This document shows positions 1 through 59,152 of a stretch of DNA of 59,152 bases, piece after piece. This DNA comes from Candidatus Yanofskybacteria bacterium RIFCSPHIGHO2_01_FULL_44_24 (GTDB lineage Bacteria; Patescibacteriota; Minisyncoccia; 2-02-FULL-40-12; GWA2-44-9), in contig MGJK01000018.1 in assembly GCA_001794215.1 (NCBI GenBank), positions 1 through 59,152 on the forward strand, read 5' to 3'. How positions within the stretch are numbered: position 1 is the stretch's first letter; each line of letters starts with the position of its first letter. The notes under the pieces were generated by a model. That model searched no databases and was not told the DNA's origin. It saw only the letters and a program-made list of their open reading frames with translations. The translations under genes and the position numbers were made by a program.

Positions 1-1326
1 ATTGGGGAGAGTCTGTGTCGCACCAAAAGGTTGATTGGAAGGATTGAAGCTCGTCGGTTCGTAGTATTCGGGGGGGAATAATTGGGAACCCGAATATTGA
101 TTCGTTACAATGGCACCATCATAACCACCAGAAACCGCAAATAACGAAAGCCACTTTCCACTTATATTATCGGAGGCAATTGCCGGGTCGTATCTTTTAA
201 GAACTCCGTCCCAAACCGATAAAAGAACAGCGCCACCTGTATTTATGGGCATACCGTCATCACCTAACTCCACCGCATAAAGATCCGCAGGAGACCATTT
301 GGTCACCAAAAGGGTGGTAGAGGTTGCAGAATTATATTTTATTCTGTTATCGCCGGCATCGGGTCCAAAGGCCTTAATAATCGGACCGAGGGTGCCGTCT
401 ACATCGACTAATCTGGTATAAATGTCTCCGTAATTTTGCCAAGCAACTAAAAATTTACCCGTTGAAGGATTAAAAACTACTCCTTGATCTTGCCCCTGAC
501 CAGGTCCGGTATTGTCGTCTAAATAAAATAATGAACCGATAGGTAAAAGTGATCGGGAATCAAATAGCCGACCATAGCCGCCTGAGTGGTAATTGTAAGG
601 TTCTCCGGAGGCAAAACCAACGGCTAAACAAACTCCGGAAGGAGAACAATCTAATGCAGGAGAGCCCTCGAAATCAAGTCCGTCTCCAATGATTACCCCA
701 CCTGAAACATTTCCGGCCATATCAAAATGATTTAGCTGGGGTTGAGCCCAAGTTGCTCCAGAAGTTAAAACTCGCGTACCAACAATAAACCCCTGTCCAT
801 CCCAGACTGATTGAGCTTTTTCTGAAGCATACCACTCGCTGAATATATCGGTTACCTTGCTTCGCGGCCCGATCGATACGGAAGAATTGGCCCCGTACCT
901 GACCAGACGGCCATATTTAGTATTCGCCACTTGATCTCCAACGACATAAGTAACGAGAAAAACTGGATCATTGAGCGGCCCGCCGAAAGTTACATCCGAC
1001 CATGCAATAAACGGGCTTGTAAGGTTCGGGCTTTCTTGAGCAATAATAAAACTGCCTCCCAGCTGAGCTCCGTTTTCATCTAAAAACCACCCCATACCTC
1101 CCGATATAACCAGATAAACCCTGTTTACACTGTCATAAGCTGCCTTCATCAGGGCCCCTCCGGAAAAAGAAGAGGGGAGGCTGGTCGCCGTCAAAGAACT
1201 CGCTATTTGCGCCTCTCCGTAGTTTATTTTACCTAAGTAAGTACCCGCTGCCGAGATAAAAAGAACTAAGACAACGATCAAAAAAAGTCTGATCAGTAAT
1301 TTGTTGAGGTAAGGAGCCGTGCTCAT
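1..1326 (-). CDS. hypothetical membrane-anchored/secreted protein, 3' end cut by window edge (442 codons visible)
   Basis: ATG at 1326. I read every triplet from 1 to 1326 in this frame and found no minus-strand stop. N-terminal hydrophobic helix LLIRLFLIVVLVLFISAAG. It starts 18 nt after the stop of the upstream same-strand gene. It is absent from the ORF track because it runs off the edge. Confidence 0.6.
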   Translation of the reverse strand, partial: MSTAPYLNKLLIRLFLIVVLVLFISAAGTYLGKINYGEAQIASSLTATSLPSSFSGGALMKAAYDSVNRVYLVISGGMGWFLDENGAQLGGSFIIAQESPNLTSPFIAWSDVTFGGPLNDPVFLVTYVVGDQVANTKYGRLVRYGANSSVSIGPRSKVTDIFSEWYASEKAQSVWDGQGFIVGTRVLTSGATWAQPQLNHFDMAGNVSGGVIIGDGLDFEGSPALDCSPSGVCLAVGFASGEPYNYHSGGYGRLFDSRSLLPIGSLFYLDDNTGPGQGQDQGVVFNPSTGKFLVAWQNYGDIYTRLVDVDGTLGPIIKAFGPDAGDNRIKYNSATSTTLLVTKWSPADLYAVELGDDGMPINTGGAVLLSVWDGVLKRYDPAIASDNISGKWLSLFAVSGGYDGAIVTNQYSGSQLFPPEYYEPTSFNPSNQPFGATQTLPN

Positions 1327-1344
1327 TTGAGAAGAATCGAATGA

Positions 1345-3369
1345 TTAATTTTCAATATGGAGATGGTCGCCCGTTTGGAACGGGGTTGATTTAGGAAGCG
1401 GACAATTCTGCCAATTGTAAGGGAGGCCGTTGAGGGAAGAATACTCATTAACTATTGTGCTAAAACCGGCTTGCCTCACTGCCGCGCATAAAAGATCTAC
1501 CTCCTGAGCCAGTTGAGTGCGGACTGAGGGCGGAGATGTTAATCTTATATCTACGCAGGTGCCGTTACCATGGCACGCGTCGGCATGATTGACTGTCGGT
1601 GGGAAACCTTCAGACATAACCCAATTTGTAGTCGCTTGTCTTAGCGCAAGGAGCTGGGGTCCTATTGATAATTCTACAAATGGACATGTTCGTGAAGGAT
1701 CGTTCAGGGGAATAGGAGAACTGAAATTCCTGACATTAATGTAATTGCCGACACATTGTACCGGTTGGCCTCCGGCTAATATATTTCCGGGATAAGCCGA
1801 ACACTGATTACAGGCATTGATCTGGGTGGGCGGTCCAGTATAAATAGACGGGACAGGGGTATTTGCCGGAAGATTGAATACTCCTTTGGTCAGGGCCGGA
1901 TTGATCGTATTTAAAATCGTATATCCGGAGATCAAGATCACGGCGCCGATAATCGCATTGAATATTTTGTGCTTAGCATCGCTGATTTTGCCGGAATTTC
2001 CTGCGGCTGTCATCCAGATTACTCCAGCCCACATAATCATGACGAAAACCGCCAAACCGAGCATATAAATACCATACTTGAATATGTCCTCGATAAGACC
2101 GCCGAAACTACTGCTTGTAGTGCCAAAATTACTGCCTGTGCCGGTTGCGCCGACTTGACCGCCGGAAGAAATAATCGGGGCAGCGCTATTGATAATTGTC
2201 AGAACATTAGCTCCACTCGAAGGTCCGCCCGGACCAAACAAAGTAACGGTATAAAGTCCGGGCTGGAGACTGAGAGGGACTGCGACCGTGGTTTGAATTT
2301 TTTCAAGATCAACCGAACCAAGCGCCGCTGTTTGAACTCCGGCTGAAGAAGTGAAAAGCACGTTAGGAGTGAGATCGTAACCGTAAATATCGATAAGCTG
2401 GCCGGGGTAAGCGGTTGTCGGATCAATGGCAACTACAAAAGGAGAGGCACCAACCCAATAGTTAAAAGCGGCCACGCGAACCGTCGGATTCCATGTAGCG
2501 ACAACATAGTTCCCTAATCCGTCATGAAACGCATGCGGAGTATGAGCCGTTTGATTGGGCCACAAGTTAAATTCTGTTGCCGGATCATCGTTAAACCTGC
2601 CGACAACCCCGTTATCGTCGTAAGGAGTTACATCGGAAGCCACAATAAGAGGATCTGCAGACCAAGCCTGTACGCCCCAGGGTACGGCTGTTAAATCCGT
2701 ATCCATGAGCACCACGATTCCGCCGGGAAGGACTCTGGAAATACCCGTAGGCGCGCCTATACCGCCCAAGTCAAATACCGGCCCGCCTGTAACGTCGCGC
2801 ATAAATACATTGATAACTCCCGCCCTCACCTGATTTTGCCAAACAACAAGACCGCCGCCTGCGGCAACCGGGTGATTTCCGCTATTCGTTACCTGGCCTA
2901 AATTTTCGATTGCTCCGGTATCGCTTCTCCAAAGGTTTATGTGTTCAGGAATACAGGTTGACGGACTGCTGACACAGGCTGAATTTTCTCCGTCCCTAAA
3001 AACCATCCAGAGGATATTGCTATACACCGCAAGTCTCTGAAAAGCCCGGCCAACTCCGGAAAAAGGAATTGATATTATTTTCTGATCCGTTAAGTCGGGA
3101 GCAAAATTATAGAGATTCAACTGGCCATAGTCTCCCGGTGGACCCTGCTGGACGGCGACCCAGATTCTTCCGTTATAAAATACCGGGTCAGGAAATGTTC
3201 CGACGCCCAAATCTATGGTATTTATGGCAGTTGGACCAGCCGCTTCGGCTTTGTGGTTTGCTCCTTGCAAGACAAAAGAGATTGCAAGCAAAGCAATAAT
3301 CGGAAACAGCATCCGCTTAGCGTAGTAACGAGGAATATTGTGCCGGCCACTAATTAGTTTGTTGGGCAT
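1345..3369 (-). CDS. large surface protein: signal anchor, extracellular beta-rich region with IPT/TIG-like segment, TrbC/VirB2-type pilin-like two-helix module, C-terminal Cys-rich LAS/M15-like Zn-peptidase motif
   Basis: 674-aa ORF. N-terminal anchor MLFPIIALLAISFVLQG. IPT/TIG-like segment LYTVTLFGPGGPSSGANVLTI. Two hydrophobic helices flank AAGNSGKISDAKHKIFNAIIGAVI. The C-terminus has HGNGTCVD (H-x6-D) and HLH (H-x-H). Confidence 0.75.
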   Translation of the reverse strand: MPNKLISGRHNIPRYYAKRMLFPIIALLAISFVLQGANHKAEAAGPTAINTIDLGVGTFPDPVFYNGRIWVAVQQGPPGDYGQLNLYNFAPDLTDQKIISIPFSGVGRAFQRLAVYSNILWMVFRDGENSACVSSPSTCIPEHINLWRSDTGAIENLGQVTNSGNHPVAAGGGLVVWQNQVRAGVINVFMRDVTGGPVFDLGGIGAPTGISRVLPGGIVVLMDTDLTAVPWGVQAWSADPLIVASDVTPYDDNGVVGRFNDDPATEFNLWPNQTAHTPHAFHDGLGNYVVATWNPTVRVAAFNYWVGASPFVVAIDPTTAYPGQLIDIYGYDLTPNVLFTSSAGVQTAALGSVDLEKIQTTVAVPLSLQPGLYTVTLFGPGGPSSGANVLTIINSAAPIISSGGQVGATGTGSNFGTTSSSFGGLIEDIFKYGIYMLGLAVFVMIMWAGVIWMTAAGNSGKISDAKHKIFNAIIGAVILISGYTILNTINPALTKGVFNLPANTPVPSIYTGPPTQINACNQCSAYPGNILAGGQPVQCVGNYINVRNFSSPIPLNDPSRTCPFVELSIGPQLLALRQATTNWVMSEGFPPTVNHADACHGNGTCVDIRLTSPPSVRTQLAQEVDLLCAAVRQAGFSTIVNEYSSLNGLPYNWQNCPLPKSTPFQTGDHLHIEN

Positions 3370-3510
3370 GAAGGTGACAGATAGCCGATGCGACGATAGG
3401 GGCGAATAATTGAAAGAAAAGATACGAAGCCTCGTCTTTAATTGTAAGGTATACGAGAGCGAATGTCATTAGATAACTATCAACATTTTTGATATGATAT
3501 AGAAGAAGAT

Positions 3511-4830
3511 TTGACCGCGCTTAAGCACAAAAAAACGGCCCCATTCATCGCCGCCATAGTCTTATGGGTATTTTTCGTTTTTTTCTGTACGGCATCCGCG
3601 GCTACGTCCACCCAAGAGGAGATCGCCGAAAAGCAAAGACAAATAGAGGAAATACAGAAACAAATAGAGGCCTACCAGCTTCAGGTAGATACTACCCGCT
3701 CGAAATCAAGGACATTAGAAAATGAGATCGGCGGTTTGAACGCCAAAATAAGCCAGCTGACCCTTGAGATAAGGGGCCTTGAGCTTTCCATCAACAAAAC
3801 CAGTCTCGAGATCAACGATACCGAAGCAAAGATAGGGGATGCCTCCACTAAAATCGGAAAACACAAAAACGCCCTCGCCCAATTTATTAAGATCCTTCAC
3901 GAAGCCGATCAGAAAACTCTTACCGAAGTATTGCTGAACAATCCGACGCTGTCTAATTTTTTCAATAATTTAAACAGCATTCAGGTTACTCAAAATAATT
4001 TAGGAAATACGATTCAGAACATAAAAACGCTTAAAATTAGCTTGGAAGAGTACCAAGCCGACCTGGAAGATAAGAAATCGGATCTTGAAAGATTAAAAAG
4101 GGTCGAGGACATAGAAAAAAGCAACCTCAACAAAAATAAATCCGACAAAAATAAACTTCTTAAAGACACCAAAGGCCAAGAGTCCAAATTCCAAGAGTTA
4201 ATCAAGAAATCGCAAAAAGACATAGAGGCTATCCGAAGCCAGGTTACGTATCTTCAACAATACGGAGTCACGGCCGAAGATGCAGTTAAATACGGCCAAT
4301 TGGCGGCGATAGCCACGAGCATAAGGCCCGCTTTCCTGATCGCTATTTTGGAAATAGAGTCCGGATTAGGAAGAAATGTCGGCACGGGTAACTGGTTAAA
4401 TGACATGTATGAATGCTACCGAAGACTTGGTAAATTATCGCGAGCCGAAGCTGAGAAGAAGGCATTCTTTCAGATAGTAGAACAGCTTGGCCTTGATCCT
4501 AATTCGGTCAAAGTTTCAAGAGAGCCCAACTACGGCTGTGGAGGCGCCTTGGGTCCGGCCCAATTTCTTCCTTCTACCTGGCTCGGATATGCAGAAAGAG
4601 TAGCTCGTCTAACCGGCAATAACCCTCCGAATCCTTGGAATATTGAAGACGCTTTCATGGCGGCGGCAATTAAATTAGCCGACGGAGGAGCTACATCAAA
4701 AGATAAAACCGGCGAGACCCGGGCTGCCAAGGCATATATCAGCGGCCGGCCCACCTGTACTTCAAGCATCTGCAACTATTACTCAAACGCCGTTCTCCGC
4801 AAGGCATCGGAGATAGAAAAGAATCTATAA
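3511..4830 (+). CDS. secreted coiled-coil protein with C-terminal MltB/SLT_2-like lytic transglycosylase domain
   Basis: TTG start and a signal-like N-terminus. About 230 aa of heptad-rich coiled coil. C-terminal motifs LEIESGLGRN and GPAQFLPSTW are typical of MltB-type lytic transglycosylases. Confidence 0.8.
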   Translation: MTALKHKKTAPFIAAIVLWVFFVFFCTASAATSTQEEIAEKQRQIEEIQKQIEAYQLQVDTTRSKSRTLENEIGGLNAKISQLTLEIRGLELSINKTSLEINDTEAKIGDASTKIGKHKNALAQFIKILHEADQKTLTEVLLNNPTLSNFFNNLNSIQVTQNNLGNTIQNIKTLKISLEEYQADLEDKKSDLERLKRVEDIEKSNLNKNKSDKNKLLKDTKGQESKFQELIKKSQKDIEAIRSQVTYLQQYGVTAEDAVKYGQLAAIATSIRPAFLIAILEIESGLGRNVGTGNWLNDMYECYRRLGKLSRAEAEKKAFFQIVEQLGLDPNSVKVSREPNYGCGGALGPAQFLPSTWLGYAERVARLTGNNPPNPWNIEDAFMAAAIKLADGGATSKDKTGETRAAKAYISGRPTCTSSICNYYSNAVLRKASEIEKNL

Positions 4831-4917
4831 TAAAACCTGATTGATATTCGGTCTATAAGAGACCCACGCCAACTCTTGCGTAGCTTGCACCTATCCAGAA
4901 GTAATTTCTCGAAATCT

Positions 4918-4955
4918 ACCCCTACCCTTTATGATATATCATAAAGGGTAGGGGT
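4918..4955. repeat. PAL24 palindrome copy 1 (core CCCTTTATGATATATCATAAAGGG at 4925-4948, extended to 38 bp by ACCCCTA/TAGGGGT arms)
   Basis: Perfect inverted repeat read directly from the sequence. Intergenic, downstream of the 3511-4830 gene. Confidence 0.9.
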
Positions 4956-5144
4956 TAGGGATCAACAACGGAATGCAACTGATACCGGACATGAGGCGCA
5001 TGTATAGCGAACTTGGCTTAGTTTAGACGCTTCGAAGCATTGCGAGGTATTTGTCATTCAGTCACGTTTAAATTGAAACTTGTCATGTATTATGCTAAGT
5101 TTTTTATATTGTTTTTTGAAAATTTATAGTAAGATGGGGGAATA

Positions 5145-6407
5145 ATGAAGAGCAGGTTGAAATTATTTTTCGGAACTCTGTTCATGGTCTCGCTGATAGC
5201 CGTTTTTACGGTTGGACTTCGCGGACAAGGATCTCTTCCGACCCGCAACATAGAAGCTGAGGGGGCTGTCATAGCTCTGGAAGTTCTGCGTCCCGCATGT
5301 GATTTGGCCGGCCAAATCGAAGAGGCTAAGTTGCTTCTCAAAAACTCCGCTCCTCTCAAAATCTCGGAAACACCGAAAAGAGCCATTCTAAGAAAAGAAA
5401 TCTCTTTGGTTATCTTGGATACCCAGACATGCAGTATTACCGAATCAAGGTACTTGCTCGATGAGGCGGACGTTAAAAAAGCCAACGCCCTGAGAAGAGC
5501 CTACCAGGACAACCCCGGTAATTTGCCCAAATTCATGCCCGTAGATCCGAAAAATGAGTTCTCGGTCACAGTAAACTGGTGGAACAACCACAACTCCGAT
5601 CTGAGCATCGTTAAAGACGGTTCCGTGGAAGAAGATCGCTACATAGTAATCGCCAATAAATTCGCGATATCCAACGACAGCCTGGCCTATAACGAGGACA
5701 AGACCGGTCCCCGCTACTCGGACATTATCTATGTTCCTTATTCGAGCGGGATCCACGCCGATGCCTTAATAGAACTCGGAAAAAAATTTCTTAATGAAAA
5801 GGTGGATTCGGCTTTTGACGAACTGGCCCGGCAATCGGTTCAATCCGCGGCTTACCCGTCGAAATTGGTAACCGACGTCATCAGGAAAGAATTTCCGAAA
5901 AATCTTTTCATAACCGAACAGACAGACCCGGCTCTCATATTCGCCTCAAGCGACAACGGAAAAAGACTGGCTGAACGAGTTTTTATACGACTTGGAGCTA
6001 ACGGAGATAAGACTTTCCGTTATACATATTCCAAGACCGGAGCTTTAGGCCTTGGGCAGATTATGCCCGGCACTTACGGATCAATAGTTAAACGCTATCC
6101 GGCCGCAAAACTTCTCAGGGATATAGACATCGGCCGAGTTGATGTGGAAAATGGAATTAAAGCCACGATCTTGGTATTAGATGACCACTTCGCAACAGTA
6201 GTCAAAAACGCTAACGGTTCTTCAAAAGGCCGGACAATATTGGCCGGCAAGACCCATTCGGAAATTGAAGAAATTATGGCTGCCGCCTATAACGGCGGTC
6301 CAGGCAAATACAAGCCCCTGACCGGCACAATAAGTTTAGCCGTCAGAGAAACGGTAGACTTCGTAAGAAAATTCAAAATGATAAGAGACCTCAAGTTATT
6401 CGATTAA
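5145..6407 (+). CDS. secreted SLT-like (lytic transglycosylase/goose-lysozyme-type) domain protein
   Basis: GGGGG-type RBS 5 nt upstream and an N-terminal signal anchor. GALGLGQIMPGTY and AAYNGGPG resemble SLT domain motifs. The catalytic Glu is not confidently placed. Confidence 0.65.
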   Translation: MKSRLKLFFGTLFMVSLIAVFTVGLRGQGSLPTRNIEAEGAVIALEVLRPACDLAGQIEEAKLLLKNSAPLKISETPKRAILRKEISLVILDTQTCSITESRYLLDEADVKKANALRRAYQDNPGNLPKFMPVDPKNEFSVTVNWWNNHNSDLSIVKDGSVEEDRYIVIANKFAISNDSLAYNEDKTGPRYSDIIYVPYSSGIHADALIELGKKFLNEKVDSAFDELARQSVQSAAYPSKLVTDVIRKEFPKNLFITEQTDPALIFASSDNGKRLAERVFIRLGANGDKTFRYTYSKTGALGLGQIMPGTYGSIVKRYPAAKLLRDIDIGRVDVENGIKATILVLDDHFATVVKNANGSSKGRTILAGKTHSEIEEIMAAAYNGGPGKYKPLTGTISLAVRETVDFVRKFKMIRDLKLFD

Positions 6408-6433
6408 TCCCTTCATTAAGAAGGGATTTTTGT
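6406..6433 (+). terminator. rho-independent terminator
   Basis: AATCCCTTC-loop-GAAGGGATT hairpin followed by TTTTTG, starting at the stop codon. Confidence 0.7.
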
Positions 6434-6505
6434 TGTTTTAGGGACTGTTACAAAAACGAAGGCCGCATTGCTGCGGCCTGCCGACGGGTGTCGGACTTGG
6501 TGATA

Positions 6506-7075
6506 TTACCGGCGGGAAGGTCGTGGAGCTGACGGTCCTCGGCGAGGACGATCAGCCTTGGGAGGATCGGGGACGACGACGGGTGGTGCGGGGGTCACGT
6601 GCCGGCGGACGGCTTCGGTCTTTCGAAGCTCTTTCTGCTCTTTTGCGCGACGAGCTTCCTCTAGCGCTTGGTCTTGTCGCAGAACCTCCTGGTACTCCGA
6701 GTCGGCTTTCCTGAAACTCGATGCCGATATCCAGAAGACGACTCCAGTTGGGCAATCAAGTCTGGTTTTCTCCTTTTCCGAATTGGAATACCGGACGAGA
6801 ACCTCTTCATCGACCTGCTCAAGCGCGATCATCTTGGCGCCCGTAACACGAAAACATACGCCGAGCGCCTTCACGACGGACTCGGCCTGAATCTCATGCA
6901 AGTTCATTGGCAGAATCTCTGAGGTCCGCCAACTGTCCGCCCCCGGATCCGTCACGGTCGTACCGGGCGTAATCGGAGCCTCACCACGAGCACCGATGAT
7001 GTCTGGTACGATGGTGACCATCGGACCACAGACACAAATTAGCAACGCCAGTAGAAAATAGACTTTTTTCGACAT
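6506..7075 (-). CDS. hypothetical secreted/anchored protein with Pro/Arg-rich C-terminus; compositionally GC-rich gene
   Basis: Start moved to ATG 7075 (MSKKVYFLLALLICVCG) because AAAGGAGG lies 5 nt upstream. The gene is far more GC-rich than its neighbours: my hand count gives about 40/60 G+C at its 3' end versus about 25/60 at the start of the neighbouring gene. Confidence 0.6.
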   Translation of the reverse strand: MSKKVYFLLALLICVCGPMVTIVPDIIGARGEAPITPGTTVTDPGADSWRTSEILPMNLHEIQAESVVKALGVCFRVTGAKMIALEQVDEEVLVRYSNSEKEKTRLDCPTGVVFWISASSFRKADSEYQEVLRQDQALEEARRAKEQKELRKTEAVRRHVTPAPPVVVPDPPKADRPRRGPSAPRPSRR

Positions 7076-7193
7076 TCCTGCCTCCTTTGGCCTCTCCGCC
7101 GTTGTAGGTAGAACTTGACTTGTATATTGTACCATGTTTCTAAGAATAAATCAATACCCTGAAATTTAGCCTAAAATGGCCTAAAAACACACA

Positions 7194-7216
7194 AAAACCA
7201 CCTTTGGGTGGTTTTT
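7194..7216. terminator. bidirectional hairpin terminator
   Basis: AAAAACCACC-TTTG-GGTGGTTTTT, 23 nt downstream of the minus-strand 7239-7424 ORF. Confidence 0.7.
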
Positions 7217-7238
7217 GATTTTGAAATCGATACTACTT

Positions 7239-7424
7239 CTACTTGTCTTCTTGCGGAGGACAGATGCAATTTTCTTCGGCATCTTCACAGCCGGAACATT
7301 TTGGCATGCAACGGTCACCGCCGCACTCGTGCTCCGGATCGTGCTTCTCCGAAACAGAGTCGCAATCAGGGCATTTATAGCCCTTCCCCGGCCTCCCGCA
7401 ACTTTTACATTTTGTATCTTCCAT
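7239..7424 (-). CDS. small cysteine-rich putative metal-binding protein (10 Cys in 61 aa)
   Basis: Cys pairs C-x2-C, C-x2-C, C-x4-C, C-x2-C and C-x-C, plus His and acidic residues. It has its own terminator and a promoter-like sequence. Confidence 0.6.
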   Translation of the reverse strand: MEDTKCKSCGRPGKGYKCPDCDSVSEKHDPEHECGGDRCMPKCSGCEDAEENCICPPQEDK

Positions 7425-7430
7425 ATATTA

Positions 7431-7458
7431 ATTATAATACGAGGTAATTATTAGGCAA
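7431..7458 (-). promoter_or_regulatory. sigma70-like promoter, possibly giving a leaderless mRNA
   Basis: Minus strand reads TTGCCT, 16 nt, TATAAT, then 6 nt (TAATAT) before the ATG at 7424. No SD is present. Confidence 0.35.
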
Positions 7459-7471
7459 ATTGGAGATAAAC

Positions 7472-7494
7472 AAAAGACCGCCTATTGGCGGTCA
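7472..7494 (-). terminator. rho-independent terminator
   Basis: GACCGCC-AATA-GGCGGTC followed by TTTTG on the minus strand. It overlaps the stop of the 7492-8055 ORF. Confidence 0.65.
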
Positions 7495-8055
7495 GTACAA
7501 GAAATGACTCAATCTAACCATCAAGGAAACGGCTAAGTACCATAAGCCCAAGACCATGATCAGGTCGCCTATTGAAAAAGCTGCAACCCGAGAAATAGGG
7601 AAAATATCGGTCAAGATCTTGAGTTTAGTTTTCTCGTCCGCAAAACAATGTTGGGCAGGATCTAAAAGTATTGAATCCGAGAAATCTTTTCTGACGGGCA
7701 TAAGGCCTCCGTTAGGGGACACCGCCACCAAATTCAGAAAACAGCCAAGTCCCGATAAGACGAAATATAAATCATGAGATATCCAGTAGCCCCCAAAGGA
7801 ACCAATCAGTATGGCTACCTTCGAAACCCCTCTCGCATTAAAAGTAAATACGGAAAGTTTTAACTTCTTGCCATTCCTTACCCTTGACCCCAAGAATAGG
7901 TCTATAACTATAGTGATACAGGCCATCAAAACGAAACCGCAAACGAGAGTAAGATCTTTGCTCAAAAATGCGACCGCAGGCACCAAGATGGCAATCAGTA
8001 CTCCGCAAACCGTCGTAGCACGGTTAATCAACGCGAAAAGCAATAAGGCAACCAT
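7492..8055 (-). CDS. polytopic integral membrane protein, function unknown
   Basis: 187 aa with about 5-6 hydrophobic helices. GGAG lies upstream of the ATG, and a terminator sits at the 3' end. Confidence 0.7.
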   Translation of the reverse strand: MVALLLFALINRATTVCGVLIAILVPAVAFLSKDLTLVCGFVLMACITIVIDLFLGSRVRNGKKLKLSVFTFNARGVSKVAILIGSFGGYWISHDLYFVLSGLGCFLNLVAVSPNGGLMPVRKDFSDSILLDPAQHCFADEKTKLKILTDIFPISRVAAFSIGDLIMVLGLWYLAVSLMVRLSHFLY

Positions 8056-8097
8056 CCACCGGCTCCGATTTGTAAAAAATCTTTATAAGATTATACT

Positions 8098-9252
8098 GTG
8101 AACAAGGTGAAAAGTCAATCAAAAACAATATATGTCGCCATGTCTGGCGGAGTGGATTCGAGCGTTGCGGCGGCATTACTCAAAAAACAAGGCTATAACG
8201 TAGTCGGGGTTTTTATGAAGCCGTGGCAGCCTTCGGCTTCAAATTCTAAATCCCAAATCCGAAATTCTAAACAAATTCTAAATCCCAAATCCGAAATTCT
8301 AAACGGGGAACTCTGTCTATGGAAGCAGGACAGAGAGGATGCCATGCGGGCGGCGGCGGTATTGGATATACCGCTTTTGACTTGGGATTTTTCAAAAGAA
8401 TACAAAAAAGAAGTGGGAGATTATATGATCCGGGAATATAGAGCCGGCCGGACGCCGAATCCGGATGTAATGTGCAATAAGGAAATCAAATTTGGCCTGT
8501 TTCTGAAGAGGGCTTTAAGGGAGGGAGCGGACTTTATTGCTACGGGACACTACGTGCGGCTAAAGCCGCAATTTCCAATTTCCAATTTTCAATTTTCAAG
8601 GAAACCACAGACTGGATTCAGACTTCTGCAAGCGATAGACAAGAATAAAGATCAGTCGTATTTCCTATGGACCTTGACCCAGGCGCAACTGAAGCATTGT
8701 TTGTTTCCGATAGGGGATTATGTGAAGCCGGAAGTAAGGAAAATGGCCAAGAAATTCGGACTGCCTAACCATGCTAAAAAAGACAGCCAGGGAGTATGCT
8801 TTATCGGGCCGTTAGATATGAAAGAATTTCTCAAAAAATATATTAGACCCAAGAAGGGCCAAATAATAGACAAGGAAGGTACCGTCATCGGGGAACATGA
8901 TGGAGCCTTTTATTATACCATCGGCCAAAGACACGGACTGGATATAAAAAACGGCCAAGGACCATACTATGTAATCGCAAAGAATTTAAAGAAAAACATT
9001 ATCTATGTCGGTAAAGACAAAGATTTAACAACGAAGAAGGCCCATGTCTCAGGCATAAATTGGACCAACTCTCGTATTAAATTACCGACTAAGATAGACG
9101 TGAAGGTAAGATACAGAGCCAAATCAGAAACGGCTAACTTATCTAAAAGAGGGGATTTGGAATTCAGAAAACCAATTCGAGCCATTACTCCCGGCCAATC
9201 AGCCGTTTTCTATAAAGGCGAGGAACTTGTCGGAGGGGGGATTATCGACTAA
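8098..9252 (+). CDS. mnmA: tRNA-specific 2-thiouridylase MnmA carrying two repeat-derived insertions
   Basis: PP-loop SGGVDSS. Also GHYVR, KDQSYFLW and GVCFIGP (second catalytic Cys region). GTG start. Confidence 0.9.
   Translation: MNKVKSQSKTIYVAMSGGVDSSVAAALLKKQGYNVVGVFMKPWQPSASNSKSQIRNSKQILNPKSEILNGELCLWKQDREDAMRAAAVLDIPLLTWDFSKEYKKEVGDYMIREYRAGRTPNPDVMCNKEIKFGLFLKRALREGADFIATGHYVRLKPQFPISNFQFSRKPQTGFRLLQAIDKNKDQSYFLWTLTQAQLKHCLFPIGDYVKPEVRKMAKKFGLPNHAKKDSQGVCFIGPLDMKEFLKKYIRPKKGQIIDKEGTVIGEHDGAFYYTIGQRHGLDIKNGQGPYYVIAKNLKKNIIYVGKDKDLTTKKAHVSGINWTNSRIKLPTKIDVKVRYRAKSETANLSKRGDLEFRKPIRAITPGQSAVFYKGEELVGGGIID
8241..8304 (+). repeat. perfect 2 x 32-bp tandem repeat (AAATTCTAAATCCCAAATCCGAAATTCTAAAC) inside mnmA
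   Basis: 8241-8272 is identical to 8273-8304. The two copies are translated in different frames as NSKSQIRNSKQ and ILNPKSEILN. Confidence 0.95.
8569..8600 (+). repeat. AT-rich oligomer array (CAATTTC/CAATTTT units) inside mnmA
   Basis: CAATTTCCAATTTCCAATTTTCAATTTTCAAG encodes QFPISNFQFS. It is the reverse-orientation relative of the AAATTC/GAAAATTG family. Confidence 0.85.
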
Positions 9253-9262
9253 TATATTAATT

Positions 9263-9496
9263 ATGACGGAAAATATAAAACCCAAGAGGGAAGCGGTGAT
9301 AGAGAATGACATCGAAGATGCTGTTTTTCAGGCCAAAATGGAAGCCAAGAGAGATAAGATAGACATGGAGGGGGCGAGCAGGGTTATCACGAAACTCATC
9401 AAAGAAGGAGAGATAACCCCATCGTCAACTGTTTCGGAATTAATGTGGTCTATAAATCGCGAGCTCGAAGATCTGAAAGATATAAAAGATCTTTAG
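9263..9496 (+). CDS. small acidic hypothetical protein
   Basis: ATG at 9263 is preferred over the track start at 9227, which overlaps mnmA. 77 aa, no recognisable motif. Confidence 0.45.
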   Translation: MTENIKPKREAVIENDIEDAVFQAKMEAKRDKIDMEGASRVITKLIKEGEITPSSTVSELMWSINRELEDLKDIKDL

Positions 9497-9500
9497 TTGC

Positions 9501-10889
9501 TCAAGATAGAATTCTGACCAACCTCGACCACTTCTCAATCGGCTCTTGGACAAGGAGTCGTATTGTCTTTAGCCTGCCCTCTTCATCAGATCCGCACATC
9601 TCCAGCAATCGACCCGCTGCTTTTAGGGCTAAACCGAGGCTATTTTTGTATGTTTTATCCCAATCCTCCTTTACAATTCCCGAAAATTTCTCAGCGAGCT
9701 CCTCCTCGGAAATCTTTTCTCCGCCAACCGTCAGGTTGATGGAAAGACTCTTTATTTCCCGAATAATATACTCTGGGAATACCCGGTCGACATTATAATC
9801 TCTATAAAAATTATAAATACCGTCTTCTTCTTCAAGCAACGCCCTTACATCGTCGACGGAACGGCCTTCTCTAATATAGGCAAGGATTTCTGTTTTTGCG
9901 CTACCGAGCAGTTGCATTATTACTCCTTTTGAATATCGTTTTACCCATTTTAAAAAATCTTGAAGATCAACCGACTGGTCCATAAACTGATATATTTCCA
10001 AATCTATGCCATTCAGTTTCAAACTGGTATCAAAAAGTCTATCCGAATACAGCCCGGTATGAATAGCATGTTCTTCTTCGTGGGTCTTCGTTTTATCTAA
10101 ATCCGCCTCTAAATATCCCGCGGCGGAAGCATTCTCAATTATCACCTTAGATGAGAGCTCCGGAACTGCCTCAAAGCTATGTCGGATAAAAGACCCTCCG
10201 GTCGTGCTAAGATTCAAAACTTCTCTTTTATTTTCGGCCTCGCGGCCCAAATAAGCCCTAACGTAATCGCTCAAATCATAAATATGAAAATAAACACTAT
10301 TCGGAGCCTGCTCAATCTGTAAACCGCCTGCCGGATATCTTCCAAATAAATCTTTAAATAGTTCATCTTCCCAATTTCTTCTCTCAGAATCCTCTTCGGA
10401 AGCCTGCTTATAGCGATTAATAACCGACTTAATATCCCTCCTGCCCTCCAAATATCGAGCCATCCCTTGCCTAAAACCTTCGCCCAAAGATACGTGGTTT
10501 TGAACCAATACCTCCTGAACCGCGTCTTCAACCTGTTCCCACGGCAAATCCGGGTCTTTCCGCAGCAACTGCTCAATCTGAATCTGGGCATCCATCATAT
10601 TTTCTCTCATTGCGGCTAATTTCTTTTTAAAATCGCGCATCAAGATTCTCCTCTGGTCCGATTGGACTTCGGCCGGCATGCTTGAGACAAGTTTTCTTAT
10701 CTCTCTCAACTCCCACCCCGGATCAAATTCGGTTATATCAAGATGCTCTCTTTTGAACTTCAAAGTCTCCGGAAGAAGTATCTCCGGTTTTCTTTCTCCT
10801 GTTTCAATCCTTTTCTCTTCGGATTTTTCACCGCTATGAGTTTCTTTCGGTTCCCACTCCTTTGTGATTTTGATCTTTATCCTTTCCAT
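9501..10889 (-). CDS. hypothetical cytoplasmic protein with an HEEEH (HExxH-like) motif
   Basis: 462-aa ORF, charged N-terminus, THEEEHAIHTG motif. No family recognised. Confidence 0.7.
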   Translation of the reverse strand: MERIKIKITKEWEPKETHSGEKSEEKRIETGERKPEILLPETLKFKREHLDITEFDPGWELREIRKLVSSMPAEVQSDQRRILMRDFKKKLAAMRENMMDAQIQIEQLLRKDPDLPWEQVEDAVQEVLVQNHVSLGEGFRQGMARYLEGRRDIKSVINRYKQASEEDSERRNWEDELFKDLFGRYPAGGLQIEQAPNSVYFHIYDLSDYVRAYLGREAENKREVLNLSTTGGSFIRHSFEAVPELSSKVIIENASAAGYLEADLDKTKTHEEEHAIHTGLYSDRLFDTSLKLNGIDLEIYQFMDQSVDLQDFLKWVKRYSKGVIMQLLGSAKTEILAYIREGRSVDDVRALLEEEDGIYNFYRDYNVDRVFPEYIIREIKSLSINLTVGGEKISEEELAEKFSGIVKEDWDKTYKNSLGLALKAAGRLLEMCGSDEEGRLKTIRLLVQEPIEKWSRLVRILS

Positions 10890-10899
10890 AATAAACAGG

Positions 10900-12447
10900 T
10901 TATGAAAGGTTTCTAATCAAGCTTTCGCCCGTCATTTCAGCAGGCTTTTCAATGCCCATTATTTCAAGGATGGTCGGAGCCACATCGGCCAAGACTCCTT
11001 TAACGTCAGAGAACGACTGAGCGATCTCTCCGTCCGAGCGCAATCTTTGATATTCCCCGACTATGAGATGAAAGGGGACGGGATTGGGATCGTGCTTTGT
11101 TTCTTCTGAGCCAGAACCGTGATAAACGACCGATTCAGCATTCCCGTGATCAGCGGTAATCACTAAAATACCGTTTTTGGCCAACACTGCATCCTTAAGG
11201 GCCCCGATGGCCTTATCGATGGCCTCGACCCCCATCACCACTTTATCGAAATTGCCCTGATGAGCCAAGATATCTGCATTAGCAAAGTTAATAACCATAA
11301 ATTCATAGAAATCTTTATTCAACTCTTCAACCGCCCGAGCCAAGATTTCCTGCGCCTTCATTTCGGGCTGATTACCCGGGTTTTTAACCGACTCAATCAG
11401 CAAATCGACTTCCCCCGGAAACTTGCGGTCTTGCAAGCAGTTAAAAAAGTAGGTAACGTGAGCATACTTTTCCGTCTCGGCAATATGAAGCTGGTTGATA
11501 CCGGCCTTGCTCAATGCCTCCGTCAGTCCGTTTTCAATCGTAGGCATAGGGAACATAACTTTGAGGCTCGGATGTTCGAAATACTGAGTCATGCCCGCTA
11601 CAAAAAGATTACTCACCTTCGATCTCGGAAAAGCGTTGAAGTCGTCCTCGACGAACGATCTTGCTATCTGGCGCATACTGTCTTCTCGGAAGTTAAAGAA
11701 TATCAAAGCATCTCCGGAGCCTATAAGGCCGCTGCGATCGGCTACCAACGGAGGAATCTTGCCGTCGGTAATTCCCTCCGCGTAACAGCGTTCTATCCTG
11801 GCAGAAACATCGCTTACGTCCTCGCCGACACCTTGCGTCAAAAGATCATAAGTTTGAGCCGTAAGGTCCCAATTTTTATTCCTATCCATGGCATAGTCCC
11901 TGCCGATAACCGTCGCAATCTGGCCGGTACCATTTTCACTTTTCATGTATTCAACCGCCTTCTTCAACGTGCTGGTCGCCTCCTTTAATCCGGAATCCTT
12001 GCCGTCGGTAAAAAGATGGATTTTAAGATCTATATTATTTTTTTTAGCAAAATTCATCAGGCCCGAAATATGCCCGAGATAAGCATGAACCGAACCGGAA
12101 GTCAAAAGTCCGGCTATGTGAAGCTTGGAATTATTCTTCTTGATATGCTCAAGGGCCTCCAGAAGCACCGGGTTCTCAAAAAAAGCTCCGGATTCAATGG
12201 CCTTGTTAATACGACTCATGTATTGAAAGATAATTCTTCCGGCCCCGATCGTGAGGTGGCCGACCTCGCTGTTTCCCGGCTCTCCCCAAGTCATACCGAC
12301 GGCTTTTCCGGAAGCCTGAAGAAGAAGAGACGGATAATTCTGGCCGATATAGTTTATATTCGGAGTTTGAGCCTTTAAAATTGCATTGCCGATCTTCTGC
12401 TTCGAGTAACCCCAGCCGTCTAAAATTGCAAGGACAATTGGTCGCAT
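10900..12447 (-). CDS. gpmI: 2,3-bisphosphoglycerate-independent phosphoglycerate mutase
   Basis: MRPIVLAILDGWG, NSEVGHLTIGAGR and TADHGNAE. Start set at the internal ATG 12447, matching the family N-terminus. Confidence 0.9.
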   Translation of the reverse strand: MRPIVLAILDGWGYSKQKIGNAILKAQTPNINYIGQNYPSLLLQASGKAVGMTWGEPGNSEVGHLTIGAGRIIFQYMSRINKAIESGAFFENPVLLEALEHIKKNNSKLHIAGLLTSGSVHAYLGHISGLMNFAKKNNIDLKIHLFTDGKDSGLKEATSTLKKAVEYMKSENGTGQIATVIGRDYAMDRNKNWDLTAQTYDLLTQGVGEDVSDVSARIERCYAEGITDGKIPPLVADRSGLIGSGDALIFFNFREDSMRQIARSFVEDDFNAFPRSKVSNLFVAGMTQYFEHPSLKVMFPMPTIENGLTEALSKAGINQLHIAETEKYAHVTYFFNCLQDRKFPGEVDLLIESVKNPGNQPEMKAQEILARAVEELNKDFYEFMVINFANADILAHQGNFDKVVMGVEAIDKAIGALKDAVLAKNGILVITADHGNAESVVYHGSGSEETKHDPNPVPFHLIVGEYQRLRSDGEIAQSFSDVKGVLADVAPTILEIMGIEKPAEMTGESLIRNLS

Positions 12448-12612
12448 ACCAGGTAGTGAAAGTTCCGATTGCCTCAAGGCTTCTCGAAAAAACTTTCAAT
12501 TTAGCCAAGCCCTACTTTACCAAAAATACCAGGATAGTACTTATCTTTGGCAATGAAGCCATTCGGAACCTCTACTACCTGGCATATCCATAAAGTATAC
12601 AACACTTTATGG

Positions 12613-12652
12613 AAATTCTAAATTCTAATATCCAAACTCTAAACAACTCTAA
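12613..12652. repeat. AT-rich oligomer array (AAATTCTAAA type), intergenic
   Basis: GAAATTCTAAATTCTAATATCCAAACTCTAAACAACTCTAA. Confidence 0.8.
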
Positions 12653-12659
12653 GGCAAAC

Positions 12660-12686
12660 AAAAGCCGCCTTTTGGACGGCGGCTCA
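12660..12686 (-). terminator. rho-independent terminator
   Basis: Minus strand reads GCCGCC-GTCCAAAA-GGCGGC followed by TTTTGTTTG. Confidence 0.65.
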
Positions 12687-12690
12687 AATA

Positions 12691-12834
12691 TTACGACAGA
12701 TCCCTGAGCAGAAACATCAACCAGACAATAGCAAGACAGATATTGAAATAACACCACCCGAATCTTTTTTCCAGATAACGTTTTCTCGCAAGATAAACGC
12801 TGACTCCTAAAAAGACAAGATTTAAAAGAACCAT
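12691..12834 (-). CDS. 47-aa two-helix membrane micro-protein (not in ORF track)
   Basis: MVLLNLVFLGVSVYLARKRYLEKRFGWCYFNICLAIVWLMFLLRDLS, followed directly by a terminator. The overlapping 88-aa track ORF reads through that terminator. Confidence 0.4.
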   Translation of the reverse strand: MVLLNLVFLGVSVYLARKRYLEKRFGWCYFNICLAIVWLMFLLRDLS

Positions 12835-12933
12835 CGCGCACGCCCCTTCGTCAATCTGAATGTCTGAAGCGGATGAAACTTATCATAGCCGAACAGGACA
12901 GTCAATGAACCCATGTCTGATTCCAAATTAAGC

Positions 12934-12962
12934 TTGCATAAAAAACAGCTTCCTGATATACT
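12934..12962 (+). promoter_or_regulatory. candidate sigma70-like promoter upstream of rny
   Basis: TTGCAT, 17 nt, TATACT. It lies about 150 nt upstream of the rny start. Confidence 0.3.
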
Positions 12963-13114
12963 ACTTTAGTAAGTCAATTTAATCATTAGTTTAGTAATCC
13001 CCAACGCAAATTATGTTCGGTCAATTATCGTCTACACTTTCGTCGTTGCCTCAAGCAAGCCTATAATACCGGGCTGATGTTGCGTTAGCTCGATGTACTT
13101 AACTTTTCAAGAAT

Positions 13115-14647
13115 ATGTTTTCAAGTTTGAATCCGCTGATAGCGGCAGTTTCGGCTTTGCTTCCAGGCTTGATAATCGGTTACCTCGTCAGACAGCTGAT
13201 AGTAAGCAGGCGAATCAGCGCCGCCGAATCTCGGGCTGAGTCTCTTCTCAATGAAGCAAAATCAAAGTCTCAGGACATTCTCCTTGAATCTAAAAACAAG
13301 GCTTTTAAGGTACTCGAAGATGCCAAGAAAGAGGAAAAAGAAAGGCATTCCCAATTAGCCAGGATAGAAAACCTGCTCACTAAAAAAGAAGATGAGCTCG
13401 AAGCCAAGCACCGGGAGGTTTCGAGTGAGAAAAACACCCTGAAAACCAAAATGGAGGAAGTGGATGCCCTGCGTGTTACCCTCCAGAATGAGAAAGCAAG
13501 GCACGTCAGCGAATTAGAAAGGGTAGCCGGACTCAGCAAAGACAAAGCTAAAGCCGAACTCGTTTCCGCCTTAGAAGACGAATACAAAGACGATCTTTAT
13601 CAAAGAATAAAGAAGCTGGAACAGGGCAATAGAGATGAACTTGATAAAAAGGCTCGTGAAATTTTAACCTTGGCTATCCAGAGATTTGCCTCATCCCACA
13701 TCGCCGATGCCACCACCACCGTAGTCAACCTGCCCTCAGATGAAGTAAAGGGTAAGATCATCGGAAAAGAGGGAAGAAATATTAAAACTATCGAACGCTT
13801 AACCGGCGTAGACGTAATCATAGACGATACCCCCGAAGCATTGGTGGTATCCGGATTCGACCCGGTCAGAAGACAGATAGCAAAGTTAGCCATCGAAAAA
13901 TTGATAGCCGACGGACGTATTCACCCGGCAAAGATAGAAGAATTGGTTGAAAAGGCTAAAAATGAAATAAATGAAAAAATGAAAGAAGCAGGGGAGGCTG
14001 CACTTTTTGAAACGGGCATCGGACCGGTAGACCAGCGCCTTGTCTATCTTTTGGGCCGCTTAGCTTTCAGGACAAGCTTCGGACAGAATGTCCTTCTTCA
14101 TTCGATCGAAATGGCCCATGTCGCCGGAATGCTTGCGGCGGAACTTGGAGCTGACGTTGGCGTAGCCAAAAAAGGCGCCTTGTTCCATGACATTGGAAAA
14201 GCAGTGGATCACGAAGTGCAAGGCACGCATGTAGAGATAGGCAGAAAAATCCTCCAGAAATTCGGTATGGATGACAAGGTCATAAAGGCCATGGAAGCCC
14301 ATCACGAAGAATACCCGTATGTGACCCTGGAATCCCGCATAGTCCAGACAGCCGATGCCATATCGGGCGGAAGGCCGGGTGCCAGAAAAGATACGGTTGA
14401 AATATACTTAAAGAGGCTCGAAGACCTCGAAAGAATCGCCGGGTCATTCGGTGGCGTTGAGAAATCTTATGCAATTCAGGCCGGCAGAGAAATGAGAATA
14501 TTCGTTACTCCTACTCAAATTGACGATTTGCAGGCTATCAAATTGGCAAAGGATATAGCCAAGAAGATAGAAGAGGAAATGAAGTACCCCGGAGAAATCA
14601 AGGTAAATGTCATCAGAGAAACTCGAGCCATAGAGTACGCCAGGTAG
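13115..14647 (+). CDS. rny: ribonuclease Y
   Basis: N-terminal TM helix, coiled coil, KH motif GKIIGKEGRNIKTIE and HD domain LFHDIGKA. Confidence 0.92.
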   Translation: MFSSLNPLIAAVSALLPGLIIGYLVRQLIVSRRISAAESRAESLLNEAKSKSQDILLESKNKAFKVLEDAKKEEKERHSQLARIENLLTKKEDELEAKHREVSSEKNTLKTKMEEVDALRVTLQNEKARHVSELERVAGLSKDKAKAELVSALEDEYKDDLYQRIKKLEQGNRDELDKKAREILTLAIQRFASSHIADATTTVVNLPSDEVKGKIIGKEGRNIKTIERLTGVDVIIDDTPEALVVSGFDPVRRQIAKLAIEKLIADGRIHPAKIEELVEKAKNEINEKMKEAGEAALFETGIGPVDQRLVYLLGRLAFRTSFGQNVLLHSIEMAHVAGMLAAELGADVGVAKKGALFHDIGKAVDHEVQGTHVEIGRKILQKFGMDDKVIKAMEAHHEEYPYVTLESRIVQTADAISGGRPGARKDTVEIYLKRLEDLERIAGSFGGVEKSYAIQAGREMRIFVTPTQIDDLQAIKLAKDIAKKIEEEMKYPGEIKVNVIRETRAIEYAR

Positions 14648-14649
14648 CC

Positions 14650-14965
14650 TCTCGACCCCGATTCTCTCGAGGCACCGCATAGATACACTCAGCCTTGACT
14701 TATTCGAGGCACGCCATAAAGACGCTCCACTTTAACCCATGCAAGGCACGGCGTAAATTTCTCACTGAAATTTCGCCTTTTACCTGCCTGCCGGCAGGCA
14801 GGCTCGGCCCAGTCGGCCTCCGTAAATCCTTTCATGGTCTAAAGCTTCGCTTGGTGTTTGAACAAAAAGCCTGCGGGAATACTCTCATGAACAAAGAGCG
14901 GGGTCTCAAATGCTTCAGAATGACAAGGGGCTTCGCCTTAGTTTCCCTTAGTCGGATTAAGGCTC
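14650..14965 (-). repeat. R1 intergenic repeat, copy A (reverse orientation), interrupted by PAL20
   Basis: The reverse complement of 14803-14880 matches GGATTTACGGAGGCCGACTGGGCCGAG and upstream units of copies B and C. It contains a covarying hairpin at 14750-14777. Confidence 0.8.
14783..14802. repeat. PAL20 perfect palindrome CCTGCCTGCCGGCAGGCAGG inserted in R1 copy A
   Basis: Copies B and C read CCGAG-TAAAAGG without interruption. Copy A has the palindrome (plus one G) at exactly this junction. Confidence 0.9.
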
Positions 14966-15181
14966 TGCTAAAATTTTTCCTATCAGGCCGTTAGCCGTCC
15001 GTCTGATAATATCAACAGTAGGGTTGATATAGCGAGGAAAATAGCGGAAAATAGAAGCAGCACTTGATTAATTGTCCGGTCGATACAATTAAGACCAACG
15101 GGTAATCCGATGCGTCTTAGACCGAGTTAAGCCTAACAAGCTTGAGGCTTTTCCGGTTGAAACGCAAAAATTTAATCGAAA

Positions 15182-15460
15182 ATGCCAATTAAAAAGAACC
15201 AGTTAGTTCAAATCTTGGCTGAGAGAATGCAAGCCTCGAAAAAGCAGTCTTTGGAATGGCTTGATGCCTTTACGGATGAAATCACCAAGGCCTTAAGAAA
15301 GGGGGAGAAGATCAACATCACCGGATTCGGTATTTTTAAAGTTTCCGACAGAAAAGCCCGGGAGGGCGTTAATCCTCGAACAGGAGAAAAAATCCAGATC
15401 AAGGCTTCCAAGAAACCCAAATTCACTGCCGGTAAATTGCTCAAAGAAGCAGTGAAGTAA
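15182..15460 (+). CDS. hup: HU-family DNA-binding protein
   Basis: 92 aa. GFGIFKVSDRKAREGVNPRTGEKIQIKASKKPKF is the HU/IHF arm signature. Confidence 0.9.
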   Translation: MPIKKNQLVQILAERMQASKKQSLEWLDAFTDEITKALRKGEKINITGFGIFKVSDRKAREGVNPRTGEKIQIKASKKPKFTAGKLLKEAVK

Positions 15461-15496
15461 ATCATAATATTTCGGATCCGGAATAGTATGAAATTC

Positions 15497-15529
15497 AAAA
15501 CCCGCCCGCCAGTTAGCGGACGGGTTTTG
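15497..15529 (+). terminator. rho-independent terminator
   Basis: AAAACCCGCCCGC-loop-GCGGACGGGTTTT. Confidence 0.7.
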
Positions 15530-15608
15530 AATAGGCGACGGGACTTTGACCTAAATTTATATAAGGTGTATATAGGAACTATTAGCTGCTCCTTGACAAG
15601 GGTAACCG

Positions 15609-16871
15609 ATGAAAGAGAACGAATGGGCCATCTGCCTGCCCGGTACTTTTGCAAGGTTGGCTCCGCATACCGGCGCTCTCCATGAACTGTTGCAGGCATA
15701 TAATGACGGCCGGCTGCTAAAAGAACCGTCGTATATTTGCACTTCTTCCGTTGCCGCCATTCCGGCAACAATTGCCGCCCATCGTTCAGAAGAAAAGTTT
15801 CAAGAGATCGAGAAAATGCTTCTCACCCTCAAAAAGCGGCATTTCGCCGGAATTCATCCCCAATTAAAAAACCGGGCCAGCATTGATTTCGCGGCCATTG
15901 TAGGATTCATATTTGCTACCCACCAAATTGGCAGGATAGATAATCCCTGGATAAGAAATCTGCTGCTCCTAAGCCTCATTTATCCGGCCTATCAGATTAC
16001 CAAGAAAACCATCAAAGATATTTTTACGGTAGAGGCGTTTTTAACTTACGAAAACCTTGAAAAACTTCTGATGAAGGTGCTGGATTTTGAAGCAATATTC
16101 AGTTCCCCGATGAAGATAGAAATTCCGGCCGTGAACATCAATAAAGCCGGATGGCTTTTGAGCGAAGTCCTTTCCGACCCGCCGGTTTATCTCCATGGCT
16201 GGAAAAATAAAGGCTGGGTGAGCGTGACCAACTTCAAGCCTGAAGATGTGGATATGGACAGAGAGACCCGAAATAAAAAGTATGTGGCTAAACTGATCAA
16301 CGGCCTTCGTGTTTACGGACATTTCCCTCCGGGAAGACATGAGAATGATGACGCTATTGTTGATACCGCCGCACTGAGCAATTTGCCGATACATTTTGCC
16401 CTGAACCAAGGATACAATAATATCGTGGTTTTCTATTATGATTCGGCTTCTGAAGGGCCGGTCAGTACTCATTTCAAAAGCTGGCCCAGTTCATTGAACC
16501 GGGACTTCGACGTCACAATATCCGAAGCCACCCGCAAGACTCTGCTTGGCTATCTGCGAGTCAACAACGATCTTGAACAGCTTCGCAGAACTCGAGAAAC
16601 CCTGAAAGAGATGGCTGATATTGCCGACGGACCCCATATGGATGCGACCGCCCGAAAATCTATTCGGACTAATATCGACGTCATTGAGGAATCGATGAAA
16701 AATTTGTCCTACGCGCATAAGCAAAGAATAAACTTTATCTTTGTCGGTTCAGATCCTTTGCCAGCTATCCATTTCGGAAACTTCCGCAACGAAGATCTGG
16801 CTGCCGGCATAGAAAGAGGCCGAAAAGCCGCCCAAGACGTTATTCCGGCAATTAATAAAATGATCTCATAA
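15609..16871 (+). CDS. divergent patatin-like phospholipase domain protein
   Basis: Three blocks align by eye to patatin: LPGTFARLAPHTGAL (versus GGGxRG), CTSSVAA (versus GxSxG) and IVDTAALSNLP (versus DGGxxxNxP). Ser and Asp are kept but the signature glycines are replaced. Confidence 0.65.
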   Translation: MKENEWAICLPGTFARLAPHTGALHELLQAYNDGRLLKEPSYICTSSVAAIPATIAAHRSEEKFQEIEKMLLTLKKRHFAGIHPQLKNRASIDFAAIVGFIFATHQIGRIDNPWIRNLLLLSLIYPAYQITKKTIKDIFTVEAFLTYENLEKLLMKVLDFEAIFSSPMKIEIPAVNINKAGWLLSEVLSDPPVYLHGWKNKGWVSVTNFKPEDVDMDRETRNKKYVAKLINGLRVYGHFPPGRHENDDAIVDTAALSNLPIHFALNQGYNNIVVFYYDSASEGPVSTHFKSWPSSLNRDFDVTISEATRKTLLGYLRVNNDLEQLRRTRETLKEMADIADGPHMDATARKSIRTNIDVIEESMKNLSYAHKQRINFIFVGSDPLPAIHFGNFRNEDLAAGIERGRKAAQDVIPAINKMIS

Positions 16872-16897
16872 AGCTCCTATGCAAGGAGCTTTTTGTT
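16872..16897 (+). terminator. rho-independent terminator
   Basis: AGCTCCT-ATGCA-AGGAGCT followed by TTTTTG. Confidence 0.7.
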
Positions 16898-16953
16898 TTA
16901 AACAAATAATGCTTTAATATGACCATCGTTGTTTAAAAAGAGGGTATTGCACC

Positions 16954-18246
16954 GTGTCGGAAACGATAGATACTGATCTGGTGGTAATCGGAGGGGGATT
17001 CATGGGCTTAGCTATAGCCTATCAAGCCTCCCTTTTAGGATTCCGCTCGGTCGTACTTGAAAGGAACAGGATCCGGGGACCGCACTACATGACCGGGCTC
17101 TTGTCGCCCCGGGCCGATTATATGCCGTTCGACCTTGAGTCGGCAGAGATTACCGCCCAAGAATGCGCCGAGTGGGAAAAGATGTTTCCGGATATTATAA
17201 CTCCGAAGAGGTTTCTTATTCCTATAAACGACCGGACGCCTTACGGCTCCTTGTGTTTCAGGGCTCTCATGGATATGTACAACGCTAAAACCGTCCAGAG
17301 ACTCGGAAAGCCATTCAAGCCGGAATCCTATAGAGTCAGCAGGCAAACTCTGGAACAGATGGAGCCTAACCTCAAGAAAGGATCTTTCCGTGAGGCGATA
17401 GCCTTTCATGAGCTTGTGGTGAATCCGGACCTGCTCCTTCAAAGGATGAGAAAGCATCTAAATTCCCACCCGACACTATCCAGAATAATTTCAATCCGGG
17501 ACATTGCTGATTATATAACTGACGGAAAGTACATTCGCGAAGTATCAATTACCACTGGCGAAGGAGATCAAGTAAATTTATCGAGCCGCAAGAAAGCTCT
17601 GATTGTCATAAACGCAGCCGGACCGTGGTTAGCAGAGGAAGCGAAAAATTCAGACATTGATCTGCCAGTTGAATTCAGTCTGGGCATCCAATTGAACCTG
17701 CCCGAAAGAGGATTTTTCAATTCCGGAATCATCACTTTTTCTGAAGATAAAAAATACGTCATCTGCCTTCCAAGCAACGGGCATTTGCAAATCGGTCCAA
17801 CTAACACGCCCTTTACCGGCGATCCGAATAATTTATCGCCGAACCAAAAAGACAAGGAAGCCCTGATAAGCGCGTTCAATGAAATAGTTCAGAGGTCTGT
17901 CAATCCGAGCCGATTCGAACTAAAATCAGCCGGGTTAAGAGTAAAGCTCAGCTTGTCCCGTTGCCCGGATACAAATAGACCCTTCTTCTTTCGAAAAGGC
18001 TATGAAAATTATTTCATCATCTACCCGGGCAAGACCGCCTTGGCGATGTTGGCCGCCCGGGAACTGCTGTCCGTCGCATACGGCGCCCGTTCCGCTAAGC
18101 TCCACTCTATAGACGGCGGAGCTGAGTTGAAGCTCAACAGACACAAAATATGGTCGGCTCGGCTAAAATCGATGGCAATTACCGGCATCTGCTTTGGCAG
18201 GTATTTTGTGAGATTCTTGTTCCATAAACAAACCCCTCTTGAATGA
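16954..18246 (+). CDS. FAD-dependent oxidoreductase, glycerol-3-phosphate dehydrogenase (GlpD/GlpA)-like
   Basis: GTG start. DLVVIGGGFMGLAIAY Rossmann motif, overall DAO-family layout and a hydrophobic C-terminal segment. Confidence 0.7.
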   Translation: MSETIDTDLVVIGGGFMGLAIAYQASLLGFRSVVLERNRIRGPHYMTGLLSPRADYMPFDLESAEITAQECAEWEKMFPDIITPKRFLIPINDRTPYGSLCFRALMDMYNAKTVQRLGKPFKPESYRVSRQTLEQMEPNLKKGSFREAIAFHELVVNPDLLLQRMRKHLNSHPTLSRIISIRDIADYITDGKYIREVSITTGEGDQVNLSSRKKALIVINAAGPWLAEEAKNSDIDLPVEFSLGIQLNLPERGFFNSGIITFSEDKKYVICLPSNGHLQIGPTNTPFTGDPNNLSPNQKDKEALISAFNEIVQRSVNPSRFELKSAGLRVKLSLSRCPDTNRPFFFRKGYENYFIIYPGKTALAMLAARELLSVAYGARSAKLHSIDGGAELKLNRHKIWSARLKSMAITGICFGRYFVRFLFHKQTPLE

Positions 18247-18256
18247 GGGGTTTTGA

Positions 18257-19192
18257 TCACTTATCCCAGCCTTTGGTTTTTATCAACTCCAAAAACTTAT
18301 TTAGATCTTTAGACGACACGATGTAGGTGAAGTTGTACAGGCCTTCGGATACCATGCCGATAACCCGGCCTGCAGAATCAAAGACCGGTCCCCCTGAAAA
18401 TCCATGCTCCGATCCCATTCTCGACCTGTAGACAGCAATTAACCCCATTTTATTTGCCGGCATACTTCTAATATCGGCTGATATGGTTCCGCGAAACGTA
18501 TAGTCAAGGAGATCACCCAACACGACATCGTCAAACCCGCCGGCGGTTGGAAAAAACGATTGCCTTGGAACAAAACCGCTGGCATAATAGTATACCTGCT
18601 TATCGGGGTCCCTCTTGGATTCTTCGGACTCTACGACAACCGCTTCTTCCATCGGTAGGATCGCTAATGGAATATCCTCAGCTACCTTCAGGGCCATAAA
18701 ATCTTGAGGAGTACCCATGGGACCGATGGCCATCAGTTTCAGCGGAAGAGCCTGCGGACCGCCGGGTGTTTGTACTACGCAGTAAATTCTATATTTGTAC
18801 CCGATGCCTTCCGGCAGTCCATTAGGATCATATATTATCGGCAACCCCAGCCTTGCAAGTCTCGTCATTGGCATCAGTAAAACATGGCGGGCGGTTAGAA
18901 TAATATTTTTAGAGACCCGGAATCCGGTTCCGAAGCTTATTTGAAAAAATTCCTTCAGATCATTTGAGCGATAAAATTCGATTAGTATCATCGTTTTATT
19001 CTTTTGGGCATTGCTGACCTCGGACGGCAGAGGATAATCGGATATGCTCGCTCCGGAAGGCGGACTGATTATATATGATCTGCCCATAGGCGCGCTTCTT
19101 TGATTGTCCGCGGTATCTTGGTCTTTAAAATTACAGCCCCCGATGAGAAAAATTAAAAATACAAGCGGAGCGATCCTGAGACCTATATTCAC
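18257..19192 (-). CDS. trypsin-like serine protease, lipoprotein
   Basis: Lipobox LIGGC. TARHVLL (His) and GFSGGPVFD (Ser) motifs. Confidence 0.8.
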   Translation of the reverse strand: MNIGLRIAPLVFLIFLIGGCNFKDQDTADNQRSAPMGRSYIISPPSGASISDYPLPSEVSNAQKNKTMILIEFYRSNDLKEFFQISFGTGFRVSKNIILTARHVLLMPMTRLARLGLPIIYDPNGLPEGIGYKYRIYCVVQTPGGPQALPLKLMAIGPMGTPQDFMALKVAEDIPLAILPMEEAVVVESEESKRDPDKQVYYYASGFVPRQSFFPTAGGFDDVVLGDLLDYTFRGTISADIRSMPANKMGLIAVYRSRMGSEHGFSGGPVFDSAGRVIGMVSEGLYNFTYIVSSKDLNKFLELIKTKGWDK

Positions 19193-19357
19193 CTTCAGAT
19201 CCTTTCAAGGAACTTATTGGAACCAAGATAACCTTATTAAGAATATAAATCAACCAAGACCCCCTATGGAAAAGGTCGTAAATTCTGGTACAATAAGAAC
19301 GAGATAAAAAGTCTTCCTTTCGTATGTCTCCTAAACATCAGCCACTACAAATGAAAT

Positions 19358-21388
19358 ATGGGAATATTTGAGAAGATAATACCCCGCAATAAACCCAAGG
19401 AGTTTCCGATAGGGCTTCGCGACTTTACCAAGAAGGAATCAGCAAAGGCTATTCATGAGTCCCTCCCGAAGAAACCGGTCAAATCAGAAAAACCGCCTCA
19501 AGAACCTCATCAGAGGATCCCGATTGCGTTGGAAAAATTAAAAGCACAGATAGAATCTACAAAAAACCTTGAGCTAAGGCCTCGCGTTGGAATCTTAGCT
19601 GATGGTGACAAAATAGAGAACCAGCAGATTGATGTAATTGACGCAGACGACGAGGACCTTTGGAAGGTCTGTTTTAAATTAACTGAAGCCCATTACAAAC
19701 AAATACTGGGGAAAACTCGATCTGAGCCGGGCTGGTCAGAAGGACTGATATTAGTTAAACCTCGAACTGCTAATAAAAAAAAGGGGGGACCGGAAGATTC
19801 AGAAGACCATGGAATCAGGCCCTTCTTACTGAGCTCGGCTCGTTGTTATCTTATGGATGAGGGCGTGGTCGTTAAAGTCGCAACCGCCGAAACCAGAACC
19901 GGCTTCTCCAATGAGCCCATGAGAACTGCGATCGGCTTGGTGCAGGTAGAAATACCTAAAGGCGTACCCGACCAAGATAGTTTAGGGGAAAGTGTGGACG
20001 TTATTTTAAAAAAGGTATTTGAAGTTAGTGACGGACTTTCTATTCCAACAAAAGAAGCTGAGCGTCAATATAAAAAGGCCCGTTATATGTGGCACCACAA
20101 AGTAGAGAAAGATCGAGTCCCGTTTGACCTTGATTCAAGGCTCACAAGAGAAGAAGTTATGCCGGGATATTTCACCTTCGTCGAAAAGGGTAAATACCAA
20201 GAGTACCGACAAAAAACTCCTTTTGTTCTTACCCACGCACTTCACAACGTAGAGAGCCTGCCCCAAATAATTACTGCGGGAGGAATCTTGTCAACTCACG
20301 AAAGATACCGCCGAGGGCTTATTCAATCCGGTATGTCTTCAGAAAGGGATCTTGAAGTAGGCGGGGGAGACAGTGTTTTTATCAGAACTTCAACCGAAGG
20401 AAACTTTCTGACAATCCTCGGCCCCCAACTCACTATGGTTTTTGAACCTCGTATTCTGGATCGAACTGATTGGTATGCCTATATGAACGACCAGTATGGT
20501 AGCACCGATCCGGAATATTTTAGCGAAAGACTACCGCCTGCTGAACTATTTGATCTGAACAGCACCAACTCTGGCAACGAGCAAATGTTCAGAACGGGAA
20601 TAGCTTTAGCGGATATTAAAGCCCTGGTTAGTTCAGACTCCCGGAGCTTAATGAGAGCTTACGCTGTTTTAAGAAATGCCGGCATCGAAACAATAAACGG
20701 GGAACCCATGGAAGATTTTCTGGTATTGACGCCTACCGTAAGAGACGCGGCTGGACTTTCGGAAACCTTAGCTAAGCCGGATGAGGGATCTAAGGACAGT
20801 TGGCAAGATCCGGAATTCAAAACCCTTTCGAAGATTATCAAAGAAGATCCCGATAGTCTGGAGAGATACTTATACGGCGGGGCATACTATTTCATAGAAG
20901 AACTGAAAAAATATTCGAAAACTTTCGGCACGTTAAAAGATTTAGATTTTGCCAATACGTTCAATGACTGGACACGCAATAACGGTGCTTATCAGCTCGA
21001 CGCCTACCTGGGCGGCAGGGCGCTCGATGATATACGTATGCTGCTTGATCTTAAGCATGAATCAGCTACTACCCCCAAAATAGTAGAGGGGGTCTTGAGA
21101 AATTTTGAAATCAGGATTATACCATCCAGAATGAAACCTGAAGTTAAAAATAATATTTTAGCAGCCCTAAATAACCTTCACGCCTCCGTTGAAGAGGTCG
21201 TAGTTGCTGTAAGGACAGCGAAAGAAAAGTTTCAGAACCAAGGTTTTGAGACGGGATCTTCAAAAGAAGATACCCAAGATTTCATTTTGTTAGCTCAGAT
21301 AGAGGCTCGAATAACTCGGATTATAAAGATCTCCGACGGCATCGAAGGCTGGAGAAAAATATTAGCCCAGAATGAAAATACTAACTAA
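19358..21388 (+). CDS. 676-aa hypothetical protein with a central DarT/ADP-ribosyltransferase-like motif (weak)
   Basis: Long ORF. The central segment has LTHALHNVESLPQIITAGGILS, then GGGDSVFIRTS, then NEQMFRTGIALADIKALV. Its 3' end overlaps the next ORF by 17 nt. Confidence 0.75.
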   Translation: MGIFEKIIPRNKPKEFPIGLRDFTKKESAKAIHESLPKKPVKSEKPPQEPHQRIPIALEKLKAQIESTKNLELRPRVGILADGDKIENQQIDVIDADDEDLWKVCFKLTEAHYKQILGKTRSEPGWSEGLILVKPRTANKKKGGPEDSEDHGIRPFLLSSARCYLMDEGVVVKVATAETRTGFSNEPMRTAIGLVQVEIPKGVPDQDSLGESVDVILKKVFEVSDGLSIPTKEAERQYKKARYMWHHKVEKDRVPFDLDSRLTREEVMPGYFTFVEKGKYQEYRQKTPFVLTHALHNVESLPQIITAGGILSTHERYRRGLIQSGMSSERDLEVGGGDSVFIRTSTEGNFLTILGPQLTMVFEPRILDRTDWYAYMNDQYGSTDPEYFSERLPPAELFDLNSTNSGNEQMFRTGIALADIKALVSSDSRSLMRAYAVLRNAGIETINGEPMEDFLVLTPTVRDAAGLSETLAKPDEGSKDSWQDPEFKTLSKIIKEDPDSLERYLYGGAYYFIEELKKYSKTFGTLKDLDFANTFNDWTRNNGAYQLDAYLGGRALDDIRMLLDLKHESATTPKIVEGVLRNFEIRIIPSRMKPEVKNNILAALNNLHASVEEVVVAVRTAKEKFQNQGFETGSSKEDTQDFILLAQIEARITRIIKISDGIEGWRKILAQNENTN

Positions 21389-21713
21389 TAAAAAAGTTTA
21401 TTATGTTTTCTGCCCGGATGATCCGACGGTTTTGGTTGCTATGGATATTAAACTGACCGACTCGAACACAATAACCTGGCTTGATACCGTCAAGGAAAGG
21501 TCAATGACCATAGAAAGGGTCGCGGAAAACGTCGAAGATCGGTTCGTATTCGACAGAAGCCAAAAAGAGGGCGGGGGCACCTACACATTTGTTCCAATGA
21601 CACTCGCTATATATAATGACGGGGTGAAAAGTCACCTTCTTTCTCCCGGAGACTTTGAATCCGAAGAGAAAATGATCGAAGCTTTTGAAAAGACCAGGTC
21701 TAACATTTGGTAA
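21372..21713 (+). CDS. 113-aa hypothetical protein, translationally coupled
   Basis: Its ATG lies inside the last codons of the upstream gene. No motif recognised. Confidence 0.6.
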   Translation: MKILTNKKVYYVFCPDDPTVLVAMDIKLTDSNTITWLDTVKERSMTIERVAENVEDRFVFDRSQKEGGGTYTFVPMTLAIYNDGVKSHLLSPGDFESEEKMIEAFEKTRSNIW

Positions 21714-21715
21714 AC

Positions 21716-22762
21716 ATGATTAAGGAATTACTCTATCCAAAAAAAGATGCTCCTGCCGCTAAAATCGAGAAGGTTTCAGAGTACGACGTTGTGCTGAATA
21801 ATCCCGAAATTGTTTCCCATACGGCTTTAGACTTTAAACTTCCTGAATACGAGGGCAGAGAGTTAAGGCCCGGTCATAAAATAATCTTTAAAGTGCCCGA
21901 TGACTTTAAGGACAGAGTAATTAGAGATGTGATCTTGCGCCATCGGAAAGGAAATACATACAGAGTCGATATAGGTCCGGACGGCCATGATCCTTACGGC
22001 GCATATAGTCGAGTAGAATTGAGGGACTCAAAATCAGGACAATGGCGCGAGTGGAGGGATCCCGCCGGATATAATCCGGTTAAATTTGCCGAACCAAGAT
22101 CTGCCGGAGATCCCGAGAATGAGGTTCTGCATGATTGGGTAGCTATGGTTGGAATTATAACACCTGACGCCGCGAGAGTGACCAATGAGGGCAAAGACGA
22201 TAGATATAGCGTTTCTCAAATTCACGGTCTTGAGATGGTCTTTTTTCCAGAGCAAGAGGGCTTAACTTATAATCAAAATATCTATACCCAAGGAACGTCT
22301 TTTATTGACTTTGCAAGTAAAAACCTCCTCCCTCAATACGGCGGAGGCGAGCATACGGCCGGTGTTTATAAAGATGCTGTTGTTCTGGGCAGTTATCACT
22401 CCAAAGACCAAGAAATACATGGAGAATCTTCATTGAACACAAGAGTAGAGGGTTCTCGGTTAATTATTAAACCTACGCCCGGGAAAAAGATAGTGCAGAT
22501 AGAGGTTGCCATCGGCGATACCGAGCACAGGCCGGATGGGAATAATCGCTTAGGTTGGGCCAAGCTATGGGTAGGAATCAGAAGAAGTTCCAGTCGAAAT
22601 ATAGACTGGTTTATAAAAAACGCTAACGTACCGCCCCAGGGCGTAATAGCTGGCGGACCGCACATAGATCAAGGCCTAATAAATCCTGATGATGAAATTA
22701 TAATAGAATCAAGAAATGACACCTCTTATATAATGGGCTGGCGTTTAGCCTCTAAAGATTAA
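21716..22762 (+). CDS. hypothetical beta-rich protein (about 349 aa)
   Basis: ATG at 21716, 3 nt after the upstream stop; the track's TTG at 21707 is an alternative. A strong terminator follows. Confidence 0.7.
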   Translation: MIKELLYPKKDAPAAKIEKVSEYDVVLNNPEIVSHTALDFKLPEYEGRELRPGHKIIFKVPDDFKDRVIRDVILRHRKGNTYRVDIGPDGHDPYGAYSRVELRDSKSGQWREWRDPAGYNPVKFAEPRSAGDPENEVLHDWVAMVGIITPDAARVTNEGKDDRYSVSQIHGLEMVFFPEQEGLTYNQNIYTQGTSFIDFASKNLLPQYGGGEHTAGVYKDAVVLGSYHSKDQEIHGESSLNTRVEGSRLIIKPTPGKKIVQIEVAIGDTEHRPDGNNRLGWAKLWVGIRRSSSRNIDWFIKNANVPPQGVIAGGPHIDQGLINPDDEIIIESRNDTSYIMGWRLASKD

Positions 22763-22780
22763 AGCCATAGATAGTTCTTT

Positions 22781-22818
22781 CCAAAACAAAAACCAGCTGT
22801 TGCTGGTTTTTGTTTTGG
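22781..22818 (+). terminator. strong rho-independent terminator (17-bp stem)
   Basis: CCAAAACAAAAACCAGC-TGTT-GCTGGTTTTTGTTTTGG. Confidence 0.8.
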
Positions 22819-22916
22819 AAATTGAAATTAGGTTGCCTTTTAGCCCTCCTCATATTATCATAAAGACAAGTTTTAGCAGTGTTAAATAAAATCGCGGGTA
22901 TCGTATAATGGTAGTA

Positions 22917-22936
22917 CCTGCCTGCCGGCAGGCAGG
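22917..22936. repeat. PAL20 perfect palindrome CCTGCCTGCCGGCAGGCAGG at the anticodon-arm position of the outer tRNA
   Basis: Identical 20-mer to 14783-14802, with the same TA...C flanks. Confidence 0.9.
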
Positions 22937-22966
22937 CGGCAACAATTTATAATATGGATTGAGTGA

Positions 22967-23037
22967 GCGGGATTCGTATATCGGTAATACATGAGTTTTC
23001 CAAACTCAAGAGACGGGTTCGACTCCCGTATCCCGCT
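22967..23037 (+). tRNA. tRNA-Gly (anticodon UCC)
   Basis: Hand-folded cloverleaf. Acceptor GCGGGAT/ATCCCGC, D stem GTAT/ATAC, anticodon stem TGAGT/ACTCA with loop TTTCCAA, T arm ACGGG-TTCGACT-CCCGT, discriminator T. No encoded CCA. Confidence 0.9.
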
Positions 23038-23097
23038 CAGTCAATCTATGTTCAGTTAGACTGTCGGCCGGGGTTCGATTCCCCGTACCCGCTCTAT

Positions 23098-23139
23098 ATC
23101 AAATCAGAGACACCCACTGCTGGGTGTTTTTGATTTGAT
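23098..23139 (+). terminator. terminator hairpin after the tRNA locus
   Basis: ATCAAATCA...ACACCCA-CTGC-TGGGTGT-TTT-TGATTTGAT, a nested inverted repeat with a T-run. Confidence 0.65.
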
Positions 23140-23315
23140 ACGCGAAGGTAGGGGGATCGAAGTGCCGGAGCGTTGTAATCACCAGCAGGTGACTACCGCG
23201 AGGAGGGGTCGCGACTTTTGTGAGGCGGCGGCCGAACAAAAAGTTGTGACCGATTCCCCATACCTTCAATTTTGTCCAAGCAATGGCAAAGACAAAACTT
23301 GTAGCCGATCCCCAA

Positions 23316-23343
23316 TTGACACATTTTTAAATACCTATATACT
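23316..23343 (+). promoter_or_regulatory. candidate sigma70-like promoter
   Basis: TTGACA, 16 nt, TATACT, about 28 nt upstream of the ATG at 23372, which is preceded by GGAGG. Confidence 0.4.
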
Positions 23344-23371
23344 TCTGGCAGAACATTGAATTGGAGGACAT

Positions 23372-23596
23372 ATGGCAAAATCTATCGGCCTTTTGGCAAT
23401 TTTTGGATATATTCTGTTTCTTGCCGGCTGGGTATTGGGCGGAATAAACTACTTTGACGGAATGACTCCACTGGTCCCCAAGGATAGCATTGAAGCAAAA
23501 ATGATGATGTTCGGGATGTGCATGCTCGTTATTTCTGTAACCAGTTTGTCCTATTCTGTCTTCTTCAAGAAGAACAGAAAGGACTTAGCGGCTTAA
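23372..23596 (+). CDS. 74-aa two-helix membrane protein
   Basis: GGAGGA RBS, two hydrophobic helices, and a terminator hairpin (23587-23609) overlapping the stop. Confidence 0.6.
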   Translation: MAKSIGLLAIFGYILFLAGWVLGGINYFDGMTPLVPKDSIEAKMMMFGMCMLVISVTSLSYSVFFKKNRKDLAA

Positions 23597-23685
23597 TAGC
23601 CGCTTTTTTAATTGCTTTTAGCCCTTTCTGCTGATAAGCTATGTATATAAAATAGGCCAACCGATGGCTGTCAAAAGATTTTTAT

Positions 23686-24060
23686 ATGGATATCAAAGAA
23701 ACTATATTTGAGTTAGAAAATAAACTTCAGCAACCCGATGTTAGAAAGTCAGTGGAGCAACTTAACGACCTAATCTCGGATGATTTAATAGAATTCGGGA
23801 GTTCCGGTCTCGTATACACCAAGCAAGATGTTTTGGGTAATCTTCCCGCCTCTTCTGAAATTAAATTTGTCATGACTGATTTTAAAATAAACATACTGTC
23901 TGCCGACATTGTTCAATCTACATTCAAAACAGAGAAAACGGATATCGAGACGGGTAAAATCAGCCGATCTTTGAGAAGTTCATTATGGAGAAATGCAAAT
24001 GGTAAATGGAGAATGATATTTCACCAAGGGACTCCATTTGGTGTAAAAAGTAATCTTTGA
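23686..24060 (+). CDS. NTF2/SnoaL-like (DUF4440-like) small protein
   Basis: 124 aa. The length and the pattern LEFGSSG...W..NANGKWRMIFHQGT resemble DUF4440 proteins (from memory). Confidence 0.6.
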   Translation: MDIKETIFELENKLQQPDVRKSVEQLNDLISDDLIEFGSSGLVYTKQDVLGNLPASSEIKFVMTDFKINILSADIVQSTFKTEKTDIETGKISRSLRSSLWRNANGKWRMIFHQGTPFGVKSNL

Positions 24061-24446
24061 TGACTTCTCAAAAGATTCCCGCCCCCATAGGTCAAGGCTC
24101 GCCGAAACCGTCTAACCTCCTCAAGCAACACACTCCGAATATGAAAGGAATACTCTCAAAAATATTTTTTCTTTTATTCTTGATTACCGCAGTAACGTCG
24201 GTCTTTTTTACTGTATTTCCCCTGGAAAATGGCGGACCTTGTTCTTGCCTGGGAATCAGTTACGGAATCGGATCTGTTATTAAAACGGCTGTCGAACTTC
24301 AGGCGTTAAAATCGACCACTTGCCCGCCCCTTGCAGGATGCGGACCTTCCGTCTATGTAATTCCGCTTGATTTGTATCTTATTACCGCTATTTTTATAGT
24401 CCTGTGGTCAATATGGAGAAAGAGGGATCGTTTCCATTCCCAATAA
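24060..24446 (+). CDS. membrane protein, function unknown
   Basis: The ATG overlaps the upstream TGA (TGATG). Hydrophobic helices at the N- and C-terminus. The internal ATG at 24141 is an alternative start. Confidence 0.5.
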   Translation: MTSQKIPAPIGQGSPKPSNLLKQHTPNMKGILSKIFFLLFLITAVTSVFFTVFPLENGGPCSCLGISYGIGSVIKTAVELQALKSTTCPPLAGCGPSVYVIPLDLYLITAIFIVLWSIWRKRDRFHSQ

Positions 24447-24562
24447 GTTCTATCCTCGTCGCCTCAAATACATGCCTCTTTTGTCAATATTCCACCCACT
24501 CTTGACAGATAGCTACAGAATGCTAACATACCTATAGTTCCGTAGACGCATCGGGGGTTACG

Positions 24563-24733
24563 ATGAGTCGCTATCTCTTTGCCATAGTTACTACTTTTGT
24601 GGGAATGCTCCTTCTATATAGCGGGGGATACGGGGGTTGGAATAATCAGATCTCCCGAATTCTTATCGGCACAAGCGGATTCTTATTTATTCTTATGGCT
24701 TTCGTAGTGGCTTTCTATGGCAAGCGCACCTGA
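24563..24733 (+). CDS. 56-aa two-helix membrane micro-protein (not in ORF track)
   Basis: GGGGG RBS 5 nt upstream, and TTGACA-16/17 nt-TAACAT further upstream. Sequence MSRYLFAIVTTFVGMLLLYSGG...LFILMAFVVAFYGKRT. Confidence 0.4.
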   Translation: MSRYLFAIVTTFVGMLLLYSGGYGGWNNQISRILIGTSGFLFILMAFVVAFYGKRT

Positions 24734-24790
24734 TGGGCGCTTCTTTATTTGACTAAAACGATACAAATATACTCCAAATAAAAACGTCCA

Positions 24791-24961
24791 TCAGGGACGT
24801 CTACGAAATTTCTTTTCTAATTGAGCGCCCTTCTGGGGGTCGGCTACGGCTTCTGCCCCTAAGGCTTCGGCCACTTCCTTGGGACTGACCCTGCGATAAG
24901 TTCTGCCGGTAACTTTTATCTTTTCGTAGGTTTTACTCCCGGTCTTTTGTTTCTTTGCCAT
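24791..24961 (-). CDS. 56-aa basic hypothetical protein
   Basis: Start moved to ATG 24961 (GGAGG 6 nt upstream). The stop lies in the loop of an ACGTCC/GGACGT terminator hairpin followed by a T-run. Confidence 0.5.
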   Translation of the reverse strand: MAKKQKTGSKTYEKIKVTGRTYRRVSPKEVAEALGAEAVADPQKGAQLEKKFRRRP

Positions 24962-25091
24962 AACATGCCTCCGATGAAGAACTTGATCTATCATGCCATA
25001 AATCTCGCACCATGAAAAGAAGTCTCCGGATTGACTATAGAGAAATTTAATATGCCATTAAGGCCGAATAGCACACGAACAAGAGGCTTCC

Positions 25092-25307
25092 TTGGAATTA
25101 ACGTTCCGGTTAGTTAAAGCCATTTATTTTCCCATGCCATGGCGTACATTGTCAGTTCTTGTAATCGTTGGTTTAGGAGTCGCTCTATATACCCATGAAT
25201 TAGACTTCCTTATATCAGCCATTCTGCTTGCATTCCCTATTAATCTGATCGTAGTCGTAGCCCACATCCTAATATCTAACGGAGCCTGGCAAGCTCTTGG
25301 GACCTGA
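25092..25307 (+). CDS. small two-helix membrane protein
   Basis: TTG start (alternative ATG at 25134). Hydrophobic. Weak support. Confidence 0.35.
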   Translation: MELTFRLVKAIYFPMPWRTLSVLVIVGLGVALYTHELDFLISAILLAFPINLIVVVAHILISNGAWQALGT

Positions 25308-25407
25308 GATGCAAGTCCTTTTTAATTGATTTCAGCCGACCCCGCTGATAAAATAAGAATAGAAAATAACCTAACAAACACTCGAGTCTTGAATCTGTTT
25401 TAATATA

Positions 25408-26157
25408 ATGCCTACGCCACTCTCTATTCTGAACCTTAACTGCTGGTTATTCCCACCGCCGCTGTCTTCAGATTGTGAAGCCCGCCTTACTAATATTATA
25501 AAGATTATAAACGAGCACGGTCCCGATATTATTACCCTGCAAGAAATATGGTCGAATAAACATCTAAGATATTTAAAAGATGAGCTTTCCGATTATACTG
25601 CGCTTTCTTCCGGATCTATGATTTATAATCGAAGCGGTTTAGTAACTTTTACAAAACCGCGGCCTGCGTCATCAAAAATAGGCTTTTTCAAGCTCTCCAT
25701 AAAACATAATCCGACCGAGTGGTTTTTGCATAGAGGGTATATCAAGGTAGATCTAAAATTAAATAACCACGATTTCAGCATTATAAATACCCACCTATAC
25801 GCGCCTTTTTCTACGAGAGCGAAAGCAATTACGGAACATCAATTTGAGGAATTAATAAAAAACATCCCCTCCTCAGGTAGTGTCCTCATCTCAGGGGACT
25901 TGAATATCGACGAACAAAAGTTCGCCAAAATGAATCAGGATAAATTCTTGAGACTATGCGATTCCCAGCCGACTTCCGATGCGAAAAACCCTTATAGCTA
26001 CGGGAGGTTCAACAGACTGATGTCGCACGAGAATAAGAAAATTGATTATATGCTTTTCAGAGGGAAGATCCTCCCGAAATCTGAGTATCAGTTAATTCAA
26101 GCCCCCTTCGTTTCCGACCATTATCCCATGTTCTGCCGTCTTAATTTCGAATTTTAA
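25408..26157 (+). CDS. endonuclease/exonuclease/phosphatase (EEP) family protein, sphingomyelinase-like
   Basis: LNLNCW...DIITLQEIW, NTHL, GDLN and the C-terminal SDHYP motif. Confidence 0.8.
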   Translation: MPTPLSILNLNCWLFPPPLSSDCEARLTNIIKIINEHGPDIITLQEIWSNKHLRYLKDELSDYTALSSGSMIYNRSGLVTFTKPRPASSKIGFFKLSIKHNPTEWFLHRGYIKVDLKLNNHDFSIINTHLYAPFSTRAKAITEHQFEELIKNIPSSGSVLISGDLNIDEQKFAKMNQDKFLRLCDSQPTSDAKNPYSYGRFNRLMSHENKKIDYMLFRGKILPKSEYQLIQAPFVSDHYPMFCRLNFEF

Positions 26158-26165
26158 ACGCCACT

Positions 26166-26711
26166 ATGAAAAAGTACTTAGGACTTTCGAAATACCATAT
26201 GGGCGTTGTAGCCATCTACGCCCTGTTGACTCCTCTCCTGTTTATTCTTTTATCGGGCGAGTTGAATTACGGCTTTACTCGGGGTTATTTCGGAGTAGTA
26301 ATAACAATCGTCGCCTGCACAGTTTTTGGTTTTTTCTATTTTCTACGGTCCGATTGGGCCAGAAGACCCCATCTAAAGCTATACCGGGTCTTCTTGGCAA
26401 CCCTATATGGAGTTACCTTTGCGTTCCCAGAAGAAATAATTTTTCGCGGAATAATTCAAAAGTTCATTCAAGTATACCATGCCGATGTGATCGCTGCGAT
26501 TTTCTTTTCTGCGCTGATATTCGGAATGGCGCATTTGTTTAATGGCGCAAGTAATTTTCACCCGCTAAATTGGAATTGGAAATTTGCCGGACTAACGTTT
26601 TTAACCGGATTGATCCTGGGTTCAATCTTCGCCCTGACGAATAGTTTACTGATAACCACCTTGCTTCATGCTTTATTTGTCACCTACCTCAGGTTAATTA
26701 ACAGGGGATAA
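26166..26711 (+). CDS. CPBP (CAAX/Abi) family intramembrane metalloprotease
   Basis: EEIIFRG, FGMAHL and LLHALF motifs in a polytopic protein. Confidence 0.8.
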   Translation: MKKYLGLSKYHMGVVAIYALLTPLLFILLSGELNYGFTRGYFGVVITIVACTVFGFFYFLRSDWARRPHLKLYRVFLATLYGVTFAFPEEIIFRGIIQKFIQVYHADVIAAIFFSALIFGMAHLFNGASNFHPLNWNWKFAGLTFLTGLILGSIFALTNSLLITTLLHALFVTYLRLINRG

Positions 26712-26779
26712 GAGGCTCCCTTGATTCTCGTCTTTAAAAGCGTTAGTTTGGTGACAGTTCGTTTTCAACCGGAAGGCCC

Positions 26780-27118
26780 ATGAACGACAAAAAAGACTTC
26801 GGTCTTGTTTTCTGGATTCATTTAGCCATTATCCTGCTCTTTTATTCTTCACCGTTCCTTTTCTCCTGGAAAGTCATAACCGGCACTATCTTTCTTTATT
26901 ATTTGCAGTTGTTAGTTTTTAAAGGTTGCGTACTGACAAAGGTAGAGTTGGAATCAAGAGGGGAGAGACGATCTTTTAATTACTACTACTTGGCTAAGCT
27001 CGGCCTGAAAATGGATGAGAAAAAGTTTATCTTTATCCTCGATTTCATCGTTCCCTGGGCAGTCGTCGCCCTTGCCTTCCTATGGCAAGCAGCCCTTGGT
27101 CATTCCACAGTATTTTAA
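26780..27118 (+). CDS. membrane protein, function unknown
   Basis: 112 aa with 3-4 hydrophobic helices. A bidirectional terminator follows. Confidence 0.55.
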   Translation: MNDKKDFGLVFWIHLAIILLFYSSPFLFSWKVITGTIFLYYLQLLVFKGCVLTKVELESRGERRSFNYYYLAKLGLKMDEKKFIFILDFIVPWAVVALAFLWQAALGHSTVF

Positions 27119-27141
27119 ATCCCGCGATAGCGGGATTTTTA
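27117..27141. terminator. bidirectional terminator between convergent genes
   Basis: AAATCCCGC-GATA-GCGGGATTTTT. Confidence 0.7.
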
Positions 27142-27145
27142 GTAA

Positions 27146-28174
27146 TCAGGACTGAACCTTGCGGATGATCTCGTCAGTCATCTCAGTAGTACTGGCCGGT
27201 TTGCCGACACGATGTAAAAGATGGGCGTCTCCGGTGACAACACGGCCCTCGAAAACAACCTGGTAAACCGATTCTCTAATTTTCTTAGCTGCTTCGCTCT
27301 CTCCGATATGCTCGAGCATCATTACCGCGGAAAGAATCAGAGCCGATGGATTTGCTTTATTCTGGCCTGCGATATCCGGCGCCGTACCATGAACCGCCTC
27401 AAATAATGCTACGCCTTCTCCGATATTCGCTCCGGGCGTAAAGCCCAAACCCCCTACTAAACCGGCGCATTCATCAGAAAGGATATCCCCGAACATATTC
27501 GTTAAAACAATAACATCGTATTCGGAAGGATACATAACAAGTTCTTTGGCCATATTATCGACGATCCTGTCCTGGAAGACAATATCGGGATAGCGGGCCG
27601 AGATGCTTCTTCCGGCATTCAGAAAAAGTCCCTGGGTGAGTTTAAGAATATTGGCCTTATGAGCGCAGGTCACCTTCTTTCTGCCGTGCTTCGTTGCATA
27701 CTCAAAAGCGTGCCGGAAAATACGCTCTGATTCAAATTTGCTTATTCGGCTTACGGCCTCGGCTATAGTATGCGCATCATCTACCCACCGCTCCTCACCG
27801 ATATAAATATCCTCGGTCCCTTGCCTGAAAACAACGATATCAACGTCCTTAAATGGAGTGATCTGACCGGGAATAATCTTCACCGGCCGGATGTTAGCGT
27901 AAAGATCGAGCTTCATGCGAAGCTCGACATTAGCACTACGGTGGCCTTCGCCTAACGGAGTATCAGTTGGGCCTTTCAAGCCCAACTTATTCCGTATTAG
28001 GGAATCAAGGGTCTCCTTCGGCAGAGCGTTACCGGTTTCTTTTAGAACCCCCAGCCCGGCACGTGCAACTTCCCAGTCTATTTTCACACCGGCAGCCTCA
28101 ATCACCCGTTGAGTTGCGGCAGTGACTTCCGGTCCGATTCCATCTCCAAGAATAAGCGTAGCTCTATAGGCCAT
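27146..28174 (-). CDS. isocitrate/isopropylmalate dehydrogenase family enzyme (NAD-IDH/homoisocitrate-DH-like)
   Basis: LILGDGIGPEV, RSANVELRMKLDLYANIRP and NMFGDILSDE. Confidence 0.85.
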   Translation of the reverse strand: MAYRATLILGDGIGPEVTAATQRVIEAAGVKIDWEVARAGLGVLKETGNALPKETLDSLIRNKLGLKGPTDTPLGEGHRSANVELRMKLDLYANIRPVKIIPGQITPFKDVDIVVFRQGTEDIYIGEERWVDDAHTIAEAVSRISKFESERIFRHAFEYATKHGRKKVTCAHKANILKLTQGLFLNAGRSISARYPDIVFQDRIVDNMAKELVMYPSEYDVIVLTNMFGDILSDECAGLVGGLGFTPGANIGEGVALFEAVHGTAPDIAGQNKANPSALILSAVMMLEHIGESEAAKKIRESVYQVVFEGRVVTGDAHLLHRVGKPASTTEMTDEIIRKVQS

Positions 28175-28283
28175 TTGTTCCTTTGTTTTAAAAGATATAC
28201 GTATAAATAATATGATGCATTAATTTTTAAGTTTGGTCAACCTTCCCTCAAATCCCTCAAAAATTTTGCCGAAAGATCTATTT

Positions 28284-28327
28284 TAAACCGCCGCCCTTTA
28301 TGATATATCATAAAGGGCGGCGGTTTA
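28284..28327. repeat. PAL24 palindrome copy 2 (44-bp perfect palindrome; core 28294-28317)
   Basis: TAAACCGCCG-CCCTTTATGATATATCATAAAGGG-CGGCGGTTTA. Intergenic, downstream of the PBP1A gene. Confidence 0.9.
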
Positions 28328-28435
28328 TCTTTTCGTTTACGCCAGATTCCATTTGGATACGACAAGAATTAAAACCTCGACGACATTCCTGTCCGGGATT
28401 TTCTGTATTGAAATAAAAATCCCCCGAACAGGGGA

Positions 28436-30664
28436 TTACTTTTTACCGAGGTATATATCAATGCTCTTTTCGATCTCTTCAGGGAAAGCCGGCGCAGGAC
28501 CGACTAACTTTCGGTCGTAAATCTTTTTAACTATTTCTCGAAAGACAGGCAGGGCCGCTCGTCCGCCGGCTTCTTTATTTCCAAGACCGCGGGCCGGACC
28601 AGTTCCAAAATTACCGCTTTCATCATAACCAAGAGACGGCTCATCGAATCCGATTTTAACTCCGACGGTTATTCCTTCGGATCCATAAGTGGCGCCGATG
28701 AACCAAGCATCCTTGAAGTCATTAGTGGTGCCTGTCTTTCCCATCACCGCAACTCCAAAATCTTTGTTATCGAGAGAATGGGCGGTTCCATCGGGAAGAC
28801 GAACTACGCCTCTAAGCCCTTCCTGAATCAGCTGAAGAACTCCTTCTTTTACAGGAACGGGCACCGGCTCTTTGCGTTTATTAGAAAAGATAAGCCTGCC
28901 GGTCCGATCGGTAATTCTCTCAATCATATACGGTTCAGCTAAAGATCCTGAGGCAATCGACCTATAGACATTGGCAAGCTCGAGGAGATTAACTTCCGAG
29001 GCGCCAAGAGCGGTAGTGATATAAGGCTGCAGTTCGGTTTTGATACCCAAAGATTTAGCAACATCGATAACCTGGTCAATCCCGCCATTAGCCCTAACAA
29101 GCCAAACAGTTGCCGCGTTTCTTGATTCGGCAAGAGCAACCCTCAAAGGAATCGCACCCTTATACTTACCGTCATAATTGCTGATGGTCTTGGCGGGACG
29201 GTTGTTACCCATCGCCACATGAACCGGAATATCCATAACCGGCTGATCAAGAGTCCAGCCGTTTTCAAAAGCGGTAATATAGTCAAGAGGTTTGAAAGAT
29301 GAACCCGGTTGACGAATTGAGTAGGTAACCCTGTTAAGGTCGCTGTATTTATAGGGATGGCCCTTAAAATACTGACGACCGCCGGATTGGGCAAGAATAG
29401 CGCCGTCACTATTTCTCAAAACAATTACGCATCCCTGGATAAGCCCCTTGGCTTCCGGGTGGCGATCTTCATAGGCTTTTAAGCCGCTCTCCAGGGCGTG
29501 ATTAACAATGTCCTGAATTTTAAGATTGGCCGTCGAATAAATCTGAATTTTTCCGTTAAACAGATCGTCCGAGTTCTGGCTATGCCGCCTGAGTTCTTTG
29601 AAAATATCGCCCACAACCGAAGGAGCAATGGTCTTGGTCCGCCCCGGAATCACGATCGGAAGATCGCGCTGCTTGAAATTGTTGACGTCTTGCTTGAGTA
29701 TATATCCGTTCTCGACCATAAGGTCTAAAACGGCATTCCGCCTGTTAACCTGCCTTTGAAGCTCGAGTTTCGACGGTTTCACCGAAGGACCGTAAGCGGT
29801 CGGATTTTTAATCGTGCCGGCTAAGAGAGCGGCTTTATCGGCGTCGTCCGGACCGAAATCCCCGATTTTCTTGTCGAAATAAAACTCTGACGCCGCTTCT
29901 ACGCCGTAACGGCCGTACTTAAGATAAGCATAGCTTGCATACCGAGCCAAGATTTCTTCTTTGGCGGTTTGCTTTGAACCAAAATACTCCGGCTTAGCTA
30001 ACTCTTTTTCCAGCCAAATCGCTATCCGCGCCTCTTCAAGCTTTCTGAATAATCGGTTGGTGCGCGAAGGACCCAATACTTTACTTAGCGCTTTCGACAA
30101 AAAACTATCCGAGATCAGAACGTCTTTTCTTTCGTTGGCCATCGTATCGGATAAAAAGTACAGCCGGACAATCTGCTGAGTAATCGTTGAAGCGCCCTGC
30201 TCGAATGCAATATTCGGACGGCCTTTGCGTACCGTTGATTTAATCGAATGAAACGTATCAACATAAAAAGCTCTGCCGATAGCCCATTTATCAATGCCGT
30301 TGTGGCTATAGAAGGCCCCGTCTTCGGCTGAAATAATAGCCTGCTTTACGATCGGAGGAATTTCATCCGGCCTTACTATGCGCCGGTATTCATTGGCAAG
30401 CTCGATAACAACCCGTCCGTCTTTGTCGTATATCACCCCTATCGTCGGAGCCTCAAAGTTGATAAAAGATTTCACATCGGGCAAATCGCTTCTGTAGAGA
30501 TAGATATAGATCAGAACCGGGGCTGCCAAGGTAAGGAAGCACAGGAAAAGCGCACCCACAGCCTTCCAAAAGATGGAATAAGCCCGCCAACTGCCTCTTA
30601 CGAATAACCAGCAGCCCTTGAGGAAGTTGTAGGTTTTAGAGCCGACCTTCAGGATTCGTTTCAA
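28436..30664 (-). CDS. bifunctional penicillin-binding protein 1A (glycosyltransferase GT51 + transpeptidase)
   Basis: AEDGAFYSHNGID, GASTITQQ, SSFKP (SxxK), SRN and KTGTT. N-terminal TM anchor. Confidence 0.9.
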   Translation of the reverse strand: MKRILKVGSKTYNFLKGCWLFVRGSWRAYSIFWKAVGALFLCFLTLAAPVLIYIYLYRSDLPDVKSFINFEAPTIGVIYDKDGRVVIELANEYRRIVRPDEIPPIVKQAIISAEDGAFYSHNGIDKWAIGRAFYVDTFHSIKSTVRKGRPNIAFEQGASTITQQIVRLYFLSDTMANERKDVLISDSFLSKALSKVLGPSRTNRLFRKLEEARIAIWLEKELAKPEYFGSKQTAKEEILARYASYAYLKYGRYGVEAASEFYFDKKIGDFGPDDADKAALLAGTIKNPTAYGPSVKPSKLELQRQVNRRNAVLDLMVENGYILKQDVNNFKQRDLPIVIPGRTKTIAPSVVGDIFKELRRHSQNSDDLFNGKIQIYSTANLKIQDIVNHALESGLKAYEDRHPEAKGLIQGCVIVLRNSDGAILAQSGGRQYFKGHPYKYSDLNRVTYSIRQPGSSFKPLDYITAFENGWTLDQPVMDIPVHVAMGNNRPAKTISNYDGKYKGAIPLRVALAESRNAATVWLVRANGGIDQVIDVAKSLGIKTELQPYITTALGASEVNLLELANVYRSIASGSLAEPYMIERITDRTGRLIFSNKRKEPVPVPVKEGVLQLIQEGLRGVVRLPDGTAHSLDNKDFGVAVMGKTGTTNDFKDAWFIGATYGSEGITVGVKIGFDEPSLGYDESGNFGTGPARGLGNKEAGGRAALPVFREIVKKIYDRKLVGPAPAFPEEIEKSIDIYLGKK

Positions 30665-30775
30665 GAAAAACCTCCTTTTTATTCAGTTTTTAAGGGCCTC
30701 TCCGATGCCCATGTATTACCATATTTTTGAGGCAATGTAAAATCCCCGATATGGGGATTCGAGTTCGGCCTTCTC

Positions 30776-31159
30776 TTAAGTGACAGAGGAATTACCGAGC
30801 GCGCTTCTAAGACAATGGATGAAGCCGGTCAAAAGCCTGTCCCGGTGAGCCTGAACGTATCTTTGAGAAGTTTTTACGTAGTCTTCCTCGGTGTCGTAAA
30901 GAGAATAATCTCCGACGGTAGAACGGAAATCGGGATCCATCAATCTGGCATACTTCTCAAGAAGGTAATCGAGCGACGGATCAACTACTTCGTAACTGCG
31001 ATGAGGCGATGAAAGCAACCATTTATTATCGCCGCAAAAAATGAAGCTGGCCTGAAAACTAAGATTCCGGAATACAGTCGTAAAGGGCAGATTTTTCGAT
31101 CGATGAACCCGATCGAGAGCCAGAATCAAACGCCAAGCCCTTGCTTCTTTTTCAGTCAT
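30776..31159 (-). CDS. hypothetical protein
   Basis: 127-aa ORF with a downstream hairpin AATCCCC-GATAT-GGGGATT (30741-30759). No motif recognised. Confidence 0.55.
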   Translation of the reverse strand: MTEKEARAWRLILALDRVHRSKNLPFTTVFRNLSFQASFIFCGDNKWLLSSPHRSYEVVDPSLDYLLEKYARLMDPDFRSTVGDYSLYDTEEDYVKTSQRYVQAHRDRLLTGFIHCLRSALGNSSVT

Positions 31160-31198
31160 TCCCGACCTCCTTAAGCTGAACGAACTGACGACTAATTA

Positions 31199-33115
31199 TC
31201 ATACAACCTGCCGAGGGTCAAGATCGACAGACCAATAGGGCGGCACGAATTTCAATATCTCTTCCGGCCTCATCTTAACGGGAATCTTCAGCACTAAATT
31301 ATATATATAGAAGCCTTTTTCCCGACCCACTAAAGCCGGATACGGACCGGCAATTTTTACTAAATCCTGAAATTGCATTTTTATAATGGCCATCTTTAAT
31401 TTTTCAGAAAGAACCCGGGCGGCATAAGAAGCCTTTTCTTCATCCTTATGTTTGAAGGTTAGCTTGGCAATTCTTGAAAACGGGGGATAATAAAAAAGTT
31501 CGCGGGCGGCTAAATCATTCTCGAAAAAAGGCTTCCGGTCTCCGGAAACGGCAGACATGAGGGCCGTATTATCGGTATTATAAGACTGGATAATAACCTC
31601 TTCGGGATCAAAATCCAGTAATTTTTCAAAATGGTATAGAAACTTTTCGTCGGATTGAAAGTCCGGCCAATTCAACATTGAATCTGCATTAAGTAGCGCA
31701 ACCATATCGAATTTCTGAGAATACCTTAAGGGCAGGATTTTATGGGTAGCTACGATAACGGCGAACTCAGATTGATTTATCTGATCGATAACTTCTTTCT
31801 CCTGATTTTCGGTCTCAACAAAATCGTTATCCACGAGAATAACGGGAGCGGCGTATTTTTTACTTTCGAGATATCTTTCTACCTCTTCCTTAATTTTCTG
31901 AGTCCCGGCCGTACCAACCGGCTTTAGTTTTGAGCTGTGACAATTGGGGCAGGCATTAATAACCTTGTCGGATTTAAGGCACCGATGGCAGGTCATGATA
32001 GGCTCCGGGACTTTATGAAGTCTCAGGGCGACGGAACAATCTCGGCATTTCGGGAAAAATCCGCAATTTTCACAGATCAAGATTCCGGAATATCCCTTCC
32101 GGGGAGAGAATATCAGTACTTTTTTTCGGTTAATCGCGGCTGATTCAATGGCTTTTTGAAGATCGCGGCTGAATTGTGAAAAATTACCGCTCCTTATTTC
32201 TTTGACCATATCCACCGATACCACGGACGGTCTCTTCTGATTGCTTGCATCGAAAAACTCTAAATTCTTGTTTTTAATGCCCCAATAGTCGGCAACCAAA
32301 GGCAGGGAAGAAAGATAGACTATCTTGCAGTTATTTATCCGGGAAATCTTGCGGGACAAGTCAACGGCATTGTACTTTGGAGTCATATCTGACTTGTAGG
32401 CGTCGTTCGAGGGATCGTCTACGACAATCAGGCCGAGCTTATGAAACGGAATAAAAAGAGCCTGTCGAGTCCCAATAATGATGTCGGTTTCACCGGAAAC
32501 GATCCTGCCCCATTTTTCGGATAAGACTTTCTGAGCCATACCGCTATGAATCGATGCGGCCTCATAATGCTTTGCCAATTCTTCGTAATAAAAACCGATG
32601 ATGCTCGTTTCCGGAACTAAAATTAAGACCTGATTTTTTTCTTTAAGAGTCTGCCTTATCAAGTTTTTAATATTTTCGATTGAACTCTTTGCTTTCGTTG
32701 CCACGAATAGGGGAGCAGGAAGAGTTTGACCTGCTTTGATATCAAAATCGGCATTTGCGGAAATCGGATAGCTTTTTTTCAGTAAGAACTGGGGTAAAAC
32801 GGTTTTTAAACAATAGCCTAAAGGAGCCTGATAGTACTGGGCGATCCAGTTCGCTATTTTAAACTGAACATCGGAAACTAAACGCCTTTCATCCACCACT
32901 TTATTAATCTTCTTGAGCTCAAACCCGTAATTTTTCAACATAATTTTCTGCTGCTCAAGAGGAGTGACGGAAACAACGGCCGCATTGACCTTTCGGCTTC
33001 CTATTGAAATCTCTACTACGGAACCTTTCTCGAGTTTTTGATCAAAATAGTAAGTCAGCAGCTGAGAAATGCTGCTCGGTAAGATGGTCAGGGGTATAAC
33101 TTCGATGATATACAT
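31199..33115 (-). CDS. priA: primosomal protein N' (PriA) homolog with degenerate helicase motifs
   Basis: Start set at MYIIEVIPL. The PriA layout and Cys-rich Zn region are present (CENCGFFPKCRDCS...CHRC...CPNC). Walker A, DEEH and QxxGRxGR positions are not conserved. Confidence 0.75.
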   Translation of the reverse strand: MYIIEVIPLTILPSSISQLLTYYFDQKLEKGSVVEISIGSRKVNAAVVSVTPLEQQKIMLKNYGFELKKINKVVDERRLVSDVQFKIANWIAQYYQAPLGYCLKTVLPQFLLKKSYPISANADFDIKAGQTLPAPLFVATKAKSSIENIKNLIRQTLKEKNQVLILVPETSIIGFYYEELAKHYEAASIHSGMAQKVLSEKWGRIVSGETDIIIGTRQALFIPFHKLGLIVVDDPSNDAYKSDMTPKYNAVDLSRKISRINNCKIVYLSSLPLVADYWGIKNKNLEFFDASNQKRPSVVSVDMVKEIRSGNFSQFSRDLQKAIESAAINRKKVLIFSPRKGYSGILICENCGFFPKCRDCSVALRLHKVPEPIMTCHRCLKSDKVINACPNCHSSKLKPVGTAGTQKIKEEVERYLESKKYAAPVILVDNDFVETENQEKEVIDQINQSEFAVIVATHKILPLRYSQKFDMVALLNADSMLNWPDFQSDEKFLYHFEKLLDFDPEEVIIQSYNTDNTALMSAVSGDRKPFFENDLAARELFYYPPFSRIAKLTFKHKDEEKASYAARVLSEKLKMAIIKMQFQDLVKIAGPYPALVGREKGFYIYNLVLKIPVKMRPEEILKFVPPYWSVDLDPRQVV

Positions 33116-33208
33116 GAAACAAGGTAAATTAATTATCAATCTATCCCGATTTAGGATATTTATCAAATGACGTTTGTCGGGATGATTTTTTCAAGATATA
33201 CTTTCACT

Positions 33209-34615
33209 ATGAGCAAGGTAAGAGTCCGTATGGCGCCGAGCCCGACAGGATATCTTCATATCGGTACTGCCCGCACCGCTCTTTTCAATTGGCTTTTTGC
33301 CAAGAAAAACAAGGGAGAATTCATACTCAGGATAGAAGATACCGATCTAGAAAGGTCCGATAAGATATACGAACAAGATATAGTGGAGGGATTTAAGTGG
33401 TTGGGCCTTGATTGGAAGGGTGAAATTTTTTATCAATCAAAGCGTCTTGATATATACGAGGAATACATCGAAAAGCTGCTTAAATCGGGTAGGGCGTTTA
33501 GGTGCTATCATAGCCAGGAAGAGCTGGAAAAAGAGAGGGGCCAGCAGATGGTCGACAAAGAGGCCCCGCGCCACATTTGCAAACACAAGCTTTCGGTTTC
33601 AGCCTCCGAACAGAACGGTAGAGCCGGGATCATCAGATTGGCGGTGGACGAAAATTCCGAACGATTACTGACATTTGACGATCAGATAAGGGGCCGGATC
33701 GACTGGGAAGAAAAATTATTAGGCGATTTCAGCATTGCGAAAGATCCGAGAACGCCCCTATACAATCTGGCTGTGGTTGTAGACGATATCGATATGCAAA
33801 TATCCCATGTAATTCGGGGGGAGGATCATATATCAAACACGCCGAAACAAATATTAATTTATGAGGCCATCGCTCAGGCCGGAAAGACGCCGTTAAAGAT
33901 TCCCAAATTCGCCCATCTTCCGCTTATTCTCGGATCAGATAAATCCAAACTCTCAAAGCGCAACGGCACAACCTCGGTCAGCGAGTATAAAAAGGATTAT
34001 CTCCCCGGGGCTCTGATAAATTTTATGGGATTTCTCGGATATACATACAGCAAAGAAATTTTGTCTAAAGAAGAAATGGCTGACGAATTTGAGTTAGAGA
34101 AAATTCATAAATCCGGAGCTATCTTCGATATTAAAAAGCTGAATTGGATTAACTCCCAATATATACATGCCTTAAGCACCGACAAATTCAAAAAAATGAT
34201 TGCCGCCAAAGATGTCCCGGAAAAGGCCCTTCCTATGATTACCGAGAGATTGGAGAAGTTAACCGACGTTGCCGACTTTGACTATTTCTGGAAGAGTCCC
34301 GACTATGCAAAAGAATTATTGCGATGGAAGAAATCGGACCTTGAAACATCACTAAAAACTTTAGCCGAAGTAAAAAAGATAATTCAGGATTTTGATTTTA
34401 ACAAAGACAAGAATGAATTTAGGAAAGCTTTGGACGAATTTTCAAAGAGGGTAGGGGATCCTTCGAGTCCCTCAGGACAAGATCGTGGTTTGGTCTACTG
34501 GCCTTTGCGGGCCGCCCTGACAGGAAAAGAAAAGTCACCAGATCCTGTTGATATAGTCTATGCACTGGGTAAAGAAAAAGCCTTAGAACGGGTGTCTAAG
34601 GCGATAGAAAGGTAG
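33209..34615 (+). CDS. gltX: glutamyl-tRNA synthetase
   Basis: Start at MSKVRVRMAPSPTGYLHIGT (HIGH motif). KLSKR (KMSKS). C-terminal LRAALTGK. Confidence 0.9.
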   Translation: MSKVRVRMAPSPTGYLHIGTARTALFNWLFAKKNKGEFILRIEDTDLERSDKIYEQDIVEGFKWLGLDWKGEIFYQSKRLDIYEEYIEKLLKSGRAFRCYHSQEELEKERGQQMVDKEAPRHICKHKLSVSASEQNGRAGIIRLAVDENSERLLTFDDQIRGRIDWEEKLLGDFSIAKDPRTPLYNLAVVVDDIDMQISHVIRGEDHISNTPKQILIYEAIAQAGKTPLKIPKFAHLPLILGSDKSKLSKRNGTTSVSEYKKDYLPGALINFMGFLGYTYSKEILSKEEMADEFELEKIHKSGAIFDIKKLNWINSQYIHALSTDKFKKMIAAKDVPEKALPMITERLEKLTDVADFDYFWKSPDYAKELLRWKKSDLETSLKTLAEVKKIIQDFDFNKDKNEFRKALDEFSKRVGDPSSPSGQDRGLVYWPLRAALTGKEKSPDPVDIVYALGKEKALERVSKAIER

Positions 34616-35045
34616 CGATCGTGAAGATGGTTAAATTAACGAAACTATGAGCAGAAAAGGAGCACAGCAGTCCGCCAGCCAAAAAAGCTCTTGAAAACAT
34701 GATACCGGCGAATCCTTGAATGAATATATTTTGCCAGTAACCATGCAGATATCCAAAAATAATAGAGACTGATAGTATCGTAAGCCAAAGAACTAATTTA
34801 TTCTTGGTGACGAACCGGACCAATGTTATCGGAAAAAACCTGAAAATCAGTTCTTCCATGAGAGGAGCGAATACAACCGCAATGAAAAAGAAAGCTGGAG
34901 ACAGATCCGCTTTGGTTGCCGGTCCCGGGGGAGTCAGGCCGGTAAAATCCATAACGATTGCGACAAGGAGGGCCCAAAGGAGGTAAAAAAATCCGTATTT
35001 TACTCCGATTCTGATCCTCCAAAGAACATCTTCGCTTTTGGTCAA
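34596..35045 (-). CDS. CPBP (CAAX/Abi) family intramembrane protease
   Basis: MEELIFRFF, FGYLH and SAHSFVN. Its 3' end overlaps gltX convergently by 20 nt. Confidence 0.7.
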   Translation of the reverse strand: MTKSEDVLWRIRIGVKYGFFYLLWALLVAIVMDFTGLTPPGPATKADLSPAFFFIAVVFAPLMEELIFRFFPITLVRFVTKNKLVLWLTILSVSIIFGYLHGYWQNIFIQGFAGIMFSRAFLAGGLLCSFSAHSFVNLTIFTIATFLSP

Positions 35046-35121
35046 CTACCGACCCCTTATCAAAGATCACATGAGACAGAAACATCATGACAATCTCTTT
35101 AGTAGTCATCAAGCCTTAATT

Positions 35122-36363
35122 ATGTCGGTAATTTTACTTTTAATCGGCAGTTTCCTATGCACTAATTCTATTTCGGCTCAAACCGACGACCAGCGTATTG
35201 AAGAATTAAGACAACAAATTGAGGCCCTGGAGAAGGAAGCCCAACAATACCGCTCAAATATCGCAGGCGAGCAAGCGAAAGCCAGATCACTTCAGGGCGA
35301 AATCAGCATGCTCAACAATCAAATAAAAAATATCCAAGCACAGATGAATATTACCTCTAAGAATATAAGCAAAACCGGCATCGAGATCGAGGGCATCGAA
35401 GGTAGTATTTTTGATACTCAAAAAAATATTGACTACAAAAAAGATACGGTAGGCAGACTGGTTCTTGATCTGTACAAAAAAGACAGCGAAAGTCTTCTGA
35501 CCGTTCTTCTTAAAAACCGGAGCATCTCGGATTTCTTTAATAAAATACAATACGCAGCCAACCTCAATGCGACGCTTCTAAGCCTGATTAAGGATTTGAA
35601 AAACGATAAAGATGTTCTTGAAGATCAAAAAAATAGCTTGGAAGGAAAGAAAACCGAATTAGAAATATTGAGTCAGAAGCAAAGGCAACAGAGCACCGCA
35701 TTGAGCCAGACTAAAACCGGCAAGAATCAGCTGCTTACGCAAACCAAGGGTCAGGAAGCCCAATATCAGAAAATGCTGGCGGAAGTAGAGCGAAAGAAGT
35801 CATTATTTTTTACAGAATTGAAAGAATTAGAAACTAAAATTATTCAGGGTGGACTTTATATTCTTCGTGTCCAGGCCAAAAACTTACCTCCGAAAGGAAC
35901 TAACTTGTTTACCTGGCCAGAAGACGATTATAGGCTCACACAAGGTTATGGCTGTACATCATATGCAAGATGCGGAAGATCAAGAGGACCTTACGGGGGG
36001 GCGCCCCATAACGGCATCGATCTTGCTGCCGGTTATGGCAGTCCTATTAAGACGATAGGGGACGGCGAGATAATCGCTAACGGCAAAAATGACGGCTGGG
36101 GCAATTGGGTAGCCATCAAACATGGCCCCTATGATTTGGTAAGCCTCTACAGTCACCTGAGCGCTTTCGAGTTTCTGAGAGTCGGTACTCAGATAAAAGC
36201 GGGTCAGGTCATAGGATACGAAGGTAATACCGGAAATGTTACTGGCTCGCACGTCCACCTGAGCATCTACAAAGATTTTTTTACCTATCTGAAAGAGTCC
36301 AACGGTCAGCTTTATTTCAACTATTTCGAAGGCTCAATCAACCCTCTTGACTATCTGCCCTAA
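35122..36363 (+). CDS. coiled-coil M23/LytM peptidase (EnvC/PcsB-like architecture)
   Basis: Start set at MSVILLLIGSFLCTNSISAQ (signal peptide). Long coiled coil. HNGIDLAA...SLYSHLS...GSHVHL M23 motifs. Confidence 0.85.
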   Translation: MSVILLLIGSFLCTNSISAQTDDQRIEELRQQIEALEKEAQQYRSNIAGEQAKARSLQGEISMLNNQIKNIQAQMNITSKNISKTGIEIEGIEGSIFDTQKNIDYKKDTVGRLVLDLYKKDSESLLTVLLKNRSISDFFNKIQYAANLNATLLSLIKDLKNDKDVLEDQKNSLEGKKTELEILSQKQRQQSTALSQTKTGKNQLLTQTKGQEAQYQKMLAEVERKKSLFFTELKELETKIIQGGLYILRVQAKNLPPKGTNLFTWPEDDYRLTQGYGCTSYARCGRSRGPYGGAPHNGIDLAAGYGSPIKTIGDGEIIANGKNDGWGNWVAIKHGPYDLVSLYSHLSAFEFLRVGTQIKAGQVIGYEGNTGNVTGSHVHLSIYKDFFTYLKESNGQLYFNYFEGSINPLDYLP

Positions 36364-36434
36364 GCAATTTGCTCAATCTTTGACCAAATAACCGGCACAT
36401 CCGCTGGTTCTTGTGTTTTGTGTTATAATAAATC

Positions 36435-37694
36435 ATGGTTAAAATTCTCATCTTGGGCGGTGGTTTCGGCGGCATCCGATGCGCTCTTGATCTCGAGCGA
36501 AGACTCTCCATCGGCTTAGCAAACAACGAAATAGAAATAACTCTCTTGGACAAAAACGGCCATCATTTATTTGTGCCGGCCCTTTATGAGGTCGCCTCGG
36601 CTTATAACTTAGAGAAGGATCCTTTCGCGGTAAAAATCAAAAAAACTATCTGCATTCCCTATGCCGATATTTTCGAACGCAAGAAAATAAATTATATCCA
36701 AGCCGAAATTGCCGGCGTCGATCTTGAAAATAAGAAAATTATAACCCGTGGCGGAAATGAGTTGGCTTATGATTATTTAGTTTTTGCCCTCGGAAGCCAG
36801 ACTACGAATTTTGGGATACCGGGTGTGGCGGAATATGCGTACCAATTTAAAGGCTTAGACGACGCCTTGATGATCAACGAAAAAATAAATTCACTGCTCG
36901 AAGAAATATCCAAAGGAAAAAGAACTGTTCCTGTCAGGGTATTGATAGTCGGAGCCGGACTTACCGGAATTGAATTAGGCGCAGAAATATCATGCTGCAT
37001 GAAGAATATAGCCCGCAAGTGCCGTCTGGGCCCCGGGTGTACCATGATTACCCTATTTGAAGCCGGCCCTAAGATTCTGCCTATGGCCTCGGAACAAGAG
37101 CGTAAAATAATCAAAGACCGCCTTACAAGACTCAATATAATGATCATGGAGAACTCTCAGATTGAAGAAGTTGAGCTGGATCGGGTTAAGCTTAAGGACG
37201 GCCGCACTATACATGGGGATATGATCGTCTGGACCGCCGGAATTGAGGCCAACAGAGCTTTGCGCGAAATTAAAAATTTAAAATTAGACGCGAAGGGTAA
37301 AATAGCGGTAAACGAAAATCTTACAGCCGAAGGGTACCAGAACGTGTTTGCGATAGGTGACAATGCCGGATTCATAGATACTACCGTCCATAAGCCAGTA
37401 CCAGCTATGGCTTTTGTCGCAGGAGCAGAAGGAAAAATCGCCGCCCAAAATATTTCCAATATGATAAAAAATAAACCGTTCAAACCTTACCGACCGTTTT
37501 ACGATCTTTGGGTAGCGCCTGTCGGAGGAAAATTTTCTCTCGCCCATCTTTGGTGGGGGATCAGCATAAAGGGTTTCTGGGGCTGGATAGTGAGAGAACT
37601 CGTAGACCTAAAGTACCTTCTTTCAATTCTGCCTATTAAAAAGGCTATCAGAATCTTCTGGGAAGAGACGACTGTTTTTACCAAAAACGACTGA
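36435..37694 (+). CDS. type II NADH dehydrogenase-like FAD-dependent pyridine nucleotide-disulfide oxidoreductase
   Basis: ILILGGGFGGIRCA and LIVGAGLTGIELGAE dinucleotide folds, plus GDNA. Amphipathic/hydrophobic C-terminus. Confidence 0.8.
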   Translation: MVKILILGGGFGGIRCALDLERRLSIGLANNEIEITLLDKNGHHLFVPALYEVASAYNLEKDPFAVKIKKTICIPYADIFERKKINYIQAEIAGVDLENKKIITRGGNELAYDYLVFALGSQTTNFGIPGVAEYAYQFKGLDDALMINEKINSLLEEISKGKRTVPVRVLIVGAGLTGIELGAEISCCMKNIARKCRLGPGCTMITLFEAGPKILPMASEQERKIIKDRLTRLNIMIMENSQIEEVELDRVKLKDGRTIHGDMIVWTAGIEANRALREIKNLKLDAKGKIAVNENLTAEGYQNVFAIGDNAGFIDTTVHKPVPAMAFVAGAEGKIAAQNISNMIKNKPFKPYRPFYDLWVAPVGGKFSLAHLWWGISIKGFWGWIVRELVDLKYLLSILPIKKAIRIFWEETTVFTKND

Positions 37695-37857
37695 AAATAC
37701 GGCCTATTTTGATATATCTGTCAAATATATCCACATCATCTCCACAAAATAACAACTTGTCAGCTTGTTTAAAAATGGTGTAGTATAAAAATAGCAGGGG
37801 ATACAGAGGTTTTGAAACCAAGAGGCCGTCCTAAAACTCTTTAATCGGAATTTTGGG

Positions 37858-38355
37858 ATGGTCTCCAGGTTTACCACATTTTCATTAATGATCCTCATAT
37901 CAGGAATCGCAATGCCGATCCCGAAGGTTATTTTTGCGGATTCAAGCGATATTCCTACGCCGACTCCTTTCCAATCTTATTATCAAAAGAAGCAAGCCCT
38001 CTTTAATCAAGCAAACCAACAGCCGAGCCTTTCGGATACATCGGCCTCTCTTAATCAAAGCCTCAGCGAAGCTTTATCGCCGGCCAATACGTTGCTCAAC
38101 GGTCTACTAGGATCTTTGAAGTCTCTCAAGGGGCTGAATTTGGACTATTCGAGCTTTAACCTTCCGAAACTTCCCGAATCAACCGATACGGGACAAAACG
38201 ATGTATTGAACGGAATTAGGAATAATATATCGAGCCAGGAAGCCCTTTCAGTGATATCTTTCATAAAAGATGGGTTTGTTTTGATCCTAAAGATATTCTT
38301 AGCCACATTAAATGTGGTAACTCAGATAATAAGGGGTATCTTAAGCTTTGTTTAA
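37858..38355 (+). CDS. secreted hypothetical protein
   Basis: Signal-like N-terminus, Ser/Asn/Leu-rich, hydrophobic C-terminus. Confidence 0.5.
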   Translation: MVSRFTTFSLMILISGIAMPIPKVIFADSSDIPTPTPFQSYYQKKQALFNQANQQPSLSDTSASLNQSLSEALSPANTLLNGLLGSLKSLKGLNLDYSSFNLPKLPESTDTGQNDVLNGIRNNISSQEALSVISFIKDGFVLILKIFLATLNVVTQIIRGILSFV

Positions 38356-38570
38356 AAAAAGGGGGAAGAAGGGCCTTCCTTGCATAGCTTACTTACTACG
38401 ACACACATACGTGCTACTGCGCTCAATGCTACTTCTTCACTCTACATTCAGTCGCATAACCTACATTGTGCGACGTTTTGTATAAGTTAAAACCCCTCCT
38501 CCCCCATAGACACCGGACCCCGATATCCGCGTCTTTTAATTTCAAAAGAAAACCATTATACTCCTTCTAT

Positions 38571-39266
38571 ATGACCCGACTCATATTCGACATCGAAACA
38601 ATTGGAAATAATTTTGACTCGCTGGATGAAAAGGCCAAAGAATTTGTTACTAAGTTCGCTCAAACACCCGAAGAAGAACAAGAAGCCAAGGACGGCCTCT
38701 CATTCTCCCCTCTTACCGGGGAGGTGGTGGCAATCGGCATTTTGAATCCGGACACAGATAAAGGCGCAGTATATTTTCATGATCCGTCAGGAAAATTAGA
38801 GAAAGAATCGAAAAATAATATCCAATACAGCCCGCTAAGCTCGGAAAAGGAAGTTTTGAAAGAATTCTGGGAAACCGCTCAGCTTTACGACCAATTCATC
38901 ACTTTTAACGGCCGGGGCTTTGATTGCCCGTTTTTGATAGTCCGCTCCGCTATTCATAAAATAAGGCCGACGAAGAACTTGATGCCCAATAGATACGAAT
39001 CCGGAGATTACGGTAAAATAATAACTCACGTTGATCTCCTCGACCGCCTTACATTTTTCGGATCTGTCCGCCGTAAAGGCAATCTCCATATGTGGTGCCG
39101 GGCATTCGGAATTAAAAGCCCTAAAGCTCAGGGAATCACCGGTGATGACGTCGGAGAATTATTTAAAGATAAAAAATACATGGATATCGCCCAATACTGC
39201 GCCGGAGATTTATGGGCGACAAAAGAATTGTTCGACTATTGGGGAAAATATATTAATACAAAATAA
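38571..39266 (+). CDS. RNase H-fold 3'-5' exonuclease (PolB-exonuclease-like)
   Basis: Start at MTRLIFDIETIG (Exo I D-x-E). FNGRGFDCPFL (Exo II). YCAGDLWAT (Exo III Y-x3-D). Confidence 0.7.
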   Translation: MTRLIFDIETIGNNFDSLDEKAKEFVTKFAQTPEEEQEAKDGLSFSPLTGEVVAIGILNPDTDKGAVYFHDPSGKLEKESKNNIQYSPLSSEKEVLKEFWETAQLYDQFITFNGRGFDCPFLIVRSAIHKIRPTKNLMPNRYESGDYGKIITHVDLLDRLTFFGSVRRKGNLHMWCRAFGIKSPKAQGITGDDVGELFKDKKYMDIAQYCAGDLWATKELFDYWGKYINTK

Positions 39267-39316
39267 AAAAATCCGCTCCCCTGTCAGAAGAAGCGGATAA
39301 CGAGTAAATATACGAT

Positions 39317-39463
39317 CTACATACCGGACACCAAATGCCAGATGACAAAACCTGCAATAATTAAGCACAGACCCACATAGAAACCGCTCACGACGATGAT
39401 TCCAAAACGTTGCAAGGAAGGTATTCTTTGCCATTCCTGCTGCAATTCATGCTTCAAGCTCAT
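39317..39463 (-). CDS. 48-aa single-helix membrane micro-protein (not in ORF track)
   Basis: GAGGGG 3 nt upstream of the ATG. Sequence MSLKHELQQEWQRIPSLQRFGIIVVSGFYVGLCLIIAGFVIWHLVSGM. Confidence 0.35.
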   Translation of the reverse strand: MSLKHELQQEWQRIPSLQRFGIIVVSGFYVGLCLIIAGFVIWHLVSGM

Positions 39464-39513
39464 GTCCCCTCATCTTTTTTAAATGTTCCCTAATAATATC
39501 ACAACTATAAAAT

Positions 39514-40260
39514 ATGTCAAATTGGTATAAAGATATTCAGAGCTTTAAAAACGCCAACGGCTATGAGATAGACGGCATTTGGTATCCGCGCGTTACTTCT
39601 ATAGTAGGGATCAAGGCCAAGCCGGCTCTTTACATGTTTTACGCCGGACTGCCCGACTATAAGACAGGCGAGGCGATAAAAGCCAAATCAGCCGAAGAAG
39701 GGACTCTTATCCATGAAACAATTGAAGCAATACTAAGGAAAGACCCGGTCGTAATTCCCGAATCAATCAAACCGGCCATTTCCGCTTTCATGGATTTTTA
39801 TTCAAAAAACGAAGTCGTTGCCCACAAGATCGAAGAACGCGTTGTTTCTAAGAAGCACCACTTTGCCGGCACTATGGATGTTTTAGCCGATGTAAACGGT
39901 AAATTAGGCGTCCTGGATATAAAAACGTCCATTGCGATATACCGGGATTACTCAATGCAGACCTCAGCCTATATCGAAGCCCTACGGGAAAACCCGAACA
40001 TGCCTCCCCTAACCCGCTGGATCTTCAGAGTTGATCAATCAAGAAAATGCATTAAATGCCCTGCCACCCTGCGAGATAAAGGCGGCCGGGAAAAAATCCG
40101 GAACGAAAAAGGAAAATGCGAACACGAATGGGGTCCGATGGAGGGAGAGTATGAGATAAAAGAAATAACTACTTTCGATGAAGACATCAAGGCATTTTTG
40201 GCCTGTAAAGATCTCTGGTCTTGGGAAAATGAGTACTGGCTGAAAAAGATATATCGCTGA
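39514..40260 (+). CDS. PD-(D/E)xK RecB/Cas4-family nuclease
   Basis: GTMDVLAD...LDIKTS (D...D-x-K) and QTSAY (QxxxY), plus CxxC...C...C cysteines. Confidence 0.75.
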   Translation: MSNWYKDIQSFKNANGYEIDGIWYPRVTSIVGIKAKPALYMFYAGLPDYKTGEAIKAKSAEEGTLIHETIEAILRKDPVVIPESIKPAISAFMDFYSKNEVVAHKIEERVVSKKHHFAGTMDVLADVNGKLGVLDIKTSIAIYRDYSMQTSAYIEALRENPNMPPLTRWIFRVDQSRKCIKCPATLRDKGGREKIRNEKGKCEHEWGPMEGEYEIKEITTFDEDIKAFLACKDLWSWENEYWLKKIYR

Positions 40261-40304
40261 ATTTAAAACGGTTCGATAGGCCGTTTTAAGCAGAGCCCCT
40301 TACC

Positions 40305-40694
40305 CTATCTACTGCAATTACCAGCGAGGGTATAGCCATTGGCTTCGGCTTCTTTGTCGTAGTTAAAGAAAACTTTATTTTCTTCTTTAATCTGCTTGGC
40401 GCCAGGGCACCAGAGAAAATGGTATTTTTTAGAAGATGAGGCCCTGGAAACAACCACTCTCAGATCAAGCGGCTTGGGTGTAGCCGTTGAAAGAGTCCTC
40501 TCCCCTGTCCCCTCTTGTTTTACCGATTGAGCTCTGTAGATATTGGCTGTATTATCTTCGATCTTCATAGTTCCCTTGCCTGAGGAGCCGATCTTACCCA
40601 AATTAAAGCTTATTACCGAGATCAGGAGGATGCAGACGGCAAGGAAAATATGATGCTGATATTGTTTGACTAATAAGATGAATTTTGATAACAT
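40305..40694 (-). CDS. membrane-anchored protein with C-terminal YH-x3-C ... GY-x5-C motif
   Basis: N-terminal TM helix. The C-terminus KKYHFLWCPGAKQIKEENKVFFNYDKEAEANGYTLAGNC resembles a small metal-binding/Ada-like domain (from memory). Confidence 0.55.
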   Translation of the reverse strand: MLSKFILLVKQYQHHIFLAVCILLISVISFNLGKIGSSGKGTMKIEDNTANIYRAQSVKQEGTGERTLSTATPKPLDLRVVVSRASSSKKYHFLWCPGAKQIKEENKVFFNYDKEAEANGYTLAGNCSR

Positions 40695-40695
40695 A

Positions 40696-40795
40696 ACGTA
40701 GTTAAAGGTTCTTCAAGTTCATAATGTTCATAAAGTACGATTATATCACGACTTTACCAACTTTCAACTTTATAACTTTATAAACTTGCACGCAG
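40696..40795. repeat. R2 intergenic element (AAGTTCATAA / CTTTATAAA units), copy 1
   Basis: Shares GTTAAA(G/A)GTTC.TCAAGTTC and CAACTTT..ACTTTATAAACTTG blocks with 45797-45890. Confidence 0.7.
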
Positions 40796-40798
40796 TGC

Positions 40799-41077
40799 AT
40801 GGCACATACAAAGGCTATAGGCAGTACACAATTAGGACGCGATTCCCAGCCGAAATACTTAGGCGTTAAGTTACATGACGGCCAAGTAGCGAAGATCGGC
40901 AATATAATAATCCGCCAGAGAGGGACCAAATTTGCTCCAGGAAAAGGCGTACGTTTAGGATCTGACTACACCATATATTCAGTAGTAAACGGCAAGGTTA
41001 AATTCACAACCACCAAAAAGAAAAAATTCGATGGCTCCCGACGATTGGTCAAAGTAGTCAACGTCCTGGCAAACTAA
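40799..41077 (+). CDS. rpmA: 50S ribosomal protein L27
   Basis: MAHTKAIGSTQLGRDSQPKYLGVK...IIIRQRGTKF. Confidence 0.92.
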   Translation: MAHTKAIGSTQLGRDSQPKYLGVKLHDGQVAKIGNIIIRQRGTKFAPGKGVRLGSDYTIYSVVNGKVKFTTTKKKKFDGSRRLVKVVNVLAN

Positions 41078-41099
41078 AATTCCCCGAACGGGGAGTTTT
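41077..41099. terminator. bidirectional terminator
   Basis: AAATTCCCC-GAAC-GGGGAGTTT between convergent genes. Confidence 0.7.
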
Positions 41100-41103
41100 A
41101 GTT

Positions 41104-42756
41104 TTAGGCAGCCTCTTGAGTCTCGACTCTGGTTTCCGGTTCTGGAGGAAGGGCTTTTTCTATTTCTTCATCGGTTATTTTAATCAATCCCTTCGTTACT
41201 TCTTTAAGTATCTGCGCCTTCAAATCTCGAGACAAAAACTGTTCCGGCCCGCCGGAAGGCTTACCAGCCTCGAGCCAATGACTAAACACTTCCTTAAATT
41301 CTTTGGTTGTTATTTCTAAAACCAAAACCTCATCTACTATTTTTGCCACTCCTTTTTTATACTTTCTCAGATTTATAGATAGTCCGCTCCCCTTTTTATC
41401 CAAATGGGTTTTTAACTGTATCCCTAACTTATAAAGAGTGCCCTTAACACTCTCTCCCTCTTCTAATTTTACGCCTCTATTCCTATTCTTGGCTCTTATT
41501 TTAAAATCATACTTATAAACACCGTCCTCAAAAGAGTTTGCCCGCATAACTATAAAATCCAGATCGTTATTTAAACTTAGCCTGTTGAATAACTCTCTAA
41601 CAACCACCTCTGCCATAAGCCCCAACGTCCCTGCTTGATTTTTTTCGAATTTGGAAAGTTCTGGAAAGGCAGTACTCGCACCAGTTTCTGAAGAAGCCAG
41701 CTCTCTATCATATATCCCCTCTAAATCCCTTCTCGTCTCATTAACTAAGATCCTCTTGGCTAACTGTCTATAAGCCGGCTCTATCATCTCACCATCAGGA
41801 ACATATTTAATTCCCCAGGCATAATCAGAAACAATATCTCCTATGCCTATAGATTTCCTGCTACCGTTTTCTTCCATATAATACTCCCCCGTTTCTTCAT
41901 CAAAATATACGACCCTTCTCGACTCTTCGCCAAATTCTTTTACTATCTCGCCCTTGTCAAGGTTTTTGATAGCCTTTTTTAGTTCCGACATTCTTTCTAT
42001 TTTCTTCTCACCGTATTTTTCTTTTAGTCTTTTAATCTTTTTGTCAGATCGTTCAAGTTTTCGGTCCGCTTTTTCTTTATTCCTTTTCTCTTCTTGCTCT
42101 CTCTCTTGCTCCGGAGTAAGGTGACGATTGGAAAAGCTAACCCCGAATCTTTCTTTCCACCACTTTTCTAACGCCCGATCAAATGCGGATTGGCTTTTCG
42201 GCGGAAGCCGTTCTCCGCTCAGCTTTCGGTTGATGAGGTCTTGTATCTCTTCGGAAAACTCTAACTTGGCCTCAACCACAATATCCCACCACCCCTTTTC
42301 AGCGTCTCTCTCGGTTCTTTCAGGTTTTTGATCTTCGATAGTCTGGTCACCTTCACCTTCCCGAGCCTCAATTTCTTTTTCTTTTGCTGTGCCGGGTTTC
42401 GTTCCTCTTGTTAGTATTTCTGCCGCAACTCGTTTTCGATTATACTTCGCAAAATCTGCTCCGAACTTATCTTTAAACCACTGGGTGGCAGCAGAGTTAA
42501 ATTGAGACTGCTCCTCCGGTTCAAGAGCCTCGCCACGAGACATTTTATTGATAAGGTCGAGTAGATTCTCCGGAATCTCTTTCCGGAAAGCCATTAAAAT
42601 CTTCCTCATTAAGCGCCTCCGTCCGATATCGCCATAAATGCCCTTGCGAGTCTCCTTATTGTACTGAGTTTCTGTCTCGGAATTTTTTACTTCAAACTCC
42701 GGGATCGCAATATCCCCTTCTAAGCTTTTGCCGATTTTAGGTCCTCGTTCTCGCAT
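41104..42756 (-). CDS. Lys/Glu-rich hypothetical protein with an internal about 45-aa duplication
   Basis: 550-aa ORF. LLDLINKMSRGEALEPEEQSQFNSAATQWFKDKFGADF aligns to IQDLINRKLSGERLPPKSQSAFDRALEKWWKERFGVSF. Confidence 0.7.
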   Translation of the reverse strand: MRERGPKIGKSLEGDIAIPEFEVKNSETETQYNKETRKGIYGDIGRRRLMRKILMAFRKEIPENLLDLINKMSRGEALEPEEQSQFNSAATQWFKDKFGADFAKYNRKRVAAEILTRGTKPGTAKEKEIEAREGEGDQTIEDQKPERTERDAEKGWWDIVVEAKLEFSEEIQDLINRKLSGERLPPKSQSAFDRALEKWWKERFGVSFSNRHLTPEQEREQEEKRNKEKADRKLERSDKKIKRLKEKYGEKKIERMSELKKAIKNLDKGEIVKEFGEESRRVVYFDEETGEYYMEENGSRKSIGIGDIVSDYAWGIKYVPDGEMIEPAYRQLAKRILVNETRRDLEGIYDRELASSETGASTAFPELSKFEKNQAGTLGLMAEVVVRELFNRLSLNNDLDFIVMRANSFEDGVYKYDFKIRAKNRNRGVKLEEGESVKGTLYKLGIQLKTHLDKKGSGLSINLRKYKKGVAKIVDEVLVLEITTKEFKEVFSHWLEAGKPSGGPEQFLSRDLKAQILKEVTKGLIKITDEEIEKALPPEPETRVETQEAA

Positions 42757-42860
42757 TTAAAAACTATACCAAATTTGATAACTTTATCAAAACCGATACA
42801 TTCCCGACCCGAAATTCTTCCGCCGAATAATCAAAGCGTGGCCTTAAATAATGATCAGTG

Positions 42861-42884
42861 CCCTTTATGATATATCATAAAGGG
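42861..42884. repeat. PAL24 palindrome copy 3 (core only)
   Basis: CCCTTTATGATATATCATAAAGGG. The flanks are not complementary here. Confidence 0.9.
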
Positions 42885-42902
42885 TGACGGCTTAGGACAG
42901 AT

Positions 42903-43045
42903 CTTGGTTTATGGAAATTTTTGTTTAAACGATAAGCGAAGCCTTAACCCGATGAAGGGATTTACGGAGGCCGACTGGGCCGAGTAAAAGGCAAGATTTT
43001 AGCAAAAATCTATGCCGTGCCCTGAAATGGGTTAAGGCGAAGCAC
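42903..43045 (+). repeat. R1 intergenic repeat, copy B
   Basis: 42952-43026 is identical (75/75 by my alignment) to 58999-59073. Hairpin at 42990-43016. Confidence 0.85.
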
Positions 43046-43047
43046 CT

Positions 43048-43503
43048 TTATTCGGACTTAATAGAGACCTTGAACTCTGCTTTGATTTCCGGAGCAAGTT
43101 CAACTTCAATCATATGTTCGCCTAATTTTTTGATATGCTCGCCGTGTTCCTTAAAATCAACCGAGTCAGCTTCCACCTTGGCACCAACGGCTTTGGATAA
43201 TTCTTGGGCAACTTCTTCCTTGGTCAGAGAAGAATAGAGCTTGCCGGCTTTACTGGCCTTTTTGGTAAATTCTAAAACGAGATCCCTGACTCTTCCAACC
43301 GCCTCCAGGGCCTTCTCTTTTTCCATCTTAAGAGTCGCCTCAAGCTTTTTCTTAAGAGCGCTGACCTCGTTTAAGGCTCCATCCGTAGCTAACTTAGCCA
43401 TTTTTCTCGGCAGTAAATAGTTCTTTCCGTAGCCATCGGAAACATTCTTAACATCTCCGATCTGGCCATAACCTTTTATGTTTTGCAGTAAAATGATCTT
43501 CAT
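43048..43503 (-). CDS. rplI: 50S ribosomal protein L9
   Basis: MKIILLQNIKGYGQIGDVKNVSDGYGKNYLLPRKMA. Confidence 0.9.
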   Translation of the reverse strand: MKIILLQNIKGYGQIGDVKNVSDGYGKNYLLPRKMAKLATDGALNEVSALKKKLEATLKMEKEKALEAVGRVRDLVLEFTKKASKAGKLYSSLTKEEVAQELSKAVGAKVEADSVDFKEHGEHIKKLGEHMIEVELAPEIKAEFKVSIKSE

Positions 43504-43634
43504 AAATTCTAAGCACTAAGCACTAAATTCTAAACAAATTCAAAATCCTAAACCCAAAAGCTTTAAACTGTTTTAATATTGGAGTTTCGATCATTTGACG
43601 TTGTTTAGTATTTAGGTATTAGAATTTAGAGTTT
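43504..43634. repeat. AT-rich oligomer arrays in inverted arrangement abutting the rplI start codon
   Basis: Left arm AAATTCTAAGCACTAAGCACTAAATTCTAAACAAATTCAAAATCCTAAACCC. Right arm GTTTAGTATTTAGGTATTAGAATTTAGAGTTT. Confidence 0.8.
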
Positions 43635-43641
43635 ACTTGAT

Positions 43642-44871
43642 TTACCTTAATAAATCAAGGGCCTTATCGAGCTGGGGATCGTGTCCCGGATCTCCTATGC
43701 GGAAATCTTCCTTAGCCCTGTCTTCTTCGGTAATTTTAACCTCGATATCAGCCTCAATTCCTTTTTCTGATATTGATATCCCTGAAGGAGTCAGCCATTT
43801 AGCGATAGTCACCTTCAGTGATGACCCGTTATCAAAATTCTCTAATTCCTGAACCGAACCCTTTCCAAAGGATTTTTCTCCGACTAATTTAATACCTCGG
43901 TTATCATGCAGCGCCCCCGCTAAAATTTCCGAGGCCGAAGCCGAACCGCCGTTTATCAGTACGACGGTAGGATAAATCTTCAGGAGGCCCTTGCCGTCAG
44001 CCCGAAAATCATTTTGCGTTCCGTTCCCAAAAACTTCGCTGGTTACTATCGCGCCTTTGTCCAAAAACCAGCCGGCTAAGTTAATAGCGGCATCGAGAAG
44101 TCCGCCGGGGTTATTGCGTAAATCAACAATCAGCCGATCTGCCTTGGATTTTAATATTTCTTCAGCCGCTTCCTTAAACAATAGATCGACATTCTGGTTG
44201 AAAGAAAAAATCTGAATATAAGCAATGTGGCCGTCAATGAGCTTCCATTTGATAGTGGGTACCTTGATAGTATCCCGAGTCAGCTCATGATCCTTGGTCG
44301 TTTTATCGCCATTACTGATCACGGTAAGGACGACCTTGGTTCCTTTCCTGCCCCTGATCAAATTGACGGCCTCATCGATAGCCATGCCTTCGGTGGATTG
44401 AGAATCAATTTTTAATATCTTGTCACCCGCTTTGATTCCGGCCCGATGAGCCGGAGTATCCTCCAGCGGAGCAATTACCGTAAGAACCTCGTTTCGAATT
44501 CCTATTTCTATCCCTACCCCTCCGAACTCTCCGGAAATTTCTTCCTTAAATTTACTGCTGGTTACCGGTTCGAAAAACACGGTATAAGGATCCTTGGCAG
44601 TATTAACCATCCCCTCGATGGCTCCGTAAACCATATCTTGGGCATCTAATTTATCCTTATCTACATACTTATCGTTCAACGCCTCCCAAACTTCCCAGAA
44701 AAGACCAAAATCAACATCCTGTGGCCTGTTACGCTCTTGGTTCACTATCGTCTTCACGATAGGCAGAGAACGGAAATATTGAAATTGAAAAAGCCAAAAA
44801 CCGCCGCCGAAACCGGCGACCAGAGAAATAACGATCGAAACTATAAGCGTCTTGCGATGAGTAGCGTCCAT
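43642..44871 (-). CDS. ctp: carboxy-terminal processing protease (S41)
   Basis: N-terminal TM helix, PDZ-like GIEIG...AGIKAGDKILKID, then INGGSASASEI and GKGSVQ. Confidence 0.88.
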   Translation of the reverse strand: MDATHRKTLIVSIVISLVAGFGGGFWLFQFQYFRSLPIVKTIVNQERNRPQDVDFGLFWEVWEALNDKYVDKDKLDAQDMVYGAIEGMVNTAKDPYTVFFEPVTSSKFKEEISGEFGGVGIEIGIRNEVLTVIAPLEDTPAHRAGIKAGDKILKIDSQSTEGMAIDEAVNLIRGRKGTKVVLTVISNGDKTTKDHELTRDTIKVPTIKWKLIDGHIAYIQIFSFNQNVDLLFKEAAEEILKSKADRLIVDLRNNPGGLLDAAINLAGWFLDKGAIVTSEVFGNGTQNDFRADGKGLLKIYPTVVLINGGSASASEILAGALHDNRGIKLVGEKSFGKGSVQELENFDNGSSLKVTIAKWLTPSGISISEKGIEADIEVKITEEDRAKEDFRIGDPGHDPQLDKALDLLR

Positions 44872-44992
44872 CCCGTTAGAGATAGGATGCGATCGGATCG
44901 CAACCGTACCTAGTTAATTTTCTTGATGTCCCATCGAGATATTTCTGCCACCGATTGCCAACATTTATTATTGGACGATATCTCTAACGGGA

Positions 44993-45796
44993 CTAAACTG
45001 GCCAAGGTTTAGACCAGTACTTTTTGAAATATCCGAAAGCATCTTTCAAGTGCCAGCGCGCTTCCTTCTTAAGAAATAAATCCAGTGCCGCAAATCGTCC
45101 CTTCGATCCGCGCTGATGATAGTGGTACATCTCCGCTTCCGGATAATAAACAACCTTGTAACCATTTTCCCAGAAGCGCCTCGCCCAGTCAACTTCGCTG
45201 AAATACAAAAAAAGCTTTTCATCCATCAATCCGACCTTTTCAACCGCTTTTCGACCGGCCATCAGAGCCGAGCCCATTAACCAGTTCGCATCGGTGGCCG
45301 TTAAAAGATTGCTGTCTTTCAAAGAAAAATTCCTGAGATGTTTTCTGCCCCAGGGCAAATAACCCAAAAACGTTCTGCGGTAAAGAATGGTCCAGACGGT
45401 ATAAAACCTGAAGCAGGAATCCTGAACGGTTCCGTCAAAGTTGAGCAAGCGGGGCCCGAGTAAACCTACGTCGGGATGGGATTTCAAATATTCGACCATC
45501 TTCTCGATAGAATTTTCCAGAGGAACAATGTCGGGATTTAAAATTAAAAAGAAATCGCCGCGGGCATTCCTTATGCCCTCGTTGACCCCGAAGGTGTATC
45601 CTATATTCCCCTGATATGGCAGGAGCCTGACACCCTTAAACTCCTCGGAAACCACATTCCTGGTTTGAATGGTACTCATTGAATCAACGACAATTATCTC
45701 ATAATCCAATCGAGAACTGACCGCCCTGATCAGAGACTTGAGACACAGGCGTAGGAGAGCCGGATTCTTAAAATTTACGACAACGATTGACAGCAC
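44993..45796 (-). CDS. GT2-family glycosyltransferase
   Basis: GTG start. LSIVVVNFKN, VVDSMS and ILNPDIV. Confidence 0.8.
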   Translation of the reverse strand: MLSIVVVNFKNPALLRLCLKSLIRAVSSRLDYEIIVVDSMSTIQTRNVVSEEFKGVRLLPYQGNIGYTFGVNEGIRNARGDFFLILNPDIVPLENSIEKMVEYLKSHPDVGLLGPRLLNFDGTVQDSCFRFYTVWTILYRRTFLGYLPWGRKHLRNFSLKDSNLLTATDANWLMGSALMAGRKAVEKVGLMDEKLFLYFSEVDWARRFWENGYKVVYYPEAEMYHYHQRGSKGRFAALDLFLKKEARWHLKDAFGYFKKYWSKPWPV

Positions 45797-45890
45797 GAAG
45801 AAGTTAAAAGTTCATCAAGTTCTTAAAGTTATAAGGTTCTTATTTGATACAACTTTATAAACTTTATAAACTCGGCACTTTATAAACTTG
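45797..45890. repeat. R2 intergenic element, copy 2 (last unit overlaps the stop of the LCP gene)
   Basis: See 40696-40795. Contains CTTTATAAA three times. Confidence 0.7.
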
Positions 45891-46941
45891 GGTTTAAAAC
45901 CTCCTGAAATAATTTTTTGATTCCTTCGAAATTTTCTCCTTTAGGAAGCAAGACGTAAATGCCGTCTATATGCGTTTCATAAACTAAATTATCGGTCGAT
46001 ATTACGTAGTGCTCGGTGTTATTGTATGCCTCGTTGATTTGTTTAGCCAAAGATAGCAGCCCCGGAACATCCCAAATGTTGAAATCTGTGTCGATATTAT
46101 TCCTGAGAGTGTTTAGAACTGAAAGGGTTTTGATCGGGTCGTTCAAGAAATTGAGCTCCATCACCTTATTCTTGATGGCGGCTATTACCTGCTGCTGTCT
46201 GTTTGAGCGGTCGAAATCACTGGTGGAATACCGCGATCGTGAATAATAAAGCGCGGACTGGCCGTCGAGGTGATTTTTACCCGCCGGCAAAGAAAACTCA
46301 TAACCCCACTGCTGTTTCTCGGCAAAGGGCTTGGATAACTCAATATCTATGCCGCCGAGTTCATCAATAATTTTCTTAAATGAAGTAAAATTAATAACCA
46401 GCACATTATCTATGTATACGCCGCTTATTTTGGAAACAAGTTCTCTGACCGGTTTCGAACCTTGATCTGTCAGCAGTCCGGCCTCATAGGCGGCATTGAT
46501 TTTATCCTTTTTACCCTTTCGAATAATGACATAAAGATCCCGAGGTATGGAAATAAGTGATGCTCTTTGGGTTTTCTTATCGAAACTGAAAACCAACATG
46601 GTGTCGGTCAGCATAGATCCTGCCTGATCGCCCTCCGGATCATCTGCGCCCCGCAAGCCCAAGATAAGGATATCGAGCCTGTCTTTTTCCTCTTTGGGCA
46701 TAGTGTAATTGGCCTTATACTCTTGATCCTCCTGACTGCTTACCCGTCCAAAAGTAACTATATTGGCAACCTTATCCCATAAAGTCTGGTCTTCGTTAGT
46801 TACGTCAATATTGCGAGAAAAGAATCCCCACTTAATCATTCCGGCCAAGACCGCCACTGCCAATATTAAGACGGCAGCGCGTCGATAGCGCTTTTTTTTA
46901 TTCAGAATTGATTGTTCGTTAAAATCAGACTGAGTGTACAT
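45880..46941 (-). CDS. LytR/CpsA/Psr (LCP) family cell-wall glycopolymer transferase
   Basis: TM anchor. LILGLRGADD...TDTMLVFSFD...SIPRDLYV. Confidence 0.85.
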   Translation of the reverse strand: MYTQSDFNEQSILNKKKRYRRAAVLILAVAVLAGMIKWGFFSRNIDVTNEDQTLWDKVANIVTFGRVSSQEDQEYKANYTMPKEEKDRLDILILGLRGADDPEGDQAGSMLTDTMLVFSFDKKTQRASLISIPRDLYVIIRKGKKDKINAAYEAGLLTDQGSKPVRELVSKISGVYIDNVLVINFTSFKKIIDELGGIDIELSKPFAEKQQWGYEFSLPAGKNHLDGQSALYYSRSRYSTSDFDRSNRQQQVIAAIKNKVMELNFLNDPIKTLSVLNTLRNNIDTDFNIWDVPGLLSLAKQINEAYNNTEHYVISTDNLVYETHIDGIYVLLPKGENFEGIKKLFQEVLNPSL

Positions 46942-46946
46942 ATTTT

Positions 46947-48038
46947 CTAACTAAACCATTTACCTATCTCATTCGGGCCAACTTTGGCTCTGGACATTAT
47001 TTCTCTTCTCTTTCTCAGCATCTTAGGAAAAAATCTGAGAAAATTGGGAACCTCTGAAAGAACCCGGGGTTCAAAAATTAATATATAGCCGAACAGCATA
47101 ATCTCCCGTTTCAAGATATATGGCAAGTCTTTCAAGATGTTTATTATATAGTCATTTTTGAGAATTGTAAAACGGGTATTGCGCCAATCGAGGCCCCTTT
47201 TTCTCATCGGAACTTCCCTTCTGATTCTTATGAAGTCCATCCAGTTTTTACGCAGTGTTTTGGTGGTCTGCCGATCATGCCAAGCAATCACTGCCGGCGC
47301 AAAGATCTGTTTCCAGCCGAATAAATTCATCCGCCAGGCCAAATCAAAATCATCGCCGTACCAGAAATAATCATGGTCAAAGATTTCATTAGTGGGTAGC
47401 TGGTAGTGGGTAGTTGGTAGTGGAATCCTGCACGATTCAAGAGCGCTTTTTCTGAAAAACGGCGCCGCTCCTTCGACTCCGAATATCTCCACCGATCCGC
47501 CGGACGGCGGATCATACTGGCCGATATCTTTTTCCCCATGGCCCATATTTACCAGCCTGCGAGACTTAAAGATCTTAAATCCAAAAGTGTCGATAATTGT
47601 AGGTTGTAGGTTGTAGGTTGTAGGTTGTAGGTCAGTTAATTCATACCTGTAAATCTTTGCCTGTAAGGCGCCGATTTTTTCATCACGTTCCATGACCTCG
47701 ACGGCATTTTTAATAAAATCTTTATCGAGTATCACATCGACTGCCACTGCTAAGACGTATTTACAGCTTGAACGTTTCAATAATTCTTCCTGTCCCGGCC
47801 ACATCCCTAAATTTGATTTGGATTTCACCAAATCAAATTTAGGAAATTTAGAATTTAAAATTTTAAATTTAAAATTCTCGATAATGCCGATGGTATTATC
47901 GAGCGATCCGTTGTCGAGAATATTAAATTCTATAAGCTCGTGCGGGTAAGTCTGGGCTAAAACTGCGTCCAAAAAATGGCGGATGTATTTTTCACCGTTG
48001 AGAACAACGAGGTTAATCGTAACTTTAAGCATTGACAT
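46947..48038 (-). CDS. GT2-family glycosyltransferase with three repeat-derived insertions
   Basis: INLVVLNGEKYIRHFLDAVLAQTY and ILDNGSLDNT. The insertions encode KFKILNSKFPKFD, LQPTTYNLQPT and PTTHYQLPT. Confidence 0.8.
   Translation of the reverse strand: MSMLKVTINLVVLNGEKYIRHFLDAVLAQTYPHELIEFNILDNGSLDNTIGIIENFKFKILNSKFPKFDLVKSKSNLGMWPGQEELLKRSSCKYVLAVAVDVILDKDFIKNAVEVMERDEKIGALQAKIYRYELTDLQPTTYNLQPTIIDTFGFKIFKSRRLVNMGHGEKDIGQYDPPSGGSVEIFGVEGAAPFFRKSALESCRIPLPTTHYQLPTNEIFDHDYFWYGDDFDLAWRMNLFGWKQIFAPAVIAWHDRQTTKTLRKNWMDFIRIRREVPMRKRGLDWRNTRFTILKNDYIINILKDLPYILKREIMLFGYILIFEPRVLSEVPNFLRFFPKMLRKRREIMSRAKVGPNEIGKWFS
47392..47423. repeat. GTGGGTAG/TGGTAG oligomer array inside GT2 CDS
   Basis: GTGGGTAGCTGGTAGTGGGTAGTTGGTAGTGG. 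Confidence 0.8.
47597..47631. repeat. 5 x 7-bp perfect tandem repeat (TTGTAGG) inside GT2 CDS
   Basis: Read directly from the sequence. The unit length is not divisible by 3. Confidence 0.95.
47807..47879. repeat. AT-rich oligomer array with a 13-bp inverted repeat inside GT2 CDS
   Basis: AAATTTGATTTGG-ATTTCAC-CCAAATCAAATTT followed by AGGAAATTTAGAATTTAAAATTTTAAATTTAAAATTC. Confidence 0.8.
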
Positions 48039-48093
48039 ATAACATAAAATATATTAGCATAATATAAGTTTTTTACCAACAAAGGATTCGACG

Positions 48094-48408
48094 ATGAGCG
48101 ATACTGACAAAGTACTCCGTAGCACTCAAGACGTCATAAAATTAGTAACCCTTAAAAGCACCATCTATAACCTGCTGAGAACAAAGAGCATAGCTGCGGA
48201 TGAATTACTGTATGCGATTCTTCCTGGTCTTAGACAAAGACAGCCAACTGAAGATGACACCAGGGACATAAGCCTAATCATTATGGCACTTGACGAACTT
48301 CATGAGGAGGACCTCCTGAGCTTCGATTTCGGATATAAAGATGGCTTAAGTACGGTGCCCATGCTTACTGCGATCGCTGTTCCGGAACGAAGATCTTTGG
48401 TAGATTAG
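48094..48408 (+). CDS. hypothetical protein
   Basis: 104-aa ORF on the opposite strand to the surrounding cluster. A terminator hairpin CCCCGAT-TCAT-ATCGGGG plus T-run lies at about 48417-48440. Confidence 0.5.
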   Translation: MSDTDKVLRSTQDVIKLVTLKSTIYNLLRTKSIAADELLYAILPGLRQRQPTEDDTRDISLIIMALDELHEEDLLSFDFGYKDGLSTVPMLTAIAVPERRSLVD

Positions 48409-48501
48409 ATTAATTGCCCCGATTCATATCGGGGTTTTATTTGCCGGGAAGTGAATTTTTGAATTGTAATCTGCTTTACGCTTTTAACGCATTTCAAAAA
48501 T

Positions 48502-50037
48502 CTACTTCCTGGTTGCTAGAAGGAGAGATGCAGTCGTTACAAACAAGAGAAATGATCTTTCATCAAATAAAGCTACATCGGTAAGAGAATAGATCAAAAC
48601 CCATGGAACGAATATAATAGCCGCTCCGAAATAAGTTACGAGCAGAGGGTCTTTAGCTAAAACGTAATTATCGTAAGATTTTTTAAACACGCGCCAGAGA
48701 AACCATAGAGCAGTGAATAGAGCTAAAATCCCCATCTCAGCGGCAATATGCAGATAGATGTTATGGGCTGACGAACCGGCACGGGCCAAAAATATCCTCT
48801 GATCAAGAACTACTGGGAAATTGCCTATACCTACGCCCAATAACGGCCGCACCTTAATGGACTCAAGGCTCGCCTTCCATATCTCTATTCTCTGGCTATT
48901 AGATGTTTCTCCGAAATCTATAATCGACTTGATTCTTTCTCCAAATAAACCCCAATCCCCTTTCGATAACAAGAACTGAGGAGATACAAAAATCGGATAA
49001 GCCACGGCAAAAAGCATGAAGAATATAATCATGTATAAGGAAGCGTATTTAAAAACACTCTTATGGTAGCCGCCCGCTTTCGTCCTCCACATCCAGTAAA
49101 TAACCCCGGCAATAATAATTAATACTCCGGCACTTGCCGCCCAAATACCCCGGGTACCGCTTAATATTGCCGCCAAAAAACCTAAAGGAATCCACAAAAC
49201 AACCATCGTGGCCCTAATTTTTATCATTTCTTTCAGACTCTTTGATTTTGCAAAAATTTTATAAAACGAAAGGGCAAATATGGCGGATAGGCCGAGCAAA
49301 ACAAATTGAGGAAACGAATGGGAATCGGGGAATAAAGAGAAAACCCGCAGAGACAACTGCTCTCCGTAATAAGCAAACCAGGTGTTGCCCAAACGAACGG
49401 CGATATCCGACCAAAGAACTCCGAACTGCCTCATCTGTATCCCCTCTCCCCAGATTCTCATGAACTGATAAATATCGATGAAGTAAGTCGAAGCAACCTG
49501 AATGAAGCCGACAATCGTTACGATAATCGTCGGGACGGCAATGTTTTTAATCAATCTTTTTGTAAAATGTTCCCTGTTCATTGCTAACCAGTAAACCACA
49601 ATGCCGACCAAGCTGAAATTTACAAAAAATATTATCCTCGTTATCGCCGTGCCCTTATCGACGGCCGGAATAATAGACAGCAGAGCAAGGAACAATAGAA
49701 CGATGAGCAATTTTGAATGTTTGGCAAATGATTTTAACTGTAGGAAGTATTTGAGGCCGGTAACATGAGCCAACTTTAAAAAGAGTATTATCGCCAATAT
49801 GCGCCAAACATTAAGATTGTCGTAATTGGCCGTTATCGGGATAGCAATAAAAAACGGTATGGACCTGACAAAAAATACCGTCGCATCTTCCAACGGAGCG
49901 ACAACAAAATAAATAATCAGTCCGAGGGCAAGAAAAATCGAAGTTTCCCGCGGCAAAAGACCGGTAATAATGAGGCCGAATAAAATCAGCTGAAGAATGA
50001 ATAGGCGGTCTAAAATTTTAAGCTTAGGTATTGACAC
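48502..50037 (-). CDS. O-antigen ligase/polymerase-like (Wzy_C) polytopic membrane protein
   Basis: More than 10 hydrophobic helices. The loop SSAHNIYLHIAAEMGILAL is typical of the family. Confidence 0.75.
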   Translation of the reverse strand: MSIPKLKILDRLFILQLILFGLIITGLLPRETSIFLALGLIIYFVVAPLEDATVFFVRSIPFFIAIPITANYDNLNVWRILAIILFLKLAHVTGLKYFLQLKSFAKHSKLLIVLLFLALLSIIPAVDKGTAITRIIFFVNFSLVGIVVYWLAMNREHFTKRLIKNIAVPTIIVTIVGFIQVASTYFIDIYQFMRIWGEGIQMRQFGVLWSDIAVRLGNTWFAYYGEQLSLRVFSLFPDSHSFPQFVLLGLSAIFALSFYKIFAKSKSLKEMIKIRATMVVLWIPLGFLAAILSGTRGIWAASAGVLIIIAGVIYWMWRTKAGGYHKSVFKYASLYMIIFFMLFAVAYPIFVSPQFLLSKGDWGLFGERIKSIIDFGETSNSQRIEIWKASLESIKVRPLLGVGIGNFPVVLDQRIFLARAGSSAHNIYLHIAAEMGILALFTALWFLWRVFKKSYDNYVLAKDPLLVTYFGAAIIFVPWVLIYSLTDVALFDERSFLLFVTTASLLLATRK

Positions 50038-50110
50038 TATTGTGGTAATAATATATATTCAAACGGCACAACTATTGTGATCTGGAGAAAACGTTGTGAG
50101 AACTTTCGGA

Positions 50111-50236
50111 ATGTACCTCTTCAGCTTTGGTATCGGTGGGGCCGTATCGGCGTATTTTTTCACAAAAAGCGGAAGAGCACCAAAATGGCTACTCTTAGCC
50201 GCTATCGGATTGGTTATATATCTAATCGCCCCATAG
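50111..50236 (+). CDS. 41-aa two-helix membrane micro-protein (not in ORF track)
   Basis: MYLFSFGIGGAVSAYFFTKSGRAPKWLLLAAIGLVIYLIAP. An in-frame GTG at 50096 is an alternative start. The stop lies in the loop of a strong terminator. Confidence 0.4.
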   Translation: MYLFSFGIGGAVSAYFFTKSGRAPKWLLLAAIGLVIYLIAP

Positions 50237-50246
50237 GGCGATTTTT
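50225..50246. terminator. bidirectional terminator
   Basis: ATCGCCC-CATA-GGGCGAT followed by TTTTT. Confidence 0.7.
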
Positions 50247-51357
50247 AATTCGCCTGTTCAAAAAACCTCTCCGTGAAACCCTTCCAACTATACCTCTTAA
50301 CAAATTTTGGTCCTTCGGATTTTATTTTCTGGATTTTTTGGCCGTCGGTCAGAGCCTGCCTTACGGACCTTATAATCCCATCCGCGCCCCCGTCTTTTGA
50401 ATAAAAAGCGTAATCTCCAAAAAGTTCATGGCCTAATTCATTATCCATGATCACCGGTGAAACTCCAAACGCCAATGCCTCCATCGGAGGCAAGCCGAAT
50501 GCCTCCCTGTCCGAAACATAAACCAATGCCCTGGCTCCGGTGTATAATTTTTCGATATCTTCTCGTTTTTCCAGATAATCAAAATATATGATTCTCTCGC
50601 TCTTTAGTTTTTGATTCATAATCTCGACTAATTCGCGGATAATAGCAGGCCTATATTTATCGGTCCCAACCAGGATCAGTTTTAAATCCGGAAACTCATA
50701 AGCTATCTTCTGAAAGGCTAATATGGTTTCCCGGGCGTGACGACGCGGGAACATTTGGCCCACATACAGGATGTACGTGGAATTTTCAATTTTCAATTTA
50801 GAATTTTCAATATTTTGATCCGAGCTGATTCCAAGATGAGAAACAAAAATCCGTTTAGGATTAATCCAATATAGATTCGCCACTTCCTTCTTAGAAGTTT
50901 CAGAAATAGCAAGAATTTTTGTGGCAAACCAAGCCGCCCAGTTCGTAAATAACCGATAAGACAATCTGTATCTAAGCGGAAGATTCCCCTGCTTATACTC
51001 ATAATAAACGTCAGGTGTTAAGACCACGATGGATTTGCGAAGATAAAGCGGAGGCAACTGATAGGCCGGGAAGAACATCCAATCAATGCGGTCAATCATC
51101 GCCCGCAATGGCATCAGAAGATGGTAATAAATGTTAAACGAGGGAACTCCAGAAACCCGAATTATGAATTTTGAATTATGAATTTTGAAAAAATCGTCAT
51201 CCGGAATTCTTTTCTTAAAATACAGATATAATTTGTATTTTTTCTGCCACTCAGGATTAGCCGCATACTCTTTGAGCAAATTTAAAGTTATCTGGCCTAT
51301 CCCCCAGCGCGACTTTGAATCCTCTAAGTTTTCGCATTCGATACCGATTTTAAGCAT
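50245..51357 (-). CDS. GT4-family (GT-B) glycosyltransferase with repeat-derived insertions
   Basis: REAFGLPPMEALAFGVSPV (E-x7-E). Insertions at 50779-50816 (IENSKLKIENS) and 51160-51187 (2 x 14 bp). Confidence 0.8.
   Translation of the reverse strand: MLKIGIECENLEDSKSRWGIGQITLNLLKEYAANPEWQKKYKLYLYFKKRIPDDDFFKIHNSKFIIRVSGVPSFNIYYHLLMPLRAMIDRIDWMFFPAYQLPPLYLRKSIVVLTPDVYYEYKQGNLPLRYRLSYRLFTNWAAWFATKILAISETSKKEVANLYWINPKRIFVSHLGISSDQNIENSKLKIENSTYILYVGQMFPRRHARETILAFQKIAYEFPDLKLILVGTDKYRPAIIRELVEIMNQKLKSERIIYFDYLEKREDIEKLYTGARALVYVSDREAFGLPPMEALAFGVSPVIMDNELGHELFGDYAFYSKDGGADGIIRSVRQALTDGQKIQKIKSEGPKFVKRYSWKGFTERFFEQAN
50779..50816. repeat. AT-rich oligomer array inside GT4 CDS
   Basis: GGAATTTTCAATTTTCAATTTAGAATTTTCAATATTTT. 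Confidence 0.8.
51160..51187. repeat. 2 x 14-bp perfect tandem repeat (AATTATGAATTTTG) inside GT4 CDS
   Basis: 51160-51173 is identical to 51174-51187. Confidence 0.9.
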
Positions 51358-51472
51358 AAACTCTAAATCCTAATGTCTAAATTCTAAACAATATCCAATA
51401 TTAAAACTCTAATGTTCGAAATTTAATATCTTGAGATTTGAATTTTGTATTTGTTTAGAAATTAGGATTTCG
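51358..51472. repeat. AT-rich oligomer arrays in inverted arrangement, abutting the GT4 start codon
   Basis: Left arm AAACTCTAAATCCTAATGTCTAAATTCTAAAC. Right arm GTTTAGAAATTAGGATTTCG. Confidence 0.8.
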
Positions 51473-51475
51473 TGC

Positions 51476-52387
51476 TTAGGATTTTACTCGCCCCATTCTG
51501 TTCATATACCAATCGAAAACTCCATCTAAGATCGCCCGCGACTCCTCTTCGTTAATGTTTAATCCCATCTTCAAAAATTGTTTTAAAATTATTACCCAGC
51601 TCCATGGCCAGACCGCTACCTTGATATACCACGGACCGTTTTTCCGGTTAAAATACAGGGCATTCCGATAGTGATATCTCAATAAAAGCGGTGAGCCAAG
51701 TTTTTTGGTTGTGGCCGAAACATTATGGTGTATCATAACCTTATCTGTGATTGAGATGGGGATTTTAGCTCTTCTAGCCCTGACGCAAAAGTCGGCATCC
51801 TCAAAATACAAAAAATATTTTTCATCAAGCTCGCCGATTTTATCAAAGGCATCTTTCGATATCACCATCGCCCCGCCAACAGCATAGAATTTGGAATTCC
51901 TGCCCGTCCGGCAGGCGGGTGGAATTTGGAATTTGGAATTTTCATAATCATGTCGAAGAGTCGGTTTCAGCCACTCTATTCTACCGCAATAAGCCGTCCT
52001 GTCCTCCTCCACCAAGGGTAACCCTACTATGCCCCCTGAAGACCCTAATTTGACCCTTAAAGAGGCTATGAAGTCCTCCCCTACCCAAGTATCGTTATTC
52101 AATAAGAGCACCCAATCTGCCCTGTTTTCCAGGGCCTGACCTATACCCACATTGTTACCCCCCGAGAACCCTAAATTCTTCTTATTTCTTACTACAGATG
52201 CTACAAAGGGCATCTTTGCAAAGATGCCCTTTGTAGCTGTTTGCAAACTTATAAAATCTGCTCCATCCGAAGCGTTGTCCACAATAACTATTTCAAAATC
52301 CCGATCCGTTTGTTCATAAAGAGACCTCAAAAGCTTAGTCGTATTTTCCGAGCCGTTATAGTTGATTGTGATGATAAAAAGTTTCAA
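51476..52387 (-). CDS. GT2-family glycosyltransferase (rhamnosyltransferase-like) with a composite repeat insertion
   Basis: FIITINYNGSENT, IVDNASDG, LNNDT and YFEDADFC. Confidence 0.8.
   Translation of the reverse strand: MKLFIITINYNGSENTTKLLRSLYEQTDRDFEIVIVDNASDGADFISLQTATKGIFAKMPFVASVVRNKKNLGFSGGNNVGIGQALENRADWVLLLNNDTWVGEDFIASLRVKLGSSGGIVGLPLVEEDRTAYCGRIEWLKPTLRHDYENSKFQIPPACRTGRNSKFYAVGGAMVISKDAFDKIGELDEKYFLYFEDADFCVRARRAKIPISITDKVMIHHNVSATTKKLGSPLLLRYHYRNALYFNRKNGPWYIKVAVWPWSWVIILKQFLKMGLNINEEESRAILDGVFDWYMNRMGRVKS
51887..51943. repeat. composite insertion inside GT2 CDS: GGAATTT units flanking a PAL20-like GC hairpin
   Basis: GAATTTGGAATT-CCTGCCCGTCCGGCAGGCGGG-TGGAATTTGGAATTTGGAATTTTC. 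It encodes ENSKFQIPPACRTGRNSKF. Confidence 0.8.
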
Positions 52388-52448
52388 TAACTAATTCTAT
52401 GAAAAATTGGCTGTTTTTACAATTTAAAGGACGGGTGTTAATCCGTCC

Positions 52449-52889
52449 TTATCGCACATCGGGCAATACTCTCCGGAGTTGCCGCCGAGATTGAAGTTCT
52501 TTCACCAACTTCGCAATTTCTGAGGCCTGCCATGCGTTCCAATGATTCGCATCCTCTTTAGACTGGGCATAAACGACTACATTGGGAGTGGTGACCGAAA
52601 AAGGATCAAAATATCTATCCGGCCAAGCCGGCTTAACCGATATGGCCGTACCAGACAAAGATTCGTCAATCTCGATCTTCAAATTGACAAGACTGGTGTG
52701 CACAGATTTGAAGTAACAACTTGTTTGACCCAAAGGAAAGCACACATTTCTAAAATAAGCCGTGGGTCTTTCACCCCACAGATATGTACTTACCCCTTCA
52801 AAAGAAGCCTTTTCTGCGGGTTTCACGCCACATCCTGAACTTATTAAAAGAACGAAAGGAATCGAAGCCAAGAAAATCGATTTTCTCAC
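52449..52889 (-). CDS. hypothetical lipoprotein
   Basis: Signal peptide with lipobox LISSGC. 146 aa. Confidence 0.55.
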   Translation of the reverse strand: MRKSIFLASIPFVLLISSGCGVKPAEKASFEGVSTYLWGERPTAYFRNVCFPLGQTSCYFKSVHTSLVNLKIEIDESLSGTAISVKPAWPDRYFDPFSVTTPNVVVYAQSKEDANHWNAWQASEIAKLVKELQSRRQLRRVLPDVR

Positions 52890-52945
52890 AATCGGCCTCC
52901 TTTTTTAGACCATAACCAAATTGTGACAATATACTACCAAAGACT

Positions 52946-54109
52946 TTATACTCTGTCAATAAGTTTGAGGATTTCTTTTCTGAATCGCTCGCTCGAAAAT
53001 TTTTGGGCGTGCATCTTGATCGCTTCAGAGCTATATGAGGGGTAGTTTCCGTTTAACCTTCTCACCCCATCCGCCAAAGCTTCCGGAATTGGATCATCAA
53101 AGAATTCTCCGGTTACGCCCTCAACGACTGTTTCCGTCGCTCCACCTTTACGCAAGGCCAAGACGGGCTTGCCGAACGACATGGCTTCGATAGGCGTTAT
53201 GCCGAAGTCTTCCTCTTGTGGCATTATAAATGCCCGGCAATTTTGATAGTAGGCTCCCAGCTCTTCATCCGGTATAAATCCGAGCATTTTTATGTTTTTG
53301 AATCCTGATATCCGATTTTGGATACTTTCTTTTTCGGGGCCGGTTCCGATAATAACAAGGGGCAGCCTGAGCTTTGAAAATGCCTCCACGGCAACGTCTA
53401 TGTTTTTATGTTTATACAGCCGGCTAACAATCAGATAGTAGTTGCCTAAATTTTTAATTTTTAATTTAAAATTTTCATTGAATTCATTGATTTTATAATT
53501 TTCAGACATTGGATCATTGTAGTTTGATTGAAAATTGAAAATTGAAAATTGAAAATTACTGACCGGAGGATATATCACGACCGCCTCTTTTCTGTAATAC
53601 TTCCCTATCCTCTCGCGAACATGTTCGGATATCGCAATAAATTCATCAACTCGGTCGGCCGTCTGCCGATCCCATATCCTCAGAAAATGCTTGGCCATTC
53701 TATTAAAAAAGTTATTAGTCGTAAATTGTTGGTTGTAGGTTGAATTTAGGTCCCATATTTGCCTCATGGGGCTGTAGCAATAGCATATATGCCAGGTTTT
53801 GGGTTTTAAAACTAATCCTTTAGAAAAATTAACCGAAGAAGATATCACGAGGTCATAGTCTGAAAGATCAAATGATTCTACGGCAACGGGCATTATCAGC
53901 GCAAGATATTTATAGAACTTAGTAATGAAGGGGGGTTTATTCAAAAAACTCGGCCGGATATCGGCATCGGGTAGAAAGTGACGGATAAATTTTTTGCTGG
54001 CAAAAAGGGTATAAATCGGTGCTTCCGGAAATATTTTATGCAATTCAATAAGCACGCGCTCGGCGCCGCCAAGAGTGTTCAGCCAATCATGAACCAAAGC
54101 AATACGCAT
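52946..54109 (-). CDS. GT4-family (GT-B) glycosyltransferase with an about 40-aa repeat-derived insertion
   Basis: Start set at MRIALVHDW. EEDFGITPIEAMSFGKPVLA (E-x7-E). Confidence 0.8.
   Translation of the reverse strand: MRIALVHDWLNTLGGAERVLIELHKIFPEAPIYTLFASKKFIRHFLPDADIRPSFLNKPPFITKFYKYLALIMPVAVESFDLSDYDLVISSSVNFSKGLVLKPKTWHICYCYSPMRQIWDLNSTYNQQFTTNNFFNRMAKHFLRIWDRQTADRVDEFIAISEHVRERIGKYYRKEAVVIYPPVSNFQFSIFNFQSNYNDPMSENYKINEFNENFKLKIKNLGNYYLIVSRLYKHKNIDVAVEAFSKLRLPLVIIGTGPEKESIQNRISGFKNIKMLGFIPDEELGAYYQNCRAFIMPQEEDFGITPIEAMSFGKPVLALRKGGATETVVEGVTGEFFDDPIPEALADGVRRLNGNYPSYSSEAIKMHAQKFSSERFRKEILKLIDRV
53447..53557. repeat. AT-rich repeat block inside GT4 CDS, including 4 x 7-bp TTGAAAA (53528-53555)
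   Basis: Encodes SNFQFSIFNFQSNYNDPMSENYKINEFNENFKLKIKN. Confidence 0.9.
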
Positions 54110-54170
54110 GTATAAATTAATATCACAGATCAAGCTTGTTATAAATAGCAAAGACAAATTTAAAAGCCGA

Positions 54171-54470
54171 CTAATCGTCGGCCTTGATCCCAAGCTCTTT
54201 AAGAATCTTCTCGTCTTCGGGTGTTATCTCCCTGCTATGCATAAAGGTTACCGGATTTTGTTTGGGTTTTATTCCCTGAGGATATCCCTTGTCTAAAGTG
54301 AAGTACGCCATCAACTTAGCATGCGGAATTCTCAGTTCAATTTTGCAATATTCACAGATAACTAAAAGGCTAACATGGCCGTCCTTATCTTTCAAAACAT
54401 TCCAAGATAGATCCTGATGAACACAACCACAAATAGGCTCGGTAAGGTTGATGGAAATGTGCTTGAACAA
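54171..54470 (-). CDS. hypothetical small protein with CxC...CxxC motif
   Basis: TTG start 4 nt after GGAGGG. It has its own strong promoter. 99 aa. Confidence 0.5.
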   Translation of the reverse strand: MFKHISINLTEPICGCVHQDLSWNVLKDKDGHVSLLVICEYCKIELRIPHAKLMAYFTLDKGYPQGIKPKQNPVTFMHSREITPEDEKILKELGIKADD

Positions 54471-54505
54471 CTTACCCTCCCAAAACGTTCTTTTTCGTTG
54501 ACAGT

Positions 54506-54534
54506 ATTATAATAGATCATCGACGACGAGTCAA
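54506..54534 (-). promoter_or_regulatory. near-consensus sigma70-type promoter
   Basis: Minus strand reads TTGACT, 17 nt, TATAAT, about 35 nt upstream of the TTG start at 54470. Confidence 0.5.
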
Positions 54535-54629
54535 ATTGAAACCAAGTTCCGATACTCCTGTGGTAGCGACACCATGCTACGATCGTTTTATTGTGTCATT
54601 AACAACTTAACAACAGAGAGTAAAAACGC

Positions 54630-54649
54630 CTCGGATTTTTAAGTCCGAG
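54630..54649 (-). terminator. mreB terminator hairpin
   Basis: CTCGGA-8 nt-TCCGAG, followed on the minus strand by GCGTTTTT. Confidence 0.55.
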
Positions 54650-54727
54650 ATTAATATTTTGGAACAGGCAAGGGTTACAATTAGAATGCTAATCCGCCTT
54701 CTGAATCGAATGGCCCCGGGATAGAAA

Positions 54728-55729
54728 CTACCTTTTCGCAACCACATTGCGCTTGTAGGCGTCGAGGTTCTGGAGAACAATGCCTGTCCCCCGAGCGACA
54801 CAGAATAACGGATCATCAGCTATTGAAGCCGGAACGCCGGTAATACGATTGATGAGGACATCTATATTCTTCAAAAGTGCGCCTCCGCCTGAAATTATAA
54901 TCCCCTTGTCCATAATATCAGAACAAAGTTCCGGAGGAGTAACTTCAAGAACATTCTTCACAATCTGAACAATCTCCCGAAGCTGTTCGCTTAAAGCTTC
55001 GGTAATTTCATTGGAACCGACCTCAATCGTCCTCGGAAATCCGGTAGCCAAATCCCTTCCTTTGATATTTATTTTTTCCTCTTCCTGCTCTTTAGTGGCA
55101 CTTCCGATGCTGACTTTTATAAGCTCGGCCGTTCTTTCTCCGATGGCCAAGCCATGTTTCTTTTTGATATATTCAACAATCGCCTGATCAAGCTTGTTCC
55201 CGCCTATTCTAACGGAAGACCAAGTTACGATGCCTCCTAAGGATATAACCGCTAACTCAGTCGTTCCGCCGCCGATATTTAAAATCATATTTCCGGCCGG
55301 ACTGTTAATCGGAATTTTGGCTCCTATCGCCGCAAGCACCGGCTCCTTTACCAAATAGACCGCCTTGGCTCCGGCGTTCAATGCTGCTTCGATAACTGCT
55401 CTTTTTTCCGTCGAAGTTATACCGGCAGGTACGGAAATCAAAACCTCCGGTTTCACAAAGCTCATAAAGCCGGCTGCCTTTTTTATAAAATACCGAAGCA
55501 TCGCTCCGGTTACACGGTAATCCGCAATCGCGCCATCTACCAGCGGTTTTGATATAACGATACTATCCGGCGTTCGGCCGATCATTTCTTTGGCCGAAGC
55601 TCCAACAGAAATTATTTTGTTGTCTAAAACCGAAATCGCCACCACCGATGGCTCATTTACGACTATCCCCTTCTTGGGTATAAATACCACCGTATTGGTG
55701 GTACCGAGGTCTATACCAATCTTAGCCAA
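54728..55729 (-). CDS. mreB: rod-shape-determining actin homolog MreB
   Basis: IGIDLGTTNT, NIGGGTTE and IISGGGALL. Apparent TTG start. Confidence 0.92.
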   Translation of the reverse strand: MAKIGIDLGTTNTVVFIPKKGIVVNEPSVVAISVLDNKIISVGASAKEMIGRTPDSIVISKPLVDGAIADYRVTGAMLRYFIKKAAGFMSFVKPEVLISVPAGITSTEKRAVIEAALNAGAKAVYLVKEPVLAAIGAKIPINSPAGNMILNIGGGTTELAVISLGGIVTWSSVRIGGNKLDQAIVEYIKKKHGLAIGERTAELIKVSIGSATKEQEEEKINIKGRDLATGFPRTIEVGSNEITEALSEQLREIVQIVKNVLEVTPPELCSDIMDKGIIISGGGALLKNIDVLINRITGVPASIADDPLFCVARGTGIVLQNLDAYKRNVVAKR

Positions 55730-55867
55730 AATATTAAATCCGAAATACGAAATCCTAAATCCTAAACAAAGCCCGAAAATCTTAAATTCTAATTTCCAAA
55801 CCTTTTGAAATTTAGAAAATTTGCATTTCGATATTGTTTCGAATCTCGAATTTCGTATTTCGAATTT
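55730..55867. repeat. AT-rich oligomer arrays filling the murA-mreB intergenic region
   Basis: Left side AAATCCGAAATACGAAATCCTAAATCCTAAAC...AAATTCTAATTTCC. Right side CGAATCTCGAATTTCGTATTTCGAATTT in inverted orientation. Confidence 0.8.
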
Positions 55868-57121
55868 TTAAACTCTGCGGATGTCTGCTCCCAACTTTTT
55901 CAATCTTTCCTCGATCTTTTCATACCCGCGGTCAATTTGATAAATATTATTGATAACTGACGTGCCCTTGGCGCACAAGGCGGCAATTACATAGGCCATG
56001 CCGGCCCTCAAATCAGGACTCTCGATCTCTCTTCCGCGCAATTCGGTCGGACCCCTGATCTCAATTCTATGAGGATCGAGGTTCAGAATATTCGCCCCCA
56101 TCCTTTTCAATTCTTCCGTCCAGCTCAACCGGCCTTCGTAAATAGTTTCGTGGACAAGGGCCTGTCCTTCTGCTTGTGTTAATAACACAGACAATGGCGC
56201 TTGTAAATCAGTCGGGAACCCGGGATACTCTCTTGTTTTAACTCCGACTGCTCCTATTTTTTTACCGGCCGCCACTTCGATGCTATCGGTGCCGACCTTG
56301 ACTTTAACGCCCATTTTTTGAAACAGTCCCAATAAAGAATCGAGGTGATCGGGCCGGCAGTTTTTTACTTTTATATTACTCCCCGATGCGGCCGCCAACA
56401 TAGCAAAGCTTCCGGCCTCTATTCTGTCGGGGATGGTCCGATAGGTACCTCCACCCAAACTCTTAACGCCTGACACGATAATAGTGTGAGTCCCCGCCCC
56501 TTTAATGTCCGCTCCGCAGGAATTGAGAAATTGGGCCAAGCTTTCTATCTCCGGCTCGCAGGCACAGTTTTTTAAAGTTGTAACTCCCTCGGCCGTAACG
56601 GCGGACATCATCATTGTTTCGGTACCCGTTACACTCACATTATGAAAGACGATCTTGGCGCCTTTTAATTTCCGAGCCGTGATATTATACAATCCATTCT
56701 CCTGAGAGACGTTCGCGCCAAGCGCTTTAAATCCATCGATAAAAACATCAATCGGACGTTCCCCGATAACACATCCGCCGGGGTGAGGAAAAACAACTTT
56801 TCCGGTTCTGATCAATATCGGCGCAGTAAGCACTATGGAGGCTCGTAATTTTTTGCCGATCTCCGGTTCTATCTCGGAACTGTTCAGCTTATCGGCAGTG
56901 ACCCTGTATTCCCCGCGTCGAATATGTTCAACTTTTGGTCCAAGTGTTTTGATCAGCTCGGCCATACGACTAACATCTTCCACTTCGGGAACATTTTTTA
57001 TTAGAACAGGTTCTTTGGTCAGCAAAGCCGCGGCAAAAGCTTTAAGAGCCGCATTCTTAGCGCCGCTAACCCTTATCTCTCCTTTTAGTTTTTTACCGCC
57101 GTTGATTACGAATTGAGCCAT
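55868..57121 (-). CDS. murA: UDP-N-acetylglucosamine 1-carboxyvinyltransferase
   Basis: Start at MAQFVINGG. SGAKNAALK. HPGGCVIGERPID (active-site Cys). Confidence 0.92.
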   Translation of the reverse strand: MAQFVINGGKKLKGEIRVSGAKNAALKAFAAALLTKEPVLIKNVPEVEDVSRMAELIKTLGPKVEHIRRGEYRVTADKLNSSEIEPEIGKKLRASIVLTAPILIRTGKVVFPHPGGCVIGERPIDVFIDGFKALGANVSQENGLYNITARKLKGAKIVFHNVSVTGTETMMMSAVTAEGVTTLKNCACEPEIESLAQFLNSCGADIKGAGTHTIIVSGVKSLGGGTYRTIPDRIEAGSFAMLAAASGSNIKVKNCRPDHLDSLLGLFQKMGVKVKVGTDSIEVAAGKKIGAVGVKTREYPGFPTDLQAPLSVLLTQAEGQALVHETIYEGRLSWTEELKRMGANILNLDPHRIEIRGPTELRGREIESPDLRAGMAYVIAALCAKGTSVINNIYQIDRGYEKIEERLKKLGADIRRV

Positions 57122-57224
57122 ATCGCAGATATTATAGTACAAAATGCCCAAGAATATACCATTGACAAGTATTTAGTTAGCTGCTATAGTTATTGGCGCA
57201 TAGTCTTCGGCATAGGGAAAAATC

Positions 57225-57419
57225 ATGGATCGAAATCAGCTGGTGAAGTTAGCGACCGAATCATTAGATGACGCTAATGAAGCTTGGGAAAACTTGAGTG
57301 TGACGAAAGCTAGTGGTTCTGTTACTGCCCATATGGCCGCGGAAATCTTTAGGGTAAGGGTCCGACAAGAGGAAAGATACGAGAGGGAACGTTGGAATGG
57401 CCCAACGGGAGGAGATTAA
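57225..57419 (+). CDS. small hypothetical protein
   Basis: 64 aa, followed by an AGCGGTA(A)GGC hairpin plus T-run (57418-57452). Confidence 0.45.
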   Translation: MDRNQLVKLATESLDDANEAWENLSVTKASGSVTAHMAAEIFRVRVRQEERYERERWNGPTGGD

Positions 57420-57465
57420 GCGGTAGGCAATGGCCTTACCGCTTTTTGTTTGCTAATATAAGACC

Positions 57466-58314
57466 ATGACCGAACGGGACAAGAGGATACTCTTTTATAC
57501 TGCCGTGGCAGTCTTTTTTCTGTTGGCCTACTTCGTAGTCCTATACGCCCAAGGCTATAAATATAGCTTCTCTGATAATAGATTCGTGAGAACGGGAACA
57601 ATATCTCTCAGGGCGAACACTAACGCCAGTGTATACTTAGACGGTGAATTTAAGGGCGATACCTCATTTTTTAACAACTCTTTCGGAATCGAACGTCTTT
57701 TGCCCGGAGAATACGAAATTCGCGTTGAAAAAGAAAACTACTCAACTTGGCACAAAAAAGTTGCGGTAGAAGAAGGATTCGTCACGGATTTTTCAAAAAT
57801 ACTCATACTACCATTGAGCGGAGCAGACAGGGAGGAGATCGTACAAAGAGCAAGCAGGGCCTTCGCCCTGTCGCCCACTCCTTCGCCCCATTCGACAAGC
57901 TCAGGGCAGGCAACACTCAAGCCTAAACCAACTCCCAAACCGCTCAAGCCAAGCCCTACTCTGACGCCCGTCTATACCGAACCGTTCGTATTGATAGATA
58001 AAAAATTTTTCAAAAACAACGATCAACAATTAGAAAAATTGGGTGAGAATGTGATTGGATTTGCCTTGTCTAAATATAAAAATAAACTGCTCTGGTGGAC
58101 TCTGGCTAACGAAATATGGGTGATGTGGATCGGCGATACCAACTATCAGCCGCACCGCAAAAACAATGAAAGAGATATTGTTACAAAACTATCGGCCCCG
58201 ATTAAAAACGCGATCTGGTGGTTCGATGACGAAGATCATATTGTTATCGACGCAAACGGCTATAAGATAATCGAAATAGACACAAGAGATTTCGTAAATA
58301 TTATAGAAATATAG
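57466..58314 (+). CDS. PEGA-domain membrane-anchored protein with a Pro/Ser/Thr-rich GC-rich insertion
   Basis: TM helix. ISLRANTNASVYLDGEFKGDT and PGEYEIRVEKENYSTW resemble PEGA. The linker is encoded at about 57855-57965. Confidence 0.65.
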   Translation: MTERDKRILFYTAVAVFFLLAYFVVLYAQGYKYSFSDNRFVRTGTISLRANTNASVYLDGEFKGDTSFFNNSFGIERLLPGEYEIRVEKENYSTWHKKVAVEEGFVTDFSKILILPLSGADREEIVQRASRAFALSPTPSPHSTSSGQATLKPKPTPKPLKPSPTLTPVYTEPFVLIDKKFFKNNDQQLEKLGENVIGFALSKYKNKLLWWTLANEIWVMWIGDTNYQPHRKNNERDIVTKLSAPIKNAIWWFDDEDHIVIDANGYKIIEIDTRDFVNIIEI

Positions 58315-58339
58315 AAAACCCCCGAATGGGGGCTGAACT

Positions 58340-58687
58340 CTACAGGTTTATGCCGGCAATATTCTTCAGTCTGTCTCTCAGAAGCATTATCAAAAACGGA
58401 TCCCCTTGCCTATACCTATCCGGAATATCAAGAATATAAATATCCTTGCTGAAAACATCAAAACCAGAACGAAGCAGTGTTAGGTGAGCATCTTCATTCT
58501 CATTCATCACAATTATTCTATCGGCCCAATCAACTAACTCCTGAGTAACCAACTGGCCGGTTCCCTCGCACCACTTAAAACCCGCCGACTTAGCTTCATA
58601 AACGGAAGAGCCCAGTAAAAGGTCTTCCGCCGTCCGACTGCGGCTGATATTTGCAGTGCAAATGAATAAAACCTTGATCTTGGCCAC
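58340..58687 (-). CDS. low-molecular-weight protein tyrosine phosphatase/ArsC-fold protein
   Basis: KVLFICTANISRSRTAE contains the C-x5-R-S P-loop. Confidence 0.8.
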   Translation of the reverse strand: MAKIKVLFICTANISRSRTAEDLLLGSSVYEAKSAGFKWCEGTGQLVTQELVDWADRIIVMNENEDAHLTLLRSGFDVFSKDIYILDIPDRYRQGDPFLIMLLRDRLKNIAGINL

Positions 58688-58796
58688 CTTCCGCTCCTCG
58701 CCTAAAAGAACTCGGGGATATGATATATCAATTCTTCTTTACCGGCAAAGGACAGTAACTCGGCCTTAGCCTTGTTAAGGAATTAATGAGGAGAAC

Positions 58797-58840
58797 CAAT
58801 CCGCCACCCTTTATGATATATCATAAAGGGTGGCGGATTG
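58797..58840. repeat. PAL24 palindrome copy 4 (44-bp perfect palindrome; core 58807-58830)
   Basis: CAATCCGCCA-CCCTTTATGATATATCATAAAGGG-TGGCGGATTG. Confidence 0.9.
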
Positions 58841-59095
58841 AGACAGGCCTTGGCTTATGAGAGGATTTGCATAGGTTCCTATTTATCAAGCGTAGCCGTA
58901 ACCCATGAAAGGATTCACGAAAAGCCATAACGAAGCCTTGGCTTATTAGAGGATTTGCGCAGGCTTTTTGTTCAAACATCAAGCGCAGCCTTAACCCTAT
59001 GAAGGGATTTACGGAGGCCGACTGGGCCGAGTAAAAGGCAAGATTTTAGCAAAAATCTATGCCGTGCCCTGAACGGGTTAATTCGAAGCGTTTTT
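58841..59095 (+). repeat. R1 intergenic repeat, copy C (two tandem about 90-nt units plus hairpin tail)
   Basis: Units start with GCCTTGGCTTATGAGAGGATTTGC (58848) and GCCTTGGCTTATTAGAGGATTTGC (58937). The tail is identical to copy B. Hairpin at 59037-59063. Confidence 0.85.

Positions 59096-59152: not shown

What the first reader, a model, noticed from the sequence alone, without database searches (positions are those of the whole stretch)
14650..14965. R1: an intergenic repeat family (3 loci) containing a hairpin whose sequence changes but whose pairing and bulge are preserved
The three copies are at 14650-14965 (reverse orientation), 42903-43045 and 58841-59095. Copies B and C share a 75-nt identical block (42952-43026 = 58999-59073). 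That block includes GGATTTACGGAGGCCGACTGGGCCGAG.

The adjacent hairpin is GGCA-AGATTTT-agca-AAAATCT-a-TGCC in B and C. In copy A, read in the same orientation, it is GGCG-AAATTTC-agtga-GAAATTT-a-CGCC. So several base pairs are exchanged in a compensatory way and the single bulged A is kept. That is the classic signature of a selected secondary structure.

For copies A and B the element lies directly 3' of a gene (rny, rplI) in the orientation where that mRNA would carry the reverse complement. In B and C it is followed by PAL24. For copy C the upstream gene lies beyond the window edge. Copy C contains two tandem about 90-nt units. I suspect a structured 3'-UTR element, an sRNA, or a mobile non-autonomous element.
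Basis: seen in the sequence. Interest (0 to 1): 0.65.

Follow-up and report, generated by a model that had tools for sequence, protein, structure and literature searches.

The report
Self-nesting structured intergenic repeat in Yanofskybacteria
The three repeats are copies of a gene-less folded element (a long hairpin capped by a conserved three-armed junction) that is scattered between housekeeping genes of a few ultra-small groundwater bacteria; I found no description of it, and it behaves like a small mobile element whose mover is unknown.

Summary
Three copies share an exact 27-mer, copies B and C share a 75-nt identical block, and the hairpin changes sequence while keeping its pairing and bulged A.

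With 45 distinct copies from related Candidatus Yanofskybacteria/Patescibacteria contigs, an 83-nt core folds into a three-way junction (P2, P3, P4) on a variable stem P1. 17 of 23 pairs show double changes and 98% of cells pair. Unpaired bases are nearly invariant, and the bulged A is kept in 45 of 45.

The fold is strand-specific: the sense strand is more stable in 41 of 42 copies. Orientation relative to neighbouring genes is random. Neighbours are housekeeping genes. The rny-hup spacer is empty in three relatives. Copies sit inside one another at the same apical site, in the order 5'5'5'-core-3'3'3'.

There is no Rfam match, and I found no paper describing it.

Best reading: a non-autonomous mobile repeat that spreads through a folded single strand (DNA or RNA). 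It resembles REP/REPIN, ERIC and Correia elements in lifestyle but is not a member of any of them. The 3'-UTR reading is disfavoured.

The parts
14735..14838 (-). Copy A, core three-way junction (P2, P3, P4), interrupted by a 20-nt palindrome
   Evidence: Covariance-model hit of 66.7 bits, E=2e-18. Sequence read.
14783..14802 (.). 20-nt palindrome CCTGCCTGCCGGCAGGCAGG inserted in the 3' strand of P3 of copy A. It is absent from B, C and all other copies.
   Evidence: Alignments. It forms an extra hairpin in the fold.
14724..14852 (-). Copy A, inner element including stem P1 and the flanking GCGAAGC / GTGGAGC G.A loop
14853..14898 (-). Copy A, 5' half of an outer (older) layer (ATGAGAGTATTCCCGCAGGC) plus the linker TTTTTGTTCAAACACC
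   Evidence: Pattern match at 14869-14888. Nested order shown.
14688..14723 (-). Copy A, 3' half of outer layer 1 (TTTATGGCGTGCCTCGA plus the P1 3' strand)
   Evidence: Pattern match at 14704-14720 with 0 mismatches.
14648..14687 (-). Copy A, 3' half of outer layer 2 (TCTATGCGGTGCCTCGA...CGGGGTC). It abuts the rny stop codon. Its 5' partner GAGACCCCG lies at 14899-14907.
   Evidence: Pattern match at 14667-14683. Fold.
14930..14969 (-). Core-less 'solo rod' hairpin AGCAGAGCCTTA...TAAGGCGAAGC at the 5' edge of the copy A complex
   Evidence: Read. Weak match to the P1-flank pattern. Folded.
42949..43031 (+). Copy B, core three-way junction
   Evidence: Covariance-model hit of 99.6 bits. Fold of -50.2 kcal/mol, z = -6.1.
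42934..43043 (+). Copy B, full inner element with P1 (GCCTTAACCC/GGGTTAAGGC) and GCGAAGC boxes on both sides
42903..42933 (+). Copy B, decayed outer-layer 5' half plus linker (TCTTGGTTTATGGAAA-TTTTTGTTTAAACGAT)
   Evidence: Alignment to copies A and C.
43044..43062 (+). Copy B, possible decayed outer-layer 3' half (ACCTTTATTCGGACTTAAT), overlapping the last codons and stop codon of rplI on the - strand
   Evidence: Read and compared by eye with copy A; not tested statistically.
58996..59078 (+). Copy C, core three-way junction
   Evidence: Covariance-model hit of 101.3 bits.
58981..59104 (+). Copy C, inner element with P1, its G.A loop, and the distal stem GTTTTTGTTTTGAAG that pairs with the upstream linker
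58847..58980 (+). Copy C, three successive 5' halves of outer layers, alternating types a, b, a.
   Evidence: (D15). The same a-b-a-b order with the same linkers occurs in L031 and L041.
42861..42884 (.). PAL24 palindrome next to copy B. It is a neighbour, not part of the element.
58807..58830 (.). PAL24 palindrome next to copy C. It is a neighbour, not part of the element.

Best explanation
R1 is a family of gene-less, interspersed, non-autonomous repeats. Each unit is a long irregular hairpin. Its stem P1 is 6-30 bp long, differs in sequence between subfamilies, and is punctuated by tandem G.A loops of the CGAG/CGAG, CGAAG/CGAAG and UGA/GAA kinds. The hairpin is capped by a conserved 83-nt three-way junction. 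The junction consists of P2 (GGG/CCC); P3 (UUUAC/GUAAA, a bulged G plus tandem G.A, and a 4-bp stem with loop GRCYG); and P4 (11 bp, loop AGCA, one bulged A). The joining strands are A, A and GUG.

I infer that the element multiplies through a folded single-stranded intermediate. This could be single-stranded DNA, as for HUH/Y1 enzymes on REP and IS200/IS605 ends, or RNA. An unidentified protein would recognise the invariant unpaired bases of the junction.

New copies land in short intergenic spacers in either orientation. They also land preferentially in the apex (the P3-P4 region) of resident copies, which builds Russian-doll nests and lengthens the rod.

Shown here: the structure, the covariation, the strand asymmetry, the random orientation, the patchy presence at orthologous sites, and the nesting. 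Inferred: mobility through a single strand, the protein partner, and apex targeting as a mechanism.
For: Structure:
- 45 distinct copies were collected.
- 98% of cells pair, 17 of 23 pairs show double changes, and 0 of 500 shuffles reach the observed values. Versions with the 3' partner slid by 1-3 columns pair at only 40-52%.
- All 11 P4 pairs covary. P3a covaries AU to GC in copies that were found only by the model.
- Unpaired bases are nearly invariant, including positions that were not used to collect the copies: bulged A 45/45, P4 loop A-G-C-A 44/43/38/43, and joining strand GUG 44/45/43.

Strand specificity: the sense fold is more stable in 41 of 42 copies (-57.7 against -48.0 kcal/mol, Wilcoxon p = 2e-8). 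There are 116 G.U pairs on the sense strand against 58 on the antisense strand. In the core there are 7 G.U cells against 1 A.C cell.

Not tied to host transcripts: orientation relative to neighbours is sense between co-directional genes 8, antisense 12, between divergent genes 8, between convergent genes 5. The neighbours are rny, hup, rplI, dprA, yebC, ruvC, xerC-like genes, transporters and the like.

Patchy presence: the rny-hup spacer carries the element in the window's species, but three relatives with 78-82% identical RNase Y have none there (L073, L075, L076). L076 instead has a copy upstream of rny, where the window has none.

Nesting: half-element motifs always appear in the order 5'..5'-core-3'..3' and never head to tail. 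There are up to three or four layers (L041), and the window's copy A reads 5' 3' 3' 3'. The 3' break always falls in the 3' strand of P4. Outer layers carry more mismatches than inner ones.

Abundance: contig depth over the repeat modules is 10-30 times that of the unique flanks. One relative (MGKE01) has at least 12 copies in about 70 kb sampled.
Against: - No transposase, reverse transcriptase or other candidate mover was found next to any copy.
- No target-site duplication or conserved target motif was found.
- No empty-site or excision variants appear within the population.
- The nested a-b-a-b order with the same linkers recurs in several genomes. Nests may therefore be copied as whole units, or they may be one large designed structure rather than repeated independent insertions.
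- Strong conservation of unpaired bases is also what a functional RNA would show.
- There is no orientation bias relative to gene direction (8 against 12), whereas IS200/IS605-type elements that depend on the lagging strand usually show one.
Confidence: 0.55

Rival explanations
1. R1 is a multi-copy structured RNA gene: a protein-binding or scaffold RNA transcribed from the sense strand. The three-way junction and tandem G.A loops would bind a dedicated protein. The copies would be paralogous genes rather than selfish DNA.
For: The unpaired nucleotides are invariant while the stems covary. The fold is strand-specific, with a G.U excess and Y-GA-R tandem G.A motifs. A weak + strand promoter-like site lies upstream of copy B.
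Against: No consistent promoter or terminator was seen in the two window loci scanned. Copies abut or overlap the ends of coding genes. Presence at orthologous sites is patchy. Truncated and nested copies are common. There are dozens of copies in genomes that I assume, from general knowledge of candidate-phyla-radiation bacteria, to be only about 1 Mb. No RNA data were available.
Confidence: 0.2
2. R1 is a host-used cis element. Its long perfect stems would act in either orientation as RNase III processing sites, mRNA stabilisers or insulators, or transcription barriers between tightly packed genes. This is what has been proposed for REP, ERIC and Correia elements.
For: The element always lies in short spacers directly at gene ends, for example 1-20 nt from the neighbour in many copies. 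Its 20-30 bp near-perfect helices fold on both strands.
Against: A duplex-only role does not explain the strand asymmetry, the invariant junction bases or the conserved bulges. Orthologous spacers in relatives do without it. No U-tract follows the stems.
Confidence: 0.12
3. The conserved three-way junction is a new self-cleaving or otherwise catalytic RNA carried by a repeat, as hammerhead and twister ribozymes often are.
For: The core is small and has near-invariant junction nucleotides with freely varying stems. It is multi-copy and carried on a repeat.
Against: It matches no known ribozyme family in Rfam 15, even at E up to 10. The junction strands (A, A, GUG) do not match the hammerhead core. 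There is no experimental handle here. Insertions of 20-50 nt within P3 are tolerated.
Confidence: 0.05

Closest known systems
REP / BIME / REPIN elements mobilised by RAYT (Y1 HUH) transposases (Bertels & Rainey 2011, PMC3116915; PMC3337134)
   Same: Both are high-copy, gene-less and intergenic. Both are recognised as a folded single strand with strand-specific features. Both occur in either orientation, often as inverted neighbours and mosaics, and lack terminal inverted repeats and target duplications.
   Different: REPs are 20-40 nt simple imperfect palindromes with a conserved GTAG/CGTC tag (PMC3733652). R1 is an 83-nt three-way junction on a 6-30 bp rod of variable sequence. No RAYT gene was seen. 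The inverted R1 pairs belong to different subfamilies and do not form one REPIN hairpin.
ERIC/IRU, Correia (NEMIS), BOX and RUP elements (compared from my own knowledge)
   Same: They are intergenic repeats of about 100-150 nt that fold into long imperfect hairpins. They come and go between housekeeping genes, and their stems keep pairing through compensatory change.
   Different: There is no sequence similarity. Those families are conserved along their whole length or at their terminal repeats (Correia also has a TA duplication). In R1 the ends vary, the apical junction is the conserved part, and R1 nests inside itself at a fixed site.
IS200/IS605 ends and their miniature derivatives (PATEs)
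   Same: Both show strand-specific recognition of hairpins with bulged bases, and both lack terminal inverted repeats and target duplications.
   Different: No conserved 4-5 nt target or cleavage motif was found at R1 borders. No TnpA or TnpB gene lies nearby. There is no orientation bias relative to gene direction (8 against 12).
Integron attC sites
   Same: Both have a structure conserved more than sequence, extrahelical bases, and a strand-specific fold.
   Different: attC conserves the base of the hairpin (the R and L boxes) and varies the apex. R1 does the opposite. There is no integrase, no cassette array and no fixed orientation.

Membership tests
Any Rfam 15 RNA family | Covariance-model score at or above the family's gathering threshold | tested here: not met
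   Only a tRNA was found in the whole window. At E up to 10 on copies A and B, and up to 1 on five relatives' loci, only chance-level hits appeared.
REP/REPIN-RAYT | 20-40 nt imperfect palindrome with a conserved 5' GTAG or CGTC tetranucleotide | tested here: not met
   The unit is an 83-nt three-way junction plus a rod, and no such tag lies at its borders.
REP/REPIN-RAYT | Inverted doublets of the same REP forming one long hairpin (REPIN) | tested here: inconclusive
   Seven divergent inverted pairs lie 40-190 nt apart. However, the two arms belong to different subfamilies, and each folds on itself.
REP/REPIN-RAYT | A RAYT (Y1 transposase) gene in the genome, flanked by REPs | not testable with these tools
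Genes flanked by inverted copies are dprA and yebC, not transposases.
DDE-type MITE | Terminal inverted repeats conserved among copies, plus a target-site duplication | tested here: not met
   The terminal arms (P1) differ completely between subfamilies while the centre is conserved. The apparent direct repeats GCGAAGC...GCGAAGC are symmetric tandem G.A loops, which appear as CGAG/CGAG in other subfamilies, and are not duplications.
IS200/IS605-derived PATE | Strand-specific subterminal hairpins | tested here: met
   The sense strand is more stable in 41 of 42 copies.
IS200/IS605-derived PATE | Conserved tetra- or pentanucleotide target 5' of the left end, and a TnpA gene in the genome | tested here: inconclusive
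   No conserved 5' border motif was seen by eye in the flanks. A TnpA search of the genome was not possible.
Kink-turn | Canonical stem, 3-nt bulge, tandem sheared G.A, non-canonical stem | tested here: not met
   P3 has tandem G.A (G19/A20 with G87/A88, kept in 41-45 of 45 copies) but only a 1-nt bulge. The P1/P2 G.A loop has no bulge.
Riboswitch or 5' leader, or 3'-UTR element | Fixed sense orientation next to a defined gene class | tested here: not met
   Orientation is random and the neighbours are unrelated housekeeping genes.
Integron attC | R''/L''-L'/R' boxes at the hairpin base, cassette array, and a nearby IntI | tested here: not met
   The conserved part is apical. The only tyrosine recombinase found is a XerC-like neighbour at one locus.
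TIGR array (PMC12045711) | Regular array of short dual repeats and spacers next to a Nop-domain Tas gene | tested here: not met
   There is no regular array and no such neighbouring gene.

The most novel reading that the evidence does not exclude
R1 and its relatives in Yanofskybacteria would be a new class of mobile nucleic-acid module. A three-way junction displayed on a G.A-laced rod would be recognised as a folded single strand by an undescribed enzyme. That enzyme would integrate new copies into the apex of resident copies, so that the elements grow by self-nesting. Alternatively, the junction itself could be a new catalytic or protein-recruiting RNA.
Probability: 0.25. Interest if true: 0.85.

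Novelty: new variant of a known kind. Interest (0 to 1): 0.6.

Why it matters
Candidate-phyla-radiation bacteria have tiny, tightly packed genomes. Even so, this lineage tolerates dozens of copies of an elaborate folded repeat wedged against gene ends, sometimes supplying a stop codon.

The covariation signal is as clean as that of a bona fide structured RNA. It is also strand-specific, yet the element ignores the direction of host transcription. That combination points to a single-stranded propagation intermediate and to an unknown recognition protein.

Finding that partner would add a new mobilisation system, or a new ribonucleoprotein, in a group whose mobile-element biology is, as far as I know, little explored. 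The fixed-site self-nesting offers a natural record of successive insertions.

Tried and rejected

2. Viral contigs. A relaxed pattern gave two hits that did not show the R1 fold and that I judged to be chance.

3. Genome collection. The strict 21-mer found only one related species (MGKE01). The other 22 loci are in GC-rich genomes of other phyla; I did not inspect them and treated them as chance hits.

4. RNA evidence. Only three or four tiny SOLiD metatranscriptomes were offered. Nothing could be laid on the element, and nothing on rplI either, so this is uninformative.

5. Population variants. Contigs from four DNA runs showed no empty site. Contigs carrying identical rplI or HU proteins all come from the same species and have the element in place.

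6. The idea that the core inserts into the loop of pre-existing hairpins, so that P1 would be target-derived. I rejected this for subfamily ii, because its P1 arms are homologous among paralogues from different contigs (GTCGGTATAGCAGGTATTTT and variants).

7. The idea that the GCGAAGC boxes are target duplications. I rejected this: they are symmetric G.A internal loops.

8. Loop-loop (kissing) covariation between the P3 and P4 loops. None was seen by eye.

9. Kink-turn, riboswitch, attC, TIGR and retron readings. Each was rejected on defining features; see the membership rows.

10. Three literature searches and two paper look-ups found no description of the family.

Full report
**Observation**

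The three loci are real. The 27-mer GGATTTACGGAGGCCGACTGGGCCGAG occurs exactly three times, at 14803-14829(-), 42958-42984(+) and 59005-59031(+), and none is expected by chance. Copies B and C are identical over 42952-43026 and 58999-59073, which is 75 nt, and the identity stops on both sides. The hairpin next to the shared block reads GGCA-AGATTTT-AGCA-AAAATCT-A-TGCC in B and C, and GGCG-AAATTTC-AGTGA-GAAATTT-A-CGCC in A.

Pfam confirms the neighbours. RNase Y (13115-14647, +) and HU (15182-15460, +) flank copy A. Ribosomal protein L9 (43048-43503, -) and a 550-aa protein with no Pfam match (41104-42756, -) flank copy B. Both copies are antisense to these genes.

**Anatomy**

Copy B folds at -50.2 kcal/mol, with z = -6.1 against shuffles. 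The fold has these parts:
- a closing stem P1;
- a short stem P2 (GGG/CCC);
- an arm P3, made of UUUAC/GUAAA, then a bulged G with tandem G.A, then a 4-bp stem with loop GACUG;

P2, P3 and P4 meet in a three-way junction whose joining strands are A, A and GUG.

**More copies**

- The 21-mer core found four copies in a related species, Candidatus Yanofskybacteria RIFCSPLOWO2_01_FULL_39_28.
- A pattern that left the P3 stem free found 32 matches on 30 groundwater metagenome stretches.
- A covariance model built from 29 copies then found 16 further copies that the patterns had missed.

This gave 45 distinct sequences. One of them (L029) comes from a GC-rich Patescibacteria-like contig. Its AT-rich P4 is replaced by a GC-rich stem with the same loop and bulge.

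**Covariation**

On the 45 copies, 98% of cells form standard pairs, and 17 of 23 pairs show changes on both sides. No shuffle out of 500 reaches the observed values. Versions in which the 3' partner is slid by 1-3 columns pair at only 40-52% (for the first 29 copies).

All 11 P4 pairs and all 4 pairs of the P3 tip covary. P3a, which the search patterns had fixed, covaries AU to GC in three model-only copies.

The unpaired bases are almost invariant. This includes positions the search patterns did not fix: the bulged A (45/45), the P4 loop A-G-C-A (44/43/38/43) and GUG (44/45/43). The tandem G.A positions of P3, which the metagenome pattern did fix, are kept in 41-45 of 45.

P1 differs completely in sequence and length between subfamilies but stays paired, with 12-34 predicted pairs for P1 plus P2. 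It carries further symmetric tandem G.A loops (CGAG/CGAG, CGAAG/CGAAG, UGA/GAA). These loops explain the GCGAAGC boxes on both sides of copies B and C. The boxes look like direct repeats but are not target duplications.

**Which strand**

I folded each copy with 30-nt flanks on both strands. It has 116 G.U pairs against 58 on the other strand. In the core there are 7 G.U cells against 1 A.C cell. What is under selection is therefore one folded single strand, not a DNA duplex.

**Context**

Relative to its neighbours, the element lies:
- in sense between co-directional genes 8 times;
- in antisense between co-directional genes 12 times;
- between divergent genes 8 times;
- between convergent genes 5 times.

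The neighbours are ordinary genes: dprA, yebC, ruvC, a xerC-like gene, an epimerase, glycosyltransferases and transporters. Many copies lie within 1-20 nt of a gene end. In L005 the dprA stop codon sits inside P1.

A consensus scan found no promoter for the sense strand at copy A and only a weak one at copy B. This pattern does not fit a 3'-UTR element, a leader or a riboswitch.

**Patchy presence**

Contigs carrying identical HU or L9 proteins are all from the same species and all have the element in place.

In three relatives whose RNase Y is 78-82% identical and where rny and hup are still neighbours or nearly so (L073, L075, L076), the covariance model finds nothing after rny. L076 instead has a copy upstream of rny, where the window has none. 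In a fourth relative, L074, other genes now lie after rny, so it is less informative; it also has no copy anywhere in 21.5 kb.

Summed contig depth over the repeat modules is 10-30 times that of the unique flanks. This shows many similar copies in the community, not a copy number for one genome.

**Nesting**

Motifs for the 5' half (GRATTYRCGSA) and the 3' half (TYTAYRNSGTGCC) always occur in the order 5'..5'-core-3'..3', never head to tail. Examples are three pairs in L041, L044 and L057, two pairs in L031 and L046, and 5' 3' 3' 3' at window copy A.

The host copy is always broken in the same place. Its 3' part resumes within a few bases inside the 3' strand of P4. Its 5' part ends at variable points between P2 and the P3 loop. 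Outer layers carry more mismatches than inner ones.

The same a-b-a-b order with the same linkers occurs in L031 and L041. The whole nests fold into one long rod, at -132 kcal/mol for L041.

Separately, copies of a third type sit inside subfamily-ii copies in L043, L046, L030 and L058. At least three kinds of nesting therefore use the same apical site.

**Interpretation**

Four features together are best explained by a non-autonomous element that multiplies through a folded single-stranded intermediate and is recognised by its junction:
- a strand-specific, strongly constrained fold;
- indifference to the direction of host transcription;
- patchy presence at orthologous sites;
- self-nesting.

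Under this reading, selection acts when the element is copied, not where it lands. I cannot tell single-stranded DNA from RNA, because tandem G.A and G.T/G.U pairs are stable in both.

No mover was found. No target duplication, conserved target motif or excision variant was seen. The repeated a-b-a-b architecture leaves open that nests are copied whole, or that they are one large functional structure. I put this reading at 0.55.

The rivals are a multi-copy structured RNA gene (0.2), a host-used processing or insulator element (0.12) and a ribozyme (0.05).

**Comparison with known systems**

Rfam 15 has nothing like it. Three full-text searches and two paper look-ups found no description.

In lifestyle it is closest to REP/BIME/REPIN, ERIC, Correia, BOX and RUP elements. 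It fails the defining features of each, as it does those of DDE-type MITEs, attC sites, kink-turns and TIGR arrays; the membership rows give the details. What is unusual is that the conserved part is an apical three-way junction while the ends vary. The element also nests in itself at a fixed site.

Earlier notes from this scan, on other pieces of this genome and of related genomes, describe what look like the same or sister families and reach similar conclusions. I used them as leads only.

**Limits**

- There was no access to the whole genome, so there is no copy count for the window's genome and no search for a partner gene.
- No usable RNA data exist.
- 29 of the 45 copies were collected with a pattern that fixed part of P3a and its flanks, so invariance there is partly by construction. 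The 16 model-only copies and the positions outside the pattern are free of that bias.
- Gene calls in the relatives' loci are simple longest-ORF calls.

Noticed in passing
window 14783-14802: The perfect 20-nt palindrome CCTGCCTGCCGGCAGGCAGG sits as a clean insertion in the 3' strand of P3 of copy A only. It looks like a separate, tiny insertion-prone palindrome.
   Followed up: partly
window 4925-4948, 28294-28317, 42861-42884, 58807-58830: The 24-nt palindrome CCCTTTATGATATATCATAAAGGG occurs four times, with different but self-complementary outer arms. Two copies lie directly 5' of R1 copies B and C. L075 has a similar CCCCATATATCATAATATGGGG after rny.
   Followed up: no
L073 2962-3100: Directly after the rny stop of a relative lies a different long-stemmed repeat: GTAACTTTGGAAAATRGCTTTGAGGAA arms around internal hairpins. 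On its reverse strand it shares the GAGG...CCCGCAGGC motif of the R1 'type a' 5' half. It may be a sister family at the same kind of site.
   Followed up: no
L049 2742-3055, L043 510-880, L046 205-560, L030 100-470 and 1780-2085, L036, L054: A recurrent composite occurs: a subfamily-ii copy on the minus strand, a 40-190 nt spacer, then a subfamily-iii copy on the plus strand. It is bounded by inverted boxes GTGCTAATTA ... TAATTAGCAC, extended to a perfect 16 bp in L046. Each unit thus carries a TAATTAGCA box just 3' of its P1. The window's own copies lack this box.
   Followed up: partly
L030 176-308: One copy carries a roughly 50-nt extra hairpin inside the P3 loop, so the P3 tip tolerates insertions.
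   Followed up: no
L005 6871-6888; window 43044-43062: Elements reach into coding ends. The dprA stop codon of the relative lies inside the 5' strand of P1. The last four codons and the stop codon of the window's rplI overlap what looks like a decayed outer 3' half.
   Followed up: partly
window 8241-8306, 12613-12646, 43504-43569, 51358-51391, 55736-55769: A separate AT-rich oligomer repeat family (AAATTCTAAATCC...) is dispersed in spacers.
   Followed up: no
L075 13711-15330; L076 16125-16928: The relatives' rny neighbourhoods carry a large serine recombinase and a DDE_Tnp_1 transposase respectively, but neither is next to an R1 copy.
   Followed up: no

What the first reader, a model, noticed from the sequence alone, without database searches (positions are those of the whole stretch)
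14783..14802. A 20-bp perfect palindrome (CCTGCCTGCCGGCAGGCAGG) behaves as a discrete insertion: in a repeat element, in a tRNA gene, and as a variant inside a glycosyltransferase CDS
R1 copies B and C read ...GGGCCGAG-TAAAAGGC... without interruption. Copy A has exactly the 20-mer (plus one ambiguous G) at this junction, which defines the insertion boundaries to within 1 nt.

The identical 20-mer, with the same TA...C flanks, occurs at 22917-22936, where the anticodon arm of a Gly-like tRNA should be. A related GC hairpin (CCTGCCCGTCCGGCAGGCGGG, 51899-51919) is embedded in-frame in the GT2 gene, flanked by GGAATTT units, and encodes PPACRTGR.

A self-complementary 20-mer that appears at unrelated sites points to one of three things: an ultra-small mobile palindrome, a repair or template-switch scar, or a recognition site for an unknown enzyme. 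Its centre GCCGGC/CCGG is also a common restriction-modification target.
Basis: seen in the sequence. Interest (0 to 1): 0.7.

Follow-up and report, generated by a model that had tools for sequence, protein, structure and literature searches.

The report
Cross-phylum 20-bp mobile palindrome
A 20-base perfect palindrome sits as a clean, duplication-free insertion in a repeat element and in a broken tRNA gene of this groundwater bacterium, and the same 20 letters occur in at least 120 other bacterial species of about a dozen phyla and in phage contigs, so it behaves like one of the smallest mobile DNA elements known, moved by machinery that is still unidentified.

Summary
CCTGCCTGCCGGCAGGCAGG ("X") occurs exactly twice in the window, where 0 are expected. 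It is an exact 20-nt insertion in R1 copy A relative to copies B and C.

The second copy lies in a truncated tRNA-Gly(TCC) pseudogene. It sits between tRNA positions 24 and 25 (D stem), not in place of the anticodon arm. Intact CPR tRNA-Gly genes supply the empty site, and there is no target duplication. A 21-nt variant sits in frame in a hypervariable loop of a GT2 gene, inside a heptamer array.

The main new result is X's distribution. About 0.5 matches are expected by chance, and the flanks are unrelated.

- X sites are 19-fold enriched in tRNA(-like) sequence and 7-fold in period-7 tandem arrays.
- X also occurs nested in itself and in frame in conserved enzymes.
- Related phages show a filled and an empty orthologous tRNA-Met site.

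Best reading: X is an ultra-small non-autonomous mobile palindrome. It resembles the small dispersed repeats of Nostoc but is spread across phyla. The mobilising enzyme is unknown. The repair-scar reading is rejected.

The parts
14783..14802 (.). X copy 1: exact 20-bp palindrome CCTGCCTGCCGGCAGGCAGG, inserted in R1 copy A
   Evidence: Present in four independent assemblies.
14700..14885 (-). R1 repeat copy A (filled site), downstream of the RNase Y gene 13115-14647
   Evidence: Alignment A2. RNase Y by Pfam.
42905..43050 (+). R1 repeat copy B (empty site between 42984 and 42985). A structured MITE-like element.
   Evidence: DNA fold z = -5.65.
58952..59100 (+). R1 repeat copy C (empty site between 59031 and 59032)
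22917..22936 (.). X copy 2: exact 20-bp palindrome inserted between positions 24 and 25 of a tRNA-Gly(TCC) pseudogene
22894..22941 (+). Truncated tRNA-Gly(TCC) pseudogene. It consists of 23 nt of 5' tRNA, then X, then 5 more tRNA nt (CGGCA); the rest of the tRNA is lost.
   Evidence: Comparison with 27 intact tRNA-Gly loci. ARAGORN finds no gene here with or without X.
22967..23038 (+). Functional tRNA-Gly(tcc), 25 nt downstream of the pseudogene. Context only; not interrupted.
   Evidence: ARAGORN. Rfam RF00005, 61 bits.
51899..51919 (.). 21-nt degenerate X variant CCTGCCCGTCCGGCAGGCGGG (2 substitutions and 1 extra base), in frame in the GT2 CDS
51886..51942 (.). Heptamer (GGAATTT / AAATTCC) tandem array that carries the variant, inside a hypervariable loop of the GT2 protein
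51476..52387 (-). GT2 glycosyltransferase gene that hosts the array and the variant
   Evidence: Pfam PF00535, 1.3e-13. Homologues.

Best explanation
X is a non-coding, non-autonomous mobile insertion module whose whole conserved unit is the 20-bp palindrome, which folds into a hairpin with an 8-bp stem and a CCGG loop.

**Shown.**
- X enters DNA as an exact 20-bp addition with no target-site duplication.
- X has no stop codon in any frame, so copies of 3n length survive in protein loops.
- Copies then decay by point mutation and by adjacent deletion.
- X lands preferentially next to A/T, in tRNA D, anticodon and variable loop regions, in tandem heptamer arrays, in other structured repeats (R1), and in the centre of its own copies.

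**Inferred.**
- Those targets share a tendency to be single-stranded or extruded.
- X is inserted as a single-stranded DNA hairpin by a trans-acting enzyme that is not encoded next to it.
- Because the same 20 letters occur in distant phyla and in phage contigs, the element or its mobilising function must move horizontally. Phages are plausible carriers.
- My best guess for the enzyme class is a hairpin-recognising, duplication-free single-strand transposase or nickase of the HUH/Y1 type, as for IS200/IS605 and REP-RAYT.

**How sure.** That X is a discrete insertion that spreads horizontally: about 0.85. That it is mobilised in trans at the DNA level: about 0.5. That the enzyme is of the HUH/Y1 class: about 0.2.
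For: **Filled and empty sites.**
- R1 copy A versus copies B and C shows an exact 20-nt gap.
- The window's tRNA-Gly fragment can be compared with 27 intact genes that share its first 23 nt; 21 of them also share the next 5.
- Phage tRNA-Met carries X in L149 and L126 but not in the syntenic relative L195, which is about 76% identical in nucleotides.
- None of these sites shows a target duplication.

**Distribution.**
- By record title these are Patescibacteria, Bacteroidota, Omnitrophota, Planctomycetota, uncultured Gammaproteobacteria, delta/Thermodesulfobacteriota, Thermodesulfovibrionales, Bdellovibrionales, PVC/Verrucomicrobia, Elusimicrobia, Ignavibacteria and Chloroflexi. At least seven are cultured isolates.
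- About 0.5 matches are expected for 596 Gb.
- X also occurs in 35 viral stretches, with at least 6 copies on one 29.5-kb contig.

**X stands alone.**
- The flanks of all sites are unrelated by blastn.
- No gene family recurs nearby: the most frequent is in 6 of 120 loci, and those checked are housekeeping genes.

**Target bias.**
- 10 of 167 sites lie in tRNA(-like) sequence, against 0.31% of bases (p = 1.7e-10).
- 13 of 164 sites lie in period-7 arrays, against 35 of 3080 intergenic controls (odds ratio 7.5, p = 3.6e-7).
- The left flank is A in 44% of sites and the right flank is T in 40%.
- Copies nested at the centre of X-like copies occur in L018, L042, L021 and L028.

**Selection footprint.**
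- 23% of sites lie in long ORFs, against 73% of random positions.
- In-frame copies exist in an FtsK-like protein, in GatB and in RfbB, and 7 of 8 read LPAGRQ.
- A GT2 homologue has exact X in a different loop.

**Decay.**
- One- to three-mismatch variants are not compensated.
- L126 has an 11-nt deletion next to X.

**Sister palindromes.** TCCGCCAGCTGGCGGA (8 sites in 7 loci) and CCCGATAGCTATCGGG (3 loci) lie in the same loci, sometimes within 10-50 nt of X.
Against: - No mobilising enzyme was found, either near X or in the window. The 20 window ORFs scanned against Pfam (of 52 of at least 120 aa) returned only ordinary cellular families, with no transposase, integrase or reverse transcriptase.
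- No de novo insertion or within-population polymorphism was seen. All four assemblies of this population carry the R1 copy.
- A 20-nt unit cannot keep a reading frame. CDS copies therefore need an extra base or other compensation, and I could not resolve this at nucleotide level.
- A simple hairpin-apex targeting model failed its test: 21% of sites against 24% of intergenic controls.
- X lacks the GTAG/CGTC head that marks most REPs, and no constant target tetranucleotide of the IS200/IS605 kind is visible.
- Identity of a non-coding 20-mer across phyla is hard to maintain for any ordinary transposon.
- Only exact matches were searched and the list was truncated. Copy number per genome and the true taxonomic range are therefore unknown.
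Confidence: 0.55

Rival explanations
1. RNA-mediated spread. X acts as an RNA hairpin that is inserted into exposed loops of abundant RNAs (tRNAs, mRNAs) by reverse splicing or ligation. It is then copied to DNA by a reverse transcriptase and fixed by recombination. From memory, Elhai et al. 2008 proposed this route for the Nostoc small dispersed repeats; the paper is not held in the library.
For: - tRNA sites fall in the solvent-exposed parts of folded tRNA: the 3' side of the D loop, the start of the anticodon loop, and the variable loop.
- The 19-fold tRNA enrichment fits insertion into abundant RNAs.
- Insertion leaves no target duplication, as in retrohoming.
- From my own knowledge, not tested here, the carrier lineages (CPR, Omnitrophota, Bacteroidota, phages) are rich in retroelements such as DGRs.
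- X in the variable loop folds as an extra arm that leaves the cloverleaf intact.
Against: - Many sites are in intergenic heptamer arrays and MITE-like repeats whose transcription is unknown.
- No reverse transcriptase was found near X or among the 20 window ORFs scanned against Pfam.
- cDNA copies of tRNAs should be 3'-biased, yet the tRNA remnants seen are 5' halves.
- A perfect palindrome gives no strand information, so orientation relative to transcription cannot be tested.
Confidence: 0.17
2. Host-enzyme-only propagation. A nuclease-resistant 20-nt hairpin oligonucleotide is released from existing copies by hairpin or loop repair. DNA ligase then seals it into nicks or Okazaki junctions as an extruded three-way junction. 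No dedicated transposase is needed, which would explain function in any phylum.
For: - Exact insertion without duplication.
- No associated gene anywhere near X.
- Cross-phylum and phage distribution.
- Stable hairpin: -8 kcal/mol as DNA.
- Several unrelated GC-rich palindromes behave alike in the same loci.
Against: - Any stable palindrome should then spread, yet one exact 20-mer dominates.
- The 120 listed rows suggest restriction to certain phyla, with no Bacillota, Actinomycetota, Enterobacteria or Cyanobacteria among them. That argues for a lineage-limited factor.
- No precedent that I know of.
Confidence: 0.08
3. X is a functional cis element, such as a protein or restriction-modification recognition site, an RNA stability or terminator hairpin, or a recombination site. 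It would be kept by selection and spread with horizontally transferred DNA rather than by its own transposition.
For: - Perfect conservation of 20 bp across phyla.
- Mostly intergenic location.
- The centre GCCGGC/CCGG and, with A/T flanks, inward-facing ACCTGC motifs resemble restriction sites. This rests on my own knowledge of enzyme specificities and was not tested.
Against: - Copies sit inside tRNA fragments, nested in themselves, and in frame in GatB, RfbB, an FtsK-like protein and GT2 loops.
- No T-run follows X, so it is not an intrinsic terminator.
- Flanks are unrelated, so X did not arrive with transferred neighbouring DNA.
- Mutated copies are not compensated.
Confidence: 0.07
4. 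Repair or template-switch scar. Each copy arose locally by snap-back synthesis or by quasi-palindrome correction.
For: - X is a perfect palindrome.
- It is associated with slippage-prone heptamer arrays.
Against: - Local template switching yields palindromes made of local sequence.
- Here one constant 20-mer recurs at about 200 unrelated sites, with 0.5 expected by chance.
Confidence: 0.02
5. Technical artefact, such as an adapter, a linker or an assembly chimera.
For: Palindromic linkers exist in some library chemistries (my own knowledge).
Against: - X is found in assemblies from many projects, assemblers and platforms, including isolates and long-read assemblies.
- Four independent assemblies of this population agree.
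- Mutated and nested copies and in-frame coding copies exist.
Confidence: 0.01

Closest known systems
Small dispersed repeats (SDR1-8) of Nostoc punctiforme and relatives (Elhai et al. 2008, Genome Res 18:1484; PMC2527708, not held in the library, so details are from memory. Precise insertion of SDR5 into HIP1 is confirmed in PMC4390886.)
   Same: - Tens of nucleotides long and hairpin-forming.
- Precise discrete insertions.
- Often inside tandem heptamer arrays and mini-transposons.
- Nested within copies of themselves.
- No linked gene, and mechanism unknown.
   Different: - SDRs were reported as confined to one cyanobacterial subgroup. X is identical across about 11 phylum-level groups and in phage contigs, and no cyanobacterium is among the 120 listed hits.
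- X is a perfect palindrome of 20 nt, just below the 21-27 nt SDR range.
- I could not compare sequences with the SDR consensus.
REP / REPIN elements mobilised by RAYT (TnpA-REP) HUH-Y1 transposases (PMC3116915, PMC3733652, PMC8266576)
   Same: - Short (20-40 bp), extragenic, GC-rich palindromes.
- Non-autonomous and mobilised in trans by an unlinked single-copy gene.
- No target duplication is expected from single-strand chemistry.
   Different: - REP sequences are lineage-specific, imperfect palindromes with a GTAG/CGTC head, and reach hundreds of copies per genome.
- X is perfect, headless, identical across phyla and apparently low in copy number.
- X also enters tRNAs and coding sequences.
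- No RAYT was looked for genome-wide.
Rickettsia palindromic elements (RPE; Ogata et al. 2000, from memory; mentioned in PMC1779305)
   Same: - Palindromic selfish repeats.
- Inserted in frame into protein-coding genes and into RNA genes.
- Tolerated in surface loops.
   Different: RPEs are 100-150 bp, specific to one genus, and not perfect palindromes.
Mitochondrial GC clusters and repetitive hairpin-forming elements (for example sponge RHEs, PMC2800124; yeast GC clusters from memory)
   Same: - Very short GC-rich hairpins.
- They invade AT-rich intergenic DNA, rRNA/tRNA genes and coding genes repeatedly.
- No encoded enzyme.
   Different: They occur in organellar genomes, each lineage has its own family, and no shared exact sequence is known across distant lineages.
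IS200/IS605 and Helitron/IS91-type HUH elements (from memory)
   Same: - Insertion without target duplication.
- Dependence on terminal hairpins.
- Helitrons insert between A and T, which recalls the A/T flank bias of X.
   Different: - These elements are hundreds to thousands of bp long, with distinct left and right ends and usually a fixed target oligonucleotide.
- X has none of these features.

Membership tests
Small dispersed repeats (SDR, Elhai 2008) | Very short (about 20-27 nt) dispersed repeat present as a discrete, precise insertion | tested here: met
   An exact 20-nt insertion relative to R1 paralogues, intact tRNA-Gly genes and a phage tRNA-Met orthologue.
Small dispersed repeats (SDR, Elhai 2008) | Frequently embedded in tandem heptamer arrays and in mini-transposons; nested self-insertions | tested here: met
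   - Period-7 arrays at 7.9% of sites against 1.1% of controls.
- R1 is a structured MITE-like repeat.
- Nested copies in L018, L042, L021 and L028.
Small dispersed repeats (SDR, Elhai 2008) | Sequence identity to one of the eight described SDR families; confinement to heterocyst-forming cyanobacteria | tested here: inconclusive
- None of the 120 listed carrier genomes is cyanobacterial, which argues against identity with a Nostoc SDR. The list is truncated, however.
REP / REPIN-RAYT | Imperfect palindrome with a conserved GTAG or CGTC tetranucleotide at one end | tested here: not met
   X is a perfect palindrome. Its flanks show only an A/T bias and no GTAG/CGTC head.
REP / REPIN-RAYT | High copy number within a genome, lineage-specific sequence, and a cognate RAYT gene in the genome | not testable with these tools
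   Only 8-kb loci around hits and one 59-kb window are available. There are 2 exact copies in 59 kb here. The same sequence occurs in many phyla. A whole-genome RAYT search was not possible.
MITE (miniature inverted-repeat transposable element) | Terminal inverted repeats flanking an internal region, bordered by a target-site duplication, derived from a parent IS | tested here: not met
   - No target duplication at the three resolved sites.
- The element has no internal region.
- No related longer element shares its ends.
Rickettsia palindromic elements | In-frame insertion of a palindromic repeat into protein-coding genes | tested here: met
   In-frame copies occur in GatB, RfbB, an FtsK-like protein and GT2. 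This is a resemblance in behaviour only; the size and taxon criteria are not met.
IS200/IS605-type HUH single-strand transposition | Insertion 3' of a fixed tetra- or pentanucleotide, no target duplication, subterminal hairpins, and a Y1 transposase | tested here: inconclusive
   - No duplication: met.
- Hairpin: met.
- Fixed target: not seen. Only A at -1 in 44% of sites.
- Transposase: not found nearby and not testable genome-wide.

The most novel reading that the evidence does not exclude
X, together with sister palindromes such as TCCGCCAGCTGGCGGA, may be the visible product of an undescribed DNA-insertion process shared by Patescibacteria, Bacteroidota, Omnitrophota, Planctomycetota, some Proteobacteria and their phages.

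On this reading X is a 20-nt hairpin and the smallest known mobile element. It would be propagated by a conserved or horizontally shuttled enzyme (HUH nickase, reverse transcriptase or another family). That enzyme would target single-stranded loops in tRNA genes, heptamer arrays and palindromes. The same process would seed the heptamer-plus-palindrome insertions that diversify protein loops in CPR genomes.
Probability: 0.35. Interest if true: 0.9.

Novelty: new variant of a known kind. Interest (0 to 1): 0.78.

Why it matters
- **Limits of mobile DNA.** A non-coding 20-mer that stays letter-perfect across phyla separated by billions of years cannot be inherited vertically. It must be written or moved by something shared. 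Finding that agent would define the lower size limit of mobile DNA. It could also reveal a compact, sequence-defined insertion activity that leaves no target duplication.
- **Annotation.** X breaks tRNA genes, which leaves 5' halves that tRNA finders miss. It adds LPAGRQ-type peptides to conserved enzymes, so it matters for annotating uncultured bacteria.
- **An open question.** X links the unexplained tandem heptamer arrays of Cyanobacteria, Beggiatoaceae and Bacteroidetes (PMC4679880) to a second, testable sequence feature.
- **A marker of exchange.** X is a ready-made marker for tracing genetic exchange between phages and hosts such as CPR bacteria.

Tried and rejected
1. **Orthologous empty site for the tRNA locus.** I tried the upstream gene. 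Its nearest relatives are at most 58% identical and are not syntenic with any tRNA. I replaced this with a scan for the tRNA fragment itself.
2. **Hairpin-apex targeting.** Many examples looked convincing by eye. Folding the X-deleted flanks gave 21% in hairpin loops, against 24% for random intergenic positions, so I rejected it as a general rule. Directly abutting inverted flanks were not enriched either.
3. **A 7-bp target-site duplication.** Heptamer pairs flanking X suggested this. I rejected it because the three sites with known empty states have none, and the flanking heptamers are in phase with pre-existing arrays.
4. **A linked gene.**
   - All-against-all clustering of 3748 ORFs from the loci gave no family in more than 6 of the 120 genome loci (8 loci once viral contigs are counted).
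   - The families checked by Pfam were ABC ATPase, ClpP, ParB, SmpB and GT2.
   - The copy-rich phage contig shows only structural and lysis genes.
   - The window has no integrase or transposase among the 20 ORFs scanned against Pfam.
5. **A larger conserved element around X.** Blastn of the flanks found none.
6. **Rfam.** Only the tRNA matched.
7. **Literature.** No held paper contains the sequence or the LPAGRQ peptide. Elhai 2008 could not be read.
8. **PDB comparison of the GT2 protein.** There were no hits, so I used homologue alignment instead.
Full report
**1. The observation**

The 20-mer CCTGCCTGCCGGCAGGCAGG (X) occurs in the window exactly twice, at 14783-14802 and 22917-22936. No further match exists with up to 3 mismatches, and none appeared in 100 shuffles.

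The R1 repeat has three copies. On the minus strand, copy A reads GGGCCGAG-X-TAAAAGGC. Copies B (42977-42992) and C (59024-59039) read GGGCCGAGTAAAAGGC. MAFFT opens an exact 20-column gap in B and C.

The RNase Y protein encoded just upstream is found, residue for residue, on contigs from four independent assemblies of Rifle-type aquifer metagenomes. All four carry X at this junction, so X is not an assembly artefact.

By its closest protein relatives, the organism is a CPR/Parcubacteria-like bacterium. The 20 ORFs I scanned against Pfam (of 52 of at least 120 aa) are ordinary chromosomal genes: RNase Y, L9, PriA, GltX, PBP1 and an ExoIII-like nuclease. None is an integrase or a transposase.

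**2. The tRNA copy**

ARAGORN and Rfam find one tRNA in the window, tRNA-Gly(tcc) at 22967-23038. X lies 30 nt upstream of it, preceded by GCGGGTATCGTATAATGGTAGTA.

A metagenome scan with these 23 nt returned 27 loci. In every one, the 23 nt continue directly with the rest of an intact tRNA-Gly. In 21 of them the continuation is CGGCAGTTTTCCAAACTGTCGGCCGGGGTTCGATTCCCCGTACCCGCTC, a tRNA-Gly(TCC).

The window instead reads ...GGTAGTA-X-CGGCA-acaatttat.... This gives three conclusions:
- X is an exact 20-bp insertion between tRNA positions 24 and 25, on the 3' side of the D stem.
- There is no target duplication.
- Five further tRNA nucleotides follow X, and the rest of the gene is gone.

The object is a truncated tRNA pseudogene (22894-22941) next to a functional paralogue.

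I could not obtain an orthologous locus. The nearest relatives of the upstream gene are at most 58% identical and have no tRNA there.

**3. The GT2 variant**

CCTGCCCGTCCGGCAGGCGGG (51899-51919) differs from X by two substitutions and one extra base. It lies inside a GGAATTT/AAATTCC heptamer array. It is read in frame as ...NSKFQIPPACRTGRNSKF... in the GT2 ORF 51476-52387(-).

Aligned with 29 homologues, this segment falls in a loop that ranges from very short to more than 40 residues. In several relatives the loop is filled with peptides typical of translated heptamer arrays.

One homologue, P0164, contains ACLPAGR in a different loop. Its DNA (L198 323-342) carries the exact 20-mer X.

**4. 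The main new fact: distribution**

About 0.5 matches are expected for a uniform composition. A few more would be expected in very GC-rich genomes, but most hits are in genomes of 30-48% GC.

*Taxa.* By record title the carriers are:
- many Patescibacteria/CPR lineages;
- Bacteroidota, including the cultured isolates Winogradskyella echinorum, Flagellimonas yonaguniensis, Longitalea luteola, Flavivirga sp., Aquiflexum lacus, Agriterribacter humi and Aestuariivivens sediminis;
- Omnitrophota, Planctomycetota and uncultured Gammaproteobacteria;
- delta/Thermodesulfobacteriota, Thermodesulfovibrionales and Bdellovibrionales;
- PVC/Verrucomicrobia, Elusimicrobia, Ignavibacteria and Chloroflexi.

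No Bacillota, Actinomycetota, Enterobacteria, Cyanobacteria or Archaea appear among the 120. The list is truncated, so this absence is only suggestive.

*Phage contigs.* IMG/VR holds 35 further stretches. One 29.5-kb phage contig has at least six copies.

*X stands alone.* Flanks of all sites are unrelated by blastn, and no gene family recurs near X. The 20-mer is therefore the entire conserved unit.

**5. How X sits in other genomes**

*Filled and empty sites in related phages.*
- L149 and L126 carry a tRNA-Met with X in the variable loop (...CCACGAGG-X-TCGCCGGTTCGAATCC...).
- The syntenic relative L195, about 76% identical in nucleotides, has the same tRNA without X. There is again no duplication.
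- L126 has additionally lost 11 nt next to X. This shows how interrupted tRNAs decay into fragments.
- With X, the L149 tRNA still folds as a cloverleaf with an extra arm.

*tRNA context.*
- Ten of 167 sites lie in tRNA or tRNA-like sequence, whereas tRNA genes make up 0.31% of the same DNA (p = 1.7e-10).
- Most of these sites are at the 3' side of the D loop or D stem (GGTA^GAGC, TAGA^GC, GTA^C). One is at the start of the anticodon loop and two are in the variable loop.
- Most of the interrupted tRNAs are only 5' halves.

*Heptamer arrays.*
- Thirteen of 164 sites lie in period-7 tandem arrays, against 35 of 3080 random intergenic positions (odds ratio 7.5, p = 3.6e-7).
- Other periods are rare.

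*Self-insertion.* Several copies are nested at the centre of another X-like copy: L018, L042, L021 and L028.

*Flank bias.* The left flank is A in 44% of sites, the right flank is T in 40%, and both hold in 24%. T on the left and A on the right are each depleted to 9%.

*Coding copies.*
- Sites are mostly intergenic: 23% lie in long ORFs, against 73% of random positions.
- Genuine in-frame copies nevertheless exist in an FtsK-like protein, in GatB, in RfbB and in others. Seven of eight are read as x-LPAGRQ-x.
- Alignment to solved structures shows them as extra loop residues.
- X has no stop codon in any frame.

*Decay.* Variant copies carry uncompensated substitutions.

*Sister palindromes.*
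- TCCGCCAGCTGGCGGA (8 sites in 7 unrelated loci) and CCCGATAGCTATCGGG (3 loci) occur in the same loci, sometimes within 10-50 nt of X.
- In one phage repeat, the same position is occupied either by X or by TCCGCCGCGGCGGA.

**6. Interpretation**

A constant 20-mer appears at about 200 unrelated sites. Exact filled and empty pairs exist, along with nested copies, decay products and a footprint of purifying selection. Together these mark a selfish insertion module, not a repair scar or a locally generated palindrome.

X has no coding capacity and no linked gene, so it must be mobilised in trans.

Its targets are tRNA genes, slippage-prone heptamer arrays, structured repeats and its own hairpin loop. 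They share a tendency to expose single strands. That shared tendency is an inference, not a result. A direct test of hairpin-apex targeting was negative.

The absence of a target duplication and the hairpin nature of X fit single-strand chemistry of the HUH/Y1 type. They also fit an RNA-mediated route, as proposed (from memory) for the Nostoc SDRs. A third option needs only host nucleases and ligase. I rank these three about 0.2, 0.17 and 0.08, and leave the remainder for an unknown enzyme.

Identity across phyla and presence on phage contigs imply horizontal movement of the element or of its mobiliser.

**7. Comparison with what is known**

- **Small dispersed repeats of Nostoc.** These are the closest described things: very short hairpin modules, precisely inserted, often in heptamer arrays and mini-transposons, and nested in themselves. 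Precise insertion of SDR5 into HIP1 is confirmed in PMC4390886. X shares the behaviour but not the reported confinement to one cyanobacterial subgroup.
- **Heptamer arrays.** MacGregor 2015 (PMC4679880) documents tandem heptamer arrays shared by Beggiatoaceae, Cyanobacteria and Bacteroidetes with "no mechanism evident". X adds a second marker to that syndrome and extends it to CPR, Omnitrophota and Planctomycetota.
- **REP/RAYT, RPEs, mitochondrial GC clusters, IS200/IS605 and Helitrons.** Each resembles X in some respect but fails on defining features (see the membership table).
- **Literature.** No held paper contains the sequence or its peptide.

**8. Limits**

- Only exact matches were searched in the public collections, and the genome list was cut at 120 rows.
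- Taxon names are those of the records.
- Copy numbers per genome are unknown.
- No enzyme was identified, and no ongoing transposition was observed.
- How the 20-nt unit becomes a 3n insertion in coding sequences is unresolved. The window's own coding copy is 21 nt.

Noticed in passing
window 4925-4948, 28294-28317, 42861-42884, 58807-58830: There are four copies of a 24-nt perfect palindrome, CCCTTTATGATATATCATAAAGGG. In three of them the outer stems differ in sequence but remain complementary (ACCCCTA/TAGGGGT, CCGCCG/CGGCGG, CCGCCA/TGGCGG). Two copies lie just upstream of R1 copies B and C. This looks like a second palindrome family with a conserved core inside variable stems.
   Followed up: no
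window 8241-8328, 8570-8609, 12610-12647, 43504-43635, 47583-47634, 50780-50811, 51358-51484, 53518-53557, 53705-53742, 55729-55867: Tandem heptamer arrays are unusually frequent in the intergenic DNA of this CPR genome (AAATTCT/AAATCCC, AATTTCC, TTGTAGG, ATTGAAA and others). In the carrier loci as a whole, period 7 is by far the commonest short tandem period.
   Followed up: partly
L011 3285-3345, L016 132-177, L040 2960 and 4466, L015, L032, L108, L110; L052, L062, L070: Two further GC-rich perfect palindromes, TCCGCCAGCTGGCGGA and CCCGATAGCTATCGGG, recur with unrelated flanks in carrier genomes of different phyla. They are sometimes within 10-50 nt of X, as if several palindromes accumulate at the same landing pads.
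   Followed up: partly
L145 (3006, 8915, 9001, 10422, 10518), L153 (48, 1537); IMGVR_UViG_3300037242_000417: A phage contig carries a roughly 60-nt hairpin repeat (GACCCACCCTYG...CRAGGRTGGGG). Its centre holds X in some copies and a different palindrome, TCCGCCGCGGCGGA, in others.
   Followed up: partly
Alignment A1 (GT2 homologues of window 51476-52387): This CPR glycosyltransferase family has at least four hypervariable insertion hot spots. They are filled with low-complexity peptides that look like translated heptamer arrays and GC palindromes (for example SGQAG, NTKYELRNT, ACLPAGR). This may be a general route of loop diversification in CPR proteins.
   Followed up: partly
L050 2365-2739 and 3426-3797 (X at 3400); also L108, L129, L151: Genes of the 23S-rRNA-intervening-sequence / bAvd-like four-helix-bundle family (PF05635) lie next to X in a few loci, and two of them flank X in L050. 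Four loci out of about 155 is probably not above background, but the family's taxon range resembles that of X.
   Followed up: no
L015 4021-4075, L037 2105-2165, L099 5969-6030, L106 3678-3750, L156 495-560: The tRNA sequences interrupted by X in other genomes are mostly 5' halves that end near the anticodon arm. They often lie just upstream of an intact tRNA gene, as in the window. Whether this reflects deletion after insertion (as seen in L126) or something about the insertion mechanism remains open.
   Followed up: partly
window 42930-43046 (R1 copy B): R1 folds as single-stranded DNA far better than shuffled controls (-27 kcal/mol, z = -5.65), with a long closing stem and two inner hairpins. 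It has no Rfam match and is probably a MITE-like or structured-RNA repeat of this lineage.
   Followed up: partly

Follow-up and report, generated by a model that had tools for sequence, protein, structure and literature searches.

What kind of system is encoded by three tightly packed genes whose products match no named protein family? The question is raised by a locus of Candidatus Yanofskybacteria bacterium RIFCSPHIGHO2_01_FULL_44_24, an uncultivated groundwater bacterium, within the 59,152-nucleotide stretch of DNA analysed here (the window). Much of bacterial diversity belongs to the candidate phyla radiation (CPR, Patescibacteria), yet the function of most proteins peculiar to these lineages has still to be assigned. 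The three genes, A, B and C, form a widely conserved and undescribed module. They are best read as a new ADP-ribosyltransferase (ART) family set in a three-part module resembling toxin–antitoxin (TA) systems, where A would be the writer, B an inhibitor or adaptor and C a shared hub.

The gene structure observed in the window is compact. All on the plus strand, gene A occupies 19358..21388 (676 aa), gene B 21372..21713 (113 aa, a small acidic protein of pI 4.9) and gene C either 21716..22762 from an ATG (348 aa) or 21707..22762 from a TTG at 21707 (351 aa). The open reading frame list agrees with the trio of about 676, 113 and about 349 aa reported by the first-pass annotation, and the coordinates confirm its 17-nt overlap between A and B. 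At the B/C junction, the 7-nt overlap given for the TTG start is correct because the stop codon of B lies at 21711-21713, whereas the gap before the ATG is 2 nt and not 3. Homologues of C begin where ATG 21716 sits. A, B and C are real genes rather than chance open reading frames, and they are translationally coupled. The divergent protease noted upstream is a Trypsin_2 (trypsin-like) peptidase gene on the minus strand (18257-19192, E 1.4e-10). The very strong terminator and tRNA locus described downstream were also recovered: a perfect inverted repeat with a 20-bp stem and a 4-nt loop (22778..22821, no strand assigned), 16 nt past the stop codon of C, is likely the terminator of the operon and precedes a tRNA-Gly(UCC) gene (22967-23038). 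A search for att-like direct repeats around the trio found none, the sole notable repeat being this 20-bp palindrome. The sequencing runs containing the locus are DNA runs only.

That none of the three proteins could be assigned to a family was upheld by searches of Pfam, NCBIfam, PADLOC and PHROGs, which gave no family match, and by sequence searches of the PDB, run both with single sequences and with the profiles A1, A3 and A4, which gave none either. The description of the operon as an orphan was not upheld, as homologues of A, B and C are numerous and the trio is kept elsewhere. In a 50%-identity library, family A has 2394 representatives at E<=1e-3, and the best 150 of these all span the core at E<=1e-71; its size can be put at 150 or more clusters at 50% identity, rising to about 2,400 at the looser threshold. 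Family C has at least 97 clusters at 90% identity, its homologues (at least 97) being 43-58% identical across deep CPR lineages. The co-conservation proposed as a check on the system was found, with the order A-B-C recurring in at least 10 CPR lineages; besides the window, it is seen in Azambacteria, Colwellbacteria, Saccharibacteria, Peribacteria and other CPR genomes from metagenomes. The overlapping or near-abutting junctions, the conserved order and the co-variation of the three proteins in pairwise identity (r 0.86-0.89) indicate that the module is a unit, and the genes flanking it differ from genome to genome in every case.

The suggestion that A is an ART had come from three central segments, all of which are present in the sequence: FVLTHAL...HERYRRG (residues 289-320), GGGDSVFIRTS (residues 335-345) and NEQMFRTGIALADIKALV (residues 407-424). 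The gaps separating them are 14 and 61 aa, shorter than the estimates of about 25 and about 70. When conservation was counted over 149 family members, the proposed His, aromatic residue and Glu proved nearly invariant, and the predicted strands that carry them follow one another as expected of an H-Y-E ART. H293 (20234-20236, 139/149) lies in strand 289-295, F341 (20378-20380, 146/149) in strand 339-346, and E408 (20579-20581, 145/149) starts strand 407-412; with R316 (20303-20305, 147/149), these plus-strand positions are the candidate catalytic residues, in columns that are 93-99% conserved. This is the layout of the ARTD (H-Y-[EDQ]) clade as defined in PMC9967889, where the clades of ART-fold proteins are listed: within a split beta-sheet ART fold, beta-1 bears a His, a core strand bears an aromatic residue and the catalytic strand opens with an acidic one, with the deviation that A carries Phe instead of Tyr. 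In order and predicted strand placement, H293, R316/R343, F341 and E408 appear to fit residues H13, R51, Y71 and E160 of Thermus DarT (PMC9967889) and E152 of DarT1 (PMC11543638).

The predicted structure agrees with this picture. The AlphaFold2 (AF2) model of A has a pLDDT of 81.5 and a pTM of 0.78, with pLDDT mostly >90 over residues 50-470, and the similarity to ART folds that was to be looked for is observed: ranks 1-8 of a Foldseek search of the PDB are all DarT (8baq, 7omv, 7omx, 7yk3_C, 7omy, 7omw, 7omu and 7yk3_A). The match to 8baq (DarT1) has a probability of 1.00 and a target-normalised TM of 0.56, with 195 aligned of 208 residues; the E-values for DarT are weak (0.04-0.38), none reaching 1e-3. 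DarT, of the DarTG system (DUF4433/PF14487; 8BAQ, 7OMV-7OMY, 7YK3, 7OMU), is the best and sole consistent structural match to the centre of A. Both appear to have the same succession of features, in which the His of beta-1 leads into a helix and a G-L-S turn, with the aromatic core strand and the Glu opening the catalytic strand coming after; an extra invariant Arg is present as well, and in both the gene is tightly coupled to that of a partner. Unlike DarT, A is three times larger and has a conserved N-terminal domain, a helical C-terminus and an acidic ART domain for which a DNA target is doubtful. It also differs in having no sequence-profile match: the DUF4433/DarT profile check that had been recommended gave nothing at E<=1 in Pfam or PADLOC, and the 149-sequence profile of A matched no PDB chain at E<=10, DarT included. 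Judged by its model, A is DarT-like in fold without being a DUF4433 member, and we consider an ART fold quite probable. Among DarT-like ADP-ribosyltransferases, the family would form a new branch, one that has diverged very far.

A fold of this kind could serve another chemistry, and the DarT-like domain might then be an NAD+ glycohydrolase, an RNA 2'-phosphotransferase-like enzyme or a non-catalytic sensor of NAD or ADP-ribose, and the module would have nothing to do with ADP-ribosyl transfer. ART-fold proteins with other activities do exist, Tpt1/KptA and the TNT NADases among them, and a likeness confined to the fold, with weak E-values, no profile match and Phe at the canonical Tyr position, would accommodate such a function. 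Yet family A keeps, with few exceptions, the His and Glu by which active ARTD enzymes are defined, the ADP-ribosylglycohydrolase (ARH) genes that adjoin the module in some genomes act on ADP-ribosylated substrates, and the protein that displaces A elsewhere belongs to a bona fide ART family, DUF3626. We regard a different chemistry as decidedly unlikely.

The DarT-like ART-fold domain, delimited by Foldseek and column counts, covers residues about 226-475 (20033..20782, plus strand). The AF2 model places before it a disordered, basic N-terminus (residues 1-49) and a conserved alpha/beta middle domain (residues about 50-225; 19505..20032, plus strand), and after it a helical C-terminal region (residues 476-676). 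The middle domain contains the conserved block LELRPRVGILADxDKIENQQIDVID / FKLT, and its residues D82, E87, Q89 and K107 are kept in 122-140 of the 149 sequences, in a part where the model is confident. The Foldseek PDB search with the model of A gave no matches outside the ART domain, and a Pfam search of nine long A homologues for fused domains found none. With a pI of 5.4, the ART domain is acidic, unlike what is expected of a DNA-binding DarT, and its target may therefore not be DNA; as a calculated property, this pI weakly disfavours a DNA substrate.

If A is indeed an ART, the trio would constitute a single, self-contained module for NAD+-dependent ADP-ribosylation. A would act as the writer, its central ART fold standing nearest to DarT in the diphtheria-toxin/PARP-like (ARTD) clade. 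H293 on beta-1 would bind NAD+, while F341, one core strand further on, would stack on the nicotinamide in place of Tyr. E408 would open the catalytic strand, and either R316 or R343, as an invariant Arg, may act as R51 does in DarT.

The partners of A are less familiar. The module differs from DarTG in having three components, with the small acidic B and the beta-sandwich protein C and without a macrodomain (DarG) or NADAR antitoxin; no macrodomain or NADAR gene was found in the window or adjoining the trio in any locus examined, and B and C have no Pfam match. Homologues of B lie between A and C in loci L001, L005, L014, L015, L016 and L022, and L029/L030 have a diverged version of 120 aa. 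At six other loci C is paired with D, a DUF3626 (SopF-type ART) protein that replaces A, and with E, an unrelated small acidic protein, and in this variant C is the first gene. Compared with PF12294, the D protein of L017 scores 33.8 bits (cut-off 27) and that of L013 has an E of 0.0096, whereas A has no PF12294 match. The hhalign comparison of the ART domain of A with the D proteins aligned only the Glu strand (E 0.2, not significant), and those of B with E, and of B, E and D with A and C, gave nothing significant, so that homology between A and D, or between B and E, is unsupported. Each ART type has a small acidic partner of its own, B for A and E for D; no D or E gene was found elsewhere in the window. 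B, which is specific to the ART type of A, would most likely bind A, either as an antitoxin-like inhibitor or as an adaptor. SopF, which carries DUF3626 (PMC6682159), is an ARTD-like ART activated by a protein cofactor, ARF (PMC10333799), and this requirement provides a precedent for C as a cofactor.

C, a cytoplasmic protein, is the most conserved member of the trio, with 31 invariant columns and many invariant charged residues. Its AF2 model (pLDDT 90.6, pTM 0.87) is an all-beta tandem beta-sandwich of jelly-roll/CBM-like type. Foldseek returned only generic two-beta-sandwich proteins at TM <= 0.31, among them PNGase F, reelin repeats, factor Va C domains, Vip3/Cry domains and capsid proteins, so only a generic beta-sandwich likeness is supported. 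A double-jelly-roll capsid relative and a close PNGase F relative were both considered for C and rejected, with TM <= 0.31 in PDB and BFVD. A Pfam search of ten long C homologues for fused domains found none. In our proposal C would be the conserved hub, either as the substrate of the enzyme or as a sensor or cofactor that directs or licenses it. Its link with ADP-ribosylation is drawn from the pairing with DUF3626 proteins, from the adjoining ADP_ribosyl_GH genes and from a C-like gene at locus L033.

The module would most likely act as a tripartite toxin–antitoxin or conflict cassette, in the T-A-C order of CmdTAC and HigBA-SecB. CmdT of CmdTAC is described as an ART in PMC11618068. The CmdTAC/TAC systems and A-B-C share the order of enzyme toxin, small partner and conserved third protein, and in TAC systems, as at the C loci, the conserved third component can be joined by one toxin/partner pair or another (A+B or D+E in the case of C). 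The third protein of TAC systems is a SecB-like chaperone, whereas C is a 350-aa all-beta tandem sandwich with no SecB match; the likeness here lies in gene order, coupling and the acidic small partner. The conflict flavour comes from enzyme relatives that are TA toxins (DarT by structure, a HipA-like kinase or K domain by weak sequence matches), from the own acidic partner of each ART, the shuffling of the K domain and the differing flanks, and from the tRNA gene beside the cassette. Toxicity of A would be part of this scheme, and we put the whole explanation, conflict or TA-like role included, at somewhat short of an even chance.

The ARH genes bring in a different function, namely reversible regulatory ADP-ribosylation of the DraT/DraG type without any toxin. 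A (and, in relatives, the fused HipA-like kinase) would switch C or another protein, B would be a regulatory subunit, and the ARH found beside C in some genomes would erase the mark. An ADP_ribosyl_GH gene directly follows C in three Saccharibacteria loci (L014/L024, L015/L025 and L023; E 1e-22 to 1e-62), a GGDEF domain being once fused to the ARH and once following it. As in DraT/DraG (ART + ARH, PF03747), a writer and an ARH-family eraser thus stand beside a conserved third protein in some genomes, namely at these loci and at L033; A differs from DraT in belonging to another ART clade, with no link to nitrogenase or a known target. The strong conservation of C and its many invariant polar residues resemble those of an enzyme or regulated target, and while such conservation is unusual in a conflict component, its invariant charged residues also suit an enzyme or housekeeping target better. 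Kinase domains fused to C itself, an acidic ART domain favouring protein over DNA as target, and the housekeeping genes that surround the module in most genomes point the same way. Against regulation, neither an ARH nor any other eraser is present in the window (the best tblastn match to two ARH queries had an E of 0.18), the closest structural relatives of A are toxins, and alternating non-homologous ARTs with their own partners, variable context and shuffled domains are more typical of conflict systems. Regulation of this type seems to us rather unlikely, if worth serious attention.

The shuffled domain is the HipA-like K domain, which is fused N-terminally to A in about 55 of the best 150 family representatives, and to C in L017, P0197, L029 and L030; C is found in other genomes fused to such a kinase domain or adjoining it. 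It bears the motifs GSNxGGWY, ANWDVxGLxxDN (a kinase-like catalytic loop) and DNGG, and its matches to HipA_C, HipA_2 and CtkA are weak and below threshold (best E 0.008). The likeness of the module to the HipA family (HipA_C PF07804, HipA_2 PF20613; CtkA 3AKJ) runs through this domain in some relatives of A. It is absent from the A of the window, which opens with its disordered 49-residue segment, and a K-domain HMM had no match in the whole window. Two toxin-type enzymes, a HipA-like kinase and a DarT-like ART, on one polypeptide are an unusual combination.

Multidomain architectures whose N- and C-terminal regions vary are also what might be expected if A were an effector delivered to the episymbiont's host bacterium or to competitors, with B or C as immunity, chaperone or targeting factor. 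Attachment to a host is the way of life of CPR bacteria, a T4SS-pilin-domain protein and a lytic transglycosylase are encoded in the window, and SopF-type and DarT-type ARTs and HipA-like kinases serve as toxins or effectors elsewhere. However, inspection of the sequences and Pfam searches found neither signal peptides nor transmembrane segments in A, B and C, nor any domain known from secretion or polymorphic toxins; secretion genes are unlinked to the module in every locus examined, and an immunity protein would not be expected to be as conserved as C. We find delivery of A as an effector very unlikely.

The module yields a testable biochemical hypothesis for three large families absent from Pfam, with C as a conserved beta-sandwich protein repeatedly tied to non-homologous ARTs, kinases and ADP-ribose-processing enzymes. 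Should C prove to be a reader or eraser, or else a target or cofactor, more kinds of ADP-ribosylation system would be known than at present. A bolder and, in our opinion, improbable view is that C forms the core of an unrecognised dual-modification hub (ADP-ribosylation and phosphorylation), widespread in CPR and devoted to signalling or immunity rather than being a TA variant. DarT- and SopF-like ARTs, HipA- and Zeta-like kinases, and ARH and metallophosphoesterase erasers would all plug into C, which would itself be a new kind of ADP-ribose-linked protein, perhaps a reader, or an amidase resembling PNGase F whose substrates would be ribosyl-N(amide) linkages like SopF-type products. A 373-aa gene upstream in L033, taken by eye for an R-S-E ART, was set aside, as it had no Pfam or PDB support. 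At L033 the C-like gene, 25% identical to C, is accompanied by an ADP_ribosyl_GH gene, two Metallophos genes, a Zeta-toxin-like kinase and a K-like kinase.

Three coupled genes on the plus strand of the window encode the proteins A (676 aa, 19358-21388), B (113 aa, 21372-21713) and C, and are best read as an ADP-ribosylation module of three components. The A and B genes overlap by 17 nt. C spans 351 aa from a TTG (21707-22762) or 348 aa from an ATG (21716-22762); the first-pass annotation was right about the 7-nt overlap between the TTG start and the end of B, whose stop codon lies at 21711-21713, while the 3-nt gap it gave for the other start is in fact a 2-nt gap to the ATG, the position at which C homologues begin. 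A divergent Trypsin_2 peptidase gene lies upstream (18257-19192, E 1.4e-10). A hairpin with a perfect stem of 20 bp and a 4-nt loop follows 16 nt past C (22778-22821), and a tRNA-Gly(UCC) gene stands downstream of this hairpin (22967-23038). As had been noted from the sequence, the three proteins belong to no nameable family: A, B and C have no match in Pfam, NCBIfam, PADLOC, PHROGs or PDB sequences.

An AlphaFold2 model of A based on a 149-sequence alignment reached a mean pLDDT of 81.5 and a pTM of 0.78, with residues 50-470 mostly above 90. A Foldseek search of the PDB gave nothing at E<=1e-3, and the first eight ranks were nonetheless all DarT, with probabilities up to 1.00: E. coli DarT1 (8baq), Thermus DarT (7omv/x/y/w), M. 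tuberculosis DarTG (7yk3, two chains) and Thermosipho DarTG (7omu), followed by unrelated helical proteins. Against 8baq, the target-normalised TM-score was 0.56 over 195 of 208 residues. The three motif segments reported earlier are present at residues 289-320, 335-345 and 407-424, the first two being separated by 14 aa instead of the 25 or so proposed. In the model, H293 sits in a strand (289-295) that leads into a helix and a conserved GGLLS turn, F341 in the strand 339-346 and E408 at the start of the strand 407-412. These residues are conserved in 139, 146 and 145 of the 149 aligned sequences, respectively, as are R316 (147), R343 (140), R369 and D371 (146 each) and N407 (142). The His, aromatic and Glu order is that of the ARTD (H-Y-E) clade of ADP-ribosyltransferases (ARTs), and parallels H13, R51, Y71 and E160 of Thermus DarT (PMC9967889) and E152 of DarT1 (PMC11543638). 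On this modelled evidence, A probably has an ART fold, and we regard an ART fold serving a different chemistry as improbable.

The suggested resemblance to DarT/DUF4433 thus holds for the fold and the motif order and fails for family membership, since neither the DUF4433 nor the PADLOC DarT profiles detect A. The remainder of A comprises an N-terminus that is basic and disordered, a middle domain of alpha/beta type that is well conserved (residues 50-225, with D82, E87, Q89 and K107) and a helical C-terminal region. That A is an effector delivered elsewhere seems slightly less probable still than an altered chemistry. With a pI of 5.4, the ART domain is acidic, which makes a DNA substrate less obvious for A than for DarT. 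We found no description of the A family in the literature on DarT or ARTs in Patescibacteria, Saccharibacteria or the candidate phyla radiation (CPR). The module is a new, very divergent predicted ART family in a new three-part architecture; it is not categorically new.

B is small and acidic (pI 4.5-5.3 in ten homologues), with no relatives detectable outside the A-B-C context. The model of C is of very high confidence (pLDDT 90.6, pTM 0.87) and shows two beta-sandwich domains. Its structural matches, all at TM <= 0.31, include PNGase F, zebrafish lysosomal PNGase, reelin repeats, factor Va C domains, Vip3/Cry domains, malectin-like ectodomains, jelly-roll capsid proteins and phage tail proteins; the predicted fold class is clear, yet C has no close relative. 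It lacks a signal peptide, and 31 of its alignment columns are invariant, with charged and aromatic residues frequent among them.

The operon had been called an orphan, a label contradicted by the many homologues of A and C and by the recurrence of the gene order, and the co-conservation proposed as a check was indeed observed. HMM searches of the fetched loci recovered A-B-C, its genes overlapping or directly adjoining, both in the window and in many CPR loci (L001-L006, L014/L024, L015/L025, L020 and L022). The A-B pair is convergent with C in L016, C precedes A in L021, and a diverged B of 120 aa lies between A and C in L029 and L030. A has homologues of 36-46% identity in Azambacteria, Uhrbacteria, Vogelbacteria and further CPR metagenome-assembled genomes (MAGs). 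When a library clustered at 50% identity was searched with the A profile, 2394 representatives reached E<=1e-3; the best 150 all span the core at E<=1e-71, and the long tail may be owed in part to a kinase-like domain, K. For C, at least 97 homologues were found, at 43-58% identity among the matches listed (Parcubacteria, Saccharibacteria, Colwellbacteria), with versions at 36-39% in Peribacteria and Deltaproteobacteria/Myxococcales MAGs. Over nine loci, the three proteins co-vary in pairwise identity (r 0.86-0.89) and C is in every case the most conserved. Flanking genes vary by lineage, e.g. SecDF, NadA, ribosomal proteins or tRNA. Identical copies are present on metagenome contigs from groundwater and soil. 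C homologues with N-terminal extensions (L028:7659-9074 and L031:7554-9680, 36-39% identity, Deltaproteobacteria/Myxococcales MAGs) have no detectable A, B, K or alternative partners D and E nearby, and the C family is therefore confined neither to CPR nor to ART partners.

In six loci (L013, L017, L018, L019, L026, L027), C is paired with D (387-945 aa) and E (acidic, 93-101 aa) instead of A and B. At its C-terminus, D has a domain that matches Pfam DUF3626, with 33.8 bits (cut-off 27; E 2.4e-8) in L017 and an E-value of 0.0096 in L013. The same DUF3626 domain is found in Salmonella SopF (PMC6682159), an ARTD-like ADP-ribosyltransferase whose activators are ARF GTPases (PMC10333799). Since homology between A and D or between B and E could not be demonstrated with hhalign, two distinct ART families seem to alternate beside C, each accompanied by a small acidic partner of its own. 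The L017 locus also carries a natural 673-aa fusion of K and a full C (7020-9041), followed by the 945-aa protein with the DUF3626 C-terminus and a 93-aa E (9248-12386).

K is the N-terminal domain of about 55 of the best 150 of the 2394 A representatives. It bears the motifs GSNxGGWY, ANWDVxGLxxDN and DNGG, and gives weak but consistent matches to HipA_C, HipA_2 and, in the PDB, the HipA-like kinase CtkA. It is fused to C as K-C (L017 and P0197), C-K (L029) or C-K-K (L030). The fusions of L030 (4374-7073) and L029 (3176-4846), with C-like domains, come immediately behind an A-B-C set, in a Peribacteria MAG and in an unclassified 'bacterium' MAG, so that the L030 locus holds two C paralogues.

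ADP-ribosylglycohydrolase (ARH) genes lie directly 3' of C in L014/L024 and L015/L025 (E 9.7e-62); in L014, a metallophosphoesterase gene follows. In Saccharibacteria, ARH directly 3' of C is fused to a GGDEF diguanylate-cyclase domain (L023:1103-2395) or followed by a separate GGDEF gene (L015:8211-10041), which hints at a tie between ADP-ribosylation and c-di-GMP signalling. The ARH and GGDEF neighbours speak for a regulatory system of the DraT/DraG kind, as do the strong conservation of C, the acidity of the ART domain of A and the housekeeping genes in the surroundings; to this strong rival we give less credence than to a toxin-antitoxin-like or conflict cassette. The cassette, itself held tentatively and at somewhat less than even chances, is favoured because the enzyme domains have toxin ancestry (DarT, HipA, SopF, Zeta) and are shuffled, the genomic context varies and the module adjoins a tRNA gene; its gene order is also that of toxin-antitoxin-chaperone systems such as CmdTAC. 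All these likelihoods, including that of the ART fold, are rough, were judged separately, overlap and are not normalised to unity.

Within the ADP-ribosylation module, A would act as an NAD+-dependent writer, its fold taken from the model and its activity presumed. Its size, charge and translational coupling, and the fact that each ART type has its own partner, suggest that B is a binding partner dedicated to its ART type, acting probably as an inhibitor or antitoxin, or else as an adaptor. C, which stays invariant as the ARTs, kinases and erasers next to it change, would be the conserved hub, as target, cofactor or sensor. The window holds the minimal form, K, D, E and ARH being absent from all of its 59 kb.

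A C-like gene (25% identity) also occurs on a 527-kb IMG/VR contig (L033:3355-10170), in the order ARH, two Metallophos genes, a Zeta-toxin-like kinase and the C-like gene, then a convergent, distant K-like protein (hhalign E 9e-5 against K). A reading by eye of an upstream 373-aa gene as an R-S-E ART (FRRLG ... ISS ... GEGEVIV) found no support in Pfam or the PDB and was discarded. This 'viral' contig encodes a PAS histidine kinase and may be a small cellular genome and not a phage.

The gene content of the window is of CPR type (a T4SS-pilin-domain protein, an SLT-type lytic transglycosylase, RNase Y, PriA and GltX). Upstream of the trio (15609-19192) lie a degenerate patatin-like protein, whose 26.7 bits fall just short of the Pfam cut-off of 27.7, a DAO-family FAD oxidoreductase and the trypsin-like peptidase, which has weak local PADLOC matches (RT-Protease, HamA, LmuA). 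With the CPBP/Abi and EEP genes downstream of the tRNA-Gly, they may form a variable island at 15.6-27 kb. The perfect 20-bp palindrome CCTGCCTGCCGGCAGGCAGG occurs twice in the window (14783-14802 and 22917-22936), one copy lying inside a tRNA-like remnant just 5' of the tRNA-Gly, which is itself bracketed by 26-nt inverted arms of 85% complementarity (22951-23052). A 57-nt intergenic direct repeat (23605-23661 and 25319-25375, 74% identity) lies in an islet of small membrane proteins downstream of the tRNA.
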